Under the pieces are notes generated by a model. The model was not told the DNA's origin. It saw only the letters and a program-made list of their open reading frames with translations, and made no database searches. The translations under genes were made by a program, and so were the position numbers. 64,000 nt of DNA from an uncultured cyanobacterium. GTDB taxonomy: Bacteria > Cyanobacteriota > Cyanobacteriia > Cyanobacteriales > Cyanobacteriaceae. Each line of letters begins with the position of its first letter. Position 1 is the first letter of the stretch. Shown piece by piece: positions 1 through 64,000 of the stretch. Location: contig CAVVOP010000021.1 of assembly GCA_963749915.1 (NCBI GenBank), forward strand, positions 192,001 through 256,000, read 5' to 3'.

Positions 1-10
1 AAAAACGACG

Positions 11-910
11 GTGGGAGAAAACGTTTTTGAACCTACTTCCATCATAAAATCTTTACAAATTCGCCGACAACAATGGCAAAAACTTTCTCCTTTAATAACT
101 TCCCTTCACCAACGCCCTGTATTCACTAATATTTCTCTATTGCGAGAAAAAGTCCCTAATGGTAATCTTTCTCCAGCTATTTTGATGCAGTTAATAAAAT
201 TAATTAAAGGTTTAAGCATTCGTCAGTTAAGCCTTTTATTAAAGCAGGATGATTTAAAACTAGCGGAGTTATTATTGCCCTATGTACAGCACAATATAGT
301 AAAAGTACATCCTGCTAAAGCTCCTTATGATCAATTACCCACAATTTCTTCACTATTAGTTAAAGAATCGAAAAATGTTGTACCTTTAGAATCAACATTG
401 TCAAATAAAACAAATGTAACCGTTAATCAAAGCAATACTTCTGTTTCACCATCTTCTTTAAATAATTCTCAAGCTGATTATTCATTTTCGACTCCATCAC
501 AATCTTTAATTTCTCAACAAGACGATCATAAAAAACATAAAATTATTTGTATTGATGATAGTCCTACCATGCTCAGCACTATTAAAGATTATTTAGATAG
601 TGATCAATATGAAGTATTAACAGTAGAAAATCCCATGCAATCTCTTTCTTATCTTTTTGACAGTAAGCCAGATTTAATTTTGATGGATTTATCTATGCCC
701 GGGATTAATGGTAATCGACTTTCTAAAATACTTAAAAGTAGTTCAGTGTTTAAAAATGTTCCTATTGTCATCGTGAGCGGCAATACAGAAATTTTAACAC
801 AAGAAACAATAGAGGAAATCGGAGCAAAGGATTTTTTAGCAAAACCATTTACAAAAAATGATTTATTAGCCATCGTCAATCGGCATTTGCAACCTGCGGT
901 TACCCCCTAG
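11..910 (+). CDS. PatA-family response regulator (C-terminal receiver domain); probably begins upstream of the window
   Basis: Receiver motifs ICIDDS, LILMDLSMPGING and FLAKPF after a helical domain and a Ser-rich linker. Confidence 0.8.
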   Translation: MGENVFEPTSIIKSLQIRRQQWQKLSPLITSLHQRPVFTNISLLREKVPNGNLSPAILMQLIKLIKGLSIRQLSLLLKQDDLKLAELLLPYVQHNIVKVHPAKAPYDQLPTISSLLVKESKNVVPLESTLSNKTNVTVNQSNTSVSPSSLNNSQADYSFSTPSQSLISQQDDHKKHKIICIDDSPTMLSTIKDYLDSDQYEVLTVENPMQSLSYLFDSKPDLILMDLSMPGINGNRLSKILKSSSVFKNVPIVIVSGNTEILTQETIEEIGAKDFLAKPFTKNDLLAIVNRHLQPAVTP

Positions 911-1169
911 ATAGGTATTGTATCATGGAACTTTTCATATTCAATATGTCTATGACCATTGGGTTCAGTCTGAATTACGTCCACAAAGCGATGATTCCAT
1001 TTGATGTCAGATGTATAGTAAATATGACGGGCATAAATTGTTTGGGAAAGGGTGGCATCCAATCCCGTTAAGCTAATAAAAAGTTGATATTCTCCCGTTA
1101 AAAAACTATCTTCATCGACAGAAAATAAATAGCTATTCTCGTCAATAGAGTGCATTACTACCCATGTTA
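907..1169 (-). pseudogene. 3' remnant of an inward-rectifier (KirBac-like) K+ channel, truncated by IS982
   Basis: LTWVVMHSIDENS...LTGLDATLSQTIYARHIY...WNHRFVDVI resembles the Kir cytoplasmic domain; the resemblance stops at the IS end at 1170. Confidence 0.75.
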
Positions 1170-2439
1170 ACCTGAGTTCGATGTAACAATAAAGCTGAAA
1201 ATAAGATATCTCAAGTATTTCGGCTTTTATGCTGATTTTGAACAACAAATGAGCATAACAAATCACAGCTAAAACAATCATTTTTAGCCTAATTTTATTT
1301 ATTTTTATCTGGATAAAAAAATTAAATTACTAATGCAGATAATGAATTTATCTCGTTTTTTTCTAATTGTAATTTTGGTTTTTTATCTTGCCATGTATAA
1401 GCTATTAATCCCGCAATTGCATTCACTAAAAAATTAATTGGGCTTCGATGACGAGAATGAACTATTTGTGATATATTTTGCAATTGGTCATTCACTGTTT
1501 CAATTAATGACCTTTTTCTTAACATTAACTTTTCCCATAATTCTAATAATTTATTATTCATCTTTTTTTTGAATGGCGTTATTAATTTAATATTTTTTAG
1601 CCATAATTGTTGAAATAAATCTTGAGAAATATACCCTTTATCCCCAAATAATCTTCCCCATAAATTTTTAGTTAAATAAGGAACTGTTTTTCGATCGTCA
1701 ACATTTCCTGCTGTTATTTTAAAAGCTAATATTTCACCTTGATCATTAATAACTAAAGGTCGTTTAAAGTCGAAATTCCAATCAATAGAGCTTTTCCCCC
1801 AATGCCCTAAATTAGCAAAAACTTTATTTCGTTTTGGTTTTGCTCTTTTATTATGGCAAACAGGGATGCCCATAGTATCAATAAATGAAATACCATTACA
1901 TTGTCCTTTACGAGTATTGAGATAAAAAATTAAAGGAATTAAAGCCGATGACATTAGTTCAACAAAACGATTATAACTGACTAAATTGGGAAAATCTGGA
2001 TAATGATACTGAAGAATAAGATCTTGATAATAATGTTTAAAATCACGATAACGAGAATGATAAAAATAAACAACAATGGTCATAATTTCACTCAAAGATA
2101 ATTGACTATTTTTGATTCTTTTTCTCTCAGAAGAATCAAGAAGTTGACTCAGAAAATGTGGCTCAAAAATCAAACAAAAATCATCAATTTCATAAAAAAG
2201 TTTATCTAATTCCATGATTTTTTTAAGTTTAGCTAAAAATAACATAATTATTATGAAATTAGAAACAGATTAAAAGAGTAATTAGAAATAAAACTTAAAT
2301 TTTCTTAACAAAAATTAACTGATTTTTGGGTCACCCACGGGGATTATGTTAAGAATTGTAAAGTGACAAAAAATAGAGAAAGGTAAAAAACCAATATCTA
2401 CTAAGGCTTTAAGGCTATTTTTTTATATCGAACTCAGGT
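1170..2439 (-). mobile_element. IS982-family insertion sequence
   Basis: Terminal inverted repeats ACCTGAGTTCGAT (1170-1182) and ATCGAACTCAGGT (2427-2439) enclose the transposase; no target-site duplication seen. Confidence 0.9.
1322..2245 (-). CDS. IS982-family DDE transposase (possibly degenerate)
   Basis: SLSEIMTI, FPNLVSYNRFVEL, GDKGYIS and RSLIETVNDQL motifs. Confidence 0.85.
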   Translation of the reverse strand: MLFLAKLKKIMELDKLFYEIDDFCLIFEPHFLSQLLDSSERKRIKNSQLSLSEIMTIVVYFYHSRYRDFKHYYQDLILQYHYPDFPNLVSYNRFVELMSSALIPLIFYLNTRKGQCNGISFIDTMGIPVCHNKRAKPKRNKVFANLGHWGKSSIDWNFDFKRPLVINDQGEILAFKITAGNVDDRKTVPYLTKNLWGRLFGDKGYISQDLFQQLWLKNIKLITPFKKKMNNKLLELWEKLMLRKRSLIETVNDQLQNISQIVHSRHRSPINFLVNAIAGLIAYTWQDKKPKLQLEKNEINSLSALVI

Positions 2440-2568
2440 ACAGATTCGGGATTTAACCAGGACTGTGACCCCAAAAGTGAAACAGAACAGTCTCTTTTGT
2501 TTCACTTTTTTTCGGCTGGTTGCCAACTATTTTTGTGTTTAAATTAAGAAAGGAGAGGAAAGAGGGCA

Positions 2569-2904
2569 TTGAATAGGAACTGGGATGGAGGACTAACAAT
2601 AGCAACTATTACTTTGACTTTATTTACTGCTCTTTTAGGAGTTGAGGGTATTTCTGCTGATGAAAATTTAAGAAAAGCATTAATAGGTATATCTAGCGGA
2701 ATAGTATTAGCGATTCAATCTATGGGAAATGCTTTCCCAGTGAAACAGCGAGCAGGAGGATATCAATTAATTCAAGGTCAGGCTTATGCTTTAAAGAGCA
2801 AATTAAAATATCTTCAAGAAGATTCTGAAATCGTAGAAAAACTTCCTCAGATGCAAGAAGAGTTTTATAAATTGCTTGCAGAAGCCGATAAACTTGAATT
2901 ATAA
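2569..2904 (+). CDS. Small two-TM protein, SLATT/DUF4231-like, probably 5'-damaged; gene-cassette ORF
   Basis: Two hydrophobic helices followed by a helical tail; attC 25 bp after the stop; TTG start with an in-frame stop at 2545. Confidence 0.5.
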   Translation: MNRNWDGGLTIATITLTLFTALLGVEGISADENLRKALIGISSGIVLAIQSMGNAFPVKQRAGGYQLIQGQAYALKSKLKYLQEDSEIVEKLPQMQEEFYKLLAEADKLEL

Positions 2905-2929
2905 GAAATACTTAACACTTACAGATATT

Positions 2930-3015
2930 GCCTAACACTGCGTTGGAGCCGACTTTTTAGAAGTGACCTGTAAAAGTTAAAGATTGACTGAGGCGGCTCA
3001 ACTAGACCGTTGAGT
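2930..3015 (+). other. Integron attC recombination site
   Basis: R'' GCCTAAC (2930-2936), 5-nt spacer, L'' GTTG(G)AGCCG pairing with L' CGGCTCAAC with one extra base, 6-nt spacer, R' GTTGAGT (3009-3015). Confidence 0.85.
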
Positions 3016-3210
3016 AGCAAATGAACAGAAAACAACGCTAAGCCTGAAACTCAATCATAGTAAAAATTTTGACTGAGTATATATTTACTAACTAATTGAT
3101 CAGGGAATCGAGAAATCTGAATAAGATTTTGAAGTCTGAAACCCTACTAAATTCGTTAACTTGGCTTGGCTAAAAGTCCTTAACGTTGTTTCTTACGCAG
3201 TTGCTACTCA
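3011..3210. mobile_element. Non-autonomous ~200-bp MITE
   Basis: Imperfect ~32-bp inverted ends: TGAGTAGCAAatgaacagaaAACAACGcTAAG on the left; the right end reverse-complements to TGAGTAGCAActgcgtaagaAACAACGtTAAG; no ORF. Confidence 0.75.
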
Positions 3211-3360
3211 AACCCCGTTAATCACAACCAGATTTTTCTTGGTCTTGCTATAAGTTTTTTTAATATTTTTTTAGAAGTTTTTTGTATCAAACAATACCAA
3301 ACATTATGGCGATCGCATTAAATCCGAACTTTTCCATCTACTGAATTTATTCATAAAAAA

Positions 3361-3379
3361 AGGTGGGTAATACCCACCC
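3361..3379. terminator. Palindrome (REP-like or terminator) downstream of the 2175-aa gene
   Basis: GGTGGGTAATACCCACC hairpin with an A-run on its left (U-tail for the minus strand). Confidence 0.55.
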
Positions 3380-3404
3380 TAAGTTATCGGAAAATGATTA
3401 AGTT

Positions 3405-6400
3405 TTAGGCAAAGACAAAGTTAGCGTCGGTAATTGTGGTATTTAATAACTGAGCAATTTCTTGTCCATCAACGGAGATAATCACGTTACTTCCTTGTTT
3501 TTGGTAATTCCAATCACTGCCCTTATTGGCTAAACTTAAGTCGGTATTAGCAAAACCAATCACATCCCCTTGACTTGCGTTAAAGTCACTGATTTTATTG
3601 CTCATAGCAGGAAGTGCGTCAATATCGGTAATTAACCAGAATTGATCAGCACCCATACCACCAGTAATATTATTACCGCCTTCACCTGAACCTGCAAAGA
3701 TAATATCATCACCAGATCCTAAAATTACACGGTTGTTAGTACCAACAAAAACGATGTCATCTCCGCTACCAGTATCGATGCGATTACCTTCACCCATTAC
3801 AGAAACGTCAACAGTATCGTCACCACTACCAGTGAATAAATTTTGTGCATCACCTGCAAATTGACTATCTTCAGGGAACGCACTATCAAAGGTATCATCG
3901 TTAGGTGAACCAAAAACAGTTTCAGGTAATTCAGGTTCAACAATATCACCTTCTAAGTTTAAACCAATGACGACAGGATCGTGATCAGAAACTCGATAAG
4001 GAATTGTACCATCGAATAAATCGGGGTTACGTTCAAAGTCGAGGTTATAATCAAAAGCATCTGCTTCATCTGAGTTGATATGCCATTCAGCAACACCAGT
4101 AACTTGATCTGCTAAACTACCACTAGCTAAAGCATGATCTAATGCTCCAATTTGTCCATCAAAGGTGAAAGAATAGGGATTGTCGATACTGCTTAGTAAA
4201 TTTTCATAACCTGCGTTTTCGAGGTATTTTACGGGATCTTCTTGCATATAAGCGTTTAAATCACCGATAATCAAGAAATCCTCGTCATTGCTGTTAGTAG
4301 GATCAGTATCTAACCACGCATCTAAGGCGGTTGCGGCATCTACACGACGTTGATTCCAGAATCCTTGTCCGTCAAGTTGATCAAAATTCGGATCGCTGGT
4401 ATCTTGTAAACCAGAACTACCTTTCGATTTAAAATGATTGATTACAACAGTAAGTTTTTCGCCTGATTCTTGCTCCATAAAAGTAGTCGCAATGGGTACT
4501 CGGCTAGTGCCTTCTCCTTCAAATACGGGGGCTAAATCTTCTAACCCTAAATCCTCTAAATCGGCATCGGTTAGAGTAGCAACTACGGTATCAGGGGCAA
4601 TATTAACGGTGATAGTTTTATAGATGAAACCAACTTTGATGGCATCGCTGCCCACAAAATCAGTGCCGGGGTTGACATAAGCATAAGTGCCTTCTCCTAC
4701 CACTGTGTTTAATTCATTAACAATAGTAGCGATCGCACTTTTACCAGTAGTACTATCACCAGAGGCAACGGTAGCAAAACCATTATTTTCGATTTCGATT
4801 AAGCCGATAATATCGCCGTCAACATCAGTTAAGGTAGTAATTAATTTTTCTAATTGGCGATCGAACTCGTCCTGATTATTTCCTCCTCTCGGTTCCAGGT
4901 TATTTGGTCCACTGCCACCGCTCATGTTATCATCAAGGGTGGTAAAGAAGTTAAGTACATTAAAACTAACTACTTTTAAATCTCCCTCAACTTCCGGAGT
5001 TTCAGGGCGTTGAGTTACCTGATTAAATTCAGGGGTTTCCGTGGGCATAATTCGGTAGTATTCATCACCAGAACCGCCACTACCGCGACTAAACCGCACA
5101 TTACCAGTTAAGTTAGAGACAGTATCACCCATACGGATAAAATTATCACTGCTTAATTCAGGGTCAGGGTAGATAATGGGGTTAGGGTTTTGAATGGTTA
5201 AACCATCATCTAACATGATACGGCGACTAGCAATATCCTCTAAATGGGCTTGATAACCTGCGGTATCAGGGGCGTTATTATTGGTAAATTGTTCTAAACG
5301 TCCACCTTGAGATAGTTGCATTTCCCCAAAGCGATCGAGGTTGAACATTTCGGTTACAGTTAGAGTATCAGGGAAACTAATTAACATCCCTTCGTATTGC
5401 TCTAAATCGGCGATTAAAAAACCATTAGCATTAGCAATAGTGTTAGGGGAAGGTAAAGTTACTTCAGTGGAAGTGATAGAGTTACCATTACTGATGATTT
5501 GTACATCGGTAACTTGTATTTGGGTTTCCCCGAAAAACTCAATCACGCTACCAGTTACTCTGACTAAATCCCCTACATTTACATCTACAATTAAGGAAGA
5601 CTCAAACACAAATAAACCGTCGGAGGTGCTAGGGTTATTATCTCCTTCGGCATCTTGGATATAAAATCCTCGTAAGTTACGGGTGTTGTCAGCATCTCCA
5701 TCTTGGAAGTCACCAGTAACAATACCTTCAGTAATTACAATTGGTCCTACAAGGGGAGATTCGTAACCATCGCCTTGAATTTCATAGATTTTGGCTTCAA
5801 TCGGTGCAGGAGGCATTCCGTCATCGGGGGCAGTTAAGTTAGTTACACCAACGTTATTTAAGCCAAATTCGTCACGACTACCACCACCACTAACATCATC
5901 GCTAAACCATTGGAAATAGAAGAAGTCATCAGGGTTAAGGTTTAAACCTGAGATGGTAGTGATTTTATTTACCGATTGCCAACCGTTACCATCAGCAACT
6001 TCAGGGGTGGTAAAGTCTAACTCAGTTACGGGAGTAAAAGTTACACCATCGAGAGAATAAGCTAAATTGAAGGAATTACCACGAGCTTGATCATTTAAGT
6101 AGCTAATATCATAACTGATAGTTACCTCGTTAACGGTTTCGTCACCAGTATTTTGCAATTTGAGTAAGATTTCACCGGGGGTAAGGTCACTTCCAGCCGG
6201 TTGCACACCGAAAATATAATCTTCATTGCCAAGATTAAAGGCATAAACGCCACCACTGCTAACACCTCCAGTCGATACGCCTCTGGCAAAATCGCCAGTA
6301 ATGCCACTACCACCAAAGTCTAAATTACCATCGGATAAGCCTTTAATTGCCCAAATGTCGGAGTCTAACTGTCCTTCGCTAGGATTAGGATTAAAACCTG

Positions 6401-9400
6401 TACCTGTGAAGGTATCAAAGTTTTCCTCGAAGGTAAATTCAAGCTCAAAGTTTTCTTGACGGGGGTTATAACTTTCGGTATCGATAATTAAGGGAGTAGT
6501 AAAAGCATTAGCTACGTCTTCCCAACGCACGAATTTAAAGTTAGTAGCGTTATTTTCTAACTCATCTTCGTTTATTACCATATTTTGGGGTTCATTTGCT
6601 CCATCTTGCACAAATAAGCCACCAAACGGGAAATTACTACCTAAAGGTACATTTATCACCTCTAAGCCATCGGTTTCGTTAGCTTGGTCAATATTTAAGC
6701 TATGATTATCACCGATAATAAAACTACCCAGATAATCATTATTGCCGTCACGGGTGTAAACTGCATAAGAACTATCACCTTGACTAGATGCGATTAAATA
6801 GCCTTTACCGTCACCGGCGTAATAAATAGTTAATCCTTCTAAATCTGGCACTAATTCAGGGGAATCTACAGGGCGAACGATCGTTACTTCATTACTACCA
6901 GTAGGTTCAGCATCAAACTTAACAATTCCTAACTCATCTTCTACTGCTAAGTAAACTATACCTTGTTCTTGGTCAACTACGATCGCTTCTGATTGATAAT
7001 CTTCTGCCTCTTTGCCTTCTTCAACGGGTAATTCAATGATTCGTACAACTTCAGCAAAAATCAAAGGTGCGTCAGCAGGACTACTGGTGGTAAGTTTTAA
7101 TTGGGCGATTTGATTACCTTCTGCTTGAGTGACGAAAACGTAATATGAGCCGTCAATAGGGCTAACATAATTGGCTAAACCGTAGGCAGTTGCCTCACCA
7201 TCATCAACCCCAAAAATGCTAAAGTTGGGATCATCTAATTCGGGAGTGTCAAATTTAGATAATTCACGAGTTTCAGAATCAATACCAAAAATTGCTAAGG
7301 TATCATTTTCCCTGTCAGAGGCAATCGCTAAGTCAACGGTAGCGTTAACACCAGCAATCATGGTTTGAATGGGGAAATTGTAGATTAAATCGACGTTATT
7401 GTCACGAATATCGCCAAATTCTGCCCCTTCTCCTAAGACATCGGCAGGGGTGATAGTTTGTAAGGTTTCCCCAGTTAAGGAAAATACCGCTAAACCACCA
7501 TCTTTGAGGGTAGTAATTACGAGGCTATCATCGGCATTATCAGGATCAATCCAGATAGCAGGATCATCAGAATCACCGAATAACTCTGCATTGCCCGATT
7601 CTTGATCAATTGTATAAGGAGTTTCCACAATGGGCAAGACAGCAGGGATATTTTCTAATTCTAAAGCAAGGGCGATAACTTGGGTAGTTTGATCAGAACT
7701 GAAGTTATTGTCGCTAACAACAATTAAAGATTGTCTGCCATCGGGTAAGATTTCCCCTAAAGTCATTCCTTCGAGATTATCAGGAATTATGCCCAAATCT
7801 GCGGTAAAATCAATCAATAATTCCTTACTGACAAAAGGATCAATATCATAACGGGTATTTTCATCCAGCAATAAACTATCAAAATTTTTGACATCTAAAG
7901 CCCCTTGAGTTTGCACTTGGTATAATTTAATAGTGTTGCCTACTCCTACCGCAAACGATCGCTCCATCGCTAATAGAGTACCATTATTATCAAGGGCGAT
8001 TAATTCCACTAAACCATTATCCGCAAATTGAGTACTAGGAATAGGCGGATTAGGAATTGCTTCCACCTCATAGACATATTCACCCACAACCTCACCAGTG
8101 GTTAAGTCATATTTGAGAATGCGGGAATAACTGGTATTATCAACAGATGTACCTGTACCATCTTGTTTTAAGGCTTGTTCTACGGCAGTATAGAGATAAC
8201 GCCCATCAGGGGTAATAGTGTTACTTTCAAAGGCTAAGTTATTACGAATACCCGTGTTTTCAGTGCTAGGTAAGAATTTATCAGGAATAGTTAACCCGTC
8301 AATTTCTGCACCAGCTAAACCAAATTGTTTGACAAAAGGATTAATTAAGGTGCTACTGGCACTACCTTCAGAGGTAATGTAAAGGGTGTTATTCGCAGTT
8401 AAAGCGATGCCCTCGGTATCAACACTAAGAGCTGGAAAAGGATTACCGTTACTATCAAGTAAAGTGGTGACATCGGTAAAATTAACATCACCCTCATCTA
8501 AATTACCGTCAGTTAAGTCAATCTCAAGGGTATAAAAACGGGCAGGATTGATTTGAGAGCGATCGTCTGAGATACTGTAATAAAGGTTATTATCACTATC
8601 GTAGGTAATGCCTGATAAACCGCCTACTTGGGTTTCATTGAAAAGATAACCAGTGGGAAAAGCTACAACGCCTAAAGATTCAACCCCAGTAACTTGAATC
8701 CGATTTTGACTGAGATTAAGGTTATTCTCCTTAAAGGTAACATCAAGATAGACTAAACGATGATCGGAACTTAAAAACTTCTCAGGGAAATCTTCAGTAG
8801 GCAAATCTGGGTTATAATCACCGATCAGGCGATCGAAAATGTCACCGGTTAAAGGATCCTTAGGAGAAGCCCAAAATATACCACTATCTTTAATTTCGAT
8901 ATTTTGGGAAGGTAACACATAATCGATTCTTAAGTTACCCGGACTGTTATCATTAAAATCACCCGTATCAAAGGCAGGATTACCTACATGAGTTAAATTA
9001 GCCAAGCCTTGACGATTTGTGGCATCAATTCCCCCCTCGCTACTAGGTGCAGAATCTGGGCTACCTTGAATATAAGGATTATCTAACAATTGCATGATAG
9101 CCGGTGGTGTACTATCTCCGTCATAGGGATCAGCATTTTGATCACCCATAATGACAAAAGCCTTACCTAACCCTAAACTGCCAAAATTACCGTTATCGTC
9201 ATAGATATAGTCACCTTTAGCAGGGTTAACATAGTCTGCCCAAAACCGAATTTCATCACTATTACGTTTACCATTGCGATCTTCTGCACCATCAAACACG
9301 GGAGGGGTAGGATGAGAAGCTAATACATGGATAATCTCACCATTAACGTTAATAGGTACATCCCAATGACTTTTAGATGATAAACGTACAACTTCTAATT

Positions 9401-9932
9401 CTTCCTCAGAAAACCAGTCATTAGGTTCAGATGTGTTAGGATTATCTGGCAATTGAGCATTAGGCATATCTTTCCATAAGAAATTTTGAAAAGTACGCAC
9501 GTCTTCAGTGACGATAGGATATTTAGAAAATAATACCATTGCATATTGTCCGGGAAAGTTACCGAAACCAAAGGCATCGTTACCTCCGCCAATTGTGCCA
9601 TTATTATCCAAGTCAAAACCTGAAGGAATACCAGTATTACTTGGTGCTAGATAGATATAAGGAAAGTCGATCGGCTCTATATTTTCAGTTTGCACTACAT
9701 TTAAGTAGTTTTGTAAGAATAATTGAGGTAGTTGTAGAGGATCGCTAACGGTATAATCATAATCAAATTCATTAACTAACAAAATATCAGGGTTAGTGCG
9801 TTGGATAATCTCGGCAACGTTTTTGAGTTGTTGCTGACTTCCCCCTTGTAAATCCTCTAATAATTTGCCTTCTGTACTACGATTCATTGCCCCGTTAAAG
9901 GTAGCAATTCTTAACTGACTTGTATCGCTCAT
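3405..9932 (-). CDS. Giant secreted phosphate-scavenging protein: EEP phosphoesterase + esterase-like phytase + beta-propeller phytase + ExeM/NucH-type nuclease + RTX-like C-terminus
   Basis: LRIATFN/SSKSHWDVP/GDQNAD/SSDHR (EEP); GGLSG, NNLAFES, VSDNNFS (esterase-like phytase); DSDDPAIW, PDLEGL, VQDG (phytase); IYEIQG, RGFYIQD, NHFKSKG, GDLNAY, SDHDPV (ExeM); GSGDD repeats. Confidence 0.85.
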   Translation of the reverse strand: MSDTSQLRIATFNGAMNRSTEGKLLEDLQGGSQQQLKNVAEIIQRTNPDILLVNEFDYDYTVSDPLQLPQLFLQNYLNVVQTENIEPIDFPYIYLAPSNTGIPSGFDLDNNGTIGGGNDAFGFGNFPGQYAMVLFSKYPIVTEDVRTFQNFLWKDMPNAQLPDNPNTSEPNDWFSEEELEVVRLSSKSHWDVPINVNGEIIHVLASHPTPPVFDGAEDRNGKRNSDEIRFWADYVNPAKGDYIYDDNGNFGSLGLGKAFVIMGDQNADPYDGDSTPPAIMQLLDNPYIQGSPDSAPSSEGGIDATNRQGLANLTHVGNPAFDTGDFNDNSPGNLRIDYVLPSQNIEIKDSGIFWASPKDPLTGDIFDRLIGDYNPDLPTEDFPEKFLSSDHRLVYLDVTFKENNLNLSQNRIQVTGVESLGVVAFPTGYLFNETQVGGLSGITYDSDNNLYYSISDDRSQINPARFYTLEIDLTDGNLDEGDVNFTDVTTLLDSNGNPFPALSVDTEGIALTANNTLYITSEGSASSTLINPFVKQFGLAGAEIDGLTIPDKFLPSTENTGIRNNLAFESNTITPDGRYLYTAVEQALKQDGTGTSVDNTSYSRILKYDLTTGEVVGEYVYEVEAIPNPPIPSTQFADNGLVELIALDNNGTLLAMERSFAVGVGNTIKLYQVQTQGALDVKNFDSLLLDENTRYDIDPFVSKELLIDFTADLGIIPDNLEGMTLGEILPDGRQSLIVVSDNNFSSDQTTQVIALALELENIPAVLPIVETPYTIDQESGNAELFGDSDDPAIWIDPDNADDSLVITTLKDGGLAVFSLTGETLQTITPADVLGEGAEFGDIRDNNVDLIYNFPIQTMIAGVNATVDLAIASDRENDTLAIFGIDSETRELSKFDTPELDDPNFSIFGVDDGEATAYGLANYVSPIDGSYYVFVTQAEGNQIAQLKLTTSSPADAPLIFAEVVRIIELPVEEGKEAEDYQSEAIVVDQEQGIVYLAVEDELGIVKFDAEPTGSNEVTIVRPVDSPELVPDLEGLTIYYAGDGKGYLIASSQGDSSYAVYTRDGNNDYLGSFIIGDNHSLNIDQANETDGLEVINVPLGSNFPFGGLFVQDGANEPQNMVINEDELENNATNFKFVRWEDVANAFTTPLIIDTESYNPRQENFELEFTFEENFDTFTGTGFNPNPSEGQLDSDIWAIKGLSDGNLDFGGSGITGDFARGVSTGGVSSGGVYAFNLGNEDYIFGVQPAGSDLTPGEILLKLQNTGDETVNEVTISYDISYLNDQARGNSFNLAYSLDGVTFTPVTELDFTTPEVADGNGWQSVNKITTISGLNLNPDDFFYFQWFSDDVSGGGSRDEFGLNNVGVTNLTAPDDGMPPAPIEAKIYEIQGDGYESPLVGPIVITEGIVTGDFQDGDADNTRNLRGFYIQDAEGDNNPSTSDGLFVFESSLIVDVNVGDLVRVTGSVIEFFGETQIQVTDVQIISNGNSITSTEVTLPSPNTIANANGFLIADLEQYEGMLISFPDTLTVTEMFNLDRFGEMQLSQGGRLEQFTNNNAPDTAGYQAHLEDIASRRIMLDDGLTIQNPNPIIYPDPELSSDNFIRMGDTVSNLTGNVRFSRGSGGSGDEYYRIMPTETPEFNQVTQRPETPEVEGDLKVVSFNVLNFFTTLDDNMSGGSGPNNLEPRGGNNQDEFDRQLEKLITTLTDVDGDIIGLIEIENNGFATVASGDSTTGKSAIATIVNELNTVVGEGTYAYVNPGTDFVGSDAIKVGFIYKTITVNIAPDTVVATLTDADLEDLGLEDLAPVFEGEGTSRVPIATTFMEQESGEKLTVVINHFKSKGSSGLQDTSDPNFDQLDGQGFWNQRRVDAATALDAWLDTDPTNSNDEDFLIIGDLNAYMQEDPVKYLENAGYENLLSSIDNPYSFTFDGQIGALDHALASGSLADQVTGVAEWHINSDEADAFDYNLDFERNPDLFDGTIPYRVSDHDPVVIGLNLEGDIVEPELPETVFGSPNDDTFDSAFPEDSQFAGDAQNLFTGSGDDTVDVSVMGEGNRIDTGSGDDIVFVGTNNRVILGSGDDIIFAGSGEGGNNITGGMGADQFWLITDIDALPAMSNKISDFNASQGDVIGFANTDLSLANKGSDWNYQKQGSNVIISVDGQEIAQLLNTTITDANFVFA

Positions 9933-9990
9933 AAATACTCTGATTTTACTAAAGACAATTTATTGGTCTAGCTCTGAGAGTAACGGTTCA

Positions 9991-10031
9991 AGGTTTTTTC
10001 TGAGTTAAGAACAGTTCATGATTTAGTTAAA
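9991..10031 (-). promoter_or_regulatory. Putative Pho box (SphR site)
   Basis: Minus-strand 8-mers at 11-bp spacing: TTTAACTA, CATGAACT, CTTAACTC, AAAAACCT, versus consensus YTTAAYYW; two good and two poor matches. Confidence 0.45.
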
Positions 10032-10062
10032 ATTTTAAAGTATTTAATTTTTGGTGTTTACC

Positions 10063-10330
10063 TTATCTTACAAAAATATATGTTCTGGGTTGAGCATTAT
10101 TGTGAAAATGATAAAAGGCATTACCACCACTAACAGAAGGATTTAAGACATAAAAAGCTAAACCTTCCTCTTGAAAAGTTCGATAATTAACTAAAATACT
10201 GCTTCTTTCACCTGCATTAGCATAAAGATGAGTACTGTGTTGAGCTGTGTTGTGAAAACGGTACATGCCATTAATTCATCATTATTGCCTGTACCTACGG
10301 CAAAAGCAAATCCTTAATGTCTAATTCATT
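10063..10330 (-). pseudogene. Remnant of a DUF5648-like repeat domain
   Basis: MYRFHNT...THLYANAGER...FQEEGLAFYV...FYHFHNN repeated motif; short and broken. Confidence 0.5.
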
Positions 10331-10488
10331 TGATTCTGATAAATATCCAGCGATCGTTCTATCTTGGCTTAGTTGTCCTAAGTTCGTTCTTTCAATCATC
10401 AGTTAAATCATTATTTTATTTAATTATTGGTTAGACAACAAATAATGGTATTTTAACGAATTTTAGCTTTTTTCGGCAAAATATAAAA

Positions 10489-10507
10489 AGGTGGGCAATG
10501 CCCACCC
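10489..10507. terminator. Palindrome (REP-like or terminator) downstream of the alkaline phosphatase gene
   Basis: GGTGGGCAATGCCCACC preceded by an A-run; same family as the one at 3361. Confidence 0.55.
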
Positions 10508-10631
10508 CGTTAAATTAATTGTTTAAAACTACTCAAAGTTTATAAGAGATCTCTCCATAAACTATAATTTTGGTAGGGTAGAATAAGAATTTCAACCCTA
10601 TTTTTATTAATTATTGGAGATGTCTAATTAA

Positions 10632-13600
10632 TTAAGCAAAGACAAAATTAGCGTCAGTAATTGTAGTATTTAATAACTGAGCGATTTCTTGTCCATCAAC
10701 GGAGATAATCACGTTACTTCCTTGTTTTTGGTAATTCCAATCACTACCTTTATTGCCTAAATTTAAGTCGGTATTAGCAAAACCAATCACATCCCCCTGA
10801 CTAGCGTTGAAGTCACTGATTTGGTTAGCATTTTCAGGAATTGCGAGATCATCAGTAATTAACCAGAATTGATCAGCACCTGCACCACCAGTAATATTAT
10901 TACCGCCTTCACCTGAACCTGCAAAGATAATATCATCACCAGATCCTAAAATTACACGGTTGTTAGTACCAACAAAAACGATGTCATCACCGCTAGCAGT
11001 ATCGATGCGATTGCCTTCACCCATAACGGAAACGTCAACATAATCGTCACCGCTACCAGTAGAAAGGATTTGGTTGTCACCTACAAACATTTTATCGTCA
11101 GGGAAAGCACTGTCAAATTCATCTGCATCAGGAGTTCCACTGACGAATTTAGGTACATCAATTTCAGGTTCTTCATCAAGCTGGATGTTGAACTGGAAAA
11201 TCTGACCACCCTGATCTGCTTTACGCTCTGCAATGATTCCACCCGATTCACCACGATGCTGTACTACCCCGACAAAGGTTTGTTCCGCTAGAGGTAAACT
11301 GCCGATGATTTCTTGTGCGCCAGTTCCAGCGATCTCTTCTTGGGTATAGAAGCTGCCATCTTCCTTCTTTGCCACGAGATGAGTTACGTTCCAACTACCT
11401 GAAAATTCTGAACTGGTTGCTGATGAGAAAGTATCAGGAATTGCCGAAACTTGAGCCGTTGCACGAGGGTTGAGAGAACCACCTGCTGATGCTAAGAAAT
11501 AGCCCTTGCCTTCCTCTTCCAGTTGTAGGGTTTCTGGATCGACAGGCAGAACGTACTTCCGCTCGCCGTATGGGTTGCCCGAATCCTCGTCCACGATTAG
11601 GTAATCACCATCAGATGCCTTGACCCACTGTAAACCATCGTTTTGATTCATCCGAGCCTCATTTATTGCTAGATGGGTCGCGTGGGTCAACGTACCATCG
11701 GGGTTATTCGGACCAATATGACCAGCACCCTTACCACCAGTCTCAAGAGTCAAAGCACCGTCCACACCCGCGACAATTCGGGTTACATCTGCTGACAGAT
11801 AATCTGGCAGACCATTGCCATCCTCGTCGTTGTTAAGTAGCTCATCAACAATGTTGGTGAACTCAATACCCAACTGGGCACTCGGCACAGTTAGATTTTG
11901 CACATAGCGATGCTTGGTAGCATCTGGATCGACTGCTGGGTGTTCGGTTTTACTGTCACCGTTGAAATAGGTATAGCCATCGGGCTGCTCATTCGCCTCG
12001 TCTTCGTCCCCATCTTGCTCCCACAAGAACACTTCTGTCTCGTCAGCATTCACAGGATTATCAAAACCATCCCACTGATAGCTAGTAGGATAGTAGCGGG
12101 CGTTAAAGGTATCGGGAGCATCGGCATCCTTAACGTAGTTATCCATCATGAAGGTATCAGCATCCACTGTCTCGATGCCCAAATCGGTGTAGGTCTCTCC
12201 ATCAAGTGCCATCCCGTACAACTGACCGTACAGTAAACCATTACGACCTAAGAATGAATCCCGTTCACTTGCATCCTCAGTAAGGGCATTACCGTTTTCA
12301 TCCACACCTTTCTTCCCGATGTAGATCATCAAAGGTGCTGGCTCCACTTCAAGGTTGTAGCCTGACGTTACGAGAACAACGTAATCTTCGTGACCTGAAT
12401 TAATGGGCAGGATTTTCTCATAACCAGATTGACCTAGTGCTGGAGCGGTGTAAGCGGTCTCGTTAGCAATATCTACCACAATTGATGCTAGACCCATAGT
12501 AGTGGTGAAGAAATCCTCTCCAGCACTGATACGAGCGTCCTCTTCAGTGAAACCAGCGGCAGCGGCAGCTTCATCATACAGTTCGCCAATGTTCCACTCT
12601 TCAGCCATTAGCCATACGTCATCTTCAAAGCCGATGCCATCGCCGTACTTGTTGGCTTGTTCGTAGTAAGCTCCGCAGAAAGAGTGGAAGAAGAAATCGC
12701 CCTCAGTGAGTAGCTGATCAGAATCAAACTCAAGTAGAGTAACATTTCCGTTCTCGTCCACTTGGGCTTGGTTGCCCCAGATGCCACCCTGATCCTTAGG
12801 AAGTACCTCGTCACCAAACACGTTGTAAACTGTGCTAAACAGATGCCCTGCACCTTCAAACATCTCGCTGGCGGCACTGTCGTTATTGAGGAAGTTTGCA
12901 AATGCTTCGCGATTATAGTCGATAGTGTGTACATGAGAGCCAGTGAAGGCTACGCCACTATCCATCACCCAACCATAGGTTTCTCCTTTAGAGTCAGATA
13001 AGGTTGCGTAGGACTCAGACTGATACACCACACGCACAGTATCTTCATCTAGTAACCAAGCGGCTTGACCATCGGGATAGCCAGTTAACACGTGACCATT
13101 TTCTGGATCAATCTCGCCCACAGTAGCGAGTGGTTTGAAATTTCCGAAAGGGAATTCAGTATCGCCGCTATCTCCGTCCCGTAGATGTTCGGGTTTAGTG
13201 GAACTACCCGCCTGAGGAATCAGGGCTGTTGTTTCTCCAATATTTGCCATTTCGAAAGGATCGAGTTCGCTCTTCAGGTGGAGAATTTGTCCGCCTTCTA
13301 CCAAATTGAGATCTGAGATGATTCCATCTCGAAAACCGTGAGCTTGAACGGTGAGGTAGAAATCAGTACCTGCAGGGTTGCCATAGTACTCAGAAACATC
13401 AATAATGCCCGAAGTTTCCGACGCCCCGAAGGTTTCAGCTTTGGAATCCGTAGTGCCTTCAGGTAATACTACGTCACGGTCAATTACTGCTATACGAGTA
13501 GCTTTGCCGTCGGGAGCAACACGCCAGATAGAGGCTTCTTCTAATCCTTCCGCATCTTCAGGGGCGAAATCATAAGCGAAGTCTTCCTGTACATAGATAT

Positions 13601-16600
13601 ATCCATCAGCGGACCAAGCTAGGTTGTCTGGGTTGCGAATTCCCTTGAAAGGACTATCAAGTCCGTTCAGTTCAGGAGTATCCCCATCATAGAGAATGGT
13701 CAAATCACCAGAAATAGGGTTGCCTTCGCTGTCAAAATCCACATCAAAGACGCTAACATCACCAAACAAATCAGTGGGGTTGACTTCTCCACCACCATCA
13801 CCGGTGTTATTGACGACAAATTGTGTACCATCAACAGGGTTAACATCTACGTCTTCTGGACGAGAGAAGAAGAAAGCACCAGCAGAACGAGCTTCAGCAC
13901 GGAGGGTTTCTCCTAATAAGTAACCTTCGTCATCGTAACCTGCTTGACCTGCCATAGAGGGATCTTGAACTTCAATTGGAGTCCAAGTACCACCCATTTC
14001 TGTCCCAGTACCGAACAAGTCAGCGGGAGTTTCAGAACCATCATTAGCTACCCAAGTATAGAGTTGACCGCCAACAAGACCATTACGCTCTAGGAATTCT
14101 GCTCCTGCTGAGGTATCTTTTTCTCCAATATAGAGCCAGATGGGGGCATCAGTGTAGTCGTCTCCGAGTACGAGAGCAACCATATCTTCCCGTCCAGTAT
14201 CCAATAGAGTGCCAGACTCCCAAGAACCGTAGCCTAAGTCAGGAACGGCGTAGAGGGTTTCATTGGCGATATCGAGGGCTTGGAAAGTACCATCACGCAC
14301 AGTTGGTGGGAAGTCGGGAGAGGTTTCTTCACCCAAGAGGAAGATGTTGTCTTCAAAGCCTCGTTCGTCACCAAAGGTATTAGCGTGGATGAGGTTAGCA
14401 GAACAGAAGCGATCGAACCCTGCGGTTTCAGCTATACCAGAGCTATCGGGTAGCCAGTTGATTTGCTGGGCATCGGTAACTCCAACTCCTTTGCGATCGA
14501 TAATGGTGTCATAAGCTAAACCACCGTTAATGACGGTATTGGTAGCGGTGTCAATATCCATATAATTGATCCGCGCCCCGGTTAATTCTAACCCGTTAGC
14601 TAGAGTGTAAGCATAGCCTTTGTCACGCCCCACTTCACTATTGGTGAATAGTCGTATGATACCGTCACCTAAGTCAATTACGCCTTGACCATCAGGAATA
14701 CCCACGGGGATGTAAGCATCACCGTTAGCCGCATCAGTCTCACTTTGGGTAGCCGCCTCTCCGATGGTAATCAGAGTTTGGAAGGAAACACCTTCTACGA
14801 AAGGAGTCACCATAGGAGTCGCCGTATTATCCGCAGGAGTAGTCACTGGTTCTTCATCGGGGGCATTAGCAACACCAAGACGATCGTCTAAATCGAGAGG
14901 AGTAGGTAATTTGAGTTGGATAATCTCATTATTATCAATATCGGGTCCTCGTCCGATGGAGAAGGGATAGTTATTATCATTAGCTACTAAAATAGTTTCA
15001 GCGTCAATAACTAAAACATCCTCAATGGTGACAAAAGGAAAATCAAAGACTAAACTACCATCACCGTTAAGATCGTTAGGATCAGCTATGGTTAATAAGT
15101 CCACTACTTCTATTTTTTCCACAAATCCGTTGTCATCTTTCTTGGAGATGTCAATTTTGTAGATTTTTTTGAAGTTAGCAGAATCACCTTGTCCGCCGTC
15201 ACGTTCGATGATTAAAAACTCGTTATCATTGATGGGAGTCATATCACCGATGGCATAGTTTGGTTGCTCTAGTTGATAGTAACCTGCTAAATCTTCGGCA
15301 AAAGTTTTACCAGCAACGTCAAATTCATAAATCCGTAATGCTCCTTCAGCATCGCCGAATACGGTTCCTTCTAATATGGGATATAAAGTGGCTCGATCGG
15401 GACTGTAACCCATTCCTTCAAAACCGCGAGAACTAGGTAAGTTAGCCTCAGCCTCTTCAGCTAATACTTTCGGATTCTCAGGTGAAAGAACTTCTTCTCC
15501 CGTGGCTCGTTGTACCGCTGTGCGTGCTTGATCAGGGAAATCACTGAAAAAGCCATCAGCACCTAATCGATAGAAGGCTTCGTATTCTAATTGAGGATCA
15601 CCATTATAGCTAGCAGGTAAATAATATTCATCGCTACGGAAAGTGTAAGGAGTAACAATTAATCCTGCTTCATGAGCATCTTCAATTAAAGTGGTAGGCT
15701 CACCAGCAAAGCGATCGGCATCACTGATAACACCATCACCATTAATATCATCAGGCTCACCATCATCATTATTGTCAACCGTATTTAAAGGAATGATTTG
15801 TGCCTTATAAGGACCAATTCCTTCGGCGTAAGTGGCGATTTGTGCTAAACCCTCAGGTGTAACCATATCAGCATAGGTGATATCCCCGCCAGAAGCAATT
15901 TGGTCATAAGGAGAACCACTGCTATCAAGAAGTTGAACTAAAGGAATCTCCACACCTGCATCGGGCATGATTTCATCATATAATCTTTCTAGATTACTGA
16001 TTTCAAAAGATTGAATAATTACTCGATTAGGATCGGTAAAATCCTCCTCAACTAGAGTATCAATCAAGATTTGAGAAGTATCATATCCTAAATCCTCAAA
16101 GTAAGTAGGATGCTTAGTTTCAGGATAGATGTTGATTATTTTACCCGTAGCCGCTTCTTCTGCTTTGACATATTCAATGATTTCCCCTAGGGTGGGTATT
16201 TCATAGAGATTGTCGTAGAAAGTGTTATCGGGACGAATTTCGGGAATCCGTTCTTTGGCACTTAAGAGCTTAATTTCAGCGAGGGTGAAGTCTTCAGAGA
16301 ACCAACCAGTAATTTCTTGTCCATCAACAACTTTGGTGGTCAAACGATCGCTAAAGAAAGGTAGTTCGGCTACATTGGTAGTGGCTTCCTTGAGGACATA
16401 GTTCCCACCGTCATCAATCATCGGCTTGCCGTCAGCATCAGTTTGAACGATGGCTAAAGCATTTTCGTGCCGAGCAATTAGTACTCCATCTTTGGTGGGC
16501 ACTAAATCCGGTTCAATGAAGTCAGCTCCTTGCCTTACTCCTAGGTTATAAGCAGCAGGTCCAGTTGGATTTAAAGTATGTTCAGGACGATAACCACTGG

Positions 16601-18941
16601 CACCTCGGTGAGCAATTACGAGGGGAGTTTCTCCGTTGAGGGTATTAATTTGGGCAATATTAGGGGTAACAATAGGAGCATCAATTAATTCCCCGTCTCC
16701 ATTAAAGTGGAGTAAATAAGGACCAAATTCTTCCCCAATCCAAATAGTACCGTCGTCAGCTAAGACAATAGATTCCGGATCAAAGTCAGAACCTGTTAAC
16801 AGGCGATGGGTAGTTCCTTCATTAACAATATCAAAAGGTACAAGATTATTAGGATCAGATAGTTGAATAAAACCTTCAACCTCAACGCTACCATCACCAT
16901 CTTCAATGCCGTTAAATTCAGGCTCAATTTCATAGATTCTTAAGAGGTAATCAGCACTGTTGCCCTTGCTGCCAAAACCGTTATCAGATAAGAACCAGTA
17001 GCTTTCTTTCGTGGCAAATTGCACACCGCTAAAACCTTGTACCGGTTGACTAGCAAAAGGTGTTTCACGGTTATCAGAAGTGATGTAATTACCAGAACTT
17101 GGTCCTTCAGCAAAGGTATCCGCAGGTAATTCTGCATAAGCGACTAATTCTACACCGCTAACGGCTACTTGCATAGTTTTAGCAATGTGAACTTGATCGA
17201 TCATTCCTTCCATGCCAGGTATATCATAACCGTAAGCCTCATACCCTTCCCCAGTAAAGGAGTCGAGAATAGTAGAAGCTGAACCTTGATGATACACAGG
17301 CACAGGGCGATTAGAGTGATTTGTCCAAGTATGTTTAACTTCATTATTTGCACCCCAGAAATGTCCCGCAGTGGCAGGAGTACTTGCATCATAATTTTGA
17401 GCGTCATCAGGATCATTAACTGCTAAACCATAGGTTAGAGCATTAGGTCCATAAGTCCGCAATAATTCAGGGAAATTTTCGTTTAAAGTTAAGTAGTGGT
17501 CATGATCAGCAGTGATAATCAACTCGTTTTGTTCCCAACCACCATTATTTTCAATCCAATCGATTACTAAACCAACGGTTTCATCAAAGGCTAAAGTATT
17601 ACCGATGAGGTTATCTAGGTTGTTATCATGAGCTGCCCAATCGATGTCACCGCCTTCTACTAATAACCAAAAACCATCAGGATCGTCTTGTAATACGTCT
17701 AAAGCGGCACTGGTTAACTGAGCAAGGGTAGGATTTTCGTTAACTTCTCTGGCGATAAATTGTTCGTCTGTTTCACCAGCTAATAAAGGGCGATCAGTAT
17801 CACCAACTCCAACGGGAAACTCAGGGGTATTGTAACCTAAAGTAAATTGAGCAAATCCAGTAGTACCATAATCACCGTCTGCCGATCGAGTGGGTAAATT
17901 GCCTTCCTGTCCTCTGGCACCGTAAACCCCTAATAATCTTTCTCCTGCGTTAGGATCGATACTAGAAGCGGTTTGAGCTAATACTTCTGCGGCATTTGCC
18001 CCTCTTTCTACAAAGGTATAACCGAAAATATTATCGTTAGGATTGTTGCTTAACTCGTTGTAAGTACCTTCTGATAAGTATTCAAATTCTGTAGGAGGTT
18101 CAACTTCTTCAGGTAAAGGATCGTTCACGTTAGAAAGGGGATGCCCTCCACCTAAAATAACAGTAGGCTTGAAGATAGTTAATTCTTGTTGTAAGATTGT
18201 ATCTAGTACGCCAAACTCATCAAATTTGTTGCGATCGTTGACGTTTGCCGCCGCCGCTCCCGGTGTAGCATGATCTACAGGTACAGAAGAAACTAAACCA
18301 GTGGATTTGCCAATGTGAGTTGCTCTGGTTAAAATACTTTCTACAGGTTGCTCGAAAATATCAATGCCGATCGCCCCGTTAAAAGATTTCACCCCAGTAT
18401 ATAAAGTAGTTGCCGTGTTAGCAGAATCGGGATAACTATATTTGATGTATTCCTTGTCAAAACCTGCGGATGTATTGCCTCGATCTTCATAATAAGCAGA
18501 ATCCCAAGGGGTAGAAGCACCTCTGACAGGATCGTAACCGACTAAATTCCCTACCACTCCATTTGCTACATTAGCACCACCGCTAGAGGTTGTACCCGGG
18601 TTGAAAGTGGGGTTAAATTCAAACCCTGTTCTGATTTCCCCTTCTCCTGTAACTCTTTGGCTTCTGACTCCTTGTAAAGCCGAATTACTGGTATTATAAA
18701 CACTGAGATCAGCAGGGTTACTGCTGGTTGTACCATCATCGGCGATCGTTGTGCCATAGGTAGTAACTAAACCATAACCCGTTAAGGTTTGCATATTTAG
18801 TCCTTCCCCTGTACCTTCGGTGTAAAAGTCACTTAAAGTGTTACCAGTTGCACCTGCTTGAATTTGATTGTAAATAGCAGCGGTACGAGCCATTTCCCAG
18901 CCCATGCCGTCACCAATCATGATGATTACGTTCTTAGCCAT
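10632..18941 (-). CDS. Giant secreted multi-domain alkaline phosphatase: PhoA-type AP + esterase-like phytase with inserted GDPD + two PhoX-like domains + RTX-like C-terminus
   Basis: [42 protein letters not shown] (AP); [29 protein letters not shown] (GDPD); PDGQ, RFCSA, RPED, NPDNL (PhoX-like); ATG at 18941 preferred to GTG at 18971. Confidence 0.85.
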
Positions 18942-19012
18942 CGGTTTTGTTAAATAATTATGAACTTGCACCGTATATTTAACTACGTGAAAGCTAAGAG
19001 AACTTAAAGCTT

Positions 19013-19075
19013 AGATAAAGTAGCTATTAAATTTTAGTAAATGTTAAGTTAATTTTATATTAAAAATAAGTTAAT
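19013..19075 (-). promoter_or_regulatory. Extended Pho-box-like array upstream of the alkaline phosphatase gene
   Basis: Six minus-strand 8-mers at exact 11-bp periodicity: ATTAACTT, TTTAATAT, ATTAACTT, ATTTACTA, TTTAATAG, CTTTATCT. Confidence 0.65.
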
Positions 19076-19112
19076 CTAATATTACAACTCAACTTGAAAA
19101 GGTGTAGAGCCG

Positions 19113-19125
19113 CAGGGCAAACGCA
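19113..19125 (+). mobile_element. ISAs1-like terminal inverted repeat (left)
   Basis: CAGGGCAAACGCA; exact inverted copy at 26285-26297. Confidence 0.6.
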
Positions 19126-19283
19126 CACAAAACTTAACCAGGTGTAAATTTTTCGTTGATGAGAAGGAAATGGTCGTGCATCAAATAACTGTGGGATAGC
19201 TAATTAAGTCATTCCAACTCCATCTCTGGTCACTCAATCCTGCTCTCTGAGCTGCTGTTGTCCCTAATGGCTTTTGGTAAAGA

Positions 19284-20105
19284 TTGAATTCGTTCGATTT
19301 TGGCGGTGATGCGAACTATGTTCAACCCCGATGGAAAGTTGACCCAACAGCGGCGTTTGCGGCTGAGGTAGATGGGCAACTAGTTGGCTCCAACATCGCT
19401 ACTTGTTGGGGTAGTGTCGGTACTTTTGGACCGCTCAGTGTTCACCCTGACTTCTGGGATCAAGGTATTGCTCAACGTTTGATGGAACCTATGATGGCTC
19501 AATTTGCTCAATGGGGGACGCGACAGGCTGGGTTGTTTACCTTTCCAAATAGTCCAAAGCATCACGCGCTTTATCAGAAGTTCGGGTTCTACCCCCGCTT
19601 TCTGACCTTCATCATGGCAAAACCCATTCAGGCAGTTCAGCAGGACTTACTCGTAACGACTTACTCGCAGCTCAATCCTCAGCAGCGATTGGATTGTCTC
19701 AAAGCGTGTTCTACCCTCACTGATACGATTTATTCAGGGCTAGATTTATCGCGTGAGATTGAAGCCGTACATACGCAAAATTTAGGGGATACGGTTTTGC
19801 TGTGGGATGAGACAAACCTAGCAGGATTTGCGATTTGTCATTATGGTGCAGGAAGCGAGGCAGGTAGTGATGTGTGCTACATCAAGTTTGGAGCAGTACG
19901 CCCAGGAATACAAGCAGGAGAACAGTTTGAACAGTTACTCGATTTGTGTGAAGTGTATGGGGCGACTCAAAAAATGTTGCGTCTCGTCGCTGGAGTAAAT
20001 ACCAGCCATGATGCAGCCTATTCCAGGATGGTTGCTCGACGTTTTCGTGCTGAAATCATCGGCATCGTCATGCATAAGCCAAATGAGCCTGGTTACAATC
20101 GCTGA
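19284..20105 (+). pseudogene. GNAT N-acetyltransferase, probably truncated at both ends
   Basis: FGPLSVHPDFWDQGIAQRLM and LYQKFGF GNAT motifs; the stop codon comes from the IS4-like end at 20102; weak TTG start. Confidence 0.7.
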
Positions 20106-20730
20106 GGGGGCGACAATGAAGCTAAACAGACGATGCTATAAGGGATTGAACATGCTAATCTGGATAAAGATGAGATATTTTCAGTTTTTATATTAATTGC
20201 CATAGAAAAAGATGTTTCAACTTCCCCAATTTTATCAGGATCATTTAAAAAAGCAGTTTAATTTACCTCAATATTTAACTCTTTGTCTTTTAGTTAACTT
20301 ACTTCAAAATCTTAAAACTGTCAGGTTAGAAGAAATGGCAAAACGTTTTCCTTATCCGATTAAATTAAGAAGTAGAATTAAAAAGTTACAACGATTTCTG
20401 AGTCTGGAAAATTGGAAAATTGAAACTATATGGTTTCCGATTTTAAAATCATCGTTTTAGGAGATAGGGAGTTTTGCTCTGTGGATTTAGCAAAGTGGTT
20501 ATCAGTAGAGAAACAGGTTTATTTATCTCTACGTTTAAAAAACAGTGAATATGTGGAGTTAGAAACTGATATATGGTTTCAATTAAGTGAATTAGGTTTA
20601 TGTCCAGGATTCTCGGTATATTATCAAGGAATAAAAGTAACAAAAACCAAGGGATTTTCAGGAATTAATTTAGCCGCAAAGTGGAAAAGAAATTATGGTC
20701 ATAAATCTAGCAAAGAACCATGGTTTAGAA
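20102..20730 (+). mobile_element. IS4-family remnant (left end and fragmented, internally deleted transposase)
   Basis: End CTGAGGGGGCGACAA; ORF pieces 20212-20460 and 20430-20792 carry KKLQRFL, VLGDREFCSV, NLAAKWKR, KEPW. Confidence 0.75.
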
Positions 20731-20949
20731 TAGTGTACCTGAGAAGTTTTTTTATAAGTAACTGTATTTCAGTATATATTAATATATATTAAGAAAAATA
20801 TCTCGGTTATGGTTTTTCAGTTATATTGAATAAAATAAATTTATAACCAATTTTTTGGTAGGTTTTGACCTAATCTGATATTCAGAATATTTCTTGATAG
20901 TATAACTATTTGGCATGTTACCCAGAAAGTTTCTTGCTATCATCAAAGA

Positions 20950-21863
20950 TTAGGCGGCGATTCTTGCCCCTTTCCTGACGCTGGCTAAATTGGCGCAATA
21001 GTCGTCAAGTAGATTTATGAGTCTGTCCATGATTGTTTTTTTACTGTTTTTTGCGGGCGTAGTTCTCTTCTTTGGCTTGCTGTTCTTTGAACTTCACAGG
21101 GTGGACAAGAGAGCGATCGCACACGGGTACGGGCTGAAGTCACAGATTGGCGGTGAGCCGTGTTCGAGTGGCCAGCTAGTTTGCGTTGCCTTCAAGGCAC
21201 CAACATTAAATAAGTCAATTTCCTTCGAATACGCGTTGCAGCTTTATACAGACGGCGTCAACGTGACCGGCACGTACAAATATCACGTTCGGAACACAAG
21301 CTATTCCGGCGAGGTGTTTCTGTCATTCAAAAAGAATCGAGTGAAAGGGCGGACCCTTATGGGTGGATTAAGAACTCTCGAAGGTGTCGTCAGCCCGAAC
21401 GGGGTGCGCCTGACCCGTGGATACCCCCCAGAGAGTTTTCTGAGCATCCTGAACGGTCCTTACGAATATAGTGTTCGGAATGGGCAGACTCAATTCGACA
21501 AAACCACACGCGCTGGAAATATCAGTGCGGAAAGCATGCTTCGCATCGAGGATAATCGCTTGTATGGTCGTGTGCTTCATGGGCCTCAGAAAACCTGGGC
21601 CATCGATGTGGATGTCACGTATCAGGGGATTAAAATTGAAGCGGTCTCTCTAGCAGTCGTTCTGGCTTGTGACAACATACTTAGCTTCCACCATTCCGAC
21701 TGATTGGTATGGAATACTGCTGGCACGTGCTGTTTGTCGCATACTTTGTCGGCTTCTTGCTTTTAATATCCGGCCCAATAATTGGGGACGTGAGTCTCAT
21801 CGTAATGCGCTGCCTAACAATTGCTTGCAGTCGGACGCGCTCCATCGCCGCTGAAGCAGGTCG
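20950..21863 (+). mobile_element. Solitary integron gene cassette (914 bp)
   Basis: Starts with TTAGGC, complementary to its own R'' GCCTAA, at a sharp rise in GC content; one ORF; ends at the G of the attC GTT. Confidence 0.75.
21017..21703 (+). CDS. Hypothetical 228-aa protein with N-terminal membrane anchor and beta-rich domain (cassette ORF)
   Basis: Intact ORF with a hydrophobic N-terminus; GC visibly higher than the host; no family recognised. Confidence 0.7.
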   Translation: MSLSMIVFLLFFAGVVLFFGLLFFELHRVDKRAIAHGYGLKSQIGGEPCSSGQLVCVAFKAPTLNKSISFEYALQLYTDGVNVTGTYKYHVRNTSYSGEVFLSFKKNRVKGRTLMGGLRTLEGVVSPNGVRLTRGYPPESFLSILNGPYEYSVRNGQTQFDKTTRAGNISAESMLRIEDNRLYGRVLHGPQKTWAIDVDVTYQGIKIEAVSLAVVLACDNILSFHHSD

Positions 21864-21869
21864 TTAGTG
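21812..21869 (+). other. Integron attC site (58 bp)
   Basis: R'' GCCTAAC, 5-nt spacer, L'' CTT(G)CAG(T)CGG pairing with L' CCGCTGAAG with two extra bases, 6-nt spacer, R' GTTAGTG. Confidence 0.85.
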
Positions 21870-22086
21870 GGAAATTGAGAGGCGACCAGGCTTTGCCTGC
21901 CGCTGCGCGATCGAAAATGATATGGGTAAAAGACAGAGACATTAAAAATTTAATTGAGAAGAACTGTTTGTCACTTGCCCCTCGTTGCAAGAACCTTCTA
22001 TTTTCGCCCAGTTACGGCAATCGCAACACGGAAGAAATTACCACGCCTACCCATGAGGAGAGAGGATGATCCTAACGTTGATCGCT

Positions 22087-22488
22087 CTACTCTCCCTCAT
22101 CTACAGTAATGGACGATAAGATAAGCATTTCCTCAACAGTTTCTACCAACTGGGAAGGATTTACTGGGGTGATGAGAAGATTGTTTCCCTTTAACCTAGA
22201 AATGAGTACAAACTCGTCGAGTTGAGAAATGTAGAACTCTAAAAAGCCACCACGACAAGTCCACAACCAGCCAAAGCCACCCCATAGACCTCCCACACCT
22301 ATCCGCACAGCCCAGCCAAACTCTTGTTGAAAAGTGTCTTTGCTGATGATGCGGATACCAGATACATCTTGCATTGGGATTGGACGTCGCCAGCCAGGGA
22401 AGACAATCTCAATATAGTTATCCGAAACAACAAAGCGAGATGGTCTACACCATAACCAGACAGATCCATAAAGAGTGATGAGTATAAG
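22087..22488 (-). pseudogene. Bacterial PH-domain-like membrane protein, 5'-truncated by an IS
   Basis: Frame is open from the IS boundary: LILITLYGSVWLWCRPSRF...PMQDVSGI...RIGVGGLWGGFGWLW...LLITPVNP. Confidence 0.6.
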
Positions 22489-23858
22489 ACTGAACAGTAC
22501 GAAGTTTTTTTCTGGAGACAGCTGGAAAGCAGAAAAAAGAACATTCCAGTGACAAACCAGCCCAGAATGTTCGAGAATAGCTGAAATAGCAAAAACAATC
22601 AGCCAAATTCATTATGCAGTTATCCGAGCGTTTAGAGCAAATTGTTACTGAGTTGCGTCCCATGTTTAGTCGCGAGGCAACATTCCAATGGTTTGTGCTC
22701 CTGTTGTGGGGACTGTTATTAAGCAGGCAAGCTCCAGCAATCACCAGTTATCTCAACGCTTTGGGAATGGGACAAGAGTACTATGGTCAAGCACTGCATT
22801 GGTTCCATTCGAGTGCATTCACTATAGACGACCTTTGCAAGGGTTGGGGCAATTGGCTCAAGAGCCATCGGAATGTACGACAATTGAAGGGACAACGGGT
22901 ATATGTCGGCGACGGTATCAAAGTGAGTAAAGAAGGGCGAAAGATGCCAGGAGTCAAACGACTCCATCAAGAGTCTGAAGATGTCAGTAAACCAGAATGG
23001 ATACGAGGACACTACTTTAGTGCATTAGGTTTGTTGTAGGGTCTCTATCTGATTACTCGAGTTAAAATTTCCACGGTTGCCCATGCTGCATTTAGTCGTC
23101 GGCCTGGCAAACATGGACCCGGACGCCACAGAAAATGGGGGAGTGAGATCAAATTACGAGAGCTGTTTGCCCCTTTTGAGCAATGTGAGCAGGCATCCGT
23201 CAGACTCTACGGACTAACCGTGAAAGTGTACTTTCAATGCTTCAACTTTTATTGGGATAGCCCTGATGAGCAAGTCCTGTTTGTCCTAACTCAGTTGCCC
23301 TCAGGCAAGCAGATTATTTTACTCTCGAGCGACCTTGAGTTAAAGGGAGAACAAGTGATAGAGGCTTATAGCTGGCGATTTAAAATTGAGGTCTGCTTCC
23401 GGACTCTGATTCAGCTACTTGGCGGCTTTTGCTATCGCTTCTGGCTAAAATCAATGCCAACGGCTCCCAAATGGCCTCAAAACTTGTCATTGACAAACTC
23501 GGAGAAAGATTTTCCCCATCAAGTGAGCCGTAAGGTTGAAGCCTTTGAACGCTTTGTTAATCTTAATGCCATTGCCTTAAGTTTACTACAAGTGCTCGCC
23601 CTAGAAATGCCCCAGCAAGTTTGGGCAGTCTTTCCACTCTGGTTTCGCACCTTGCCCAAACATGGGTTTCCCAGTGAACAAATTGTGCGCCTTTCCCTCC
23701 AACATCAACTACATCTCAATTTATCCAGAAGTATACCACGCCTACTTCTGGATAAATTACTCACCACTAAAATGGGAGCAACTGCACACTCTGATGTACC
23801 TACTTTGGCAGCCTGACTCAGAGGCTCAGATATCAACACAAACTTTTTACTGTCCAGT
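22489..23858 (+). mobile_element. DDE insertion sequence (IS4/IS701-like) with a disrupted transposase
   Basis: Inverted ends ACTGAACAGTACGAAGTTT and (reverse complement) ACTGGACAGTAAAAAGTTT; ORF pieces 22614-23039 (VGDGIKVSKEGRKMPGV) and 23220-23816 (YSWRFKIEVCFR). Confidence 0.8.
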
Positions 23859-24024
23859 TAATTTACAATCTCAAGTATTTCTCATTAAATATAGTAATGG
23901 AGAAGGAACGACAAATCAGTATTTAAACTATCAGGAAAATATTGATAGACTTGATTTTGATTTACTTCAAGCTACTAATGATTATCGGCAAAATTTATCT
24001 AAATTACTGCTATTGGTTGAGTAG

Positions 24025-24076
24025 GCGATCGCGCAGCTCCGTTTCACGATCACGAAGTGGCGCTTTCAGCGATCGC
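24025..24076. repeat. HIP1-bounded small insertion (SDR5-like)
   Basis: GCGATCGC + 36 bp + GCGATCGC with an internal degenerate HIP1 (CACGATCACG). Confidence 0.6.
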
Positions 24077-24208
24077 ATAATTCTTGAACATTCATTGTGT
24101 TGTCCCTACTATACACCTATCTCAATAACGTTTCTGATCATTCTCAATCTAATTTCTCTAAAAACACTATAATTACTTAATAAATTTTAACAATTTCTGT
24201 GTGAGGAA

Positions 24209-24430
24209 ATGTCAAACTTAATATTCATCAAAGCTCGTGGTGGGTTAACTACGGGCGAAACTCTGTTACAGGTAATTAATCAATATCCTGATGGTTGTAC
24301 TATAAAACATCTCAGTAATAGTATTAATCGCCCTGTTAGCATGATTAACTTATCTCTGAAAGCATTGATTAGTAACAAACAGGTTAAGGTGAAGCTGACG
24401 GGAATGCAGAGGTTAGTTTATCCTCAATAG
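24209..24430 (+). CDS. Small winged-helix DNA-binding protein
   Basis: CTIKHLSNSINRPVSMINLSLKALISNKQV HTH pattern; GAGG SD and TATAAT upstream. Confidence 0.65.
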   Translation: MSNLIFIKARGGLTTGETLLQVINQYPDGCTIKHLSNSINRPVSMINLSLKALISNKQVKVKLTGMQRLVYPQ

Positions 24431-24600
24431 CTTCTCCTATACCATTACAAAATACACAGGTTTCTTCCCTCTGGATTTCTCCTGTGCAATCCCTGATTTC
24501 TACATATCCTTTACCGTCACAGTGTTTACACTTTTCTTTATGGTTACTCATTTTTTCCCTCAATTATCTTAATTTCCTCTAATAGCAGTTGCTTTTTTAA

Positions 24601-26135
24601 CCCACATTCCGCACGTCACTTTGTAAGATGATAAAAGTATTAAAACCAAGCAACTTATTTTGGACAAAATATAAGTAATAATACTCAATATCTTCTTTAT
24701 TCGCGTTTTGTGCTCGCGAACTTTGCTCAAATTAAAATCTCATTGTCAATAACTTCACCTTTAATGAGAATAAATAAACAGAGCAAATCTATCAGTTTTC
24801 TATTCTTTATTTATGATATTATAATTGAGAATGTTTAGACTCTTAAATCCCATAAGTTATCCAGATAAAATATAATAATTATGACAAGAAATCGGGAAAA
24901 AACTTAAAATTAGTTTTCGTTCATTTGTTAGATTTACTATCTGTTTTATTCCTTGATTTATTACTAAATGAATCCCCTGAAAACATTGAAATATCCATCT
25001 TAACGTTGGACGTTCCGTTAGTTTTCCCAGCTGATTTTTTATCCCCGTTTTTCTCTCCTTTAATAAGCGACGCACTTCTCTTTGCCCCAAAGAATAGACT
25101 AACAGACATAACCCCAAAAACACATTGCCATTGTTTCGATTCTTTTTGGGGTTTTTAAAAACACACTATCGGCAAAAAATAATGGCTCTTTCAAAAAACT
25201 AAAACCTCTTTCTGCGGCTTGTTGCTCTTTATACTCTCTTTATACTTAATTAAAATTTCATCAGAATTAAATTTACTTTTATCCAATCTATTTGTCGCTA
25301 ACACAAATCTTCCTGCTCTTTTTTTTGATTCGTTTATTTTCGTTAAATCTGATTTCAAAATAGCCGTAACTTGATAAGTTTTTCCCGATTTTTCTTCTTT
25401 AATAAATTGTTTTAAATCTGGTCTATGGTCACGGGAATAACCTTTAATTATCTTAATTGGAATTTGATTAATTAACTCTAATTCTGCATTTTCTTTCACC
25501 AAGTTTTTGGTGATTTTTTCTTGATTATATTTCCCCTCTACTGCAAAAGAAGTTGAATCTAAATGGGAAAAATCTATATTGATATTATATTTTTTTACTG
25601 TGGCTAAAGCAATAATTAAAAATAATGAAGATAATCCTTTTTCATAAAGTTTATCCATTATTCTTCTAATTCTATCATCGTTCAAATGCTCAGGTAGTAT
25701 TCCTTTTCCGATTAAATGTTCTGTGGCTTTGTCTTTAAAAAACTGTGGAAATAGATAAAGAGGTCGAGAAATAAATCCTAATCCGTTCAGAATAATTGCT
25801 TTGACTATTTGACCTGCTGTCACGATTTCCCTCTCGTCAATACCGAGGGCATCATTAATAATTTCTTCAATGCCAATTTCATCTATAACTCCAGCAATTA
25901 ATCCTAAATGATTAATGGTTTGAACTTGTATATCTTCTGAAAACATCATTTCCAAAATTAAATTAAAAACTGAATTTAATTATCCCTTAAACGTTGCTCA
26001 TTTTTCTACTAATTTATCTGAGTTCTCTTTATAAGCTAGAGAACTAATCACCGAGTATTTCTTGTCGTAGTCAATCACTGTTCAACTTCTAACCTCGTAA
26101 TCTGAATTTATACAGTTTGACGTGCGGAATGTGGG
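24601..26135 (-). mobile_element. IS1634-family element, internally deleted and frameshifted
   Basis: Perfect 18-bp TIR CCCACATTCCGCACGTCA (24601-24618 / 26118-26135); fragments 25191-25955 (HLGLIAG, HLDSTSF, GYSRDHRPDLKQF) and 24857-25123 (RPTLRWIFQCF). Confidence 0.9.
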
Positions 26136-26297
26136 TTAGATTGGTAAAGTGGTCAATCAGAGTGATTTTCGGTCTTAATTTCATTCTAATTTATCTAAAG
26201 CTACTCAAACTCAGTCTTTTATACTCTTAAGCCAACTTTTTCAGCTTACCATTTCTTTTCTTCCCAAAATAAATAAAATTTAGATGCGTTTGCCCTG
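26136..26297 (+). mobile_element. ISAs1-like right-end remnant
   Basis: Ends in TTAGATGCGTTTGCCCTG. Confidence 0.55.
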
Positions 26298-26345
26298 TTG
26301 GGTATCGTCAATTTCTTTCTCTGTTTCCTGAATTGTGCCAGAATT

Positions 26346-28109
26346 CTAATTCTTTTCTCGTATCCAAGCGGTTATACCTTCAGCAAGAGTTACCGCTAGT
26401 TTTTGTTGTGCTTGAGGGTTAGTAATCCATTCAAATTCATCGGGATTAATCATAAAACCTAACTCTAACAATACACTAGGGGTGCTATGAGGGCGAGTGA
26501 GGGCAAGATTATTCCAAAATATACCATAGGAGGGTCGATTTAACTTTTCGACCAAATAATTGTGCATAAATACAGCTAAATCATGGGCTTGAGGATGATA
26601 CCAAAAGGCACTAACTCCTTGAGTCTTTTCTGCGTTACCACCATCGGGTAAAGCGTTATAGTGAATGGAAAAAGCCAGAGTCGGTTTTAGTTTGTCAATG
26701 ATCTTTTGACGATCGCCTAGTGAAACAAAGGTATCATCTTCCCGTGTAAGATAAACCTCTGCACCACGATTTCTCAAATTTTGAGCTAATAATTGGGATA
26801 CCACTAAATTAACATCTTTTTCGGGATAACCAGTTGAGCCTAATGAGCCTAATTCATCACCACCATGACCAGGATCTAGTAGAATAGTAACACCCTCAAG
26901 GTTATGAGAATTACTCAAAGAAGGGGGATGATTGAAAGTCAGAATTAAATTACTACCCTCGTAACGAACATCATAACCCCATTGTTGAGGCGATTTGAAG
27001 TTAAAAATATAGTCAACCTGTGTCGGCTGAGTTTGATACCAGTCTAAACGTTTAATCCACGGGTTATCATCAAAGCGAATGGTGTCCGTTTGGGCGATCG
27101 TATTATATAAAGATAAAGTGAAAGTTTGATCACTTTGTTTAATAGCAATGGGTACTGGATTTTCTAACGGGAAAATAACTTCTGTACGATTGCCTAGCTG
27201 ACGAGAAGTAACACTGCGAATAATCGTGGTAGGAGGTAGATTTGTCGGTAAAATTTGGGTTTCTTCCGCTTTTATCCAACCGCCATAATCCAACCGTAAC
27301 CAATCTCCTTCTTTTGCTGTAACTGTTGCCCTTGTGCCTTTTGGTAACGGGGTTAATCTTGAATAGTCCGTACTTGCCCCAGTTCGTGCTACACCCTGTT
27401 CTGCTGTTACTTCAATAACCGTTAACTGTTGAGGATCTAAAATGGTAATATTACCTTGACTTTCTTGTTTCAGGGTTTTTCCTTCATGATTCATCACAAA
27501 AACTGGTTGAATTTTATTGCCTATTTCCCCAAAATTGGTACATCCTTTTACCTTTTCCCATGATTTTTGTGTAATCTTTTTACCTTGATTTTGACCGATT
27601 AAAATAGCAGAATTGGATGGTAAGCCGGCGATTGTTAGTTCAGGGGTAAGGCTTAAGGTTTTTGTGGCTAAATTAACCATAATTTGACTATTTAAAGGGG
27701 CTATTGCCTCAAAACAAACTAATTCATTAGGTAATTTGCTTATATTAACTTGAGGAGATAACAAACGGGGAGATAAACTTAAAATATCCTGAATATTCGG
27801 TTGAGTGCTGACTTTTGTGACAATTTTTCTTATTTCTTCTTTCCCATAACGGATTACTAACTCATTCTTCCCTATTTGTAAAGGAAAACTGGGGGCAAAA
27901 TTACCTTGTGACGATCGCCGAATTTGTTGATTATTAATTACAACGGAAACACTCGGATCAGCAGAACCAATGATAAAGATCGAGTCGGCAGTGGTTTCAT
28001 GGTTAGCAGGAGGATAAACCACTTTTAAACCCTCGGCATAAACGGGTTGTGTCATCAAAGTTAATGAAACAGTAAAAATGACCTCTCGCCAAATTTTTTT
28101 TTGCTCCAT
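26346..28109 (-). CDS. N-acetylmuramoyl-L-alanine amidase (Amidase_3) with SH3-like domain
   Basis: LLDPGHGG, EKDVNL, SIHYNA, SVLLELGFM; signal peptide. Confidence 0.9.
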   Translation of the reverse strand: MEQKKIWREVIFTVSLTLMTQPVYAEGLKVVYPPANHETTADSIFIIGSADPSVSVVINNQQIRRSSQGNFAPSFPLQIGKNELVIRYGKEEIRKIVTKVSTQPNIQDILSLSPRLLSPQVNISKLPNELVCFEAIAPLNSQIMVNLATKTLSLTPELTIAGLPSNSAILIGQNQGKKITQKSWEKVKGCTNFGEIGNKIQPVFVMNHEGKTLKQESQGNITILDPQQLTVIEVTAEQGVARTGASTDYSRLTPLPKGTRATVTAKEGDWLRLDYGGWIKAEETQILPTNLPPTTIIRSVTSRQLGNRTEVIFPLENPVPIAIKQSDQTFTLSLYNTIAQTDTIRFDDNPWIKRLDWYQTQPTQVDYIFNFKSPQQWGYDVRYEGSNLILTFNHPPSLSNSHNLEGVTILLDPGHGGDELGSLGSTGYPEKDVNLVVSQLLAQNLRNRGAEVYLTREDDTFVSLGDRQKIIDKLKPTLAFSIHYNALPDGGNAEKTQGVSAFWYHPQAHDLAVFMHNYLVEKLNRPSYGIFWNNLALTRPHSTPSVLLELGFMINPDEFEWITNPQAQQKLAVTLAEGITAWIREKN

Positions 28110-28631
28110 GAGTTTTTTGTTACAAAATTTTACAATGCTTACCTATAATTAACCCCCCCCTGATTATAACTCAAAACATAAATTTCCTATTTTATTGTCA
28201 CTATTTCCTATTTCCTTTTTTTTAAGTATTCTTATACTATGTTCTCCACAAGTATGATTAAGTTTTTTTTCTTTTTAACGGTTATTAATTTACGAAAGTT
28301 TATAAAAATAAAGAAAAGATGAAAATAAATTAAAATAACTGTTTTTTAGATCACAAAAGTGCTAATCTATAAAGTATAGGGAAAGTTTTTAGGAGGAAGG
28401 AGTAACTAAATAACATAAAACTACACTTAAAATACTATGTTATTTAGAGGGTGAATAAACCTTTTTGGTCAACGAGATTCTCAAATGTATTTGCTCAATC
28501 TATTTCAAGACGGGGTATTGGTTTATAGTTAAAAAGACTATAAACTAGTCAATTCTGAGGATTAACACTAAAACTTTGGTTAATTTAAAATAAAAAAGGT
28601 TACTAATTACCTAAAAAATGGAGTATTAATT

Positions 28632-29219
28632 ATGAAATTTTTAATTCAAGGAAACAATATTGAAGTCACTGAATCCATCCATGATTATGTAGAGGAAAAA
28701 CTAGAAAAAGCTGTTAAACATTTCCAAAATTTAGCCACAAAAGTTGATGTTCATTTATCTGTTGCACGTAACGCTCGTATCAGCAACAAACATAAAGCAG
28801 AAGTTACCGTTTATGCTAACGGTACCATAATTCGGGCTCAAGAACATAGCGAAAATTTATACGCCAGTATTGACCTTGTCTCTGATAAAATTGCTCGTCA
28901 ATTACGCAAATACAAAGAAAGACAATTAGCCAAAAAAACCCATTCTCAAATTAAAACCACTGACTCTATCGAAGAAAAACCCGTTGAAGGAAGTCTCATC
29001 GGCAATCGCCAACCAGAATTACCGACGGAAGTCGTCAGGATGAAATATTTTGCCATGAATCCTATGACCATTGATGAAGCATGGGAACAGCTACAACTTG
29101 TAGATCATGACTTTTATATGTTTAATAACAAAGAAACAGGGGATATAAATGTCATCTATCAAAGAAACCATGGCGGTTTTGGAGTTATTCAACCTCGTCA
29201 AACCAATCACGAAGAATAA
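28632..29219 (+). CDS. hpf: Ribosome hibernation promoting factor (long HPF/LrtA)
   Basis: [30 protein letters not shown]-terminal PMTIDEA...HDFYMF. Confidence 0.95.
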
Positions 29220-29273
29220 TTTATCTCATTATATAGACAATCGGTAATCATAGAAGAATTTACTCTTAGTAAT

Positions 29274-29534
29274 TTAGCCTCCACTAACAGGAGGAATTAA
29301 GGCAATTTCATCACCATCTTTAACTTGAAAGTCAGGGGGAACAAATTCTAAATTTACTGCTAGTTTAGTTATGTTTTCCCATTTTGCTAGTGGTGGTTTT
29401 TGTCCGATGATAATATTTAAAATATCTTTTACTTGACTTTTTTCAGGTATACTTAGGGTTATTTCTTTTTGTTTATATATTTCTTGATATATGGCAAATA
29501 GTTTAATTTTTACTGTTATTAAATCTCTACTCAT
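29274..29534 (-). CDS. moaD: MoaD/ThiS-family sulfur carrier
   Basis: KLFA...AVN...DGDEIALIPPVSGG. Confidence 0.85.
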   Translation of the reverse strand: MSRDLITVKIKLFAIYQEIYKQKEITLSIPEKSQVKDILNIIIGQKPPLAKWENITKLAVNLEFVPPDFQVKDGDEIALIPPVSGG

Positions 29535-30722
29535 TTATTGACTTACATCAGTGAATTTGATTTTTAAGTAATCTTCTTCCATTTTTGCACCAGAAGGAGT
29601 TAAAGCGGCTAAGGCTTGAGGTAAAACCAAATTACGGCGGTGGTTACCAATTCTTACGTTCAATTCATCCCCGGTTTTATTTAATTTTATCTGTTGCTTA
29701 GGAATGCCCGGAAGATAAAGTTCTAGACTGTAGCTATTATCTACTTGAACCACTCTAATAGTATTTTCTGCATAATAAACCTTACTAGGATCTTCGTCGT
29801 TTTCATAAAGTATATCTTTTAATCTTTCTAGGGCTTTTAATCCACACATTTCCTCAGAAAATAAAGGAGCTTCTTTGATAGGTAATGGGTGAAAATTGTC
29901 ATAAATTTCTCGTTTATAAATAGCTTGATTTTCTTTCCATTTTTTGAAAAAGGGATCTTCTACTTCATCAGGGATAATGCGGTTGGCGATGATTAAATCC
30001 GTAGAAACATTATATAGACTTAGATAAGCGTGTGCTCTTAATGATTCTTTGATTACCATTCTTTCGGGATTTGTTACTAATCTGACAGACGTTTGCGCGT
30101 TATCTGTTAAAACCTTTTCCAGGGCTTCTATCTGTTGGTAAAATTCATAGGGTGCGTCCATAACTTCATTACTAGGCAAAGAAAATCCGGCGATGGGCTT
30201 AAAAATCGGTTCAAATAAAGGACGTAAGGCTGCTGACATACTTTGAAAGGGTTTGTAAAATCTTCTCATGTACCAACCACTAACTTCCGGAAGGCTTAAT
30301 AATCTTAAGGCTGTACCCGTAGGTGCGGAGTCAATAATTAAAACATCGAAATCTCCCTCGTCATAGTGTCTTTTCATCCGTACTAAGCCGAAAATCTCAT
30401 CCATGCCAGGTAATATGGCTAATTCTTGTGCTTGTACTCCGTCTAATCCCCTAGCCTGTAATACTTCGGTTATGTAACGTTTCACCGCACCCCAATTACC
30501 TTCTAATTCCATCAGTGCATCTAATTCCGCCCCCCAAAGGTTATTGACAACGGGTTGAGGATCATGACCTAATTCTAGGTCAAAACTATCCGCAAGGGAA
30601 TGGGCAGGATCTGTACTTAATACTAAAGTTTTATAACCTAATTCAGCACACTTAAGCCCCGTAGCTGCCGCAACGGAAGTTTTTCCTACTCCGCCTTTTC
30701 CTGTCATTAAAATTACGCGCAT
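29535..30722 (-). CDS. ArsA/GET3-family ATPase with HSP20-like C-terminus
   Basis: [22 protein letters not shown]. Confidence 0.9.
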
Positions 30723-30908
30723 CTTTTTGTCTAATTTAAGTAATTTAAGTAATTTAAGTGCTAGATTCTTTTGTTAAAAACTTATTCAATCTTAACCAAT
30801 ATTATCCATGTTTACTGATTTGAATTCTCCAAGATTCTTTAAAAGTGTAAAATTCCGTAAAAATACGAGGGCTTAACCATGAAGATAAAGTTACCATGGA
30901 AATATAAA

Positions 30909-31133
30909 AGACCTTTCGCATTTGCAAAAGTTAAAAAATCAGGCCGTCAGAGGAGTCAGAAAGGCTTGGATAATCCAAAATCCAAAAGCGGTCGGACCCC
31001 GCGCCGCCGAAAGGCGCAAGCGGTGGAAGCCCGCGACGACGGAAGTCGCAAGGGAACGTCCACCAAGAGAGGGAATCCTGACCAAGAGATCCAAAATTAC
31101 CTAACCGAGAAATCTATTTTTGCAAGAGGTCTA
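30909..31133. mobile_element. MITE (AGACCTCTTGCAAAA-type ends) carrying a nested GC-rich insert
   Basis: Matches 46788-46912 except for a ~100-bp insert at 30988-31088 and a modified left end. Confidence 0.8.
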
Positions 31134-31212
31134 AAGATATAAACGCATATTTATCAAACTATATTTGAAAGAAAACCAGTAAATTAACTATTAAGTGCTA
31201 TAAAAAAATATA

Positions 31213-31950
31213 ATGTTCAATCAAATCTTATTCAAATCGATGATCTGGGATCACCTTCGGGGGTGTAGCGATCGCAAGGTTGCACCGCTGTGCCATCAGA
31301 CAAAGTCTAACACCTTCAGCGATCGCCCTTTTTCCAATTCAAAAAACCTTTCCCTATCTTTCATTGTGAGAAATCGCCCTGTGTCCCTCCCTCAGGGGAA
31401 ATACCCTTTTAGGGGAGAAAAACAATTAGAGTCGGGGTTTTCTATTCTTGAAGTATTAGTAACGATTTTAGTGGTTAGTGGTTTTTTACTGGGATCTTTA
31501 CAAGCAACTGTTTTAGCGACATTATTAAGGGTACAAGCTCAAGATAAACAACAGGCGGCTAACTGGGTACAACAGGATTTAGAGTTAATCAGGTATGAGG
31601 CTTTTGTCTTAGATTCAGGTGCCCCAGATCCCACCACTTGTACCGCATCAACTTATGGAACTCGTTTACGAGATACCATTAACACTTCATATTCAACCGA
31701 TGGAGGAGTGCAGATAAACAATAAATGGTACCGAGTCTTTCGTCAATATATTCCATCAGAAAATATTTTGCAAGTTAACTATACACTGGCTTATTCTCCA
31801 GCCACAACTTCTATCCCAAATCCTGCTCATCCTCGCTATAATTCTAGTGCTTCTTATACTGTAACAGGAGCAGCACCCACAGGAAATGCTAATGTTGTAG
31901 CAACTTTATCAGGGGAGGTGATACCCAATGCGGCACTTAGTTGTCCTTAA
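31213..31950 (+). CDS. Type IV minor pilin (true start probably downstream, near 31367-31381)
   Basis: Prepilin cleavage motif G|FSILEVLVTILVV. Confidence 0.85.
   Translation: MFNQILFKSMIWDHLRGCSDRKVAPLCHQTKSNTFSDRPFSNSKNLSLSFIVRNRPVSLPQGKYPFRGEKQLESGFSILEVLVTILVVSGFLLGSLQATVLATLLRVQAQDKQQAANWVQQDLELIRYEAFVLDSGAPDPTTCTASTYGTRLRDTINTSYSTDGGVQINNKWYRVFRQYIPSENILQVNYTLAYSPATTSIPNPAHPRYNSSASYTVTGAAPTGNANVVATLSGEVIPNAALSCP
31268..31326. repeat. HIP1-bounded small insertion
   Basis: GCGATCGC at 31268 and 31319 enclosing 43 bp. Confidence 0.55.
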
Positions 31951-32476
31951 TTTACTCAATAAGGACGGTGGTTTTAGTTTATTCGAGTTAATAGTAGTAT
32001 GCATAATTATGGGTGTTGTTGGTGCCGTGGGGGCACCTAGTTTTCTGGGATCTCAACGGCAAGAAAGAGTCAACGAGGCATTTAGCAAAATTAGAGGGGC
32101 GTTGGTAGAGGCTCAACTTAATGCTAATCGTTTGAGTACCACCTGTACCGTTTCCATCGCAACCACAGGATTAACAGCCACTCCACCGGGGTGTCTATTG
32201 GAAAATGTTGCTGTTGATCCTAATATTGTCGATATTGCTTCTAATGCTGGTACATTGCCTCGTACTATTGCATTTGCCTATCGAGGAACGACGGGTGATG
32301 CTCAAACATTACAAATTAGACGTAAAGATTTTTCAAACGTTGCAATGCCGGAAACAGGAAAATGTATTGTTATTTCGACCATTGGTATGATTCGCACGGG
32401 AATTTATGATGCTACTGTCACCGGTACAAATTGTAATAATATAGAAAATCAAAATTATGACAATTTAAATCCTTAG
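31928..32476 (+). CDS. Type IV minor pilin (FimT/GspH-like)
   Basis: G|FSLFELIVVCIIMGVV. Confidence 0.85.
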   Translation: MRHLVVLNLLNKDGGFSLFELIVVCIIMGVVGAVGAPSFLGSQRQERVNEAFSKIRGALVEAQLNANRLSTTCTVSIATTGLTATPPGCLLENVAVDPNIVDIASNAGTLPRTIAFAYRGTTGDAQTLQIRRKDFSNVAMPETGKCIVISTIGMIRTGIYDATVTGTNCNNIENQNYDNLNP

Positions 32477-32492
32477 AGACGGTTAAAATAAT

Positions 32493-33245
32493 ATGAATAA
32501 GATTAATTTACTCAAGCTATTTTTAAGTTTTAAAAAACATAGCAATAAAGGCATTTCTTTAACAGAATTATTAGTGGCTTTGGTTATGACTGGCATTGTC
32601 TTAACAGCGGCGACGAGTGGTTTTATCAATCTCTTACGGGTGAATAAAGATGTTGAATCAAAAACCGTTACAAGTGAAGGTTTAGCAAAGGCTTTAAATT
32701 TTACACAAGAAGAGATCAAACAGGCTAAAACAGTTACACAAGAAGCTCAAGGAACTAATTGTGATTCATCTGCCATTAGTTCAGCTAATTGCCTAGTGCT
32801 AACTTATCCAGCATCTTTTAACACTTCACTTAATTCATCGTGCACAAGCACGACTGTTGAACCTAAAGTTTACTATGGTTTTCAAGATATTAGTAGTGGT
32901 AGTCAAATATGGCTTAAGCCAGGGGTTTTAAAAAGAAAAATATTTTGCAGTGATAGTGGAGGCACTGCTGTAAGTACTAATTGGATAGTCATCGCCGATG
33001 GATTAATTAGTGTCAATGAACCGGATCCCGGTACCACTTGCAGTCGACCCGATGTCGGGTTAACAGGTACAACCCCCCCCATTGCTGTATATGGTGCAAA
33101 TGCCAGCGGCAAAGGGGGTTTTCGTTTCTGTTTCAATAATGAAACGACAACAAATCGTTTAGCAAAAATCTTTTTATATGGTTATACGGGTAAAAATAGC
33201 ACACCAACTTCTTTGAACATAACAACTTTTGCTAGGGCTCAATAA
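32493..33245 (+). CDS. Type IV minor pilin (PilW-like)
   Basis: G|ISLTELLVALVMTGIV; Cys-rich C-terminal domain. Confidence 0.85.
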   Translation: MNKINLLKLFLSFKKHSNKGISLTELLVALVMTGIVLTAATSGFINLLRVNKDVESKTVTSEGLAKALNFTQEEIKQAKTVTQEAQGTNCDSSAISSANCLVLTYPASFNTSLNSSCTSTTVEPKVYYGFQDISSGSQIWLKPGVLKRKIFCSDSGGTAVSTNWIVIADGLISVNEPDPGTTCSRPDVGLTGTTPPIAVYGANASGKGGFRFCFNNETTTNRLAKIFLYGYTGKNSTPTSLNITTFARAQ

Positions 33246-33375
33246 AAAAGAAAAAGGAATATTTAGGAAATTAGGGGAAAAATAAGTTAGCGTGGGATAA
33301 ATCGTCGGTGAATATTTTGTGATATGATTTGTCTAAATAAAATTGTATTAATACGATAAACAAATAGTAATAATT

Positions 33376-33843
33376 ATGACCACTTCTGACTTGACATCCG
33401 AAGATTTACAAACAGATTTTAATAGTTTGGATTTGCCCAAGAATAGCCATAAGGATGAAATTGAAACTGTCATCTATAGCTTAGAAGAAAATGACAGTGC
33501 TATGGTACAAGCTAGTGAAGACGGCTATGTTTGGAAGTTTCAATATGGTACAGTAGAAGTCTTTGTACAATTAACGGGAGAAAGTGACGAAGATTTATTG
33601 ACCGTATGGGGAATAGTATTACCTTTACCTGTGAAAAATGAGCTTCAGTTATTGCGCAAATTAATGGAATTGAATTGGAGTGGTACCTTTGAAACTTGTT
33701 TTGCGATATTTAATAATCAAATAGTAGTTTCTACCCAACGCACAGCAGATGATCTTTCTCCGGCGGAGATTTCCCGTGCTATAACATTAGTAGCGACGAT
33801 CGCTGATGAATATGACGAAATATTACGAGCAGAATATCTGTAA
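33376..33843 (+). CDS. YbjN-domain protein
   Basis: WKFQYGTVEVFVQLTG, LSPAEISRAITLVATIADEYDE. Confidence 0.75.
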   Translation: MTTSDLTSEDLQTDFNSLDLPKNSHKDEIETVIYSLEENDSAMVQASEDGYVWKFQYGTVEVFVQLTGESDEDLLTVWGIVLPLPVKNELQLLRKLMELNWSGTFETCFAIFNNQIVVSTQRTADDLSPAEISRAITLVATIADEYDEILRAEYL

Positions 33844-34042
33844 CTCAGATTGTCTACCCAGAGGGTAAATCTTTGGTGAGGTGAGGGAAGGGATAATCGA
33901 CAATCCGTAGATAATAGTTAGTAAATGTGACTTTAACAATATCGGAATTGATTGTTTCCACTTTTTCTCTGTGTTTTTTTTGTATTTCTGCGGGATCTGA
34001 GGGTAAAATTAAGAAGAAAACTTATAATCTTAATTTTTCACC

Positions 34043-34561
34043 GTGACTTCATTGTCCCAGGCAGAATTTAAACAAAAATACCAAAGTGGTAAATTAGCTT
34101 TTGAAAGAGGACGTTATCGTTTTAGTATTGAACAATTAGAACAGGCTAGTAAACTTGTCTCTCCTTATTCTCAGCTGGGGGGAGAGGTGAAGTTCTGGTT
34201 AGCGAATGCTTATGAGGCGGCAGGAGAATCAGAACAGGCCATCGAATTGTGTCGAGAATTATCGACTCATCCTCACGGAGAAACGAAACGACAAGCCAAA
34301 ACATTACTTTATATCATCAATGCCCCCAAATTAGTGCGCCCGAAAGAGTGGATGACAGAAATCCCCGATCTTAACCATGCTTCTGTCAGTGCTAGTAAAT
34401 ATACAAAAGCGAGTACCCCCAATCGCCAAATAAAACCAAAACGACAAATTGAGTTAGTGGATTTAAGTGCAGTTAACACTAAAGACAATCAATTCATTTG
34501 GCTAAGTCTGGGTATTACTAGTATGACGATCGTTTGTTTGTTTATTATTCAAGGAAGTTAA
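34043..34561 (+). CDS. TPR-like protein with C-terminal TM helix
   Basis: GKLAFERGRY, WLANAYEAAG; hydrophobic C-terminus. Confidence 0.7.
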   Translation: MTSLSQAEFKQKYQSGKLAFERGRYRFSIEQLEQASKLVSPYSQLGGEVKFWLANAYEAAGESEQAIELCRELSTHPHGETKRQAKTLLYIINAPKLVRPKEWMTEIPDLNHASVSASKYTKASTPNRQIKPKRQIELVDLSAVNTKDNQFIWLSLGITSMTIVCLFIIQGS

Positions 34562-34596
34562 ATTACCCGAAGGTATGCAGTTCAGAAGGAGTATCA

Positions 34597-35721
34597 ATGA
34601 AAATCAACTTAGTTTCGCCTAAATTTTTTAGTTTTGTTTTTATTGTCGTCATTTTTTTACTCGCCAACCTTTTTGCCACAGCAGGACTAAACTCTAATGC
34701 TTTGGCGGCTGAGGGTTATGACTACAAATTAGAATGCGGCAATGTCAATCGCACTTCGCCCCAACCAACTCCGGCAATTATGTTGATTGGCGGAGCCGAA
34801 AGTGACACGGAAGGGGAAAATGATGCTACTGGCTGGTTTCTCCAACGAGCAGATGGGGGAGATTACCTAGTACTTCGCTATGGCGAGGTTCGTACTCAAG
34901 CCAAGTGGATCTGCGATAATTACGATTCTTTAGTCAGTTCGGCAGCAGAATTAGCAATTAACACAAGAGAAGCTGCTAGTGACCCAGATGTCGAGCAATA
35001 CATTCGTGACGCTGAAGCCTTGTTTATTGCTGGGGGCGATCAGAATGCTTACCAAGATACTTGGGAAGGCACCGATGTAGAAGATGCGATTAATTATCTA
35101 ATCAATGAAAAAAGGGTTCCTGTTGCTGGTACTTCTGCTGGGATGGCTATCTTAGGAGAATATTATTATGCTCCTGCCCACCGGGATGGAGTACTGAGTT
35201 CAGAAATTTTGGAAGATCCTTTTCACCCTAATACTGAGGATATCGCTCGCAGTGACTTTATTGACATCCGATTTCTCAAAAACACAATTACCGATACTCA
35301 TTTGGACCGCTTAAAACGTCCCGACTACCCTGAAACTAGATATGGCAGGATATTTGGATTTCTGGCCAGAGTGGCAGATGACAACGGGCTTCCCGCCTAT
35401 GGCATTGGTCTAGAGGAAGGAGCTTTTGTCGCTGTTGACGAAGAGGGTATTGCGAAAGTCTTTGGTAATGGCGAAAATCGGGGTTCAGATGCTTACTTTT
35501 TGCAAGCTCAGGAAATGCCAGAAAAACTTGAACGTCGCGAACCATTAATTTGGGACAGAAATGGTCAAGCAGTAAAAGTCTATCGAATTCGGGGAATTAC
35601 TGAAGGGAGCGGTAGTTTTGACTTGAATAACTGGGAAATAGCCGATGGCGGTAGCTGGGAATATTGGTTTACCATCGACGGGGCACCTGGTTTTACTCGC
35701 GATAGTTTAGGGTGTAACTAG
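34597..35721 (+). CDS. Cyanophycinase-like peptidase S51 with predicted signal peptide
   Basis: LIGGAE, FIAGGDQ, GTSAG nucleophile, DTH, GIGLEE; AAGGAG SD before ATG 34597; signal peptide ending ALA. Confidence 0.8.
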   Translation: MKINLVSPKFFSFVFIVVIFLLANLFATAGLNSNALAAEGYDYKLECGNVNRTSPQPTPAIMLIGGAESDTEGENDATGWFLQRADGGDYLVLRYGEVRTQAKWICDNYDSLVSSAAELAINTREAASDPDVEQYIRDAEALFIAGGDQNAYQDTWEGTDVEDAINYLINEKRVPVAGTSAGMAILGEYYYAPAHRDGVLSSEILEDPFHPNTEDIARSDFIDIRFLKNTITDTHLDRLKRPDYPETRYGRIFGFLARVADDNGLPAYGIGLEEGAFVAVDEEGIAKVFGNGENRGSDAYFLQAQEMPEKLERREPLIWDRNGQAVKVYRIRGITEGSGSFDLNNWEIADGGSWEYWFTIDGAPGFTRDSLGCN

Positions 35722-35752
35722 GAGGACTCAGGAGTCAGGAGTTAGGAGTCAG
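35722..35752. repeat. STRR-type heptamer tandem repeat (GGAGTCA)
   Basis: ggactca ggagtca ggagtta ggagtca. Confidence 0.7.
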
Positions 35753-35915
35753 AAAGGCTTCATCTAATCAGAATAATTAAAATATTTAGGATAATAGGAG
35801 TATAAATTTGTGGAGAGGTCTAATAATTAAATCCTTTATCACCAAGTATTTTTGCCCAAAAAACTAAACTATAATAGGTTTAATAAGAAGAAATATATAG
35901 AGGGGAAATAATTTT

Positions 35916-37643
35916 ATGGTGACAACTCCTATTAAAACGACTCAGCGTCTGACGACCCAAGTAGAAGTTATTGCCCCAGATACTACGGCAATTCGTTCTT
36001 TGGATTGGGATCGCGATCGCTTCGATATTGAATTTGGGTTACAAAACGGAACTACTTATAACTCCTATGTAATTAAAGGAGAAAAAAATGCTTTAGTTGA
36101 CACTTCTCACCTTAAATTCAAACAACTTTATTTTGAAGTCCTTGATCAAGTTATTAATCCTCAAAATCTTGATTATCTCATTATTTCCCACACTGAGCCT
36201 GATCATAGTGGTTTAGTCAAAGATTTATTAGCCATCGCTCCTGATATTACAATTGTCGCTTCTAAAGTGGCTATTCAATTTTTAGAGGGTTTTGTCCATA
36301 CTGATTTTAAACGGCAAATTGTCAAAAATGGTGATCGCCTTGATTTGGGTAATGGTCATGTAATAGAATTTGTCAACGCCCCGAATTTACATTGGCCCGA
36401 TACTATTTTTAGTTACGATCACGGTACTAAAACTATTTTCACCTGTGACGCTTTTGGACTTCATTACTGTAGTGCGGCTCTTTATGATGAAAACCTGAGG
36501 GATATTTCCCCTGACTATCGTTTTTATTATGAGTGTTTGATGGGGCCAAATGCAAGATCCGTATTATCAGCCATGAAACGGATGTCAGAATTAGGGGAAA
36601 TTACCTTAGTGGCCAATGGTCACGGACCTATTTTAAAGCATAATATTAAGGAATTATTAGACCGTTATCAACGGTGGAGTCAGGAACAAAGTAAAGGAGA
36701 GAAAAGTGTTGCGGTGTTCTATATCTCTGATTATGGTTATAGCGATCGTCTTTCTCAAGCCATAGCCAAGGGTATTACGAAAACAGGGATAACCGTCGAA
36801 ATGATCGATATTAACGGTACAGATATTCAGGAAATCCCCGAAATTGTCGGTAAATCCGCCGGAATTGTTTTAGGGATGCCACCATTGACCGATAACAACA
36901 ACGCTCAAATTAGTAATAAAATGGGGGCAATTCTTGCCTGGGTTAACAGTAAGCAAATCGTTGGTTTATATGAATCCTACGGTGGTGACGATGAACCTAT
37001 CGATCCTCTTACTAGCAAATTGCAAGGTTTAGGTTTAACCTTGGCTTTTACCCCCATTCGCTGTAAAGATACCCCCCAGGAAACCACCTATCAATTATGT
37101 GAAGAATCAGGGGTTGACTTAGGGCAAATTTTGACCAAAAAAGCGAGTATTAAGCAAAGAAAGGCCCTTGACAGCGATTTAGATAAAGCGATCGGGCGTA
37201 TTAGTGGCGGTTTATATATTATCACAGCACAAAAAAGAGAGGCTAGTGGAGCTATGTTGGCTTCATGGGTAACACAAGCCAGTTTTGATCCTCCTGGCTT
37301 TACTGTTGCAGTGGCAAAAGATCGAGCTATAGAGTCTTTGTTGCAAGTAGATGATACCTTTGTCTTGAACATCCTTGAAGAAGGGAAATATCAACCACTA
37401 ATGAAGCATTTTCTCAAACGATTCCCCCCCGGTGCTGATCGTTTTGCCGGGGTTAAAACCCAAAAAAGCACTAATGGATCGGCGATTTTAATTGATGCCT
37501 TAGCTTACCTAGAATGTACGGTTGTTAGTCGGATGGATTGCGGCGATCACTGGGTCGTATATAGTAAAGTTACTAATGGACGAGTGTCGAAACCTGATGC
37601 CTTAACGGCAGTACATCATCGCAAAGTTGGTAATTACTATTAA
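35916..37643 (+). CDS. flv3: Flavodiiron protein (Flv3-type)
   Basis: RSLDWDRDRFDIEFGLQNGTTYNSY, canonical HTEPDH, HWPD, flavodoxin and C-terminal flavin reductase domains. Confidence 0.8.
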   Translation: MVTTPIKTTQRLTTQVEVIAPDTTAIRSLDWDRDRFDIEFGLQNGTTYNSYVIKGEKNALVDTSHLKFKQLYFEVLDQVINPQNLDYLIISHTEPDHSGLVKDLLAIAPDITIVASKVAIQFLEGFVHTDFKRQIVKNGDRLDLGNGHVIEFVNAPNLHWPDTIFSYDHGTKTIFTCDAFGLHYCSAALYDENLRDISPDYRFYYECLMGPNARSVLSAMKRMSELGEITLVANGHGPILKHNIKELLDRYQRWSQEQSKGEKSVAVFYISDYGYSDRLSQAIAKGITKTGITVEMIDINGTDIQEIPEIVGKSAGIVLGMPPLTDNNNAQISNKMGAILAWVNSKQIVGLYESYGGDDEPIDPLTSKLQGLGLTLAFTPIRCKDTPQETTYQLCEESGVDLGQILTKKASIKQRKALDSDLDKAIGRISGGLYIITAQKREASGAMLASWVTQASFDPPGFTVAVAKDRAIESLLQVDDTFVLNILEEGKYQPLMKHFLKRFPPGADRFAGVKTQKSTNGSAILIDALAYLECTVVSRMDCGDHWVVYSKVTNGRVSKPDALTAVHHRKVGNYY

Positions 37644-37788
37644 ACCCATTTTCGTACTTCGACTTCTAATCCGAAACTAGCCTGTTTGACCCACGGAAAG
37701 TGGGATAAATCTTTACAATAGTTCTAAGTGGTTCGTCATTTTTTATTTTATGAAAAGGGTTTGAGAAAGTTTTTAAAGAGGAGATAAA

Positions 37789-39021
37789 TTGGTAGTGAAA
37801 GTTGTTATTTCTGCTTATTCATGTGAACCGGGTAAAGGTTCTGAGCGAGGCGTAGGTTGGAACGTGGCACGGGAAATTGCCAGATATCATGAGGTTTGGG
37901 TTTTGACTAGACCTGACGAGAGTAAGGACGCGATTGAAGCTGAGTTAGCGGCTAATCCTTTGCCTAATCTACACTTTGTCTACTTCACACTTCCCTTCTG
38001 GAAAGATAGTCTACGCTGGGGACAATCCGGTGCCATGCAACTTCATTATTACCTCTGGCAAGTTCAGGCATATTTTGTCGGACGAAAACTCCACCGCGAG
38101 ATCGGATTTGAAATTGTTCATCATGTTACATTTGTGCGATACTCTAGTCCTAGCTTCCTATCCCTTCTGCCAATTCCGTTTATCTGGGGTCCAGTAGGTG
38201 GTGGCGAGTCAGCTCCCTTATCTTTTTGGGCTGATTTTAGCTGGAAAAATAAGCTTTATGAGATCTTACGCTGGGCATGGCGATCCCTCGGAGAACTCGA
38301 TCCCTTTACTCGGTTGACTGTGTGGCGGAGTGCCATTGCCTATGCAACTACCAAAGACACCGAGCAACGACTTCGCCAATTAGGAGCATCCCATGTTGAG
38401 CGATTGTCCGCAATTGCCATGTCACAGCCTGAGATCGAACAACTCAGCCAGTGCCAGGCCCCAACAGGCTCTCCAGTCCGATTCATCAACATCGCCCGTC
38501 TCCTCCATTGGAAAGGTATTTACCTGGGATTGCGTGCATTTGCTCGGGCAAATCTCCCCGATGCTGAGTATTGGATTTTAGGCGAAGGTCCTGAGTCACA
38601 AAAATTACAAGCACTCACCTTAGACCTGGGTATTAGTGATCGAGTAAAGTTCTTTGGACTATTACCCCGTGAGGAGGTTCTGGTGAAGTTAGGGCAATGT
38701 TCTGCTCTAGTCCATCCTAGCCTGCATGATTCAGGAGGATGGGTACCTCTGGAGGCAATGGCATCTGGCAGACCCATTATTTGCCTAGATCTGGGTGGAT
38801 CATCAGAATTAGTCACACCGGAGACCGGGATTAAAGTTCCAGCACACACCCCTGAACAGGCGGTTGCGGATCTGGCAAAAGCAATGATTAAGCTTGCAAA
38901 AGACAAACCCCTCTGTATGCAGATGGGGAAAGCAGGACAGCAGAAAGTTAAAGATTATTATAGTTGGGAAGCAAAAGGAAAGTTGTTTGCCCACATCTAT
39001 AAGAATCTTATTAACTCTTAG
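37789..39021 (+). CDS. Glycosyltransferase family 4
   Basis: SAYSCEPGKGSE, WGPVGGGE, ARLLHWKG, HPSLHDSGGWVPLEAMASGRP. Confidence 0.9.
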   Translation: MVVKVVISAYSCEPGKGSERGVGWNVAREIARYHEVWVLTRPDESKDAIEAELAANPLPNLHFVYFTLPFWKDSLRWGQSGAMQLHYYLWQVQAYFVGRKLHREIGFEIVHHVTFVRYSSPSFLSLLPIPFIWGPVGGGESAPLSFWADFSWKNKLYEILRWAWRSLGELDPFTRLTVWRSAIAYATTKDTEQRLRQLGASHVERLSAIAMSQPEIEQLSQCQAPTGSPVRFINIARLLHWKGIYLGLRAFARANLPDAEYWILGEGPESQKLQALTLDLGISDRVKFFGLLPREEVLVKLGQCSALVHPSLHDSGGWVPLEAMASGRPIICLDLGGSSELVTPETGIKVPAHTPEQAVADLAKAMIKLAKDKPLCMQMGKAGQQKVKDYYSWEAKGKLFAHIYKNLINS

Positions 39022-39327
39022 CTAACTATAAAGAAATGTAAATAAGTATCTCGGAAAATTTAACAAGACGTAATAAACAAATGTGCCGATACAGGTTATA
39101 AACTTAAATGGAAGGTTAAACGACTTTTCAAAGACAGATTTCTTAAAGCAAATTTGTCAAAAGATTAAGTTTCTTTACAAGTGCTTAACAATAACTTTGA
39201 CTTAAGCACATAATAAGGGAAACTGATTTTGGGGAATTAAATCCCACTTCGGTTTAACTTTCTGTTGAACTGTGATTCGATTAAAAAAAAACAAACAAAA
39301 TAAACTCGATTAGGAGATTAACTAAAA

Positions 39328-39846
39328 ATGTACGACGCATTCACAAGGGTTGTTGCTCAAGCTGACGCACGTGGAGAATTCTTAAGCTCCTCTCAACTAG
39401 ATGCTTTAAGCCAAATGGTAAGTGACAGCAACAAACGTGCAGACGTAGTAAATCGTATTACCAGCAACGCTTCTGCCATCGTTACCAACGCTGCTCGTTC
39501 TTTATTTGCTGAGCAACCTCAATTAATCGCTCCTGGCGGAAATGCTTATACCAACCGTCGTATGGCAGCTTGTCTTCGTGACATGGAAATCATTTTACGT
39601 TACGTTACCTATGCTATTTTCACCGGCGATGCTTCCGTATTAGAGGATCGTTGCTTAAATGGACTTCGTGAAACCTACTTAGCCTTAGGTACTCCAGGTT
39701 CTTCCGTAGCTGTTGGTATTCAAAAAATGAAGGACGCAGCTATTGCCATCGCAAATGATACCAATAATATTACCCTCGGTGATTGTAGTTCTTTAATGGC
39801 TGAAGTTGCTACTTACTTTGATCGTGCTGCTGCTGCAGTTTCATAG
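39328..39846 (+). CDS. cpcB: C-phycocyanin beta subunit
   Basis: [32 protein letters not shown]. Confidence 0.97.
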
Positions 39847-39914
39847 GTATAAATGTACCAAAAAGTTAAATTTCATTTACGTAATAAAAACACAATTTAG
39901 GAGAAATAAATTCC

Positions 39915-40406
39915 ATGTCGAAAACCCCTTTAACTGAAGCAGTATCCGCAGCAGATTCTCAAGGACGTTTCTTAAGCAACACTGAATTTCAAACCGCCTT
40001 CGGTCGTTTTCGTTTAGCTTCTTCCGACTTACAAGCAGCTAAAACCTTAACCGAAAATGCACAACGTTTAGTTGATGGTGCAGCCAATGCAGTTTATAAC
40101 AAATTCCCTTACACCACCACTACCTCTGGTTCTAACTTCGCTTCCACTGCTGAAGGTAAAGCAAAATGTGCCCGTGACATCGGTTACTACCTCCGTATGG
40201 TTACCTACTGTTTAGTGGCAGGTGGAACCGGTCCTATGGATGAGTATTTAATCGCTGGTGTTGATGAAATCAACCGCACCTTTGACTTATCTCCTAGCTG
40301 GTATGTTGAAGCTTTAAAATATATCAAAGCTAATCATGGTTTAAGTGGCGATTCAGCTTTAGAAGCCAATTCTTACATCGACTACGCCATCAACGCTCTC
40401 AGCTAG
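39915..40406 (+). CDS. cpcA: C-phycocyanin alpha subunit
   Basis: [39 protein letters not shown]. Confidence 0.97.
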
Positions 40407-40599
40407 TCTTCTTTTTCTACTTCAGACTAATTCTCAAAGGCTTATTCGGCTTTTGTTATCCAATACAAATCCTTGCTATTGTCAAGGTTGAAATAATACT
40501 CGTTGCCCGAGGAAATTTGCGAATACGAATTAATAAGCGTGTTTGTTGATTTTTTCGGGCAATGTTGCTTTTTGAGTGGGTGATTAGAAAGAAGAATAA

Positions 40600-41067
40600 T
40601 TGATTATTAATATTAGTCAAAAAAATATAGAAATTATTAAAAAACACGGGGAAGAATCTTATCCTCATGAGTGTTGTGGTTTATTATTGGGCACTGTCAA
40701 AAGTCAGGAAAAAATCGTTATTAAAGTTGTACAGACGGTTAACGATTGGGAGAATCAAAAATATTTATTTACTTCATTAAATACCAGATATAACAGTAGT
40801 TTAAAAGACAGTTTTTCTATTAATCCTGTTACTTTTATTGAAATACAAAAACAGGCCCGTCAAGACAACTTAAATATTATCGGCATTTATCATTCTCACC
40901 CCGACCACCCTGCTATACCTTCTAGTTTTGATCAGGCGATCGCGTGGGACATCTATTCTTATATAATTGTATCAGTCAAAAAAGGTAAAAGTACCGATTT
41001 ATTTAGTTGGGTTTTAGATAGTAACCGTAAATTTATTGAGGAAAAATTGTTAATTGCTAATTTCTAA
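40600..41067 (+). CDS. M67/Mov34 (JAB) metallopeptidase
   Basis: YPHECCGLLLG, IYHSHPDHPAIPSSFD JAMM motif. Confidence 0.9.
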   Translation: MIINISQKNIEIIKKHGEESYPHECCGLLLGTVKSQEKIVIKVVQTVNDWENQKYLFTSLNTRYNSSLKDSFSINPVTFIEIQKQARQDNLNIIGIYHSHPDHPAIPSSFDQAIAWDIYSYIIVSVKKGKSTDLFSWVLDSNRKFIEEKLLIANF

Positions 41068-41613
41068 TTAGCGCTTTTTTGGGACTCTGGGTTAGTTATA
41101 ATTAAGAAAAAAGCTTGAAATCGGGAGGTGAGTTATGGTTAAGCCACGTCCAGCTCACAAAACAATCAAATTCGTTGATCAATACTGCGAAATCTATCGA
41201 GATTTATTTCCAGAAGTGAGGACATTTGAGTGTTTTAAGTATCTACATTTGGGACTAATATCAGACCTAAAAAGAAAAACTTTACCAGCGATCGCTAAGC
41301 TATTAGGATTAGAAAATGCCGAAGGATTAGATCACTTTTTAACCAATTCACCTTGGTCAAATGAAAAAACATCCGTGGTGGGATGAGGGAAAAGGCTGGA
41401 AAAATAGCCTCAATAAATTAAGGCTATTTCTGCAACCGTTTTATTGTTTTAACTTGCTAAAACCTTGGTTATTAATGTTTTTTAAACCGAAGATAGTTAG
41501 CTCATTTTGGCGATTATTTTCCCAAATAAATCAACTCATAAATTCTATGTTGGAGAAGTTTTTTTCCTATAGTTTTTGTTTCTCTTTTACCTAAAGTTCC
41601 AGAAGAGCGCTAA
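41068..41613 (+). mobile_element. IS701-family internally deleted remnant
   Basis: Inverted ends TTAGCGCTTTTTTGGGACTCTGGGT and (reverse complement) TTAGCGCTCTTCTGGAACTTTAGGT; transposase N-terminus (FVDQYC, KRKTLPAIAK, HFLTNSPW) joined to a C-terminal fragment. Confidence 0.8.
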
Positions 41614-41701
41614 AGTGAGTAAATGCTCTTTGCTGAGATGCTTCTAAGGCTAAAGATAAGGCTTGGGTTCTCTCTTTTTTGATTAAGTTGATGAACGGCA
41701 G

Positions 41702-41741
41702 ACAAGGGGGGAAAGTGGATCTCGGTACTTTTCCCCCTTGT
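41702..41741. terminator. Stem-loop downstream of the DUF4334 gene
   Basis: ACAAGGGGGGAAAGT ... ACTTTTCCCCCTTGT. Confidence 0.55.
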
Positions 41742-41770
41742 AATAACTATTGATTGAGAAAGGAAAAGTT

Positions 41771-42313
41771 CTAAGCTGTTACTCCTGTAAGTATGAAAAA
41801 GAAGGGCTGTTTAATTTTTTTGTAATCCATTATTCCTAAAACCCTATTCTCATCAATTTTGCGGAAGGAATCGTTTATTGGTAAATAATCGTAGATCATG
41901 GTTGCTGTAACTTTACCTCGACTTTCCATCATTCGCAGTCTAGCTTGACTTTTTTCGGTTTTAAAAATGGAGTTCAGGGCAATAAATAAAGGCTTTAGCG
42001 ATGGATTATTTGGTAGAGGCATTTTCATAACCAAATCCATAGCCATAGGATTGGGATTGACTTTAAAGATTTCTCCTTTGCTATCAGTAAACAAAAGCGG
42101 ATGAACAGTTTCTGGATCTATAAATTCTTTACCATACCAGTTAGACATTTCGAGGATGCCATCCATCGGATGGTTTGTATTGATACCCTTACCCTGCCAG
42201 CGTCCCATCATAAAATCTAAATCGACTGATTCTAGGGAATCATAAAGTTTAAGGGCTTCTTCAGTGGTTGTTTGTTTAGTTTCCAAAATAGAAATGATTT
42301 CGTTATACCCCAT
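41771..42313 (-). CDS. GXWXG/DUF4334 domain protein
   Basis: GRWQG, WYGKEF, ATMIYDYLPINDSFRKID. Confidence 0.85.
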   Translation of the reverse strand: MGYNEIISILETKQTTTEEALKLYDSLESVDLDFMMGRWQGKGINTNHPMDGILEMSNWYGKEFIDPETVHPLLFTDSKGEIFKVNPNPMAMDLVMKMPLPNNPSLKPLFIALNSIFKTEKSQARLRMMESRGKVTATMIYDYLPINDSFRKIDENRVLGIMDYKKIKQPFFFILTGVTA

Positions 42314-42391
42314 TTTTATCTTGCACCTCTGTTAAAAATTTTAGAGGTAAATCCTTGATTGGATAAAGGTTTCAATTTTTATCAGCAAGCC

Positions 42392-43237
42392 CTAATTATT
42401 ACTTCCTAAAAAATTAATAATCACGGGGGAAATCTCCTTGGAAAAATGCTCTTGTGGATAGTGTTTTGCTTCTTCAAGAGGGATTAATTTAAGTTTATTG
42501 TTAGCTTTAACTAAATTTTCCACAGGTGCAAATTCTAACCAGGGATCATCTTTTCCCCAAATAATTAAACAAGGTTTTTGCCATTGCTTTAAACCCGTTT
42601 CAATTTCGTTAGTTACTTGTTTTAAGTTTAATTTTTTCACCACCGTTACTAAAGTTCTTCCAGGTAAAGATGAAGTGACAATAGGTTTACGATAAAAAGC
42701 TAAATTTTGATCAGAAATGACAAAACCTGAGCCTTTTTCTAAAGTTCGATCTACAATTAAAGGATCTTGTGTCACCATATCACCTAAGAAGGGAAAACCA
42801 CATTGAGCAATTTGCCAAGGTAATTTCGCCGAGGAAATAATAGGAGTATTTAAAATAATTAATTTATCTATTTTATCAGGATATCGCAAAGCGTATTGAA
42901 TGCCAACGGTAGCTAAAAAACCTTGTATAACTAAAGAAAATTTTTCTAATTGTAAACCCTCAATAAATCCTTTAAAAGCGTTTATATACCCGGAAGGTGT
43001 ATAGTCAAAATCCCTTTTATCAGGTTTATGAGATAATCCCCAACCTAACCAATCAGGGGCGATTCCTCGATAACCATATTCCCCTAAACTAGGCATAATT
43101 TCTAGCCAAGAAAAACTTTGAGAAAGTAAACCATGAAGTAAAATAACTGGGGTTTTATTACTCTCTTCCGTGGGTAAAACTTCTCGATAAAACCACTCTG
43201 ATGATCCAACTTTTATTTTATGTTCGTTAATAGTCAT
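42392..43237 (-). CDS. Alpha/beta hydrolase fold protein
   Basis: LLHG, APDWLGWGLS, IWGKDDPW, KHYPQEH; nucleophile position reads QG. Confidence 0.85.
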   Translation of the reverse strand: MTINEHKIKVGSSEWFYREVLPTEESNKTPVILLHGLLSQSFSWLEIMPSLGEYGYRGIAPDWLGWGLSHKPDKRDFDYTPSGYINAFKGFIEGLQLEKFSLVIQGFLATVGIQYALRYPDKIDKLIILNTPIISSAKLPWQIAQCGFPFLGDMVTQDPLIVDRTLEKGSGFVISDQNLAFYRKPIVTSSLPGRTLVTVVKKLNLKQVTNEIETGLKQWQKPCLIIWGKDDPWLEFAPVENLVKANNKLKLIPLEEAKHYPQEHFSKEISPVIINFLGSNN

Positions 43238-43317
43238 TATGATTTAATTAGTTTGATAGAAGAAAGAGTATTGAGTAAAAAAAGAAATAGTAATTATACT
43301 ATCTCTGAACTCATATG

Positions 43318-44208
43318 TTATCTATTGCCTATAAAACAAAGTGCCTGTTTATTATTGGGACAAAATTGTCGAGATACAGGATTATTATGGATATAAAGTT
43401 TCTCTAAACTTTCTAAATCCCACAAAGGTTCGATATGATTATTATCAATATTATTATTATTGAGGGATAATTCTTTTAGTTGTTTAAGGTTACTTAAAGG
43501 TTTTAAATCAGAGATATTATTATTATCCAAATATAATTCTTCTAAGTCGATTAAATTAGCGATGGGTTCTAAATCAGAGATTTTATTTTCTTTGGCATAT
43601 AATTCCTTTAAATTAGTTAACTCAGCAAGGGGCATTAAATCACTAATATTATTTTGGTTAATATACAAAGTTTTTAAATTAGCTAGAGAAGATAACGGTT
43701 GAATATTATCAATTTGATTATTACTAATATAAAGTTTTTCTAAATTAGTTAAGGAGTCAAGAGGGGTAATATCTGATATTTTATTATGACCTAAAATTAA
43801 TTTTTTTAAATTAGTCATGGATTTTAACGGGGTAATGTCACTAATTTCGTTATCGTATAAAGTCAATTCTGTGGCATTAACAAGACTAATTAAAGGACGT
43901 AAATCTGAAATACCTTTACCACTTATATTAATACCAAAAACCCTTGGTACAATTTCGGCCGCCTGTTGACAATTTTCTACTTTTAAAGCACTGACAACGG
44001 CATTAATAGTTTTTTGGGTAGCGGCTGGTAAAGATTCTTGTTGGGTACACCAATCGCTAAAACTTATGATTGATTCATTACTCTGGGCGATCGCAGAGTG
44101 GTGCTGTCCGATCACTGATGTACTTACAATAGTAGTTAATCCTAAACTGAACATTAAACTAGATTTTAATAAAGACATATTACACTCCAACATCAAAATT
44201 TTGGTCAA
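43318..44208 (-). CDS. Exported internalin-like leucine-rich repeat protein
   Basis: About eight 22-aa LxxLxLxxNxISDIxPL repeats; signal peptide. Confidence 0.9.
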   Translation of the reverse strand: MTKILMLECNMSLLKSSLMFSLGLTTIVSTSVIGQHHSAIAQSNESIISFSDWCTQQESLPAATQKTINAVVSALKVENCQQAAEIVPRVFGINISGKGISDLRPLISLVNATELTLYDNEISDITPLKSMTNLKKLILGHNKISDITPLDSLTNLEKLYISNNQIDNIQPLSSLANLKTLYINQNNISDLMPLAELTNLKELYAKENKISDLEPIANLIDLEELYLDNNNISDLKPLSNLKQLKELSLNNNNIDNNHIEPLWDLESLEKLYIHNNPVSRQFCPNNKQALCFIGNR

Positions 44209-44296
44209 AATTTATCGTCAAACGATCTTAATTCAATCTTTGACCTTTACAATAAAGATAAAATACTGACAAGACCATTTTAATCTTAATTGTGAC

Positions 44297-44698
44297 ATGA
44301 CTTCTAAAATTGCCTCAACACCGACTTTAATTTCCTATCCCCCTGCCACTGTTAAACGTGGAGAAAGGGCATTAACTTGTAGTCCGTTTCAGTTAACTTT
44401 ATTTACAACCATGATTAACTGTAGCGTTGACTTAAAAGATATAACTCTACAAAGAGGACTAGAAAAAAATTACACCTTAAAACCAATTACTGAAATAAAA
44501 GTCGAAAGGGAATTAATGTGGTTAATTAAAGTGGGTATTTTACGGCGAGAAGTCGATGGACAGGGCATTACAGATAGTTTTCGTTTAACCCCTTTAGGCA
44601 GGAATATTATCGGTAAATGGCAAAAAGATTTGGGGGAAATTCCTTCCTTCCATTGGCGTGATCATCTTATAAACTGGTTTAATCGTTGGTTTGGTTAA
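44297..44698 (+). CDS. Conserved cyanobacterial protein (Npun_F0494-like)
   Basis: WLIKVGILRREVDGQGITDSFRLTPLGR. Confidence 0.75.
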   Translation: MTSKIASTPTLISYPPATVKRGERALTCSPFQLTLFTTMINCSVDLKDITLQRGLEKNYTLKPITEIKVERELMWLIKVGILRREVDGQGITDSFRLTPLGRNIIGKWQKDLGEIPSFHWRDHLINWFNRWFG

Positions 44699-44801
44699 CA
44701 ATTAGTAATGAGTTATTAGACAATAAATTGTTAATTTATCTTACCCCAAGCCTATTTCCCATCCTCATCAAAATACTTTATTATCGTTAGCTAAAATATA
44801 A

Positions 44802-46295
44802 ATGAAAGCAATTATGGTAGTGGGTACCACATCCCACGCAGGAAAATCATCCCTTGTCACCGCTTTATGCCGTTTACTATGGCGTCAAGGTTGGTTAGTC
44901 GCTCCTTTTAAGGGGCAAAATATGGCGTTGAATGCCTATGTAACACCTACGGGAGGTGAAATTGGTTATTCCCAAGCACTACAAGCATGGGGGGCAAAAA
45001 CTATTCCGAAGGTGGAAATGAATCCGATTTTACTCAAGCCTCAAGGTAATATGACTTCTCAACTAATTATAAAAGGGGAAGTAGTTGGTGTCACCAATGC
45101 GAAAGAATACTATCAAAATTATTTTGAGCGCGGTTGGGAAGCTATCAAAGAAAGTTTAGATATTCTGGCACAAGATTTTGATTTAGTGGTCTGTGAAGGA
45201 GCTGGTAGTCCTGCGGAAATAAATCTCAAACATCGTGATTTAACTAATATGCGGGTAGCTAAACATCTCAACGCCCCTACTATTTTAGTGGCAGATATTG
45301 AAAGAGGAGGGGTTTTCGCTCATATTGTCGGTACTCTAGCACTATTAGATCCCGATGAGCGATCTTTAATTAGGGGTATCGTAATCAATAAATTTCGGGG
45401 CGATCAAAGTATTTTAGATCCAGGGATAGAATGGTTACAGGACTACACCAAAATCCCCGTCTTAGGTGTCATTCCTTGGTTTGACTTTGCTTTGCCCTCG
45501 GAAGATTCCCTTGGATTACTCGATCGACCTAGCAAAAAGAAAAATTATGAATTAAAAATTAATATTATCAAATTGCCCCATATTTCTAATTTTACCGATT
45601 TTGATCCCCTTGAAGCTGAAGATAGCCTACTAATTGAATATATCGAACCCCATGAAACCCTTGGTTATCCAGATGCTTTAATTATACCCGGTACAAAAAC
45701 GACGATCGCCGATTTGAAGATTCTTGAACAAAGAGGAATGATGTCGCAAATCAGAGAGTATGCAAAATCAGGAGGTACTATTTTAGGTATTTGTGGGGGT
45801 TTTCAAATGTTAGGACATCAAATATTAGATCCAGAATATCTTGAAGGATTAGAGATAACTTGTCAGGGATTGGACTTATTACCGATGCAAACCACATTGA
45901 AACCGGAAAAAATTACCCGTCAAAGAGAAGTCGCCGCCAACTACCCCCAAAAAGATCTACCCGTAGATGGTTACGAAATCCATCAAGGATATACAGAATT
46001 AATTCCTGCCTTAAGTAAACTGCGCAAAATTCGTTACTTTCCTTTATTCGATGATGCTACCCTGGGCTTAGTTAATGAGACACAATCAATCTGGGGTTGT
46101 TACCTTCATGGTATTTTCGATAATGGTCCATGGCGCCGAGCATGGTTAAATAATTTAAGACAAAAACGGGGTTTACCATCATTACCCACAGGCATCTGTA
46201 ACTATCGCCAACAAAGAGAAGAATTACTGGATTCTTTAACCGATTTAGTGGAAAAACATCTAAATTTAGATCCAATTTTCGGCGTTGATTTTTGA
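44802..46295 (+). CDS. cobQ: Cobyric acid synthase
   Basis: GTTSHAGKS, PFKGQNMALN, EGAGSPAEINL, GICGGFQMLG, YLHG. Confidence 0.95.
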   Translation: MKAIMVVGTTSHAGKSSLVTALCRLLWRQGWLVAPFKGQNMALNAYVTPTGGEIGYSQALQAWGAKTIPKVEMNPILLKPQGNMTSQLIIKGEVVGVTNAKEYYQNYFERGWEAIKESLDILAQDFDLVVCEGAGSPAEINLKHRDLTNMRVAKHLNAPTILVADIERGGVFAHIVGTLALLDPDERSLIRGIVINKFRGDQSILDPGIEWLQDYTKIPVLGVIPWFDFALPSEDSLGLLDRPSKKKNYELKINIIKLPHISNFTDFDPLEAEDSLLIEYIEPHETLGYPDALIIPGTKTTIADLKILEQRGMMSQIREYAKSGGTILGICGGFQMLGHQILDPEYLEGLEITCQGLDLLPMQTTLKPEKITRQREVAANYPQKDLPVDGYEIHQGYTELIPALSKLRKIRYFPLFDDATLGLVNETQSIWGCYLHGIFDNGPWRRAWLNNLRQKRGLPSLPTGICNYRQQREELLDSLTDLVEKHLNLDPIFGVDF

Positions 46296-46365
46296 TAATT
46301 ATGAAGAAATATTACAAAATTTAGGTTTTTATGGCATAGTGCAAAAAAAAGATATACATTAGTTA

Positions 46366-46757
46366 CTAGGTACAAAAAGGGAAAGAAACACCCTTTACCG
46401 AAGTGAGATTGGAGTCTGTACCCCCTGCTCTGGTCATGTTTATTAACTGGTCTTTTGTTGAGGCTGTGACTTCTGAGATAATTTGGCTCAACTTTTGTGG
46501 TTGCAGTGTAGATTAAAATCAAAGGAAGAGGTGTTTTTAGAGTTTAAAGTAGTAGGTTGCTACTTGTTCGAGTTCCGTTCGTTGAGTTAAATTTCGGAAT
46601 GTGATCTGTGAATGCTCGAGGCCCTGCCAAGAAAAGATGAGATTAGATTAGTAAATGTTTGTTAACCCATAGTAACTCAAGTTTTTTGAGATAGATTTTT
46701 TGGATCCTAATTCATCGAGTATAAAATGACCCACCTAGTTTCTATGGTGGGTTTAAA
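46366..46757 (+). ncRNA. Candidate long small RNA
   Basis: ~390-nt stretch with no credible ORF, a TACATT -10-like box just upstream and a terminator ACCCACC-N10-GGTGGGTTT; family not identified. Confidence 0.35.
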
Positions 46758-46787
46758 TTTTTGGCAGTAAATATTATAGTTAATGAT

Positions 46788-46912
46788 TAGACCTCTTGCA
46801 AAAGTCAAAAAATCTGGTCGTCAGAGAAGTCAGGAGTCAGGAGTCAGAAAGGCTTTTCCAATCCAAAATCCAAAATTACCTAACCGAGAAATCTATTTTT
46901 GCAAGAGGTCTA
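46788..46912. mobile_element. MITE with perfect terminal inverted repeats
   Basis: TAGACCTCTTGCAAAA ... TTTTGCAAGAGGTCTA with internal GGAGTCA and ATCCAAA heptamers. Confidence 0.85.
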
Positions 46913-46921
46913 TTAGTTGCT

Positions 46922-48055
46922 TTAAGTCTGTTTCATTAGGGAAGCCGTTACAAAAGGACTTAAGGTTAAAATTAATAACATTCTCGTCATTTGCATGGTT
47001 AATACAAAGCCAGAATTTCCCCCTAATTCGATTACCGTGGCCATCATCGCACTTAGCCCTCCCGGACTTGACCCTAATAAGGCTGTTAAGGTGTCAACTT
47101 TCGTTACTAAATGAAACCAATATCCAACTATAAGACAACTAGTAATTAACAATAGCACCAAGCCTATTTCCAATAATACTGCTTTTAATAATTTTTGCAG
47201 ATTTTGGATTTCAAATTTAGCGCCGATGGATAATCCCAATAACAGTAAACCCCCTCGAAAAATAGGCATCGGGAGAGTAATTTCGTAAGGGAAAAAACGA
47301 AATAAGAGTAAACAACTAAAAAAAGGGGCTAAAAATAAGTTTGAGGGTAATTTGATAATTTTACCGATGTGAATGCTCAAAAATACACATAGGGCTATGA
47401 TGCTTAAATTTATGGGGAGGGGTAGAGAAGTTAATAAATAATGATGACTTTGAGAGGTTATATTAACGGAAATTGAACTGGTTTGTATAAAATAAAAATT
47501 AGTGATAATTGGCACAATTACAGATACCATTAAGATTCGCAAATATTGTAATACGGCTACGACGATCGCATCAGCCCCCATCTCTTCACTCATAGCCACC
47601 AAACTATGCCCTGCACCAGGAATACAGCCCAAAAAACTACTGGGTAAATCAAGGTCAGCAAATTTATGGATTAAATAACCGTTAAATAAACTAAAACTAG
47701 CGGTGATGACTATACAAATTAGTAACGGCAAAAAATAATCCTGTGCCGTTGTTAAAGTTTCAAAGGAAAAACGACTGGCGGAAAAAATCGCAATGATGAC
47801 CTGTCCAGTAACACTAAAAGATTTCGGTAAAGATTTAGCTTCTCCTTTAATGAGGGTACAAAATATAGCCACTATCAGAGGAATTAATAGCCAAGGAATA
47901 GGACAGTTAAGGCGATCGCCAATAAAAGTAAAAACAATAGCTAAGAGAAAAAGCAAACTAATTTGAACAAAATTCCCGTAACTAAAAGCAGATAGGGATT
48001 GTGCAAAAAGTGTTTTGGTGAAGGTAGGGAATGGGCAATGGGAAATTATTTTCAA
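46922..48055 (-). CDS. AbrB-family membrane protein
   Basis: Duplicated PG(A/G)...GA(D/N)...Q..R motif; multiple TM helices. Confidence 0.85.
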   Translation of the reverse strand: MKIISHCPFPTFTKTLFAQSLSAFSYGNFVQISLLFLLAIVFTFIGDRLNCPIPWLLIPLIVAIFCTLIKGEAKSLPKSFSVTGQVIIAIFSASRFSFETLTTAQDYFLPLLICIVITASFSLFNGYLIHKFADLDLPSSFLGCIPGAGHSLVAMSEEMGADAIVVAVLQYLRILMVSVIVPIITNFYFIQTSSISVNITSQSHHYLLTSLPLPINLSIIALCVFLSIHIGKIIKLPSNLFLAPFFSCLLLFRFFPYEITLPMPIFRGGLLLLGLSIGAKFEIQNLQKLLKAVLLEIGLVLLLITSCLIVGYWFHLVTKVDTLTALLGSSPGGLSAMMATVIELGGNSGFVLTMQMTRMLLILTLSPFVTASLMKQT

Positions 48056-48155
48056 CTTTTTTATCTAAATAATCATATTATACAGCCCATTTTTAGTTAA
48101 AAATCTTATTTTTTGCTGAATGCTTAATTGTTAATTGTTAATTGTACATTGATGA

Positions 48156-48668
48156 TTAGATGGAAACTTCGCTCAATTCACGGGTAAGATGATCGAAAGG
48201 TGTATCCACACAATCAACATTATCGATACCAGCTTGTAAAGCCATTTCTCGGATCATTTCCTTCATGATTTGAATACCCCGTACAGTGGGGGCAATAGGT
48301 ACACAAAGAGAATTATAAGTTTCCCTTAAACCCTGTAAAACTCGCTCATCTAATACAGTATTATCACCAGCCACTAAAGCGTAACTAGCATAACGAAGGT
48401 AATAATCCATATCTCTTAAACAAGCGGAATAACGGCGAGTAGTGTAAGCATTTCCACCGGCACGAATTAATTCTGGTACTTCTTCGAATAATTGTCTTCC
48501 GGCATTTTTTACTAACTCAGGGGAATTAGCGTTGATAATGGAAGCAATCTGAAGTCTAGTTGTACCTGATTGATAATAAGATTTTATGGAATCCATAGCG
48601 TCACGATCTAAATAACGACCAGAGACATCATAATTTTTAATTAAATTAGTTACAGCATCTAGTAACAT
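48156..48668 (-). CDS. apcF: Allophycocyanin beta-18 subunit
   Basis: DAVTNLIKNYDVSGRYLD, GGNAYTTRRYSACLRD; second Met taken as start. Confidence 0.92.
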   Translation of the reverse strand: MLLDAVTNLIKNYDVSGRYLDRDAMDSIKSYYQSGTTRLQIASIINANSPELVKNAGRQLFEEVPELIRAGGNAYTTRRYSACLRDMDYYLRYASYALVAGDNTVLDERVLQGLRETYNSLCVPIAPTVRGIQIMKEMIREMALQAGIDNVDCVDTPFDHLTRELSEVSI

Positions 48669-48946
48669 TTTTTTTCTCCCAAACAAAATTTTTATGAGTA
48701 ACTTAAAGAGTTATTTATGATCTTAATATGATCTTGCAATCCCAGCCAATGACAAAGGTATCAAGATTTAGGGTTATTCGCGGATATAATCAGTAATCAC
48801 TTTTAGGGAAAACACTACTGCTTAACTGTCCAAAGGAAAAGACGGCTTTCCTATACAATAAAGATTATAAACTGCGAAACTATTATCTTATTTCTTAACG
48901 TCTCTTGATAAGAAAAGTATAAAATCTTTACATCTTTTATAAGGTT

Positions 48947-50116
48947 ATGAATATCCATAAATCTATTCGTCAATTTTCCTCCTATCTAATCGCCCTATTT
49001 ATAGTGGTTGTAATCGCTTTTAGTGGCATTAGTCAACTAACGGCCGAGGCTCAAGTTAGTGATGGGAATATAGTAGCTCAAGTACCCGTTAATCTCACTG
49101 CTGATAGTTTTGTCGCCCGGGCGGTGGAAAAAACAGGGGATTCAGTGGTAAGGATTGATACGGAAACAGTCATTACTCAATCAATAGATCCTATTTTTGA
49201 AGATCCTTTTTTCCGCCAATTTTTTGGGGATCAATTTCGTAACCGTATGCCTCAGGAAAGGAGAGTTACAGGTTTAGGTTCAGGTTTTATCGTTGATAGC
49301 CAAGGTATTATTCTTACTAATGCCCATGTGGTTAGTGGTGCCGATAAAGTAACTGTTACTCTCAAAGACGGTCGTACTTTTCAAGGAGAAGTCAAAGGTA
49401 CTGATCAAATCACTGATTTAGCCGTAGTTAAAATTAATTCTCAAGGGCAAAATTTACCTGTTGCCACCCTCGGCGATTCTTCTCAAATAAAAGTAGGTGA
49501 TTGGGCGATCGCTGTAGGTAATCCCATTGGGTTGGATAATACCGTCACATTAGGAATTGTTAGTACCCTTAACCGTCCTTCCTCCCAAGTGGGCATTTTA
49601 GATAAAAGAATTGACTTCATTCAAACCGATGCCGCCATTAATCCAGGTAATTCTGGAGGACCACTTTTAAATGCTCAAGGAGAAGTAATCGGTATTAATA
49701 CCGCTATCCGTGCCGATGCAATGGGCATTGGTTTCGCTATCCCTATTAATAGAGCAAAAGAATTAGAAACAACTTTAGTAGCGGGGAAAGAAGTACCCCA
49801 TCCTTATGTTGGGATTCAAATGGTCAAAGTTACCCCCGAATTAGCTAGAGAAAATAACCGAGATCCTAATACTAACTTTTCTATTCCTGAACTAGAGGGG
49901 GTTTTAGTCGTCAGAGTCTTACCGGATAGTCCTGCGGAAGCTGGTGGTATTCGCCGGGGTGATGTCATCGTCAAAGTTAATAATCAACCCATTAAAGATG
50001 CCAACCAATTACAAAAATTAGTGGAAACTACTGGTATCAACCAAAATCTAAAATTTGCCATCGTGCGTGGCGATCAAAAGTTAGATTTGAATATCAAAAC
50101 TGCTCAAATGCGATAA
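48947..50116 (+). CDS. HtrA/Deg serine protease with one PDZ domain (HhoA-like)
   Basis: TNAHVV, DLAVVK, GNSGGPL, PDZ. Confidence 0.92.
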
Positions 50117-50184
50117 CCTTTAAATTATTAGGAGTAACTTTCAACTACTCCTAAATCTTCAATTTACTGTTAACTATCGACTAT

Positions 50185-51936
50185 TTACAACTTTTCTTTG
50201 TTAACTCTAATTAATTTATATGCCCCTTTTTCTGAAACTAATTGATAGTTAGTTTTTTGTAACCCACTATTTTGTAAATAGTTTGATTCAGCCAAAATTA
50301 AGATACTATTACCTCCACTTTCATTTTTTTGTAAATAAGTTTTCATTTCATTAGTATCATAAACAAATTGAACAGGATTTTCACTATAATAAACTATGCT
50401 ATAACGAGTAAATCCCATTAAAAATATTTCTTCATCGGGTTGAATTTCGGTTTTAATCTGTGTTGACAATTCTCGAAAAGATTGCTGTCTTTCTTTGTCT
50501 AAAAGGGGGATTAAAGGAGGAAAAACAAAGGTGACAAATGCAAAAAATGCCACGAAATTGGCACTCCAAAACCAACGATTTAAAGATTTTTTAAACAGTA
50601 AAAATAGTCCTATTAATATTCCTAATCCCCATGACACGGCAGAAATTATTGGTATGCCTGATTCTACTAAATTACTGGCTAATGTTGGTGCGGAAGGATC
50701 CCCTCCCACTAATTTACCACTAATGGCCGATGCGACTGCCAAAACCGCAAGAATAACGACATTAACCATGGTGGTGAGAAGAAATAGCCAATTATTCCGT
50801 TTTTGTGGTTGCCGTTGAGCGAATTTATCCCCCCAAAACAAGGCAATGATGATGACGACGGCGGGGGTAATTGGGAGAATATAACCCGGAAGTTTTGTGG
50901 CGGCGGCAGAGAAAAACACAAAGGTAGTAATAAACCATGCAAGGGCAAACAAACCTAACTGAGAATTACGGGGAGATTTTTTCACTTTTCGCCACTGCCA
51001 AAAAGATAGATTCGCAACCCCTAGGGGAAAATACACCGACCAAGGTAACATTAAGACAGTACCCCAGATAATATAATAATACCAAGGACCGGGATGATTG
51101 AAAACCACATTAGTAAAACGCTTAAAGTTACTAACCGCTAAAAATTCATTAATAAATATTTCCCCGTCAATAATGGTAGCAGCGATATACCAAGGTAATG
51201 CAAAGGCTAAAAAGAGAAGAGTAGTGCGAAGGGGGTTGATTTCTTGGAAAATTTCCCAAAATTTGCCGACATATAACAAAAAACTGCCAATTCCCAGTAT
51301 CGGTAAAATTACTCCGATAGGTCCTTTTACTAACACGGCGATTGCCATTAAAATGGGAAAGAGACAATAGCACAACCTCTGAAATTTTCGGTTTTCCGGT
51401 TGTGCATAGCCAAGAAAAAACACCAACATCGCCAAAGCAATGGCGGAGGATAGTAACATATCGGATACTGCCACCCTTCCCCAAGCAATCCAAGCAGGAT
51501 TCAACGCCATAATACCGCCGCCAATCCATGCTGTTATCCATAACTGCCAAGAATTATTATGGGGTTTCTTCTGGCTAAAACCAAAGTAACGGAGGGTATA
51601 AAATACTAAAAATACCACAGCGATGGCACTTAAAGCCACGGGAAACCTAGCGGCCCATTCTGTAACACCAAATATTTTGAAACTAAGTGCTAAAAACCAA
51701 TAACCCCCGGCAGGATAGGAATAAAAATAATTGTCATTCCAATGAGGGCTAATCCAATTATTACTTAAAACCATTTGCCGAGACACTTCTACATATAAGG
51801 CCTCGGTTTTATCGATTAAGCCAATATTACCGAGATTCCCCAAAAAGGCAACCCAACTTAGTAAAAATAAGCCAACCATGGAAATAATCCATAATTTTGT
51901 TGATTGTTTTTGCCACAACTCACCATTAAATTGCAC
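50185..51936 (-). CDS. ArnT/PMT-family (GT-C) glycosyltransferase
   Basis: DKTEALY, EWAARFP, KGPIG, HPGPWYYY, TKLPGYILP. Confidence 0.88.
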   Translation of the reverse strand: MQFNGELWQKQSTKLWIISMVGLFLLSWVAFLGNLGNIGLIDKTEALYVEVSRQMVLSNNWISPHWNDNYFYSYPAGGYWFLALSFKIFGVTEWAARFPVALSAIAVVFLVFYTLRYFGFSQKKPHNNSWQLWITAWIGGGIMALNPAWIAWGRVAVSDMLLSSAIALAMLVFFLGYAQPENRKFQRLCYCLFPILMAIAVLVKGPIGVILPILGIGSFLLYVGKFWEIFQEINPLRTTLLFLAFALPWYIAATIIDGEIFINEFLAVSNFKRFTNVVFNHPGPWYYYIIWGTVLMLPWSVYFPLGVANLSFWQWRKVKKSPRNSQLGLFALAWFITTFVFFSAAATKLPGYILPITPAVVIIIALFWGDKFAQRQPQKRNNWLFLLTTMVNVVILAVLAVASAISGKLVGGDPSAPTLASNLVESGIPIISAVSWGLGILIGLFLLFKKSLNRWFWSANFVAFFAFVTFVFPPLIPLLDKERQQSFRELSTQIKTEIQPDEEIFLMGFTRYSIVYYSENPVQFVYDTNEMKTYLQKNESGGNSILILAESNYLQNSGLQKTNYQLVSEKGAYKLIRVNKEKL

Positions 51937-51968
51937 AAATTTTTCTCCTTATCAATAAAAGTTAATAG

Positions 51969-51996
51969 TTGATACTTGATACTTGATACTTGATAG
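51969..51996. repeat. STRR-type heptamer tandem repeat (TTGATAC)
   Basis: Four tandem units. Confidence 0.75.
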
Positions 51997-52034
51997 TGGG
52001 GACTTAATACTTGATAATTAATAATTACTCATTG

Positions 52035-52712
52035 TTAATTATTAATTGTTCGTTGTTCATTGTTTTTACTGCTTTTTAACAAAGTAATAGCTATACTAAA
52101 CATAATATATCCGATAGAATAAGAAGCCAAAATATCTGTAACCCAATGGACTCTTAAATAAGCACTACTAATACCCATTAAAATGATTAAAAAAGTGGGA
52201 ATGGAGTAAAAATAAACCTTAAATTTCGGAAAAGATTGAGAGAAAATATAGGCTAATAAAAAATATAATAATAAATTACCAGAAGCATGACCACTAGGGA
52301 AACTATATCCAAAAGCATTTTCCACTAGGGGATGATCTGGACGAGGAATAGCAAAAAAAGGTTTAAGAATTTTATCAATTAAAATCAAAATAGATAGAGT
52401 GGATAAAGCCATAACTTGTGCCTCTTCCCAGTATTTTTTCCACACCAAAAAACCTAAGCTAAATAACACGATAAATACTGCAACTTCCGCTTCTCCCACA
52501 AAATAAGAAGTCTTAGCAATATAAAGAAACCAAGTAGGTAAAATGGTGTGAATTTTGGTTAATAAATTATCATCAAATACCTTTAGTTTTCCTGTCGCGA
52601 CCAAATTACTTAAAATGATAAAAAATGATAATGCCAAACTAGAAAAAAAGAGATTAATTTTATTTATATAATTTAAAAAGTTTTTTGGCTTTAATAAATA
52701 TTTAATTTTCAT
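52035..52712 (-). CDS. PAP2-family phosphatase
   Basis: KPFFAIPRP, SFPSGH, YLRVHWVTD. Confidence 0.9.
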   Translation of the reverse strand: MKIKYLLKPKNFLNYINKINLFFSSLALSFFIILSNLVATGKLKVFDDNLLTKIHTILPTWFLYIAKTSYFVGEAEVAVFIVLFSLGFLVWKKYWEEAQVMALSTLSILILIDKILKPFFAIPRPDHPLVENAFGYSFPSGHASGNLLLYFLLAYIFSQSFPKFKVYFYSIPTFLIILMGISSAYLRVHWVTDILASYSIGYIMFSIAITLLKSSKNNEQRTINN

Positions 52713-52870
52713 TGATGTTTAATTAAAGGTGCTTTTTCGACCAAAATCAATGATTATTCATGATTAATTGTCAGTGTCAAATAATAACATAAAACCTGAA
52801 ATTATGCACATATTAATTTAGGGTTGCTGAATAAGTTTTTGATGAAGTTATTATCATATTGCTTACTGAA

Positions 52871-53422
52871 TCAGGGCGAGTATAAAAAATTGAAGAGAAA
52901 CATCCCTAGAGTGAAACTAATGGTGGCTAAGATAAAAATTAGAAAAAATATTTGCCAACTTTTCAACTTTGACTTTTGCAAATCTAGACGAAATAAAATA
53001 GTAGCAGAGGTAATAACTAATAAATATGCAAAATAATCAAAACTACAAAAAAGAAAAATTAATGCTATTGACCAAAATAAAATAGCAATAAAAGCCTTGA
53101 CATCAGAATCAAGACTCTTCTCAAAGACTAAAGTAATCAAAGCAATGGGAGTAGTTAAAAGGAGAGAAATTAAGATAATTACTGAGAATGCTAATATTTT
53201 AGTCACCCACAACACTATATCTTCCTCAATTACTATATCAAGAGAGAGACTTTGTTCCCGTAACATTTTAGCCGAATTTTGTAAATCATCCGAGATTGAC
53301 CATCCCAAAACAGTATAAGTACAGAGAAAAATACTGAGAGAAAGTAAAAGATTTTTGTCTAGCCAAGAAGTGTCTTTTCCAGGATTATTAAAGGAGTTTT
53401 TACTTGGCATATTAATAGACAA
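52871..53422 (-). CDS. Hypothetical membrane protein
   Basis: Multiple hydrophobic segments; co-oriented with neighbouring genes. Confidence 0.6.
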   Translation of the reverse strand: MSINMPSKNSFNNPGKDTSWLDKNLLLSLSIFLCTYTVLGWSISDDLQNSAKMLREQSLSLDIVIEEDIVLWVTKILAFSVIILISLLLTTPIALITLVFEKSLDSDVKAFIAILFWSIALIFLFCSFDYFAYLLVITSATILFRLDLQKSKLKSWQIFFLIFILATISFTLGMFLFNFLYSP

Positions 53423-53526
53423 TTAGCGAATAAAAATTAGCAATTAACAACTAGTAAAATCTTAAAAACTATCAAATAATTAACAATCAACAATCAACTA
53501 AATTTATCTTGAAAAACGAGTAAAAT

Positions 53527-54012
53527 TCAGGACATAAATTGAACCATATAATCAAAATAAGGAGCAGTTTCTGCCGCTTCATCTTTAGTGAGTAAGCCTA
53601 AAGATGCTTCCTTGAGGCAACGAATAGATTCTACCATTCCGCCTAAAGGTACCCCAAGGGAGTTATACATCTCTTTAACCCCAATTAAACCAATGCTCTC
53701 AATAGGTTCTTTATCCCCTGATAAAATGCCATAAGTAGCTAAACGTAAGTACCAGCTAAAGTCTCTTAAACACTGATTATACTGCTTTTGCCCTGCGGCA
53801 TTACCACCGGAGGCTCTGAAATCGGGGCGCTTTCTAAATAACTCTCGACTGGCTTGTTCCACGATTTTTTTCTCGTTTTCCGCCAAAGTTTCGGCAATTT
53901 TTAATCTTTGTAACCCTGAGTCCAAAAAAGACTTAATCCCTTGTAATTCGCCACTGCTGGGGTAGCGTAATTCATCATCTGCTCTGAGAATAACTTGACT
54001 AACTATGCTCAT
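53527..54012 (-). CDS. apcD: Allophycocyanin-B alpha subunit
   Basis: [35 protein letters not shown]. Confidence 0.95.
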
Positions 54013-54208
54013 TTTATTAACGAGTATTATTTTATATGATTAGTTTAACGTGACATTAGCACTCATTTATTGCCTACAGTTTATCATAAAAACTGCTAAT
54101 TTTTTAGGGATAAAAGTACAAATTATCGGAGGGATGTTTATTTTATTTAACTTTCTGTCTGAGGGTAAAATGGAAAAGTTTTTAAAAAAAAATCATAAAT
54201 CTTAACAT

Positions 54209-54622
54209 TCAAAATAATTGCCATACTCCTCGACAAAACTCCTTTAGTTTATCTCTGACTTCTTCCGCCGGTAAACATCTACCTTCTAATTGCCAATCAT
54301 CAACGGTGGAAAGTCTCCATACTTCTCCCGTGTGATTAAATCCGGTAGTTTCTATACCTATCAAGCCATGTTGATTTTCGACTAAATCATGATGGAATCT
54401 AATTTGTACTAAAATACTTCTACTTTGAATTTTACGACTCCATCCGGGAAAATGAAACCCAATGTCAATGGAGTCAGGATCAACCAAATCAATGGTATCA
54501 GGATCATTGTGCCAAGGTTGAAGGTCTCCTTTAGCGTCGGGGAAATACTGTTTAAACAAATTGACTATAGAAGCTATTTTACTGGTAATTTCTAATCCAT
54601 TTGCTTGTTCAGATGCGTTCAT
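54209..54622 (-). CDS. Conserved cyanobacterial hypothetical protein
   Basis: DPDSIDIGFHFPGWS motif. Confidence 0.7.
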   Translation of the reverse strand: MNASEQANGLEITSKIASIVNLFKQYFPDAKGDLQPWHNDPDTIDLVDPDSIDIGFHFPGWSRKIQSRSILVQIRFHHDLVENQHGLIGIETTGFNHTGEVWRLSTVDDWQLEGRCLPAEEVRDKLKEFCRGVWQLF

Positions 54623-54768
54623 AGACTAATTTCTTTATAGTTAGATTTTCCTTGAAGATAAGATTACAGTATTGTAAAAGTTTGCCTCATAAAGTTAAAA
54701 GTGTACAAATGGGAGGAGAAACCTCTCCCCTACACTCTGAAATACCAGTCTGGCTTCTATCAGCAATT

Positions 54769-55209
54769 TTAAACCGAACTCACATGATTTAAAAGTAAGG
54801 CTTGTTGTTGCATTTTTTTGAAAATATTAATAAAACCGTTGGCACGAGACGGAGTTAAACTTACTTGTAAACCGGTTTCCTCAATAAAATCAGGAGTTAA
54901 AGTAATAATTTCCATGGGAGTTAATCCGCTTAAACCTTCAATGAGAAAAGCGACTAATCCTTTAACCAATTGTGCGTCGGAATCACCTTGGTAAAATACT
55001 TTATCTCCGTCTAATTTAGAGGTGATATAAACCTGAGAAACACACCCGGATACTTTATTTTCTTCGGTTTTGCCCTCTTCCGGCATAGGGGCTAGTTTTT
55101 TGGCATACCATAATAACTGCTCATATTTTTGTTTCGGATTATCACGACGTTTGAATTTTTCCACTATTTTGTCGAGGCTTTGGGGTCTAGGGTCAGAATT
55201 AGATACCAT
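54769..55209 (-). CDS. sufE: SufE cysteine desulfuration protein
   Basis: VSGCVSQVY, DSDAQLVKGL, LTPSRANG. Confidence 0.93.
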   Translation of the reverse strand: MVSNSDPRPQSLDKIVEKFKRRDNPKQKYEQLLWYAKKLAPMPEEGKTEENKVSGCVSQVYITSKLDGDKVFYQGDSDAQLVKGLVAFLIEGLSGLTPMEIITLTPDFIEETGLQVSLTPSRANGFINIFKKMQQQALLLNHVSSV

Positions 55210-55292
55210 AGAATTAATAATAATAATATGAACATTGTGTGACTGCTTCTCGTCTATTCTAATTAATAATCTAGATCCAAAGTTTATTAATC

Positions 55293-55721
55293 ATGTTTTT
55301 TAATTTTATCTCTTCTTTTAAATCTCTTTCCTTTTGGGGCATAATGGCCACCACACTTATTTTAAATCTAATACCCTTAAATTCTTTTGCCCAAATCCCT
55401 AACAATCAGGAAATAAAAGGCACAACAGGAGGAAACAAGAATAGTGGTGATTGCGGTTATATTAATAATCAGCCCAATCATGTTATTAATTTAAGGGAAC
55501 AAGTATATTCATTAAATATTGTGGTTGAAACTAATCAAGGAAAACCAACCCTTTTAATCCTAGGACCGGGGGATAGCGATCGCTTTTGTATTCTTGGTGA
55601 AGCCAGTCCGGGTAAATATCCCCAAATGGGGGGAGTATGGGCGGCGGGAAAATACTTAATTTATGTAGGGGATGCCCAGGGAAATCAAAATCCTTTTACG
55701 ATGAAAATTACGGCTAATTGA
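55293..55721 (+). CDS. Hypothetical exported protein
   Basis: Signal-peptide-like N-terminus; CG...PNH...C...GKYLIYVG. Confidence 0.65.
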   Translation: MFFNFISSFKSLSFWGIMATTLILNLIPLNSFAQIPNNQEIKGTTGGNKNSGDCGYINNQPNHVINLREQVYSLNIVVETNQGKPTLLILGPGDSDRFCILGEASPGKYPQMGGVWAAGKYLIYVGDAQGNQNPFTMKITAN

Positions 55722-55765
55722 AACTTCTACCTATTATTGAATAATAACCTAGGCTCGTATTTTAT

Positions 55766-57220
55766 ATGACTATTAATAACAATTATGACTCTATTTCTTC
55801 GGAAACTACTAGGGAAAAAATGCCTAAAGCAAATATTTTCACGATGTTACGTTTAGGCTTGTTCAATCTCGGTATCGGTTTAATTTCTGTGCTGACTTTA
55901 GCGGTATTAAATCGGGTGATGATTTCTGAGTTAGGTATTCCCGCCACTATTGCGGCTGGGACTCTAGCATTATCCCAGTTAGTAGCACCAACAAGAGTAT
56001 GGTTAGGACAATTATCTGATAGTAAAAAATTATTCGGCTTACATCGTACGGGTTATGTTCTTACGGGGGTGGCAGTTGTCGGAATCTGTATCTTTTTCGC
56101 TGTCCAATTAGTGTGGTTATTAGGGGGGGATATTGTTAATAATAACGGTTGGCAATGGAATCCTCAGACTATTCTATTTAGTATTGGTTTAGCCTTGATT
56201 TTCATGGTACAAGGTATCGCTACAGGTGCAAGTTCAACCCCCTTCACGGCTTTACTCGTGGATATTTCTGACGAAGATAACCGCTCAAAAATCGTGGGAA
56301 CAATTTGGTCAATGTTAATGGTGGGTATCGTTATCGGCGGTATCACAGGAAATGTCTTACTCAAAAATTTGGCTGTGGGGGAAGACAATGTTATCTCCTT
56401 AAATGAACTCAAACCCCCCATCAATCTTATATTTATGGTTGTCCCCCTCACTGTAATAATTTTAACCATTATTGCCACTTGGGGAGTCGAAAAAAAATAT
56501 TCTCGTTATCGTTTGCGTTCATCTTTTGTGGATAAAGAAGATTGTATCAGCTTAAAACGTGCCTTAAAAATCTTGACTTCATCTCGTCAAACAGGAATAT
56601 TTTTCTCTTTTCTGGTAATGATTACCATGAGTTTATTTATACAAGAGGCGATTTTAGAACCCTATGGGGGGGAAGTGTTTAATATGTCTATCGGTGAAAC
56701 TACCATGCTTAACTCTTTTTGGGGTATTGGTATTCTAATCGGTTATATTACAACGGGATTTTTAGTTATCCCCCGTTTAGGTAAAACAAAAACCACCAAA
56801 ATCGGCTGTATTTTAGTCGCTTTATCCTTTAGCTTAATCATCTTCTCTGGTTTAACAACTATGGTTGTGATACTTCAAGGGGCAATGGTTTTATTTGGTG
56901 TTGCCGCCGGAATAACCACCGTTGGCTCAATTAGTTTAATGTTAGATTTAACCGCCGCCGAAACTGCGGGAACTTTTGTGGGTGCATGGGGTTTAGCACA
57001 AGCTCTGTCTAGAGGTGTTGCCATCGCCATGGGAGGGTGGATTCTCGATATAGGAAGACTAATATTTAATAACCCTTGGTTGGCTTATAGTTTCGTATTT
57101 TTCTGGGAGGCACTTTTTATTATTGGTGCCATCGCACTTTTAAATAAAGTCGATGTGGAGGAATTTCAAACTACCACCTATCAAGCCACAGCAATGGTTA
57201 TGGAAAGCGACTTAGATTAA
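55766..57220 (+). CDS. pucC: PucC/BCD-family MFS transporter
   Basis: RLGLFNLG, LNRVMISEL, LEPYGG, AGTFVGAWGLAQA. Confidence 0.85.
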   Translation: MTINNNYDSISSETTREKMPKANIFTMLRLGLFNLGIGLISVLTLAVLNRVMISELGIPATIAAGTLALSQLVAPTRVWLGQLSDSKKLFGLHRTGYVLTGVAVVGICIFFAVQLVWLLGGDIVNNNGWQWNPQTILFSIGLALIFMVQGIATGASSTPFTALLVDISDEDNRSKIVGTIWSMLMVGIVIGGITGNVLLKNLAVGEDNVISLNELKPPINLIFMVVPLTVIILTIIATWGVEKKYSRYRLRSSFVDKEDCISLKRALKILTSSRQTGIFFSFLVMITMSLFIQEAILEPYGGEVFNMSIGETTMLNSFWGIGILIGYITTGFLVIPRLGKTKTTKIGCILVALSFSLIIFSGLTTMVVILQGAMVLFGVAAGITTVGSISLMLDLTAAETAGTFVGAWGLAQALSRGVAIAMGGWILDIGRLIFNNPWLAYSFVFFWEALFIIGAIALLNKVDVEEFQTTTYQATAMVMESDLD

Positions 57221-57380
57221 AGGGCAAAAGCAAAATTAGCATAAGTACAGCAAAATTACAATCAATCCTAATTTAAATGCTAATAAAACTAATTGAACAA
57301 AAAGGAATTTATCAGGTAGAATCAGAACAAAATTGTGACAGAACTTTATATTAAAAGAATTAAACCCGGAGGACAAAACG

Positions 57381-58745
57381 ATAAATACTTTTGCAAAAAA
57401 TCTCATCCCTAAGGACATCATCGTTAATTCGAACCCTCAACCCGCCTTAGAAATCATCGGCAGAAATCCCCTCAAAGGTCAGGTAAAAATTAGCGGTGCA
57501 AAAAACTCTGCTTTAGCTATCATGGCTGGTACATTACTTTGTGCTGAGGATTGTCGTTTAACTAATATGCCCTGCCTTGCAGATATTAACACCATGGGGC
57601 AAGTATTAGCTTCCTTAGGGGTTAAAATCAACAAAAATGGCACAGCATGGGAATTTAATCCCCGTGATTTGAAATCCGTGAAAGCACCCTATGATTTAGT
57701 ATCTCAATTGCGGGCTAGTTTTTTTGTTATTGGTCCGATTTTAACCCGTTTAGGTATAGCACAAGTTCCCCTACCCGGCGGTTGTGCTATCGGTTCTCGT
57801 CCTGTAGAGCTTCATGTCAGAGGGTTGCAGTCCATGGGGGCTAATGTAACTATTGAACATGGTGTGGTTAATGCGTCTGTTAAAGGTAGTAATGGGCGTT
57901 TAAAGGGAGCAAAAATATTCCTTGATTACCCTAGTGTTGGTGCTACAGAAACAATCATGATGGCGGCTACCTTAGCTGAGGGTGAAACTGTGATCGAAAA
58001 TGCCGCTAAAGAGCCTGAAATTGTTGATTTAGCTAACTTCTGTAATAGTATGGGAGCAAAAATTGCGGGAGCCGGTACAGATTCAATTACAATCAAAGGC
58101 GTTGAACGCCTACACAGTAGTGATTATGAGATTATACCCGATCGCATTGAGGCGGGAACTTTTCTGGTAGCCGGTGCTATCACTCATTCAGAAATCCTCG
58201 TCACTTCCGTAAATAATGATCACCTCACTCCCATCATCGCTAAATTAGCGGAAATCGGTTGTCGCATTATCCAGGAAGATAAAAGCACTTTGCGTACTAT
58301 TCCGGGAGAATTAAAGGCGAGTGATATTGAAACTTTACCTCATCCTGGCTTTCCTACGGACATGCAAGCACAGTTTATGGCACTATTAACCATCAGTGAA
58401 GGTAACAGTTTAGTTACTGAAACCGTCTTTGAAAATCGCCTACGTCATGTAGCCGAACTCAAACGTATGGGAGCAAATATCAAACTAAAAGGTAATTCTG
58501 CCCTTATAGCAGGCGTGCCGATGCTTTCAGGAGCACCCGTTATGGCAACGGATTTAAGAGCCTCTGCCGCCCTTGTCTTAGCGGGTTTAGCCGCCGATGG
58601 CAAAACTATTGTACAGGGTTTACAACACTTGGATCGAGGTTATGAAAACTTAGAGCAAAAGTTACAAGGATTAGGAGCAACAATTCAACGCCTTCAAAAC
58701 TATAATCCCTCATTGGAGTTTGGAGAAAGGCAAGTTGGCATCTAA
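57381..58745 (+). CDS. murA: UDP-N-acetylglucosamine 1-carboxyvinyltransferase; inferred ATA start
   Basis: ISGAKNSAL lies in frame upstream of ATG 57522; [22 protein letters not shown]. Confidence 0.93.
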
Positions 58746-59225
58746 GTTTTCCATGATCACTAAAGAGGCAATAGTACTTCAGTCAACGGGCAAATGGGGT
58801 GTAATAAACATAATATATCATGCCCCTACAATGAAGAAAATGATTGAATGAGGAGTTACTGAAAATATTTTATGAGACTAGAGAATCGGCAATATTGTCA
58901 GAGTTTCATCCTTACAAGAAACAAAGTTGCTTTTTTGAAAACTACATCCTAAAACCGATAACGTCTCACCTAGATCTTGCACTTATGCTATAAATCTACT
59001 GATTGTTTTAACTCTGTCCATGGGGTTTTTGGTACCCGGTCAAGATCTGAAACATCAGGGAAAAAACTTTTGATTAAGACAAGAAGAAAGAAGAAACAGG
59101 GAACAATAGTTACAATAAAATAAAGTATAGACTCAGAAATATCTAAATTTATTTACTTAACTATTCAAACTTGATGATGATTATGGTAACAACATTGATG
59201 AAAATTTAATTATATAGTAAAAAAT

Positions 59226-59765
59226 ATGGCTGATAATCAAAACTATCCAGAATTTATTAATGACTCTCAAGTTGACCTCGATGTAGAACAAGAAATCGAA
59301 GAAGTCGAAGCCCCTGAAGGCGAGTTACATCTTCGTTTTATCTTACCTTCGGGAGATAAATTTGCCCTTCCGGCAGTAGGTATCAGGGAAGTAATGCAAC
59401 AAGAGCCAGAAAGGATTACACCTATTCCTAATGCCTCACCGTTACTATTAGGTACAATTAATCTTCGGGGGGAAATTATTTGGGTGGCTGACTTAGGACA
59501 GTTTTTGGGTTATCCTAATATGTTAAATACCGACAGGAGTGAAATTCCTGTTATTGCCATTGAAGAACAAGAAACCATTTTAGGTTTAGCAGTGGATAAA
59601 TTGGGGGCAATGCAGTGGTTAGACTTGGAAACCTTACAAATACCTCAAAATGCACCAGATCACATCGCACCTTATATTCAAGGGGAATGGTTAGATGAAC
59701 AGAGTAATTATGTTCGACTTTTAGACCAAATTGCTATTCTTCGCTCTGCTCGTTGGGTAGCATGA
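59226..59765 (+). CDS. cheW: CheW-like protein (PilI-type)
   Basis: ITPIPN, LGTINLRGEIIWVADL, GLAVD. Confidence 0.9.
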   Translation: MADNQNYPEFINDSQVDLDVEQEIEEVEAPEGELHLRFILPSGDKFALPAVGIREVMQQEPERITPIPNASPLLLGTINLRGEIIWVADLGQFLGYPNMLNTDRSEIPVIAIEEQETILGLAVDKLGAMQWLDLETLQIPQNAPDHIAPYIQGEWLDEQSNYVRLLDQIAILRSARWVA

Positions 59766-59826
59766 AACATAGTATATCAGTCACCAAGATTAAATAACGA
59801 ATTTAGCAATTGACGGAGAAGGCACA

Positions 59827-62547
59827 ATGGTATCAGAAACTGATTATCAACAAAGATATGGAAAAGCTCAAACAGCTTACATTGAGGGTGATTTACAGGA
59901 AGCTAATTATATTACAGATTCCCTGATCCATGATTATCCTGATGATCCCAGTATTTTATTACTCAAGGGTCATCTTTACTTACGGGAACAAAAATATGAG
60001 CTTGCTCAAGGTACCTATAAGCATGTATTAAATTTAACCGAACATCAGGATTTAGTTAGTTTGGCCCACCAGGGATTAGCACAAATAGAAGAAGAGCAAC
60101 AATCAGAGGACTTAGACTCTTATGCCGATGTATTACAAATACCCGAGTTTGAGGGTGATATTGAGGAAATTGAGGACGATGAACCCGATGATGGTTGGAC
60201 AAATAGTATTCAATTTAATAGTATTGATTGGGATGCTCAGGATTTAGAAGAAGAAGAAGTAGAAGATCCTACCTTACAACAAAATCTACCTTTAAATAGG
60301 GATTTTTCCTCTCCTCCCCCCAAATCTAAATCTTCTCCACCAGTGGCAGTAGAAAATTCTATCTTTGATAATTCAAATTCATTTCCCGACATTCCCGACA
60401 ATGAAGAAGAGGATGCCACGGCAGTAAATACAGTCCTTAAATCCTCCCAAAATAGTCAATCTGATTTTGAGCCTTTAGCAGATAATTTATTAGAGATGAA
60501 TCTTAGTGAGTCTGACTTCGACTATAATGATTTGGATGACGGTGATATTAATCCTAGTTACTCACAAGAAACGGGTGTTCCTACTTTTATGGTTTCTTCA
60601 CAAGAGCCTGAGTTGAGTTATTTAGAAGAAATGTTGACGGGAGGCAGTGAGTTATTAGGTGATTTTGATGAGGATTTTGATGATTACAGTTCCGACTTAG
60701 AGCCGTTGACTTCCGCAAAAACATCAACTTCTCTTAAAACTGAATTGAATGATGATAGTGGTCCTTTAGTTTTAGAGGGAGAGAATAATTTATTTTTTGC
60801 ACCGGATGAGTTAGATGATATTCCCGATATTGGGGCGGATGAGCTACCCGTTTCTAGTATCTTTACGAAAGAACAACGGCAAAATAATAGTTTCAATAAA
60901 ATTATCGATAGTAATGATAGTGTTTTTGATGAGGATTTTGACAATGACATTACCGGAAGTTTTAGTTTTGACACTGATCACATAAATCTCGGTATCGCAG
61001 ATGAAGATATTAGCGCATCTTCCCTGACGGATGTGTCTAGTACTCCTATTTCGGTAAACTTAACTCCAGTAGTAGACATCCCTCAAGGTAATCTGGCAAA
61101 ATATTTCGATTTACCTTTATTTACTAAACAATTAGTTCATGGTGGCCTAACAGGTTTAGTTACCTTTTTGGCAGTGTTATTTGTAAGTATGTTCCAAGCG
61201 ACGATTACCCCGACAACGGTAGAAACGAAAAATCCTGGACCTAATGCAGAAGAGGGTATCAAATATCCTTTTGGCAAAAGATTTCTTTTAAGTTTAGTGG
61301 CAGGGATTGCTGGAGGTGGTACAACGGTGGCGATAGGTTATTTAATGACTAATCATATTAAACGTTATACCAATGATCTCCAAAATCAATTCGAGTCTGT
61401 TTATCAGGGTAATTATGAAGTAAAGACAACGATTTATTCTCAAGATGAATTTGGTACTTTAGCCGCCGGGTTTAACCAAATGGCAAAAATGGTCCATACT
61501 ACCACCACTGAGGCTAGAAAACGGGCAGAAGAAACCGAAAGAGCGAGGGAAGATTTACAACGTCAAGTAATTCGTCTTCTGGACGATGTGGAAGGGGCGG
61601 CAAGAGGAGATTTGACAGTACAAGCAGAGGTGACAGCGGACGTATTAGGGGCCGTGGCTGATGCTTTTAATTTAACCATTACTAACTTACGTAAAATCGT
61701 TAAACAGGTAAAACAAGCGGCGGTACAAGTAAATAAAGCGAGTACAGATAGTGAACTATTTGCCCGTAATCAGTCCAGTGATGCCTTAAGAATGGCGGAG
61801 GAGTTAGCCGTTACCCTGAATTCGGTGCAAATGATGACGGATTCTATTCAAAGGGTAGCAGAAAACGCACGAGAGGCGGAGGAGGTGGCTAGATCTTCTA
61901 GTGTTACAGCTCTTAAAGGTGGGGATGCGGTGGAACGAACTGTAGCTGGAATTTTACAAATTCGAGAAACGGTATCTGAAACTACCCGGAAGGTGAAAAG
62001 ACTGGCGGAAGCATCTCAACAGATTTCGACTATTGTCGCCGTTATCTCTCAAATTTCTTCCCGTACTAACCTTCTAGCTTTAAATGCTTCCATTCAAGCG
62101 GCACGGGCCGGAGAAGCCGGTAGAGGGTTTGCGATCGTTGCGGATGAAGTGCGACAGCTAGCCGATCGTTCTGCTAAATCTTTACAAGAAATTGAACAAA
62201 TTGTATTACAAATCCAAACAGAAACGGGATCGGTAATGACGGCAATGGAAGAAGGCATCCAACAGGTACGAGATGTGACCGAGCGATCGGAACAAGCAAA
62301 ACGATCCCTAGAGGATATTATTCAAGTGTCTAACCGTATTGATGCCCTCGTGCGATCGATTACTGCTGATACTGACGAACAAAGGGAAAATTCCAGAGGG
62401 GTGGCAAAGGTAATGCAGGCCGTAGAATTAACGGCTCAAGCCACTTCCCAGGAATCCCAAAGGGTAGCAGGATCACTTCAAAATCTGGTGGGCATCGCCA
62501 AAGATCTCATTTCTTCTGTAGAACGTTTTAAGGTAGAAGGAAGATGA
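59827..62547 (+). CDS. pilJ: Methyl-accepting chemotaxis protein (PilJ-type: TPR, acidic linker, 2 TM, HAMP, MA)
   Basis: TNLLALNASIQAARAGEAGRGFAIVADEVR; DEFGTLAAGFNQM. Confidence 0.8.
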   Translation: MVSETDYQQRYGKAQTAYIEGDLQEANYITDSLIHDYPDDPSILLLKGHLYLREQKYELAQGTYKHVLNLTEHQDLVSLAHQGLAQIEEEQQSEDLDSYADVLQIPEFEGDIEEIEDDEPDDGWTNSIQFNSIDWDAQDLEEEEVEDPTLQQNLPLNRDFSSPPPKSKSSPPVAVENSIFDNSNSFPDIPDNEEEDATAVNTVLKSSQNSQSDFEPLADNLLEMNLSESDFDYNDLDDGDINPSYSQETGVPTFMVSSQEPELSYLEEMLTGGSELLGDFDEDFDDYSSDLEPLTSAKTSTSLKTELNDDSGPLVLEGENNLFFAPDELDDIPDIGADELPVSSIFTKEQRQNNSFNKIIDSNDSVFDEDFDNDITGSFSFDTDHINLGIADEDISASSLTDVSSTPISVNLTPVVDIPQGNLAKYFDLPLFTKQLVHGGLTGLVTFLAVLFVSMFQATITPTTVETKNPGPNAEEGIKYPFGKRFLLSLVAGIAGGGTTVAIGYLMTNHIKRYTNDLQNQFESVYQGNYEVKTTIYSQDEFGTLAAGFNQMAKMVHTTTTEARKRAEETERAREDLQRQVIRLLDDVEGAARGDLTVQAEVTADVLGAVADAFNLTITNLRKIVKQVKQAAVQVNKASTDSELFARNQSSDALRMAEELAVTLNSVQMMTDSIQRVAENAREAEEVARSSSVTALKGGDAVERTVAGILQIRETVSETTRKVKRLAEASQQISTIVAVISQISSRTNLLALNASIQAARAGEAGRGFAIVADEVRQLADRSAKSLQEIEQIVLQIQTETGSVMTAMEEGIQQVRDVTERSEQAKRSLEDIIQVSNRIDALVRSITADTDEQRENSRGVAKVMQAVELTAQATSQESQRVAGSLQNLVGIAKDLISSVERFKVEGR

Positions 62548-62590
62548 TTTCAGGGTCGGGGTTTTGGGAAATAGTTAGGACTAGTTTTAA

Positions 62591-63373
62591 TTGTTATTGT
62601 TTAATCAAGTGAATAAAATATTAGAACGCTTACTATCAGGTTTATTTTTAACAGGACAAATTCTAGTTCATATCCTACAAACTAAAATCTCCCGTAATAA
62701 TAGTTTAGAGCAAATGGCTTTTGTGGGACCGGCATCCTTACCCATCGCCCTAATTACCGCCGCATCGGTGGGTATGGTGTTTACCATTCAAGTGGCTAGG
62801 GAATTTATCTATTTTGGTGCAACTACCGCAGTGGGAGGGGTCTTAGCCTTAGCTTTAACCCGTGAATTAGCACCAGTTTTAACGGCAGTGGTATTAACAG
62901 GAAGAGTCGGAAGTGCTTTTGCCGCCGAAATTGGTACGATGAAAGTAACGGAACAAATTGATGCTTTATATGTCCTGAAAACAGATCCCATCGATTATTT
63001 AGTGACTCCAAGAGTTATTGCCTGTTCTTTGATGTTACCTGTGTTAAGCATTCTCTCCTTACTGGTAGGCATGACCGCAGGGTTAATTATTGCTGATGTT
63101 ATTTATGATATTTCTAGCATTATTTTTCTTGATTCTGTGCGAAATTTCCTCAAAACATGGGATATAGTCGTTTGTTTAATTAAATCTATGGTTTTTGGAG
63201 CTATAATCGCTATTATTGGCTGTAATTGGGGTTTAACAACCACTGGGGGAGCTAAGGGTGTAGGACGATCGACTACTGAAGCTGTGGTCATTTCTCTGAT
63301 TGCAATTTTTGTTACCAATTTTTTTCTGTCGTGGTTAATGTTTCAGGGTACCGGCAGTGCAGTAATTGAATAA
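62591..63373 (+). CDS. mlaE: MlaE/TGD1-family lipid ABC permease
   Basis: RELAPVLTA, GSAFAAEIGTMKVTEQIDAL, GGAKGVG. Confidence 0.9.
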   Translation: MLLFNQVNKILERLLSGLFLTGQILVHILQTKISRNNSLEQMAFVGPASLPIALITAASVGMVFTIQVAREFIYFGATTAVGGVLALALTRELAPVLTAVVLTGRVGSAFAAEIGTMKVTEQIDALYVLKTDPIDYLVTPRVIACSLMLPVLSILSLLVGMTAGLIIADVIYDISSIIFLDSVRNFLKTWDIVVCLIKSMVFGAIIAIIGCNWGLTTTGGAKGVGRSTTEAVVISLIAIFVTNFFLSWLMFQGTGSAVIE

Positions 63374-63410
63374 TTTGATAGTTGACATTTAATACGAAGG
63401 GGGTTCTAAC

Positions 63411-63620
63411 ATGACTCAAACAATAGAAGTAAACTTAATTGACGTACTGAATAGGTTAGAGACTAAAATAGATAGCCTTGATCACAAAATTGAAAAACTA
63501 TCAGATGACGTTAACGAGGTTAAAGTTGACGTAGCCACATTAAAAGAAGGGCAAAACGGCATTAGTAAAAGATTAGATAGCATGGAAAATGTAGTCAGGA
63601 TTTTAGTCCTTGTCTTCTGA
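63411..63620 (+). CDS. Small coiled-coil protein, possibly truncated
   Basis: Heptad pattern with a short hydrophobic tail; GGGGG SD-like motif. Confidence 0.55.
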   Translation: MTQTIEVNLIDVLNRLETKIDSLDHKIEKLSDDVNEVKVDVATLKEGQNGISKRLDSMENVVRILVLVF

Positions 63621-63627
63621 ATCAAAT

Positions 63628-63665
63628 TTTGACAGTTGACAGTTGATAGTTGATAGTTGATAGTT
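63628..63665. repeat. STRR-type heptamer tandem repeat (TTGAYAG)
   Basis: Five tandem units. Confidence 0.75.
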
Positions 63666-63719
63666 AGTTAATAAGGGACTTAAACTCACAGCAAATATAC
63701 AACTTATACTAGATAATTT

Positions 63720-64000
63720 ATGCGTATTCTAATGATGGGAGGAACTCGTTTTATTGGCCTTTCCCTCACTAAAATTCTCGTTTCTCAAGGTCATGAAGTA
63801 GTTTTGTTTAATCGTGGCAATAAACCTGCGGCCGTTGAAGGAGTCACACAAATACATGGCGATCGCAAAGATACAGCTCAATTACAAGAAAAATTAAAAG
63901 GACAAAAATTTGATGCTATTTTCGACAATAACGGGCGAGAATTAAGTGATACTCAACCTTTAGTGGAATTGTTCAAAGATAACATGTCGCACTTTATCTA
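63720..64000 (+). CDS. NAD-dependent epimerase/dehydratase (CSP41-like); runs off the window end
   Basis: My translation: MRILMMGGTRFIG...LFNRG...GDRKD...FDAIFDNNGRE. Confidence 0.88.
   Translation, partial: MRILMMGGTRFIGLSLTKILVSQGHEVVLFNRGNKPAAVEGVTQIHGDRKDTAQLQEKLKGQKFDAIFDNNGRELSDTQPLVELFKDNMSHFI

Follow-up and report, generated by a model that had tools for sequence, protein, structure and literature searches.

A foreign integron gene cassette in a decayed integron of an uncultured cyanobacterium

A cassette lodged in the remains of a platform

The window, i.e., the whole 64,000-nucleotide stretch of DNA that was analysed, contains a real integron gene cassette that is foreign to its host and was mobilised by the integron integrase, IntI. 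In the reading that we favour, with a probability of about 0.68, this cassette is lodged in a decayed platform that has lost nearly all of intI and the core of attI, and it was most likely joined there by IntI, likely from elsewhere, at a hidden site that starts the third attI repeat. Neither the intact intI nor the intact attI core of a complete integron was found in the window; the locus is a decayed integron (a pseudo-integron of the CALIN type), of which this genome has several, and taken by itself it is an ordinary final stage of such decay. The features on which the argument rests are listed below; C, G and L labels denote contigs, related genomes and fetched loci, respectively.

20102-20727, plus strand: insertion-sequence (IS) copy, truncated and internally deleted, with pieces of a DDE transposase; the left boundary and context outside the integron (97-99% matches at six further genomic positions; this copy is short of about 210 bp)
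20760-20847, no strand assigned: AT-rich repeat found in plasmid-like regions and joined here to the intI stump (93% to the C8, C13 and C23 copies)
20848-20871, minus strand: intI stump, codons 1-8, start codon lost (alignment to the C22 remnant and to the intact integron of G466)
20872-20949, plus strand: left part of attI, holding the first two of its five repeat units, at 20878 and 20918 (nhmmer profile and G466 alignment)
20950-21863, plus strand: gene cassette, 914 bp (from the crossover TT to the G of the attC R' box)
21017-21703, plus strand: cargo ORF, 228 amino acids, with a predicted N-terminal membrane helix, 12-stranded beta-barrel and C-terminal hydrophobic helix
21812-21869, plus strand: attC, 58 bp (R'' 21812-21818, R' 21863-21869)
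21864-22008, plus strand: shared 3' segment, also present in the C8 and C23 arrays, after the final attC of each (blastn)

The cassette and its ends

An initial annotation, made from the letters of the window, had described a 58-bp attC following an intact ORF of 228 amino acids, a TTAGGC motif 67 bp before the ATG, and a GC-rich, foreign cassette bounded by these signals, and each of these elements was indeed present. When the bottom strand of attC was folded, the R and L boxes were paired and extrahelical bases were seen, at an energy of -12 kcal/mol that by itself has no significance (z -1.9, with 12 of 200 shuffles equally good). The site was also matched by a covariance model at 40.3 bits (E 1.5e-7 in the window, 1.1e-5 genome-wide). 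This model was built from 12 attC-like sites, all from other genomes, and it replaced two home-made attC scans that had recovered the window site, missed known sites and returned many false matches; none of five congeners gave any match with it. The TTAGGC at 20950 is complementary to R'' (GCCTAAC) and, taken by itself, is weak evidence, as it would occur by chance within 150 bp in about 2% of cases. The GC content of the cassette is 50%, compared with 24.7% in the left flank and 37.5% in the genome, and its GC3 is 56%, compared with 28-35% in four host genes. A scan for Pc promoters gave three consensus sites against 3.1 expected, i.e., the level of chance.

The strongest proof of the cassette as a unit is a single contig from run X7, one of four runs and derived from a stromatolite metagenome. 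Its alignment to the window extends exactly from 20950 to 21867, at 96% with 39 other letters and 2 gaps. Upstream, 30 bases of the contig are visible, which look like the right arm of a modelled attC site and have G as their last base, while downstream of the cassette the DNA differs from that of the window. Since the same ends are thus seen with different neighbours, the cassette moves as a unit with precisely the ends that had been proposed. The joint of the circular form (21863 to 20950) was not found among the contigs of the four metagenome runs, which are of a kind unable to show its absence.

The cargo protein

The ORF was modelled by AlphaFold with good confidence (pLDDT 88.6 for the whole chain and 94.5 for the domain) as a hydrophobic helix at residues 3-35, 12 strands and a C-terminal helix. 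By sequence, 18 homologous proteins were found within 48-100%, and 32 cluster representatives were added by profile search; Pfam assigned no family to the cargo protein, nor consistently to the 36 aligned members, and no solved structure related by sequence was found. With this query, the ORF was not found in any of 400 other genomes of the phylum. Metagenome and genome scans returned no close homologue together with its context, and for the 73-90% homologues the setting was seen in X7 only. When the more distant homologues (51-60%) were viewed in MAGs titled Pseudomonadota, Pseudomonadales, Caulobacterales and Maritimibacter, none of the seven loci had an attC, which suggests that the family includes ordinary genes and that the version in the window was captured into a cassette. 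This outcome speaks in part against the initial annotation, which had named homologues that are ordinary genes without attC among its refuting conditions: the close version, in the window and in X7, is the only one demonstrated as a cassette.

A structural search of the ORF had also been suggested. The 12-stranded barrel was predicted confidently; the Foldseek matches were weak, with TM-scores of 0.42 or less, and in the Atlas, unnamed clusters were matched at 0.77, with no named match. The best structural matches listed were 12-stranded barrels. The KdgM porin (4pr7) resembles the cargo in having a 12-strand meander (Z 11.2, rmsd 3.5, 142 aligned residues), and this barrel and the 12-stranded autotransporter translocator 1uyo are 5-8% identical to it. 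Several features of the cargo argue against an outer-membrane pore: its strands are short, and one of their faces is polar and charged; a membrane helix lies at the N-terminus; and the C-terminal helix is hydrophobic. The fold shared by the Tubby C-terminal domain, LURP-one and scramblases is a 12-stranded barrel around a C-terminal helix. The cargo model has 12 strands and a C-terminal helix, and no Tubby or LURP entry was among the matches listed in any of the fold searches. Considering that the strands are short with one polar face, the cargo might tentatively be viewed as a soluble-type, membrane-anchored barrel that holds a hydrophobic ligand, our best guess, although one that is rather more likely to be wrong than right.

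Both flanks belong to integrons

To identify the DNA on the left of the cassette, the relevant reference is the relative G466, which contains an intact integron: the attI motif lies about 190 bp from a divergent 321-aa intI without stops, and attC sites follow downstream. By virtue of its position beside this intact intI, the core motif is recognised as attI, the units of which are spaced 40, 32, 40 and 40 bp apart in G466. The left flank of the window aligned with the G466 platform over 102 nt at 75% identity, with a score of 94 compared with a maximum of 31 in 500 shuffles, and a profile built from the platforms of six relatives only matched 20847-20956 in nhmmer (E 1.2e-18). The intI stump reads RSKPTKKL, compared with MEKPPKKL in the remnant on C22. 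The remnants of intI and attI precede the cassette in the right order and orientation, and as judged by these comparisons the left flank is a decayed integron platform. Missing from it are attI units 3-5 and the core, amounting to 110 bp as counted in the C22 copy.

Within its own genome, 20760-20949 matched C8, C13, C22, C23 and three places in C21 by blastn. Homology to the other integron platforms starts at 20760 or at 20848, extends up to 20949, and resumes from 21864 to 22008. The possibility that 20760-20847 is decayed intI was rejected, as this AT-rich repeat also occurs without an integron (C13:16077-16202 and C8:374494); it is found on plasmid NZ_AP014828.1 as well. Further to the left, the IS copy at 20102-20727 gave a weak DDE_Tnp_1 match (E 0.026), and its other copies continue differently after 20727.

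On the right, 21864-22008 is 100% identical over 145 bp to C8:875695-875839 and, in part, 88% identical to C23 over 112 columns. The same segment was matched in 28 of 301 genomes, own included, nearly always at 21975-22008. The latter is a 34-bp repeat that is present in many related genomes, in inverted pairs and, in this genome, often beside tyrosine-recombinase genes; it possibly marks the terminus of a mobile element that has no name as yet. Beyond it, on the minus strand, lies a bacterial PH-domain gene (22087-22489), 94% identical to a gene in G029, interrupted by an internally deleted IS from 22489 on, and without an attC match by the covariance model; further broken transposases are found at 24857-25955.

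These findings do not agree with the view that the cassette is solitary, with no integrase or array nearby. The 100 bp on its left consist of the remnant of intI and attI, the 145 bp on its right also end two other arrays, and the window contains a second attC at 2930-3015 (plus strand, 52.1 bits, R' box GTTGAGT), 18 kb away. It belongs to another cassette remnant, in which the ORF before attC is truncated at its 5' end, where a DDE transposase element (1325-2245, minus strand) has cut it. Between the two, an ORF of 2779 amino acids (10632-18971, minus strand) reads like fused alkaline-phosphatase and phosphodiesterase domains; it gave no DNA match at E 1e-20 in five congeners. The region as a whole is not syntenic in these five, where the matches consisted of IS pieces and an amidase gene only, and no empty site was found among them.

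Platforms, attC sites and integrase in the same genome

Seven copies of the platform, that of the window included, were detected by nhmmer. The core motif, GAAAGTTTC-N4-TAATAMATAG|TTR, is absent from the window and present at four other places in the genome, where an intact core is followed by cassette-like genes. At least 10 attC sites were recorded by the covariance model (150 of 658 candidates scored). A genome-wide search for intI, as the initial annotation had advised, returned nothing over the TIGR02249 cut-off in the assembly, with 29 of 29 candidates scored; as the assembly consists of 34 contigs, an intI may lie on unassembled DNA. The intI on C22 is internally deleted, with codons 1-46, 200-241 and 302-320 kept, and a 30-codon piece of intI is located at C21:501072-501161. 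As the gutted C22 gene is still 86-89% identical to the IntI of G466, a functional enzyme of this family was probably present not long ago. The C8 and C23 copies adjoin parA-like and tyrosine-recombinase-like ORFs (names partly read off the sequences). These two platforms have also lost their cores, by irregular deletions at positions without a demonstrated IntI role, from which it follows that plain decay occurs in this genome.

Several of the individual loci deserve mention. The region C22:154800-157250 combines the deleted intI, an intact five-repeat attI and a frameshifted gene pair that reads like McrB/McrC restriction genes, with no attC match. At C21:498300-502700, two attI platforms lie 3 kb apart and each leads into cassettes; the attC sites of this region are located at 499716 and 502110, and a third one, in decay, near 499240. 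The cassette of the sister copy on C8 (876067-876747; L042:701-1378, minus strand) encodes a protein with a weak, below-cut-off match to the gasdermin family of Pfam (E 0.003), and its product is possibly an anti-phage protein. A lone cassette at C22:232747-234900, with a large gene reading like a DUF262-type nuclease and a 72-bp attC (44 bits), starts at a stretch that resembles an attI simple site only; this locus and C21:611343 are better candidates for a true solitary cassette. Lastly, a gene resembling a membrane transporter directly follows a truncated platform at C21:101716-101860; no attC match was obtained there, and this host gene possibly reuses a platform promoter.

The A|TT junction

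The position of the left breakpoint was revealed by a contig of X1 that matches 20809-20949 with a single difference in 141 bases, and then continues with ATATACAG (ATATAC). The breakpoint is therefore the start of attI repeat 3, 16 bp past the box of repeat 2. The right breakpoint is the exact IntI crossover, where X7 has the G, and no bases are shared at the joint between the two. The relative G495 has a methyltransferase cassette at the same 16-bp register inside attI: its left junction is G|TTAGCT, on its right the attC of the cassette (65.8 bits) is joined to G|ATATAC, and the true core with another cassette follows 190 bp further. G495 is thus one natural case of IntI-type insertion inside attI, and the only other one seen at this register. 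A search of 301 genomes for the junction pattern at this register returned none, but the pattern missed the window's own site and the result is thus uninformative; a looser register scan of the fetched loci added one doubtful match (L056). A more general notion, that orphan platforms start at G|WT sites, was not borne out, since among 33 platforms the breakpoints proved too blurred.

Immediately before the junction, the window has A, as have X1, C8, C22 and G466 at this position; in G495 the base is G. For IntI1, a mismatch at the first base was reported to lower recombination by 10^3- to 10^4-fold (PMC2811028), so that an IntI event at A|TT would have been rare. Nonetheless, the A|TT junction was quite probably made by IntI. 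Excisions by IntI at nearby non-att sites have been described to delete DNA (Loot et al., bioRxiv 2022.09.11.507474), and off-target activity of the enzyme was also described in PMC10127599.

The sequence of events would be as follows. A plasmid-like mobile unit may have carried the platform into this IS-rich island, as is suggested by the parA-like and tyrosine-recombinase genes next to the C8 and C23 copies. IntI would have joined a G|TT site to the cryptic site that lies 16 bp beyond repeat 2, by either of two routes: the circle may have been inserted at the cryptic site, with the remaining attI then removed by attC x attI recombination, or a deletion may have extended from the cryptic site to the true crossover. 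The enzyme would have acted in trans, after the truncation of intI, because the window and C8 copies, although alike in this truncation and in the 3' segment, contain different cassettes, the right junctions of which are precise at G|TT. The suggestion of an integrase acting in trans, already made in the initial annotation, is accordingly a plausible one. With the loss of the 110 bp that include the true core, the cassette was likely fixed; having A on the left and G on the right, it is predicted by the first-base rule to excise very poorly now. That the junction is non-canonical and may have fixed the cassette had been proposed from the outset, and is supported as likely.

The most serious alternative is that the cassette entered at the true attI core and that a later, IntI-independent deletion of 110 bp ended at the crossover by chance, which we regard as a distinctly minor but appreciable likelihood. 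It would spare IntI a violation of the first-base rule, and it is in keeping with the irregular deletions through attI in the C8 and C23 copies and with the abundant IS debris in the region. However, it leaves to coincidence that both breakpoints fall at meaningful positions, namely, the IntI crossover and the start of a repeat, with no shared bases at the joint, and that junctions of the IntI type occur at the same register in G495.

The explanation offered first, in which IntI in trans placed the cassette into an ordinary chromosomal GWT (attG) site and thus created a true SALIN, is largely refuted and retains very little probability. It agreed with the assembly being without an intact intI, with the single cassette of foreign GC and GC3, and with the fact that SALINs and attG insertion are documented. 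Against it, both flanks are parts of integrons, the junction is not G|WT, and the proposed comparison with relatives revealed no empty allele joining the two flanks; instead, in X1 the left flank runs into the rest of attI. What survives of that proposal is the secondary nature of the site, which is best placed inside attI; the target was not an anonymous chromosomal one. It is just as improbable that entry occurred by normal chemistry at a cryptic G|AT site, the G of which later mutated to A: G495 does have G at this position, in agreement with the GWT rule, but A is found there in four undeleted platforms, one of which differs from that of the window by 1 base in 141.

Relation to known systems

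An automatic screen would likely call the locus a SALIN; it shares with SALINs and attG-inserted cassettes (Loot et al., bioRxiv 10.1101/2022.09.11.507474) one attC, one ORF and the lack of an intact intI nearby. It is unlike them in that the cassette abuts an attI remnant and an intI stump, and in that the junction is A|TT rather than G|WT; SALINs, as defined in the same source, are without other att sites nearby. It is like the CALINs and pseudo-integrons (PMC4889954, PMC2426708), which are cassettes left after the loss of intI, frequently accompanied by IS elements. Cury et al. (PMC4889954), who count cyanobacteria among the hosts of integrons, were unable to look for attI in most integrons and recorded intI pseudogenes near only 15 of 279 CALINs; Nemergut et al. 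(PMC2426708) reported that about a third of intI genes are pseudogenes. Unlike the CALINs as treated in PMC4889954, the present locus retains an 8-codon stump and a family of attI that such profiles would miss, both of which are recognisable by DNA comparison. The truncated (delta) attI sites in integrons of classes 1 and 2 (PMC12901181) are similar as partial attI sites embedded in arrays; however, they are described as keeping the core next to the crossover and as recombining, whereas at the present locus it is the distal repeats that are retained and the core that is missing.

As this locus shows, an attI remnant can go unrecognised around a cassette that is scored as solitary, a point of relevance to the question of whether attG insertion or integron decay gives rise to SALINs and small CALINs. 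The attI motif defined here makes this question testable across cyanobacteria. In addition, natural junctions seen twice at a single register suggest that attI contains a cryptic site for IntI, by which cassettes could become fixed.

The attI family in related genomes

Allowing one mismatch, the attI core motif was found in 58 of 301 genomes of the order, own included, and its reversed control in none; at least two copies are present in 22 of the 58. In 25 of the 301, an intI over the cut-off was detected, and others may have been missed, given the ceiling of seven scored candidates per genome and the fragmented state of many assemblies. Five of these 25 are among the 58, and as the other 20 are without this motif, other types of attI exist. 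Thirty motif loci were fetched, several of which end at contig ends: within 1.5 kb, intI was matched over its full length in two, in part in 10 and not at all in 18, and an attC match was obtained in 16, one of which is a training site. Since kin are not independent, the counts of genomes and loci are descriptions and not tests. A full-text literature search, the coverage of which left out most subscription journals and all supplements, found no description of this attI family.

A broader scenario, which we put forward as speculative, is that cyanobacteria carry widespread, integrase-less and multi-copy attI docks, made of five repeats of about 40 bp, which would travel on mobile DNA and receive their cassettes from passing integrases that act in trans. 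Cryptic sites in the repeats would allow IntI to place cassettes upstream of the core, to remove the core and hold a gene in place, or to excise a partial attI that could seed new docks. If this were true, many of the 'solitary' cassettes of cyanobacteria would be products of a non-autonomous dock system and not of random attG insertion. Tandem arrangements were observed in two of the fetched loci: L118 (G552:C118) contains three units of stump intI, attI and cassette at 3-kb spacing, and L117 (G488:C1) contains two such units at 0.9 kb.
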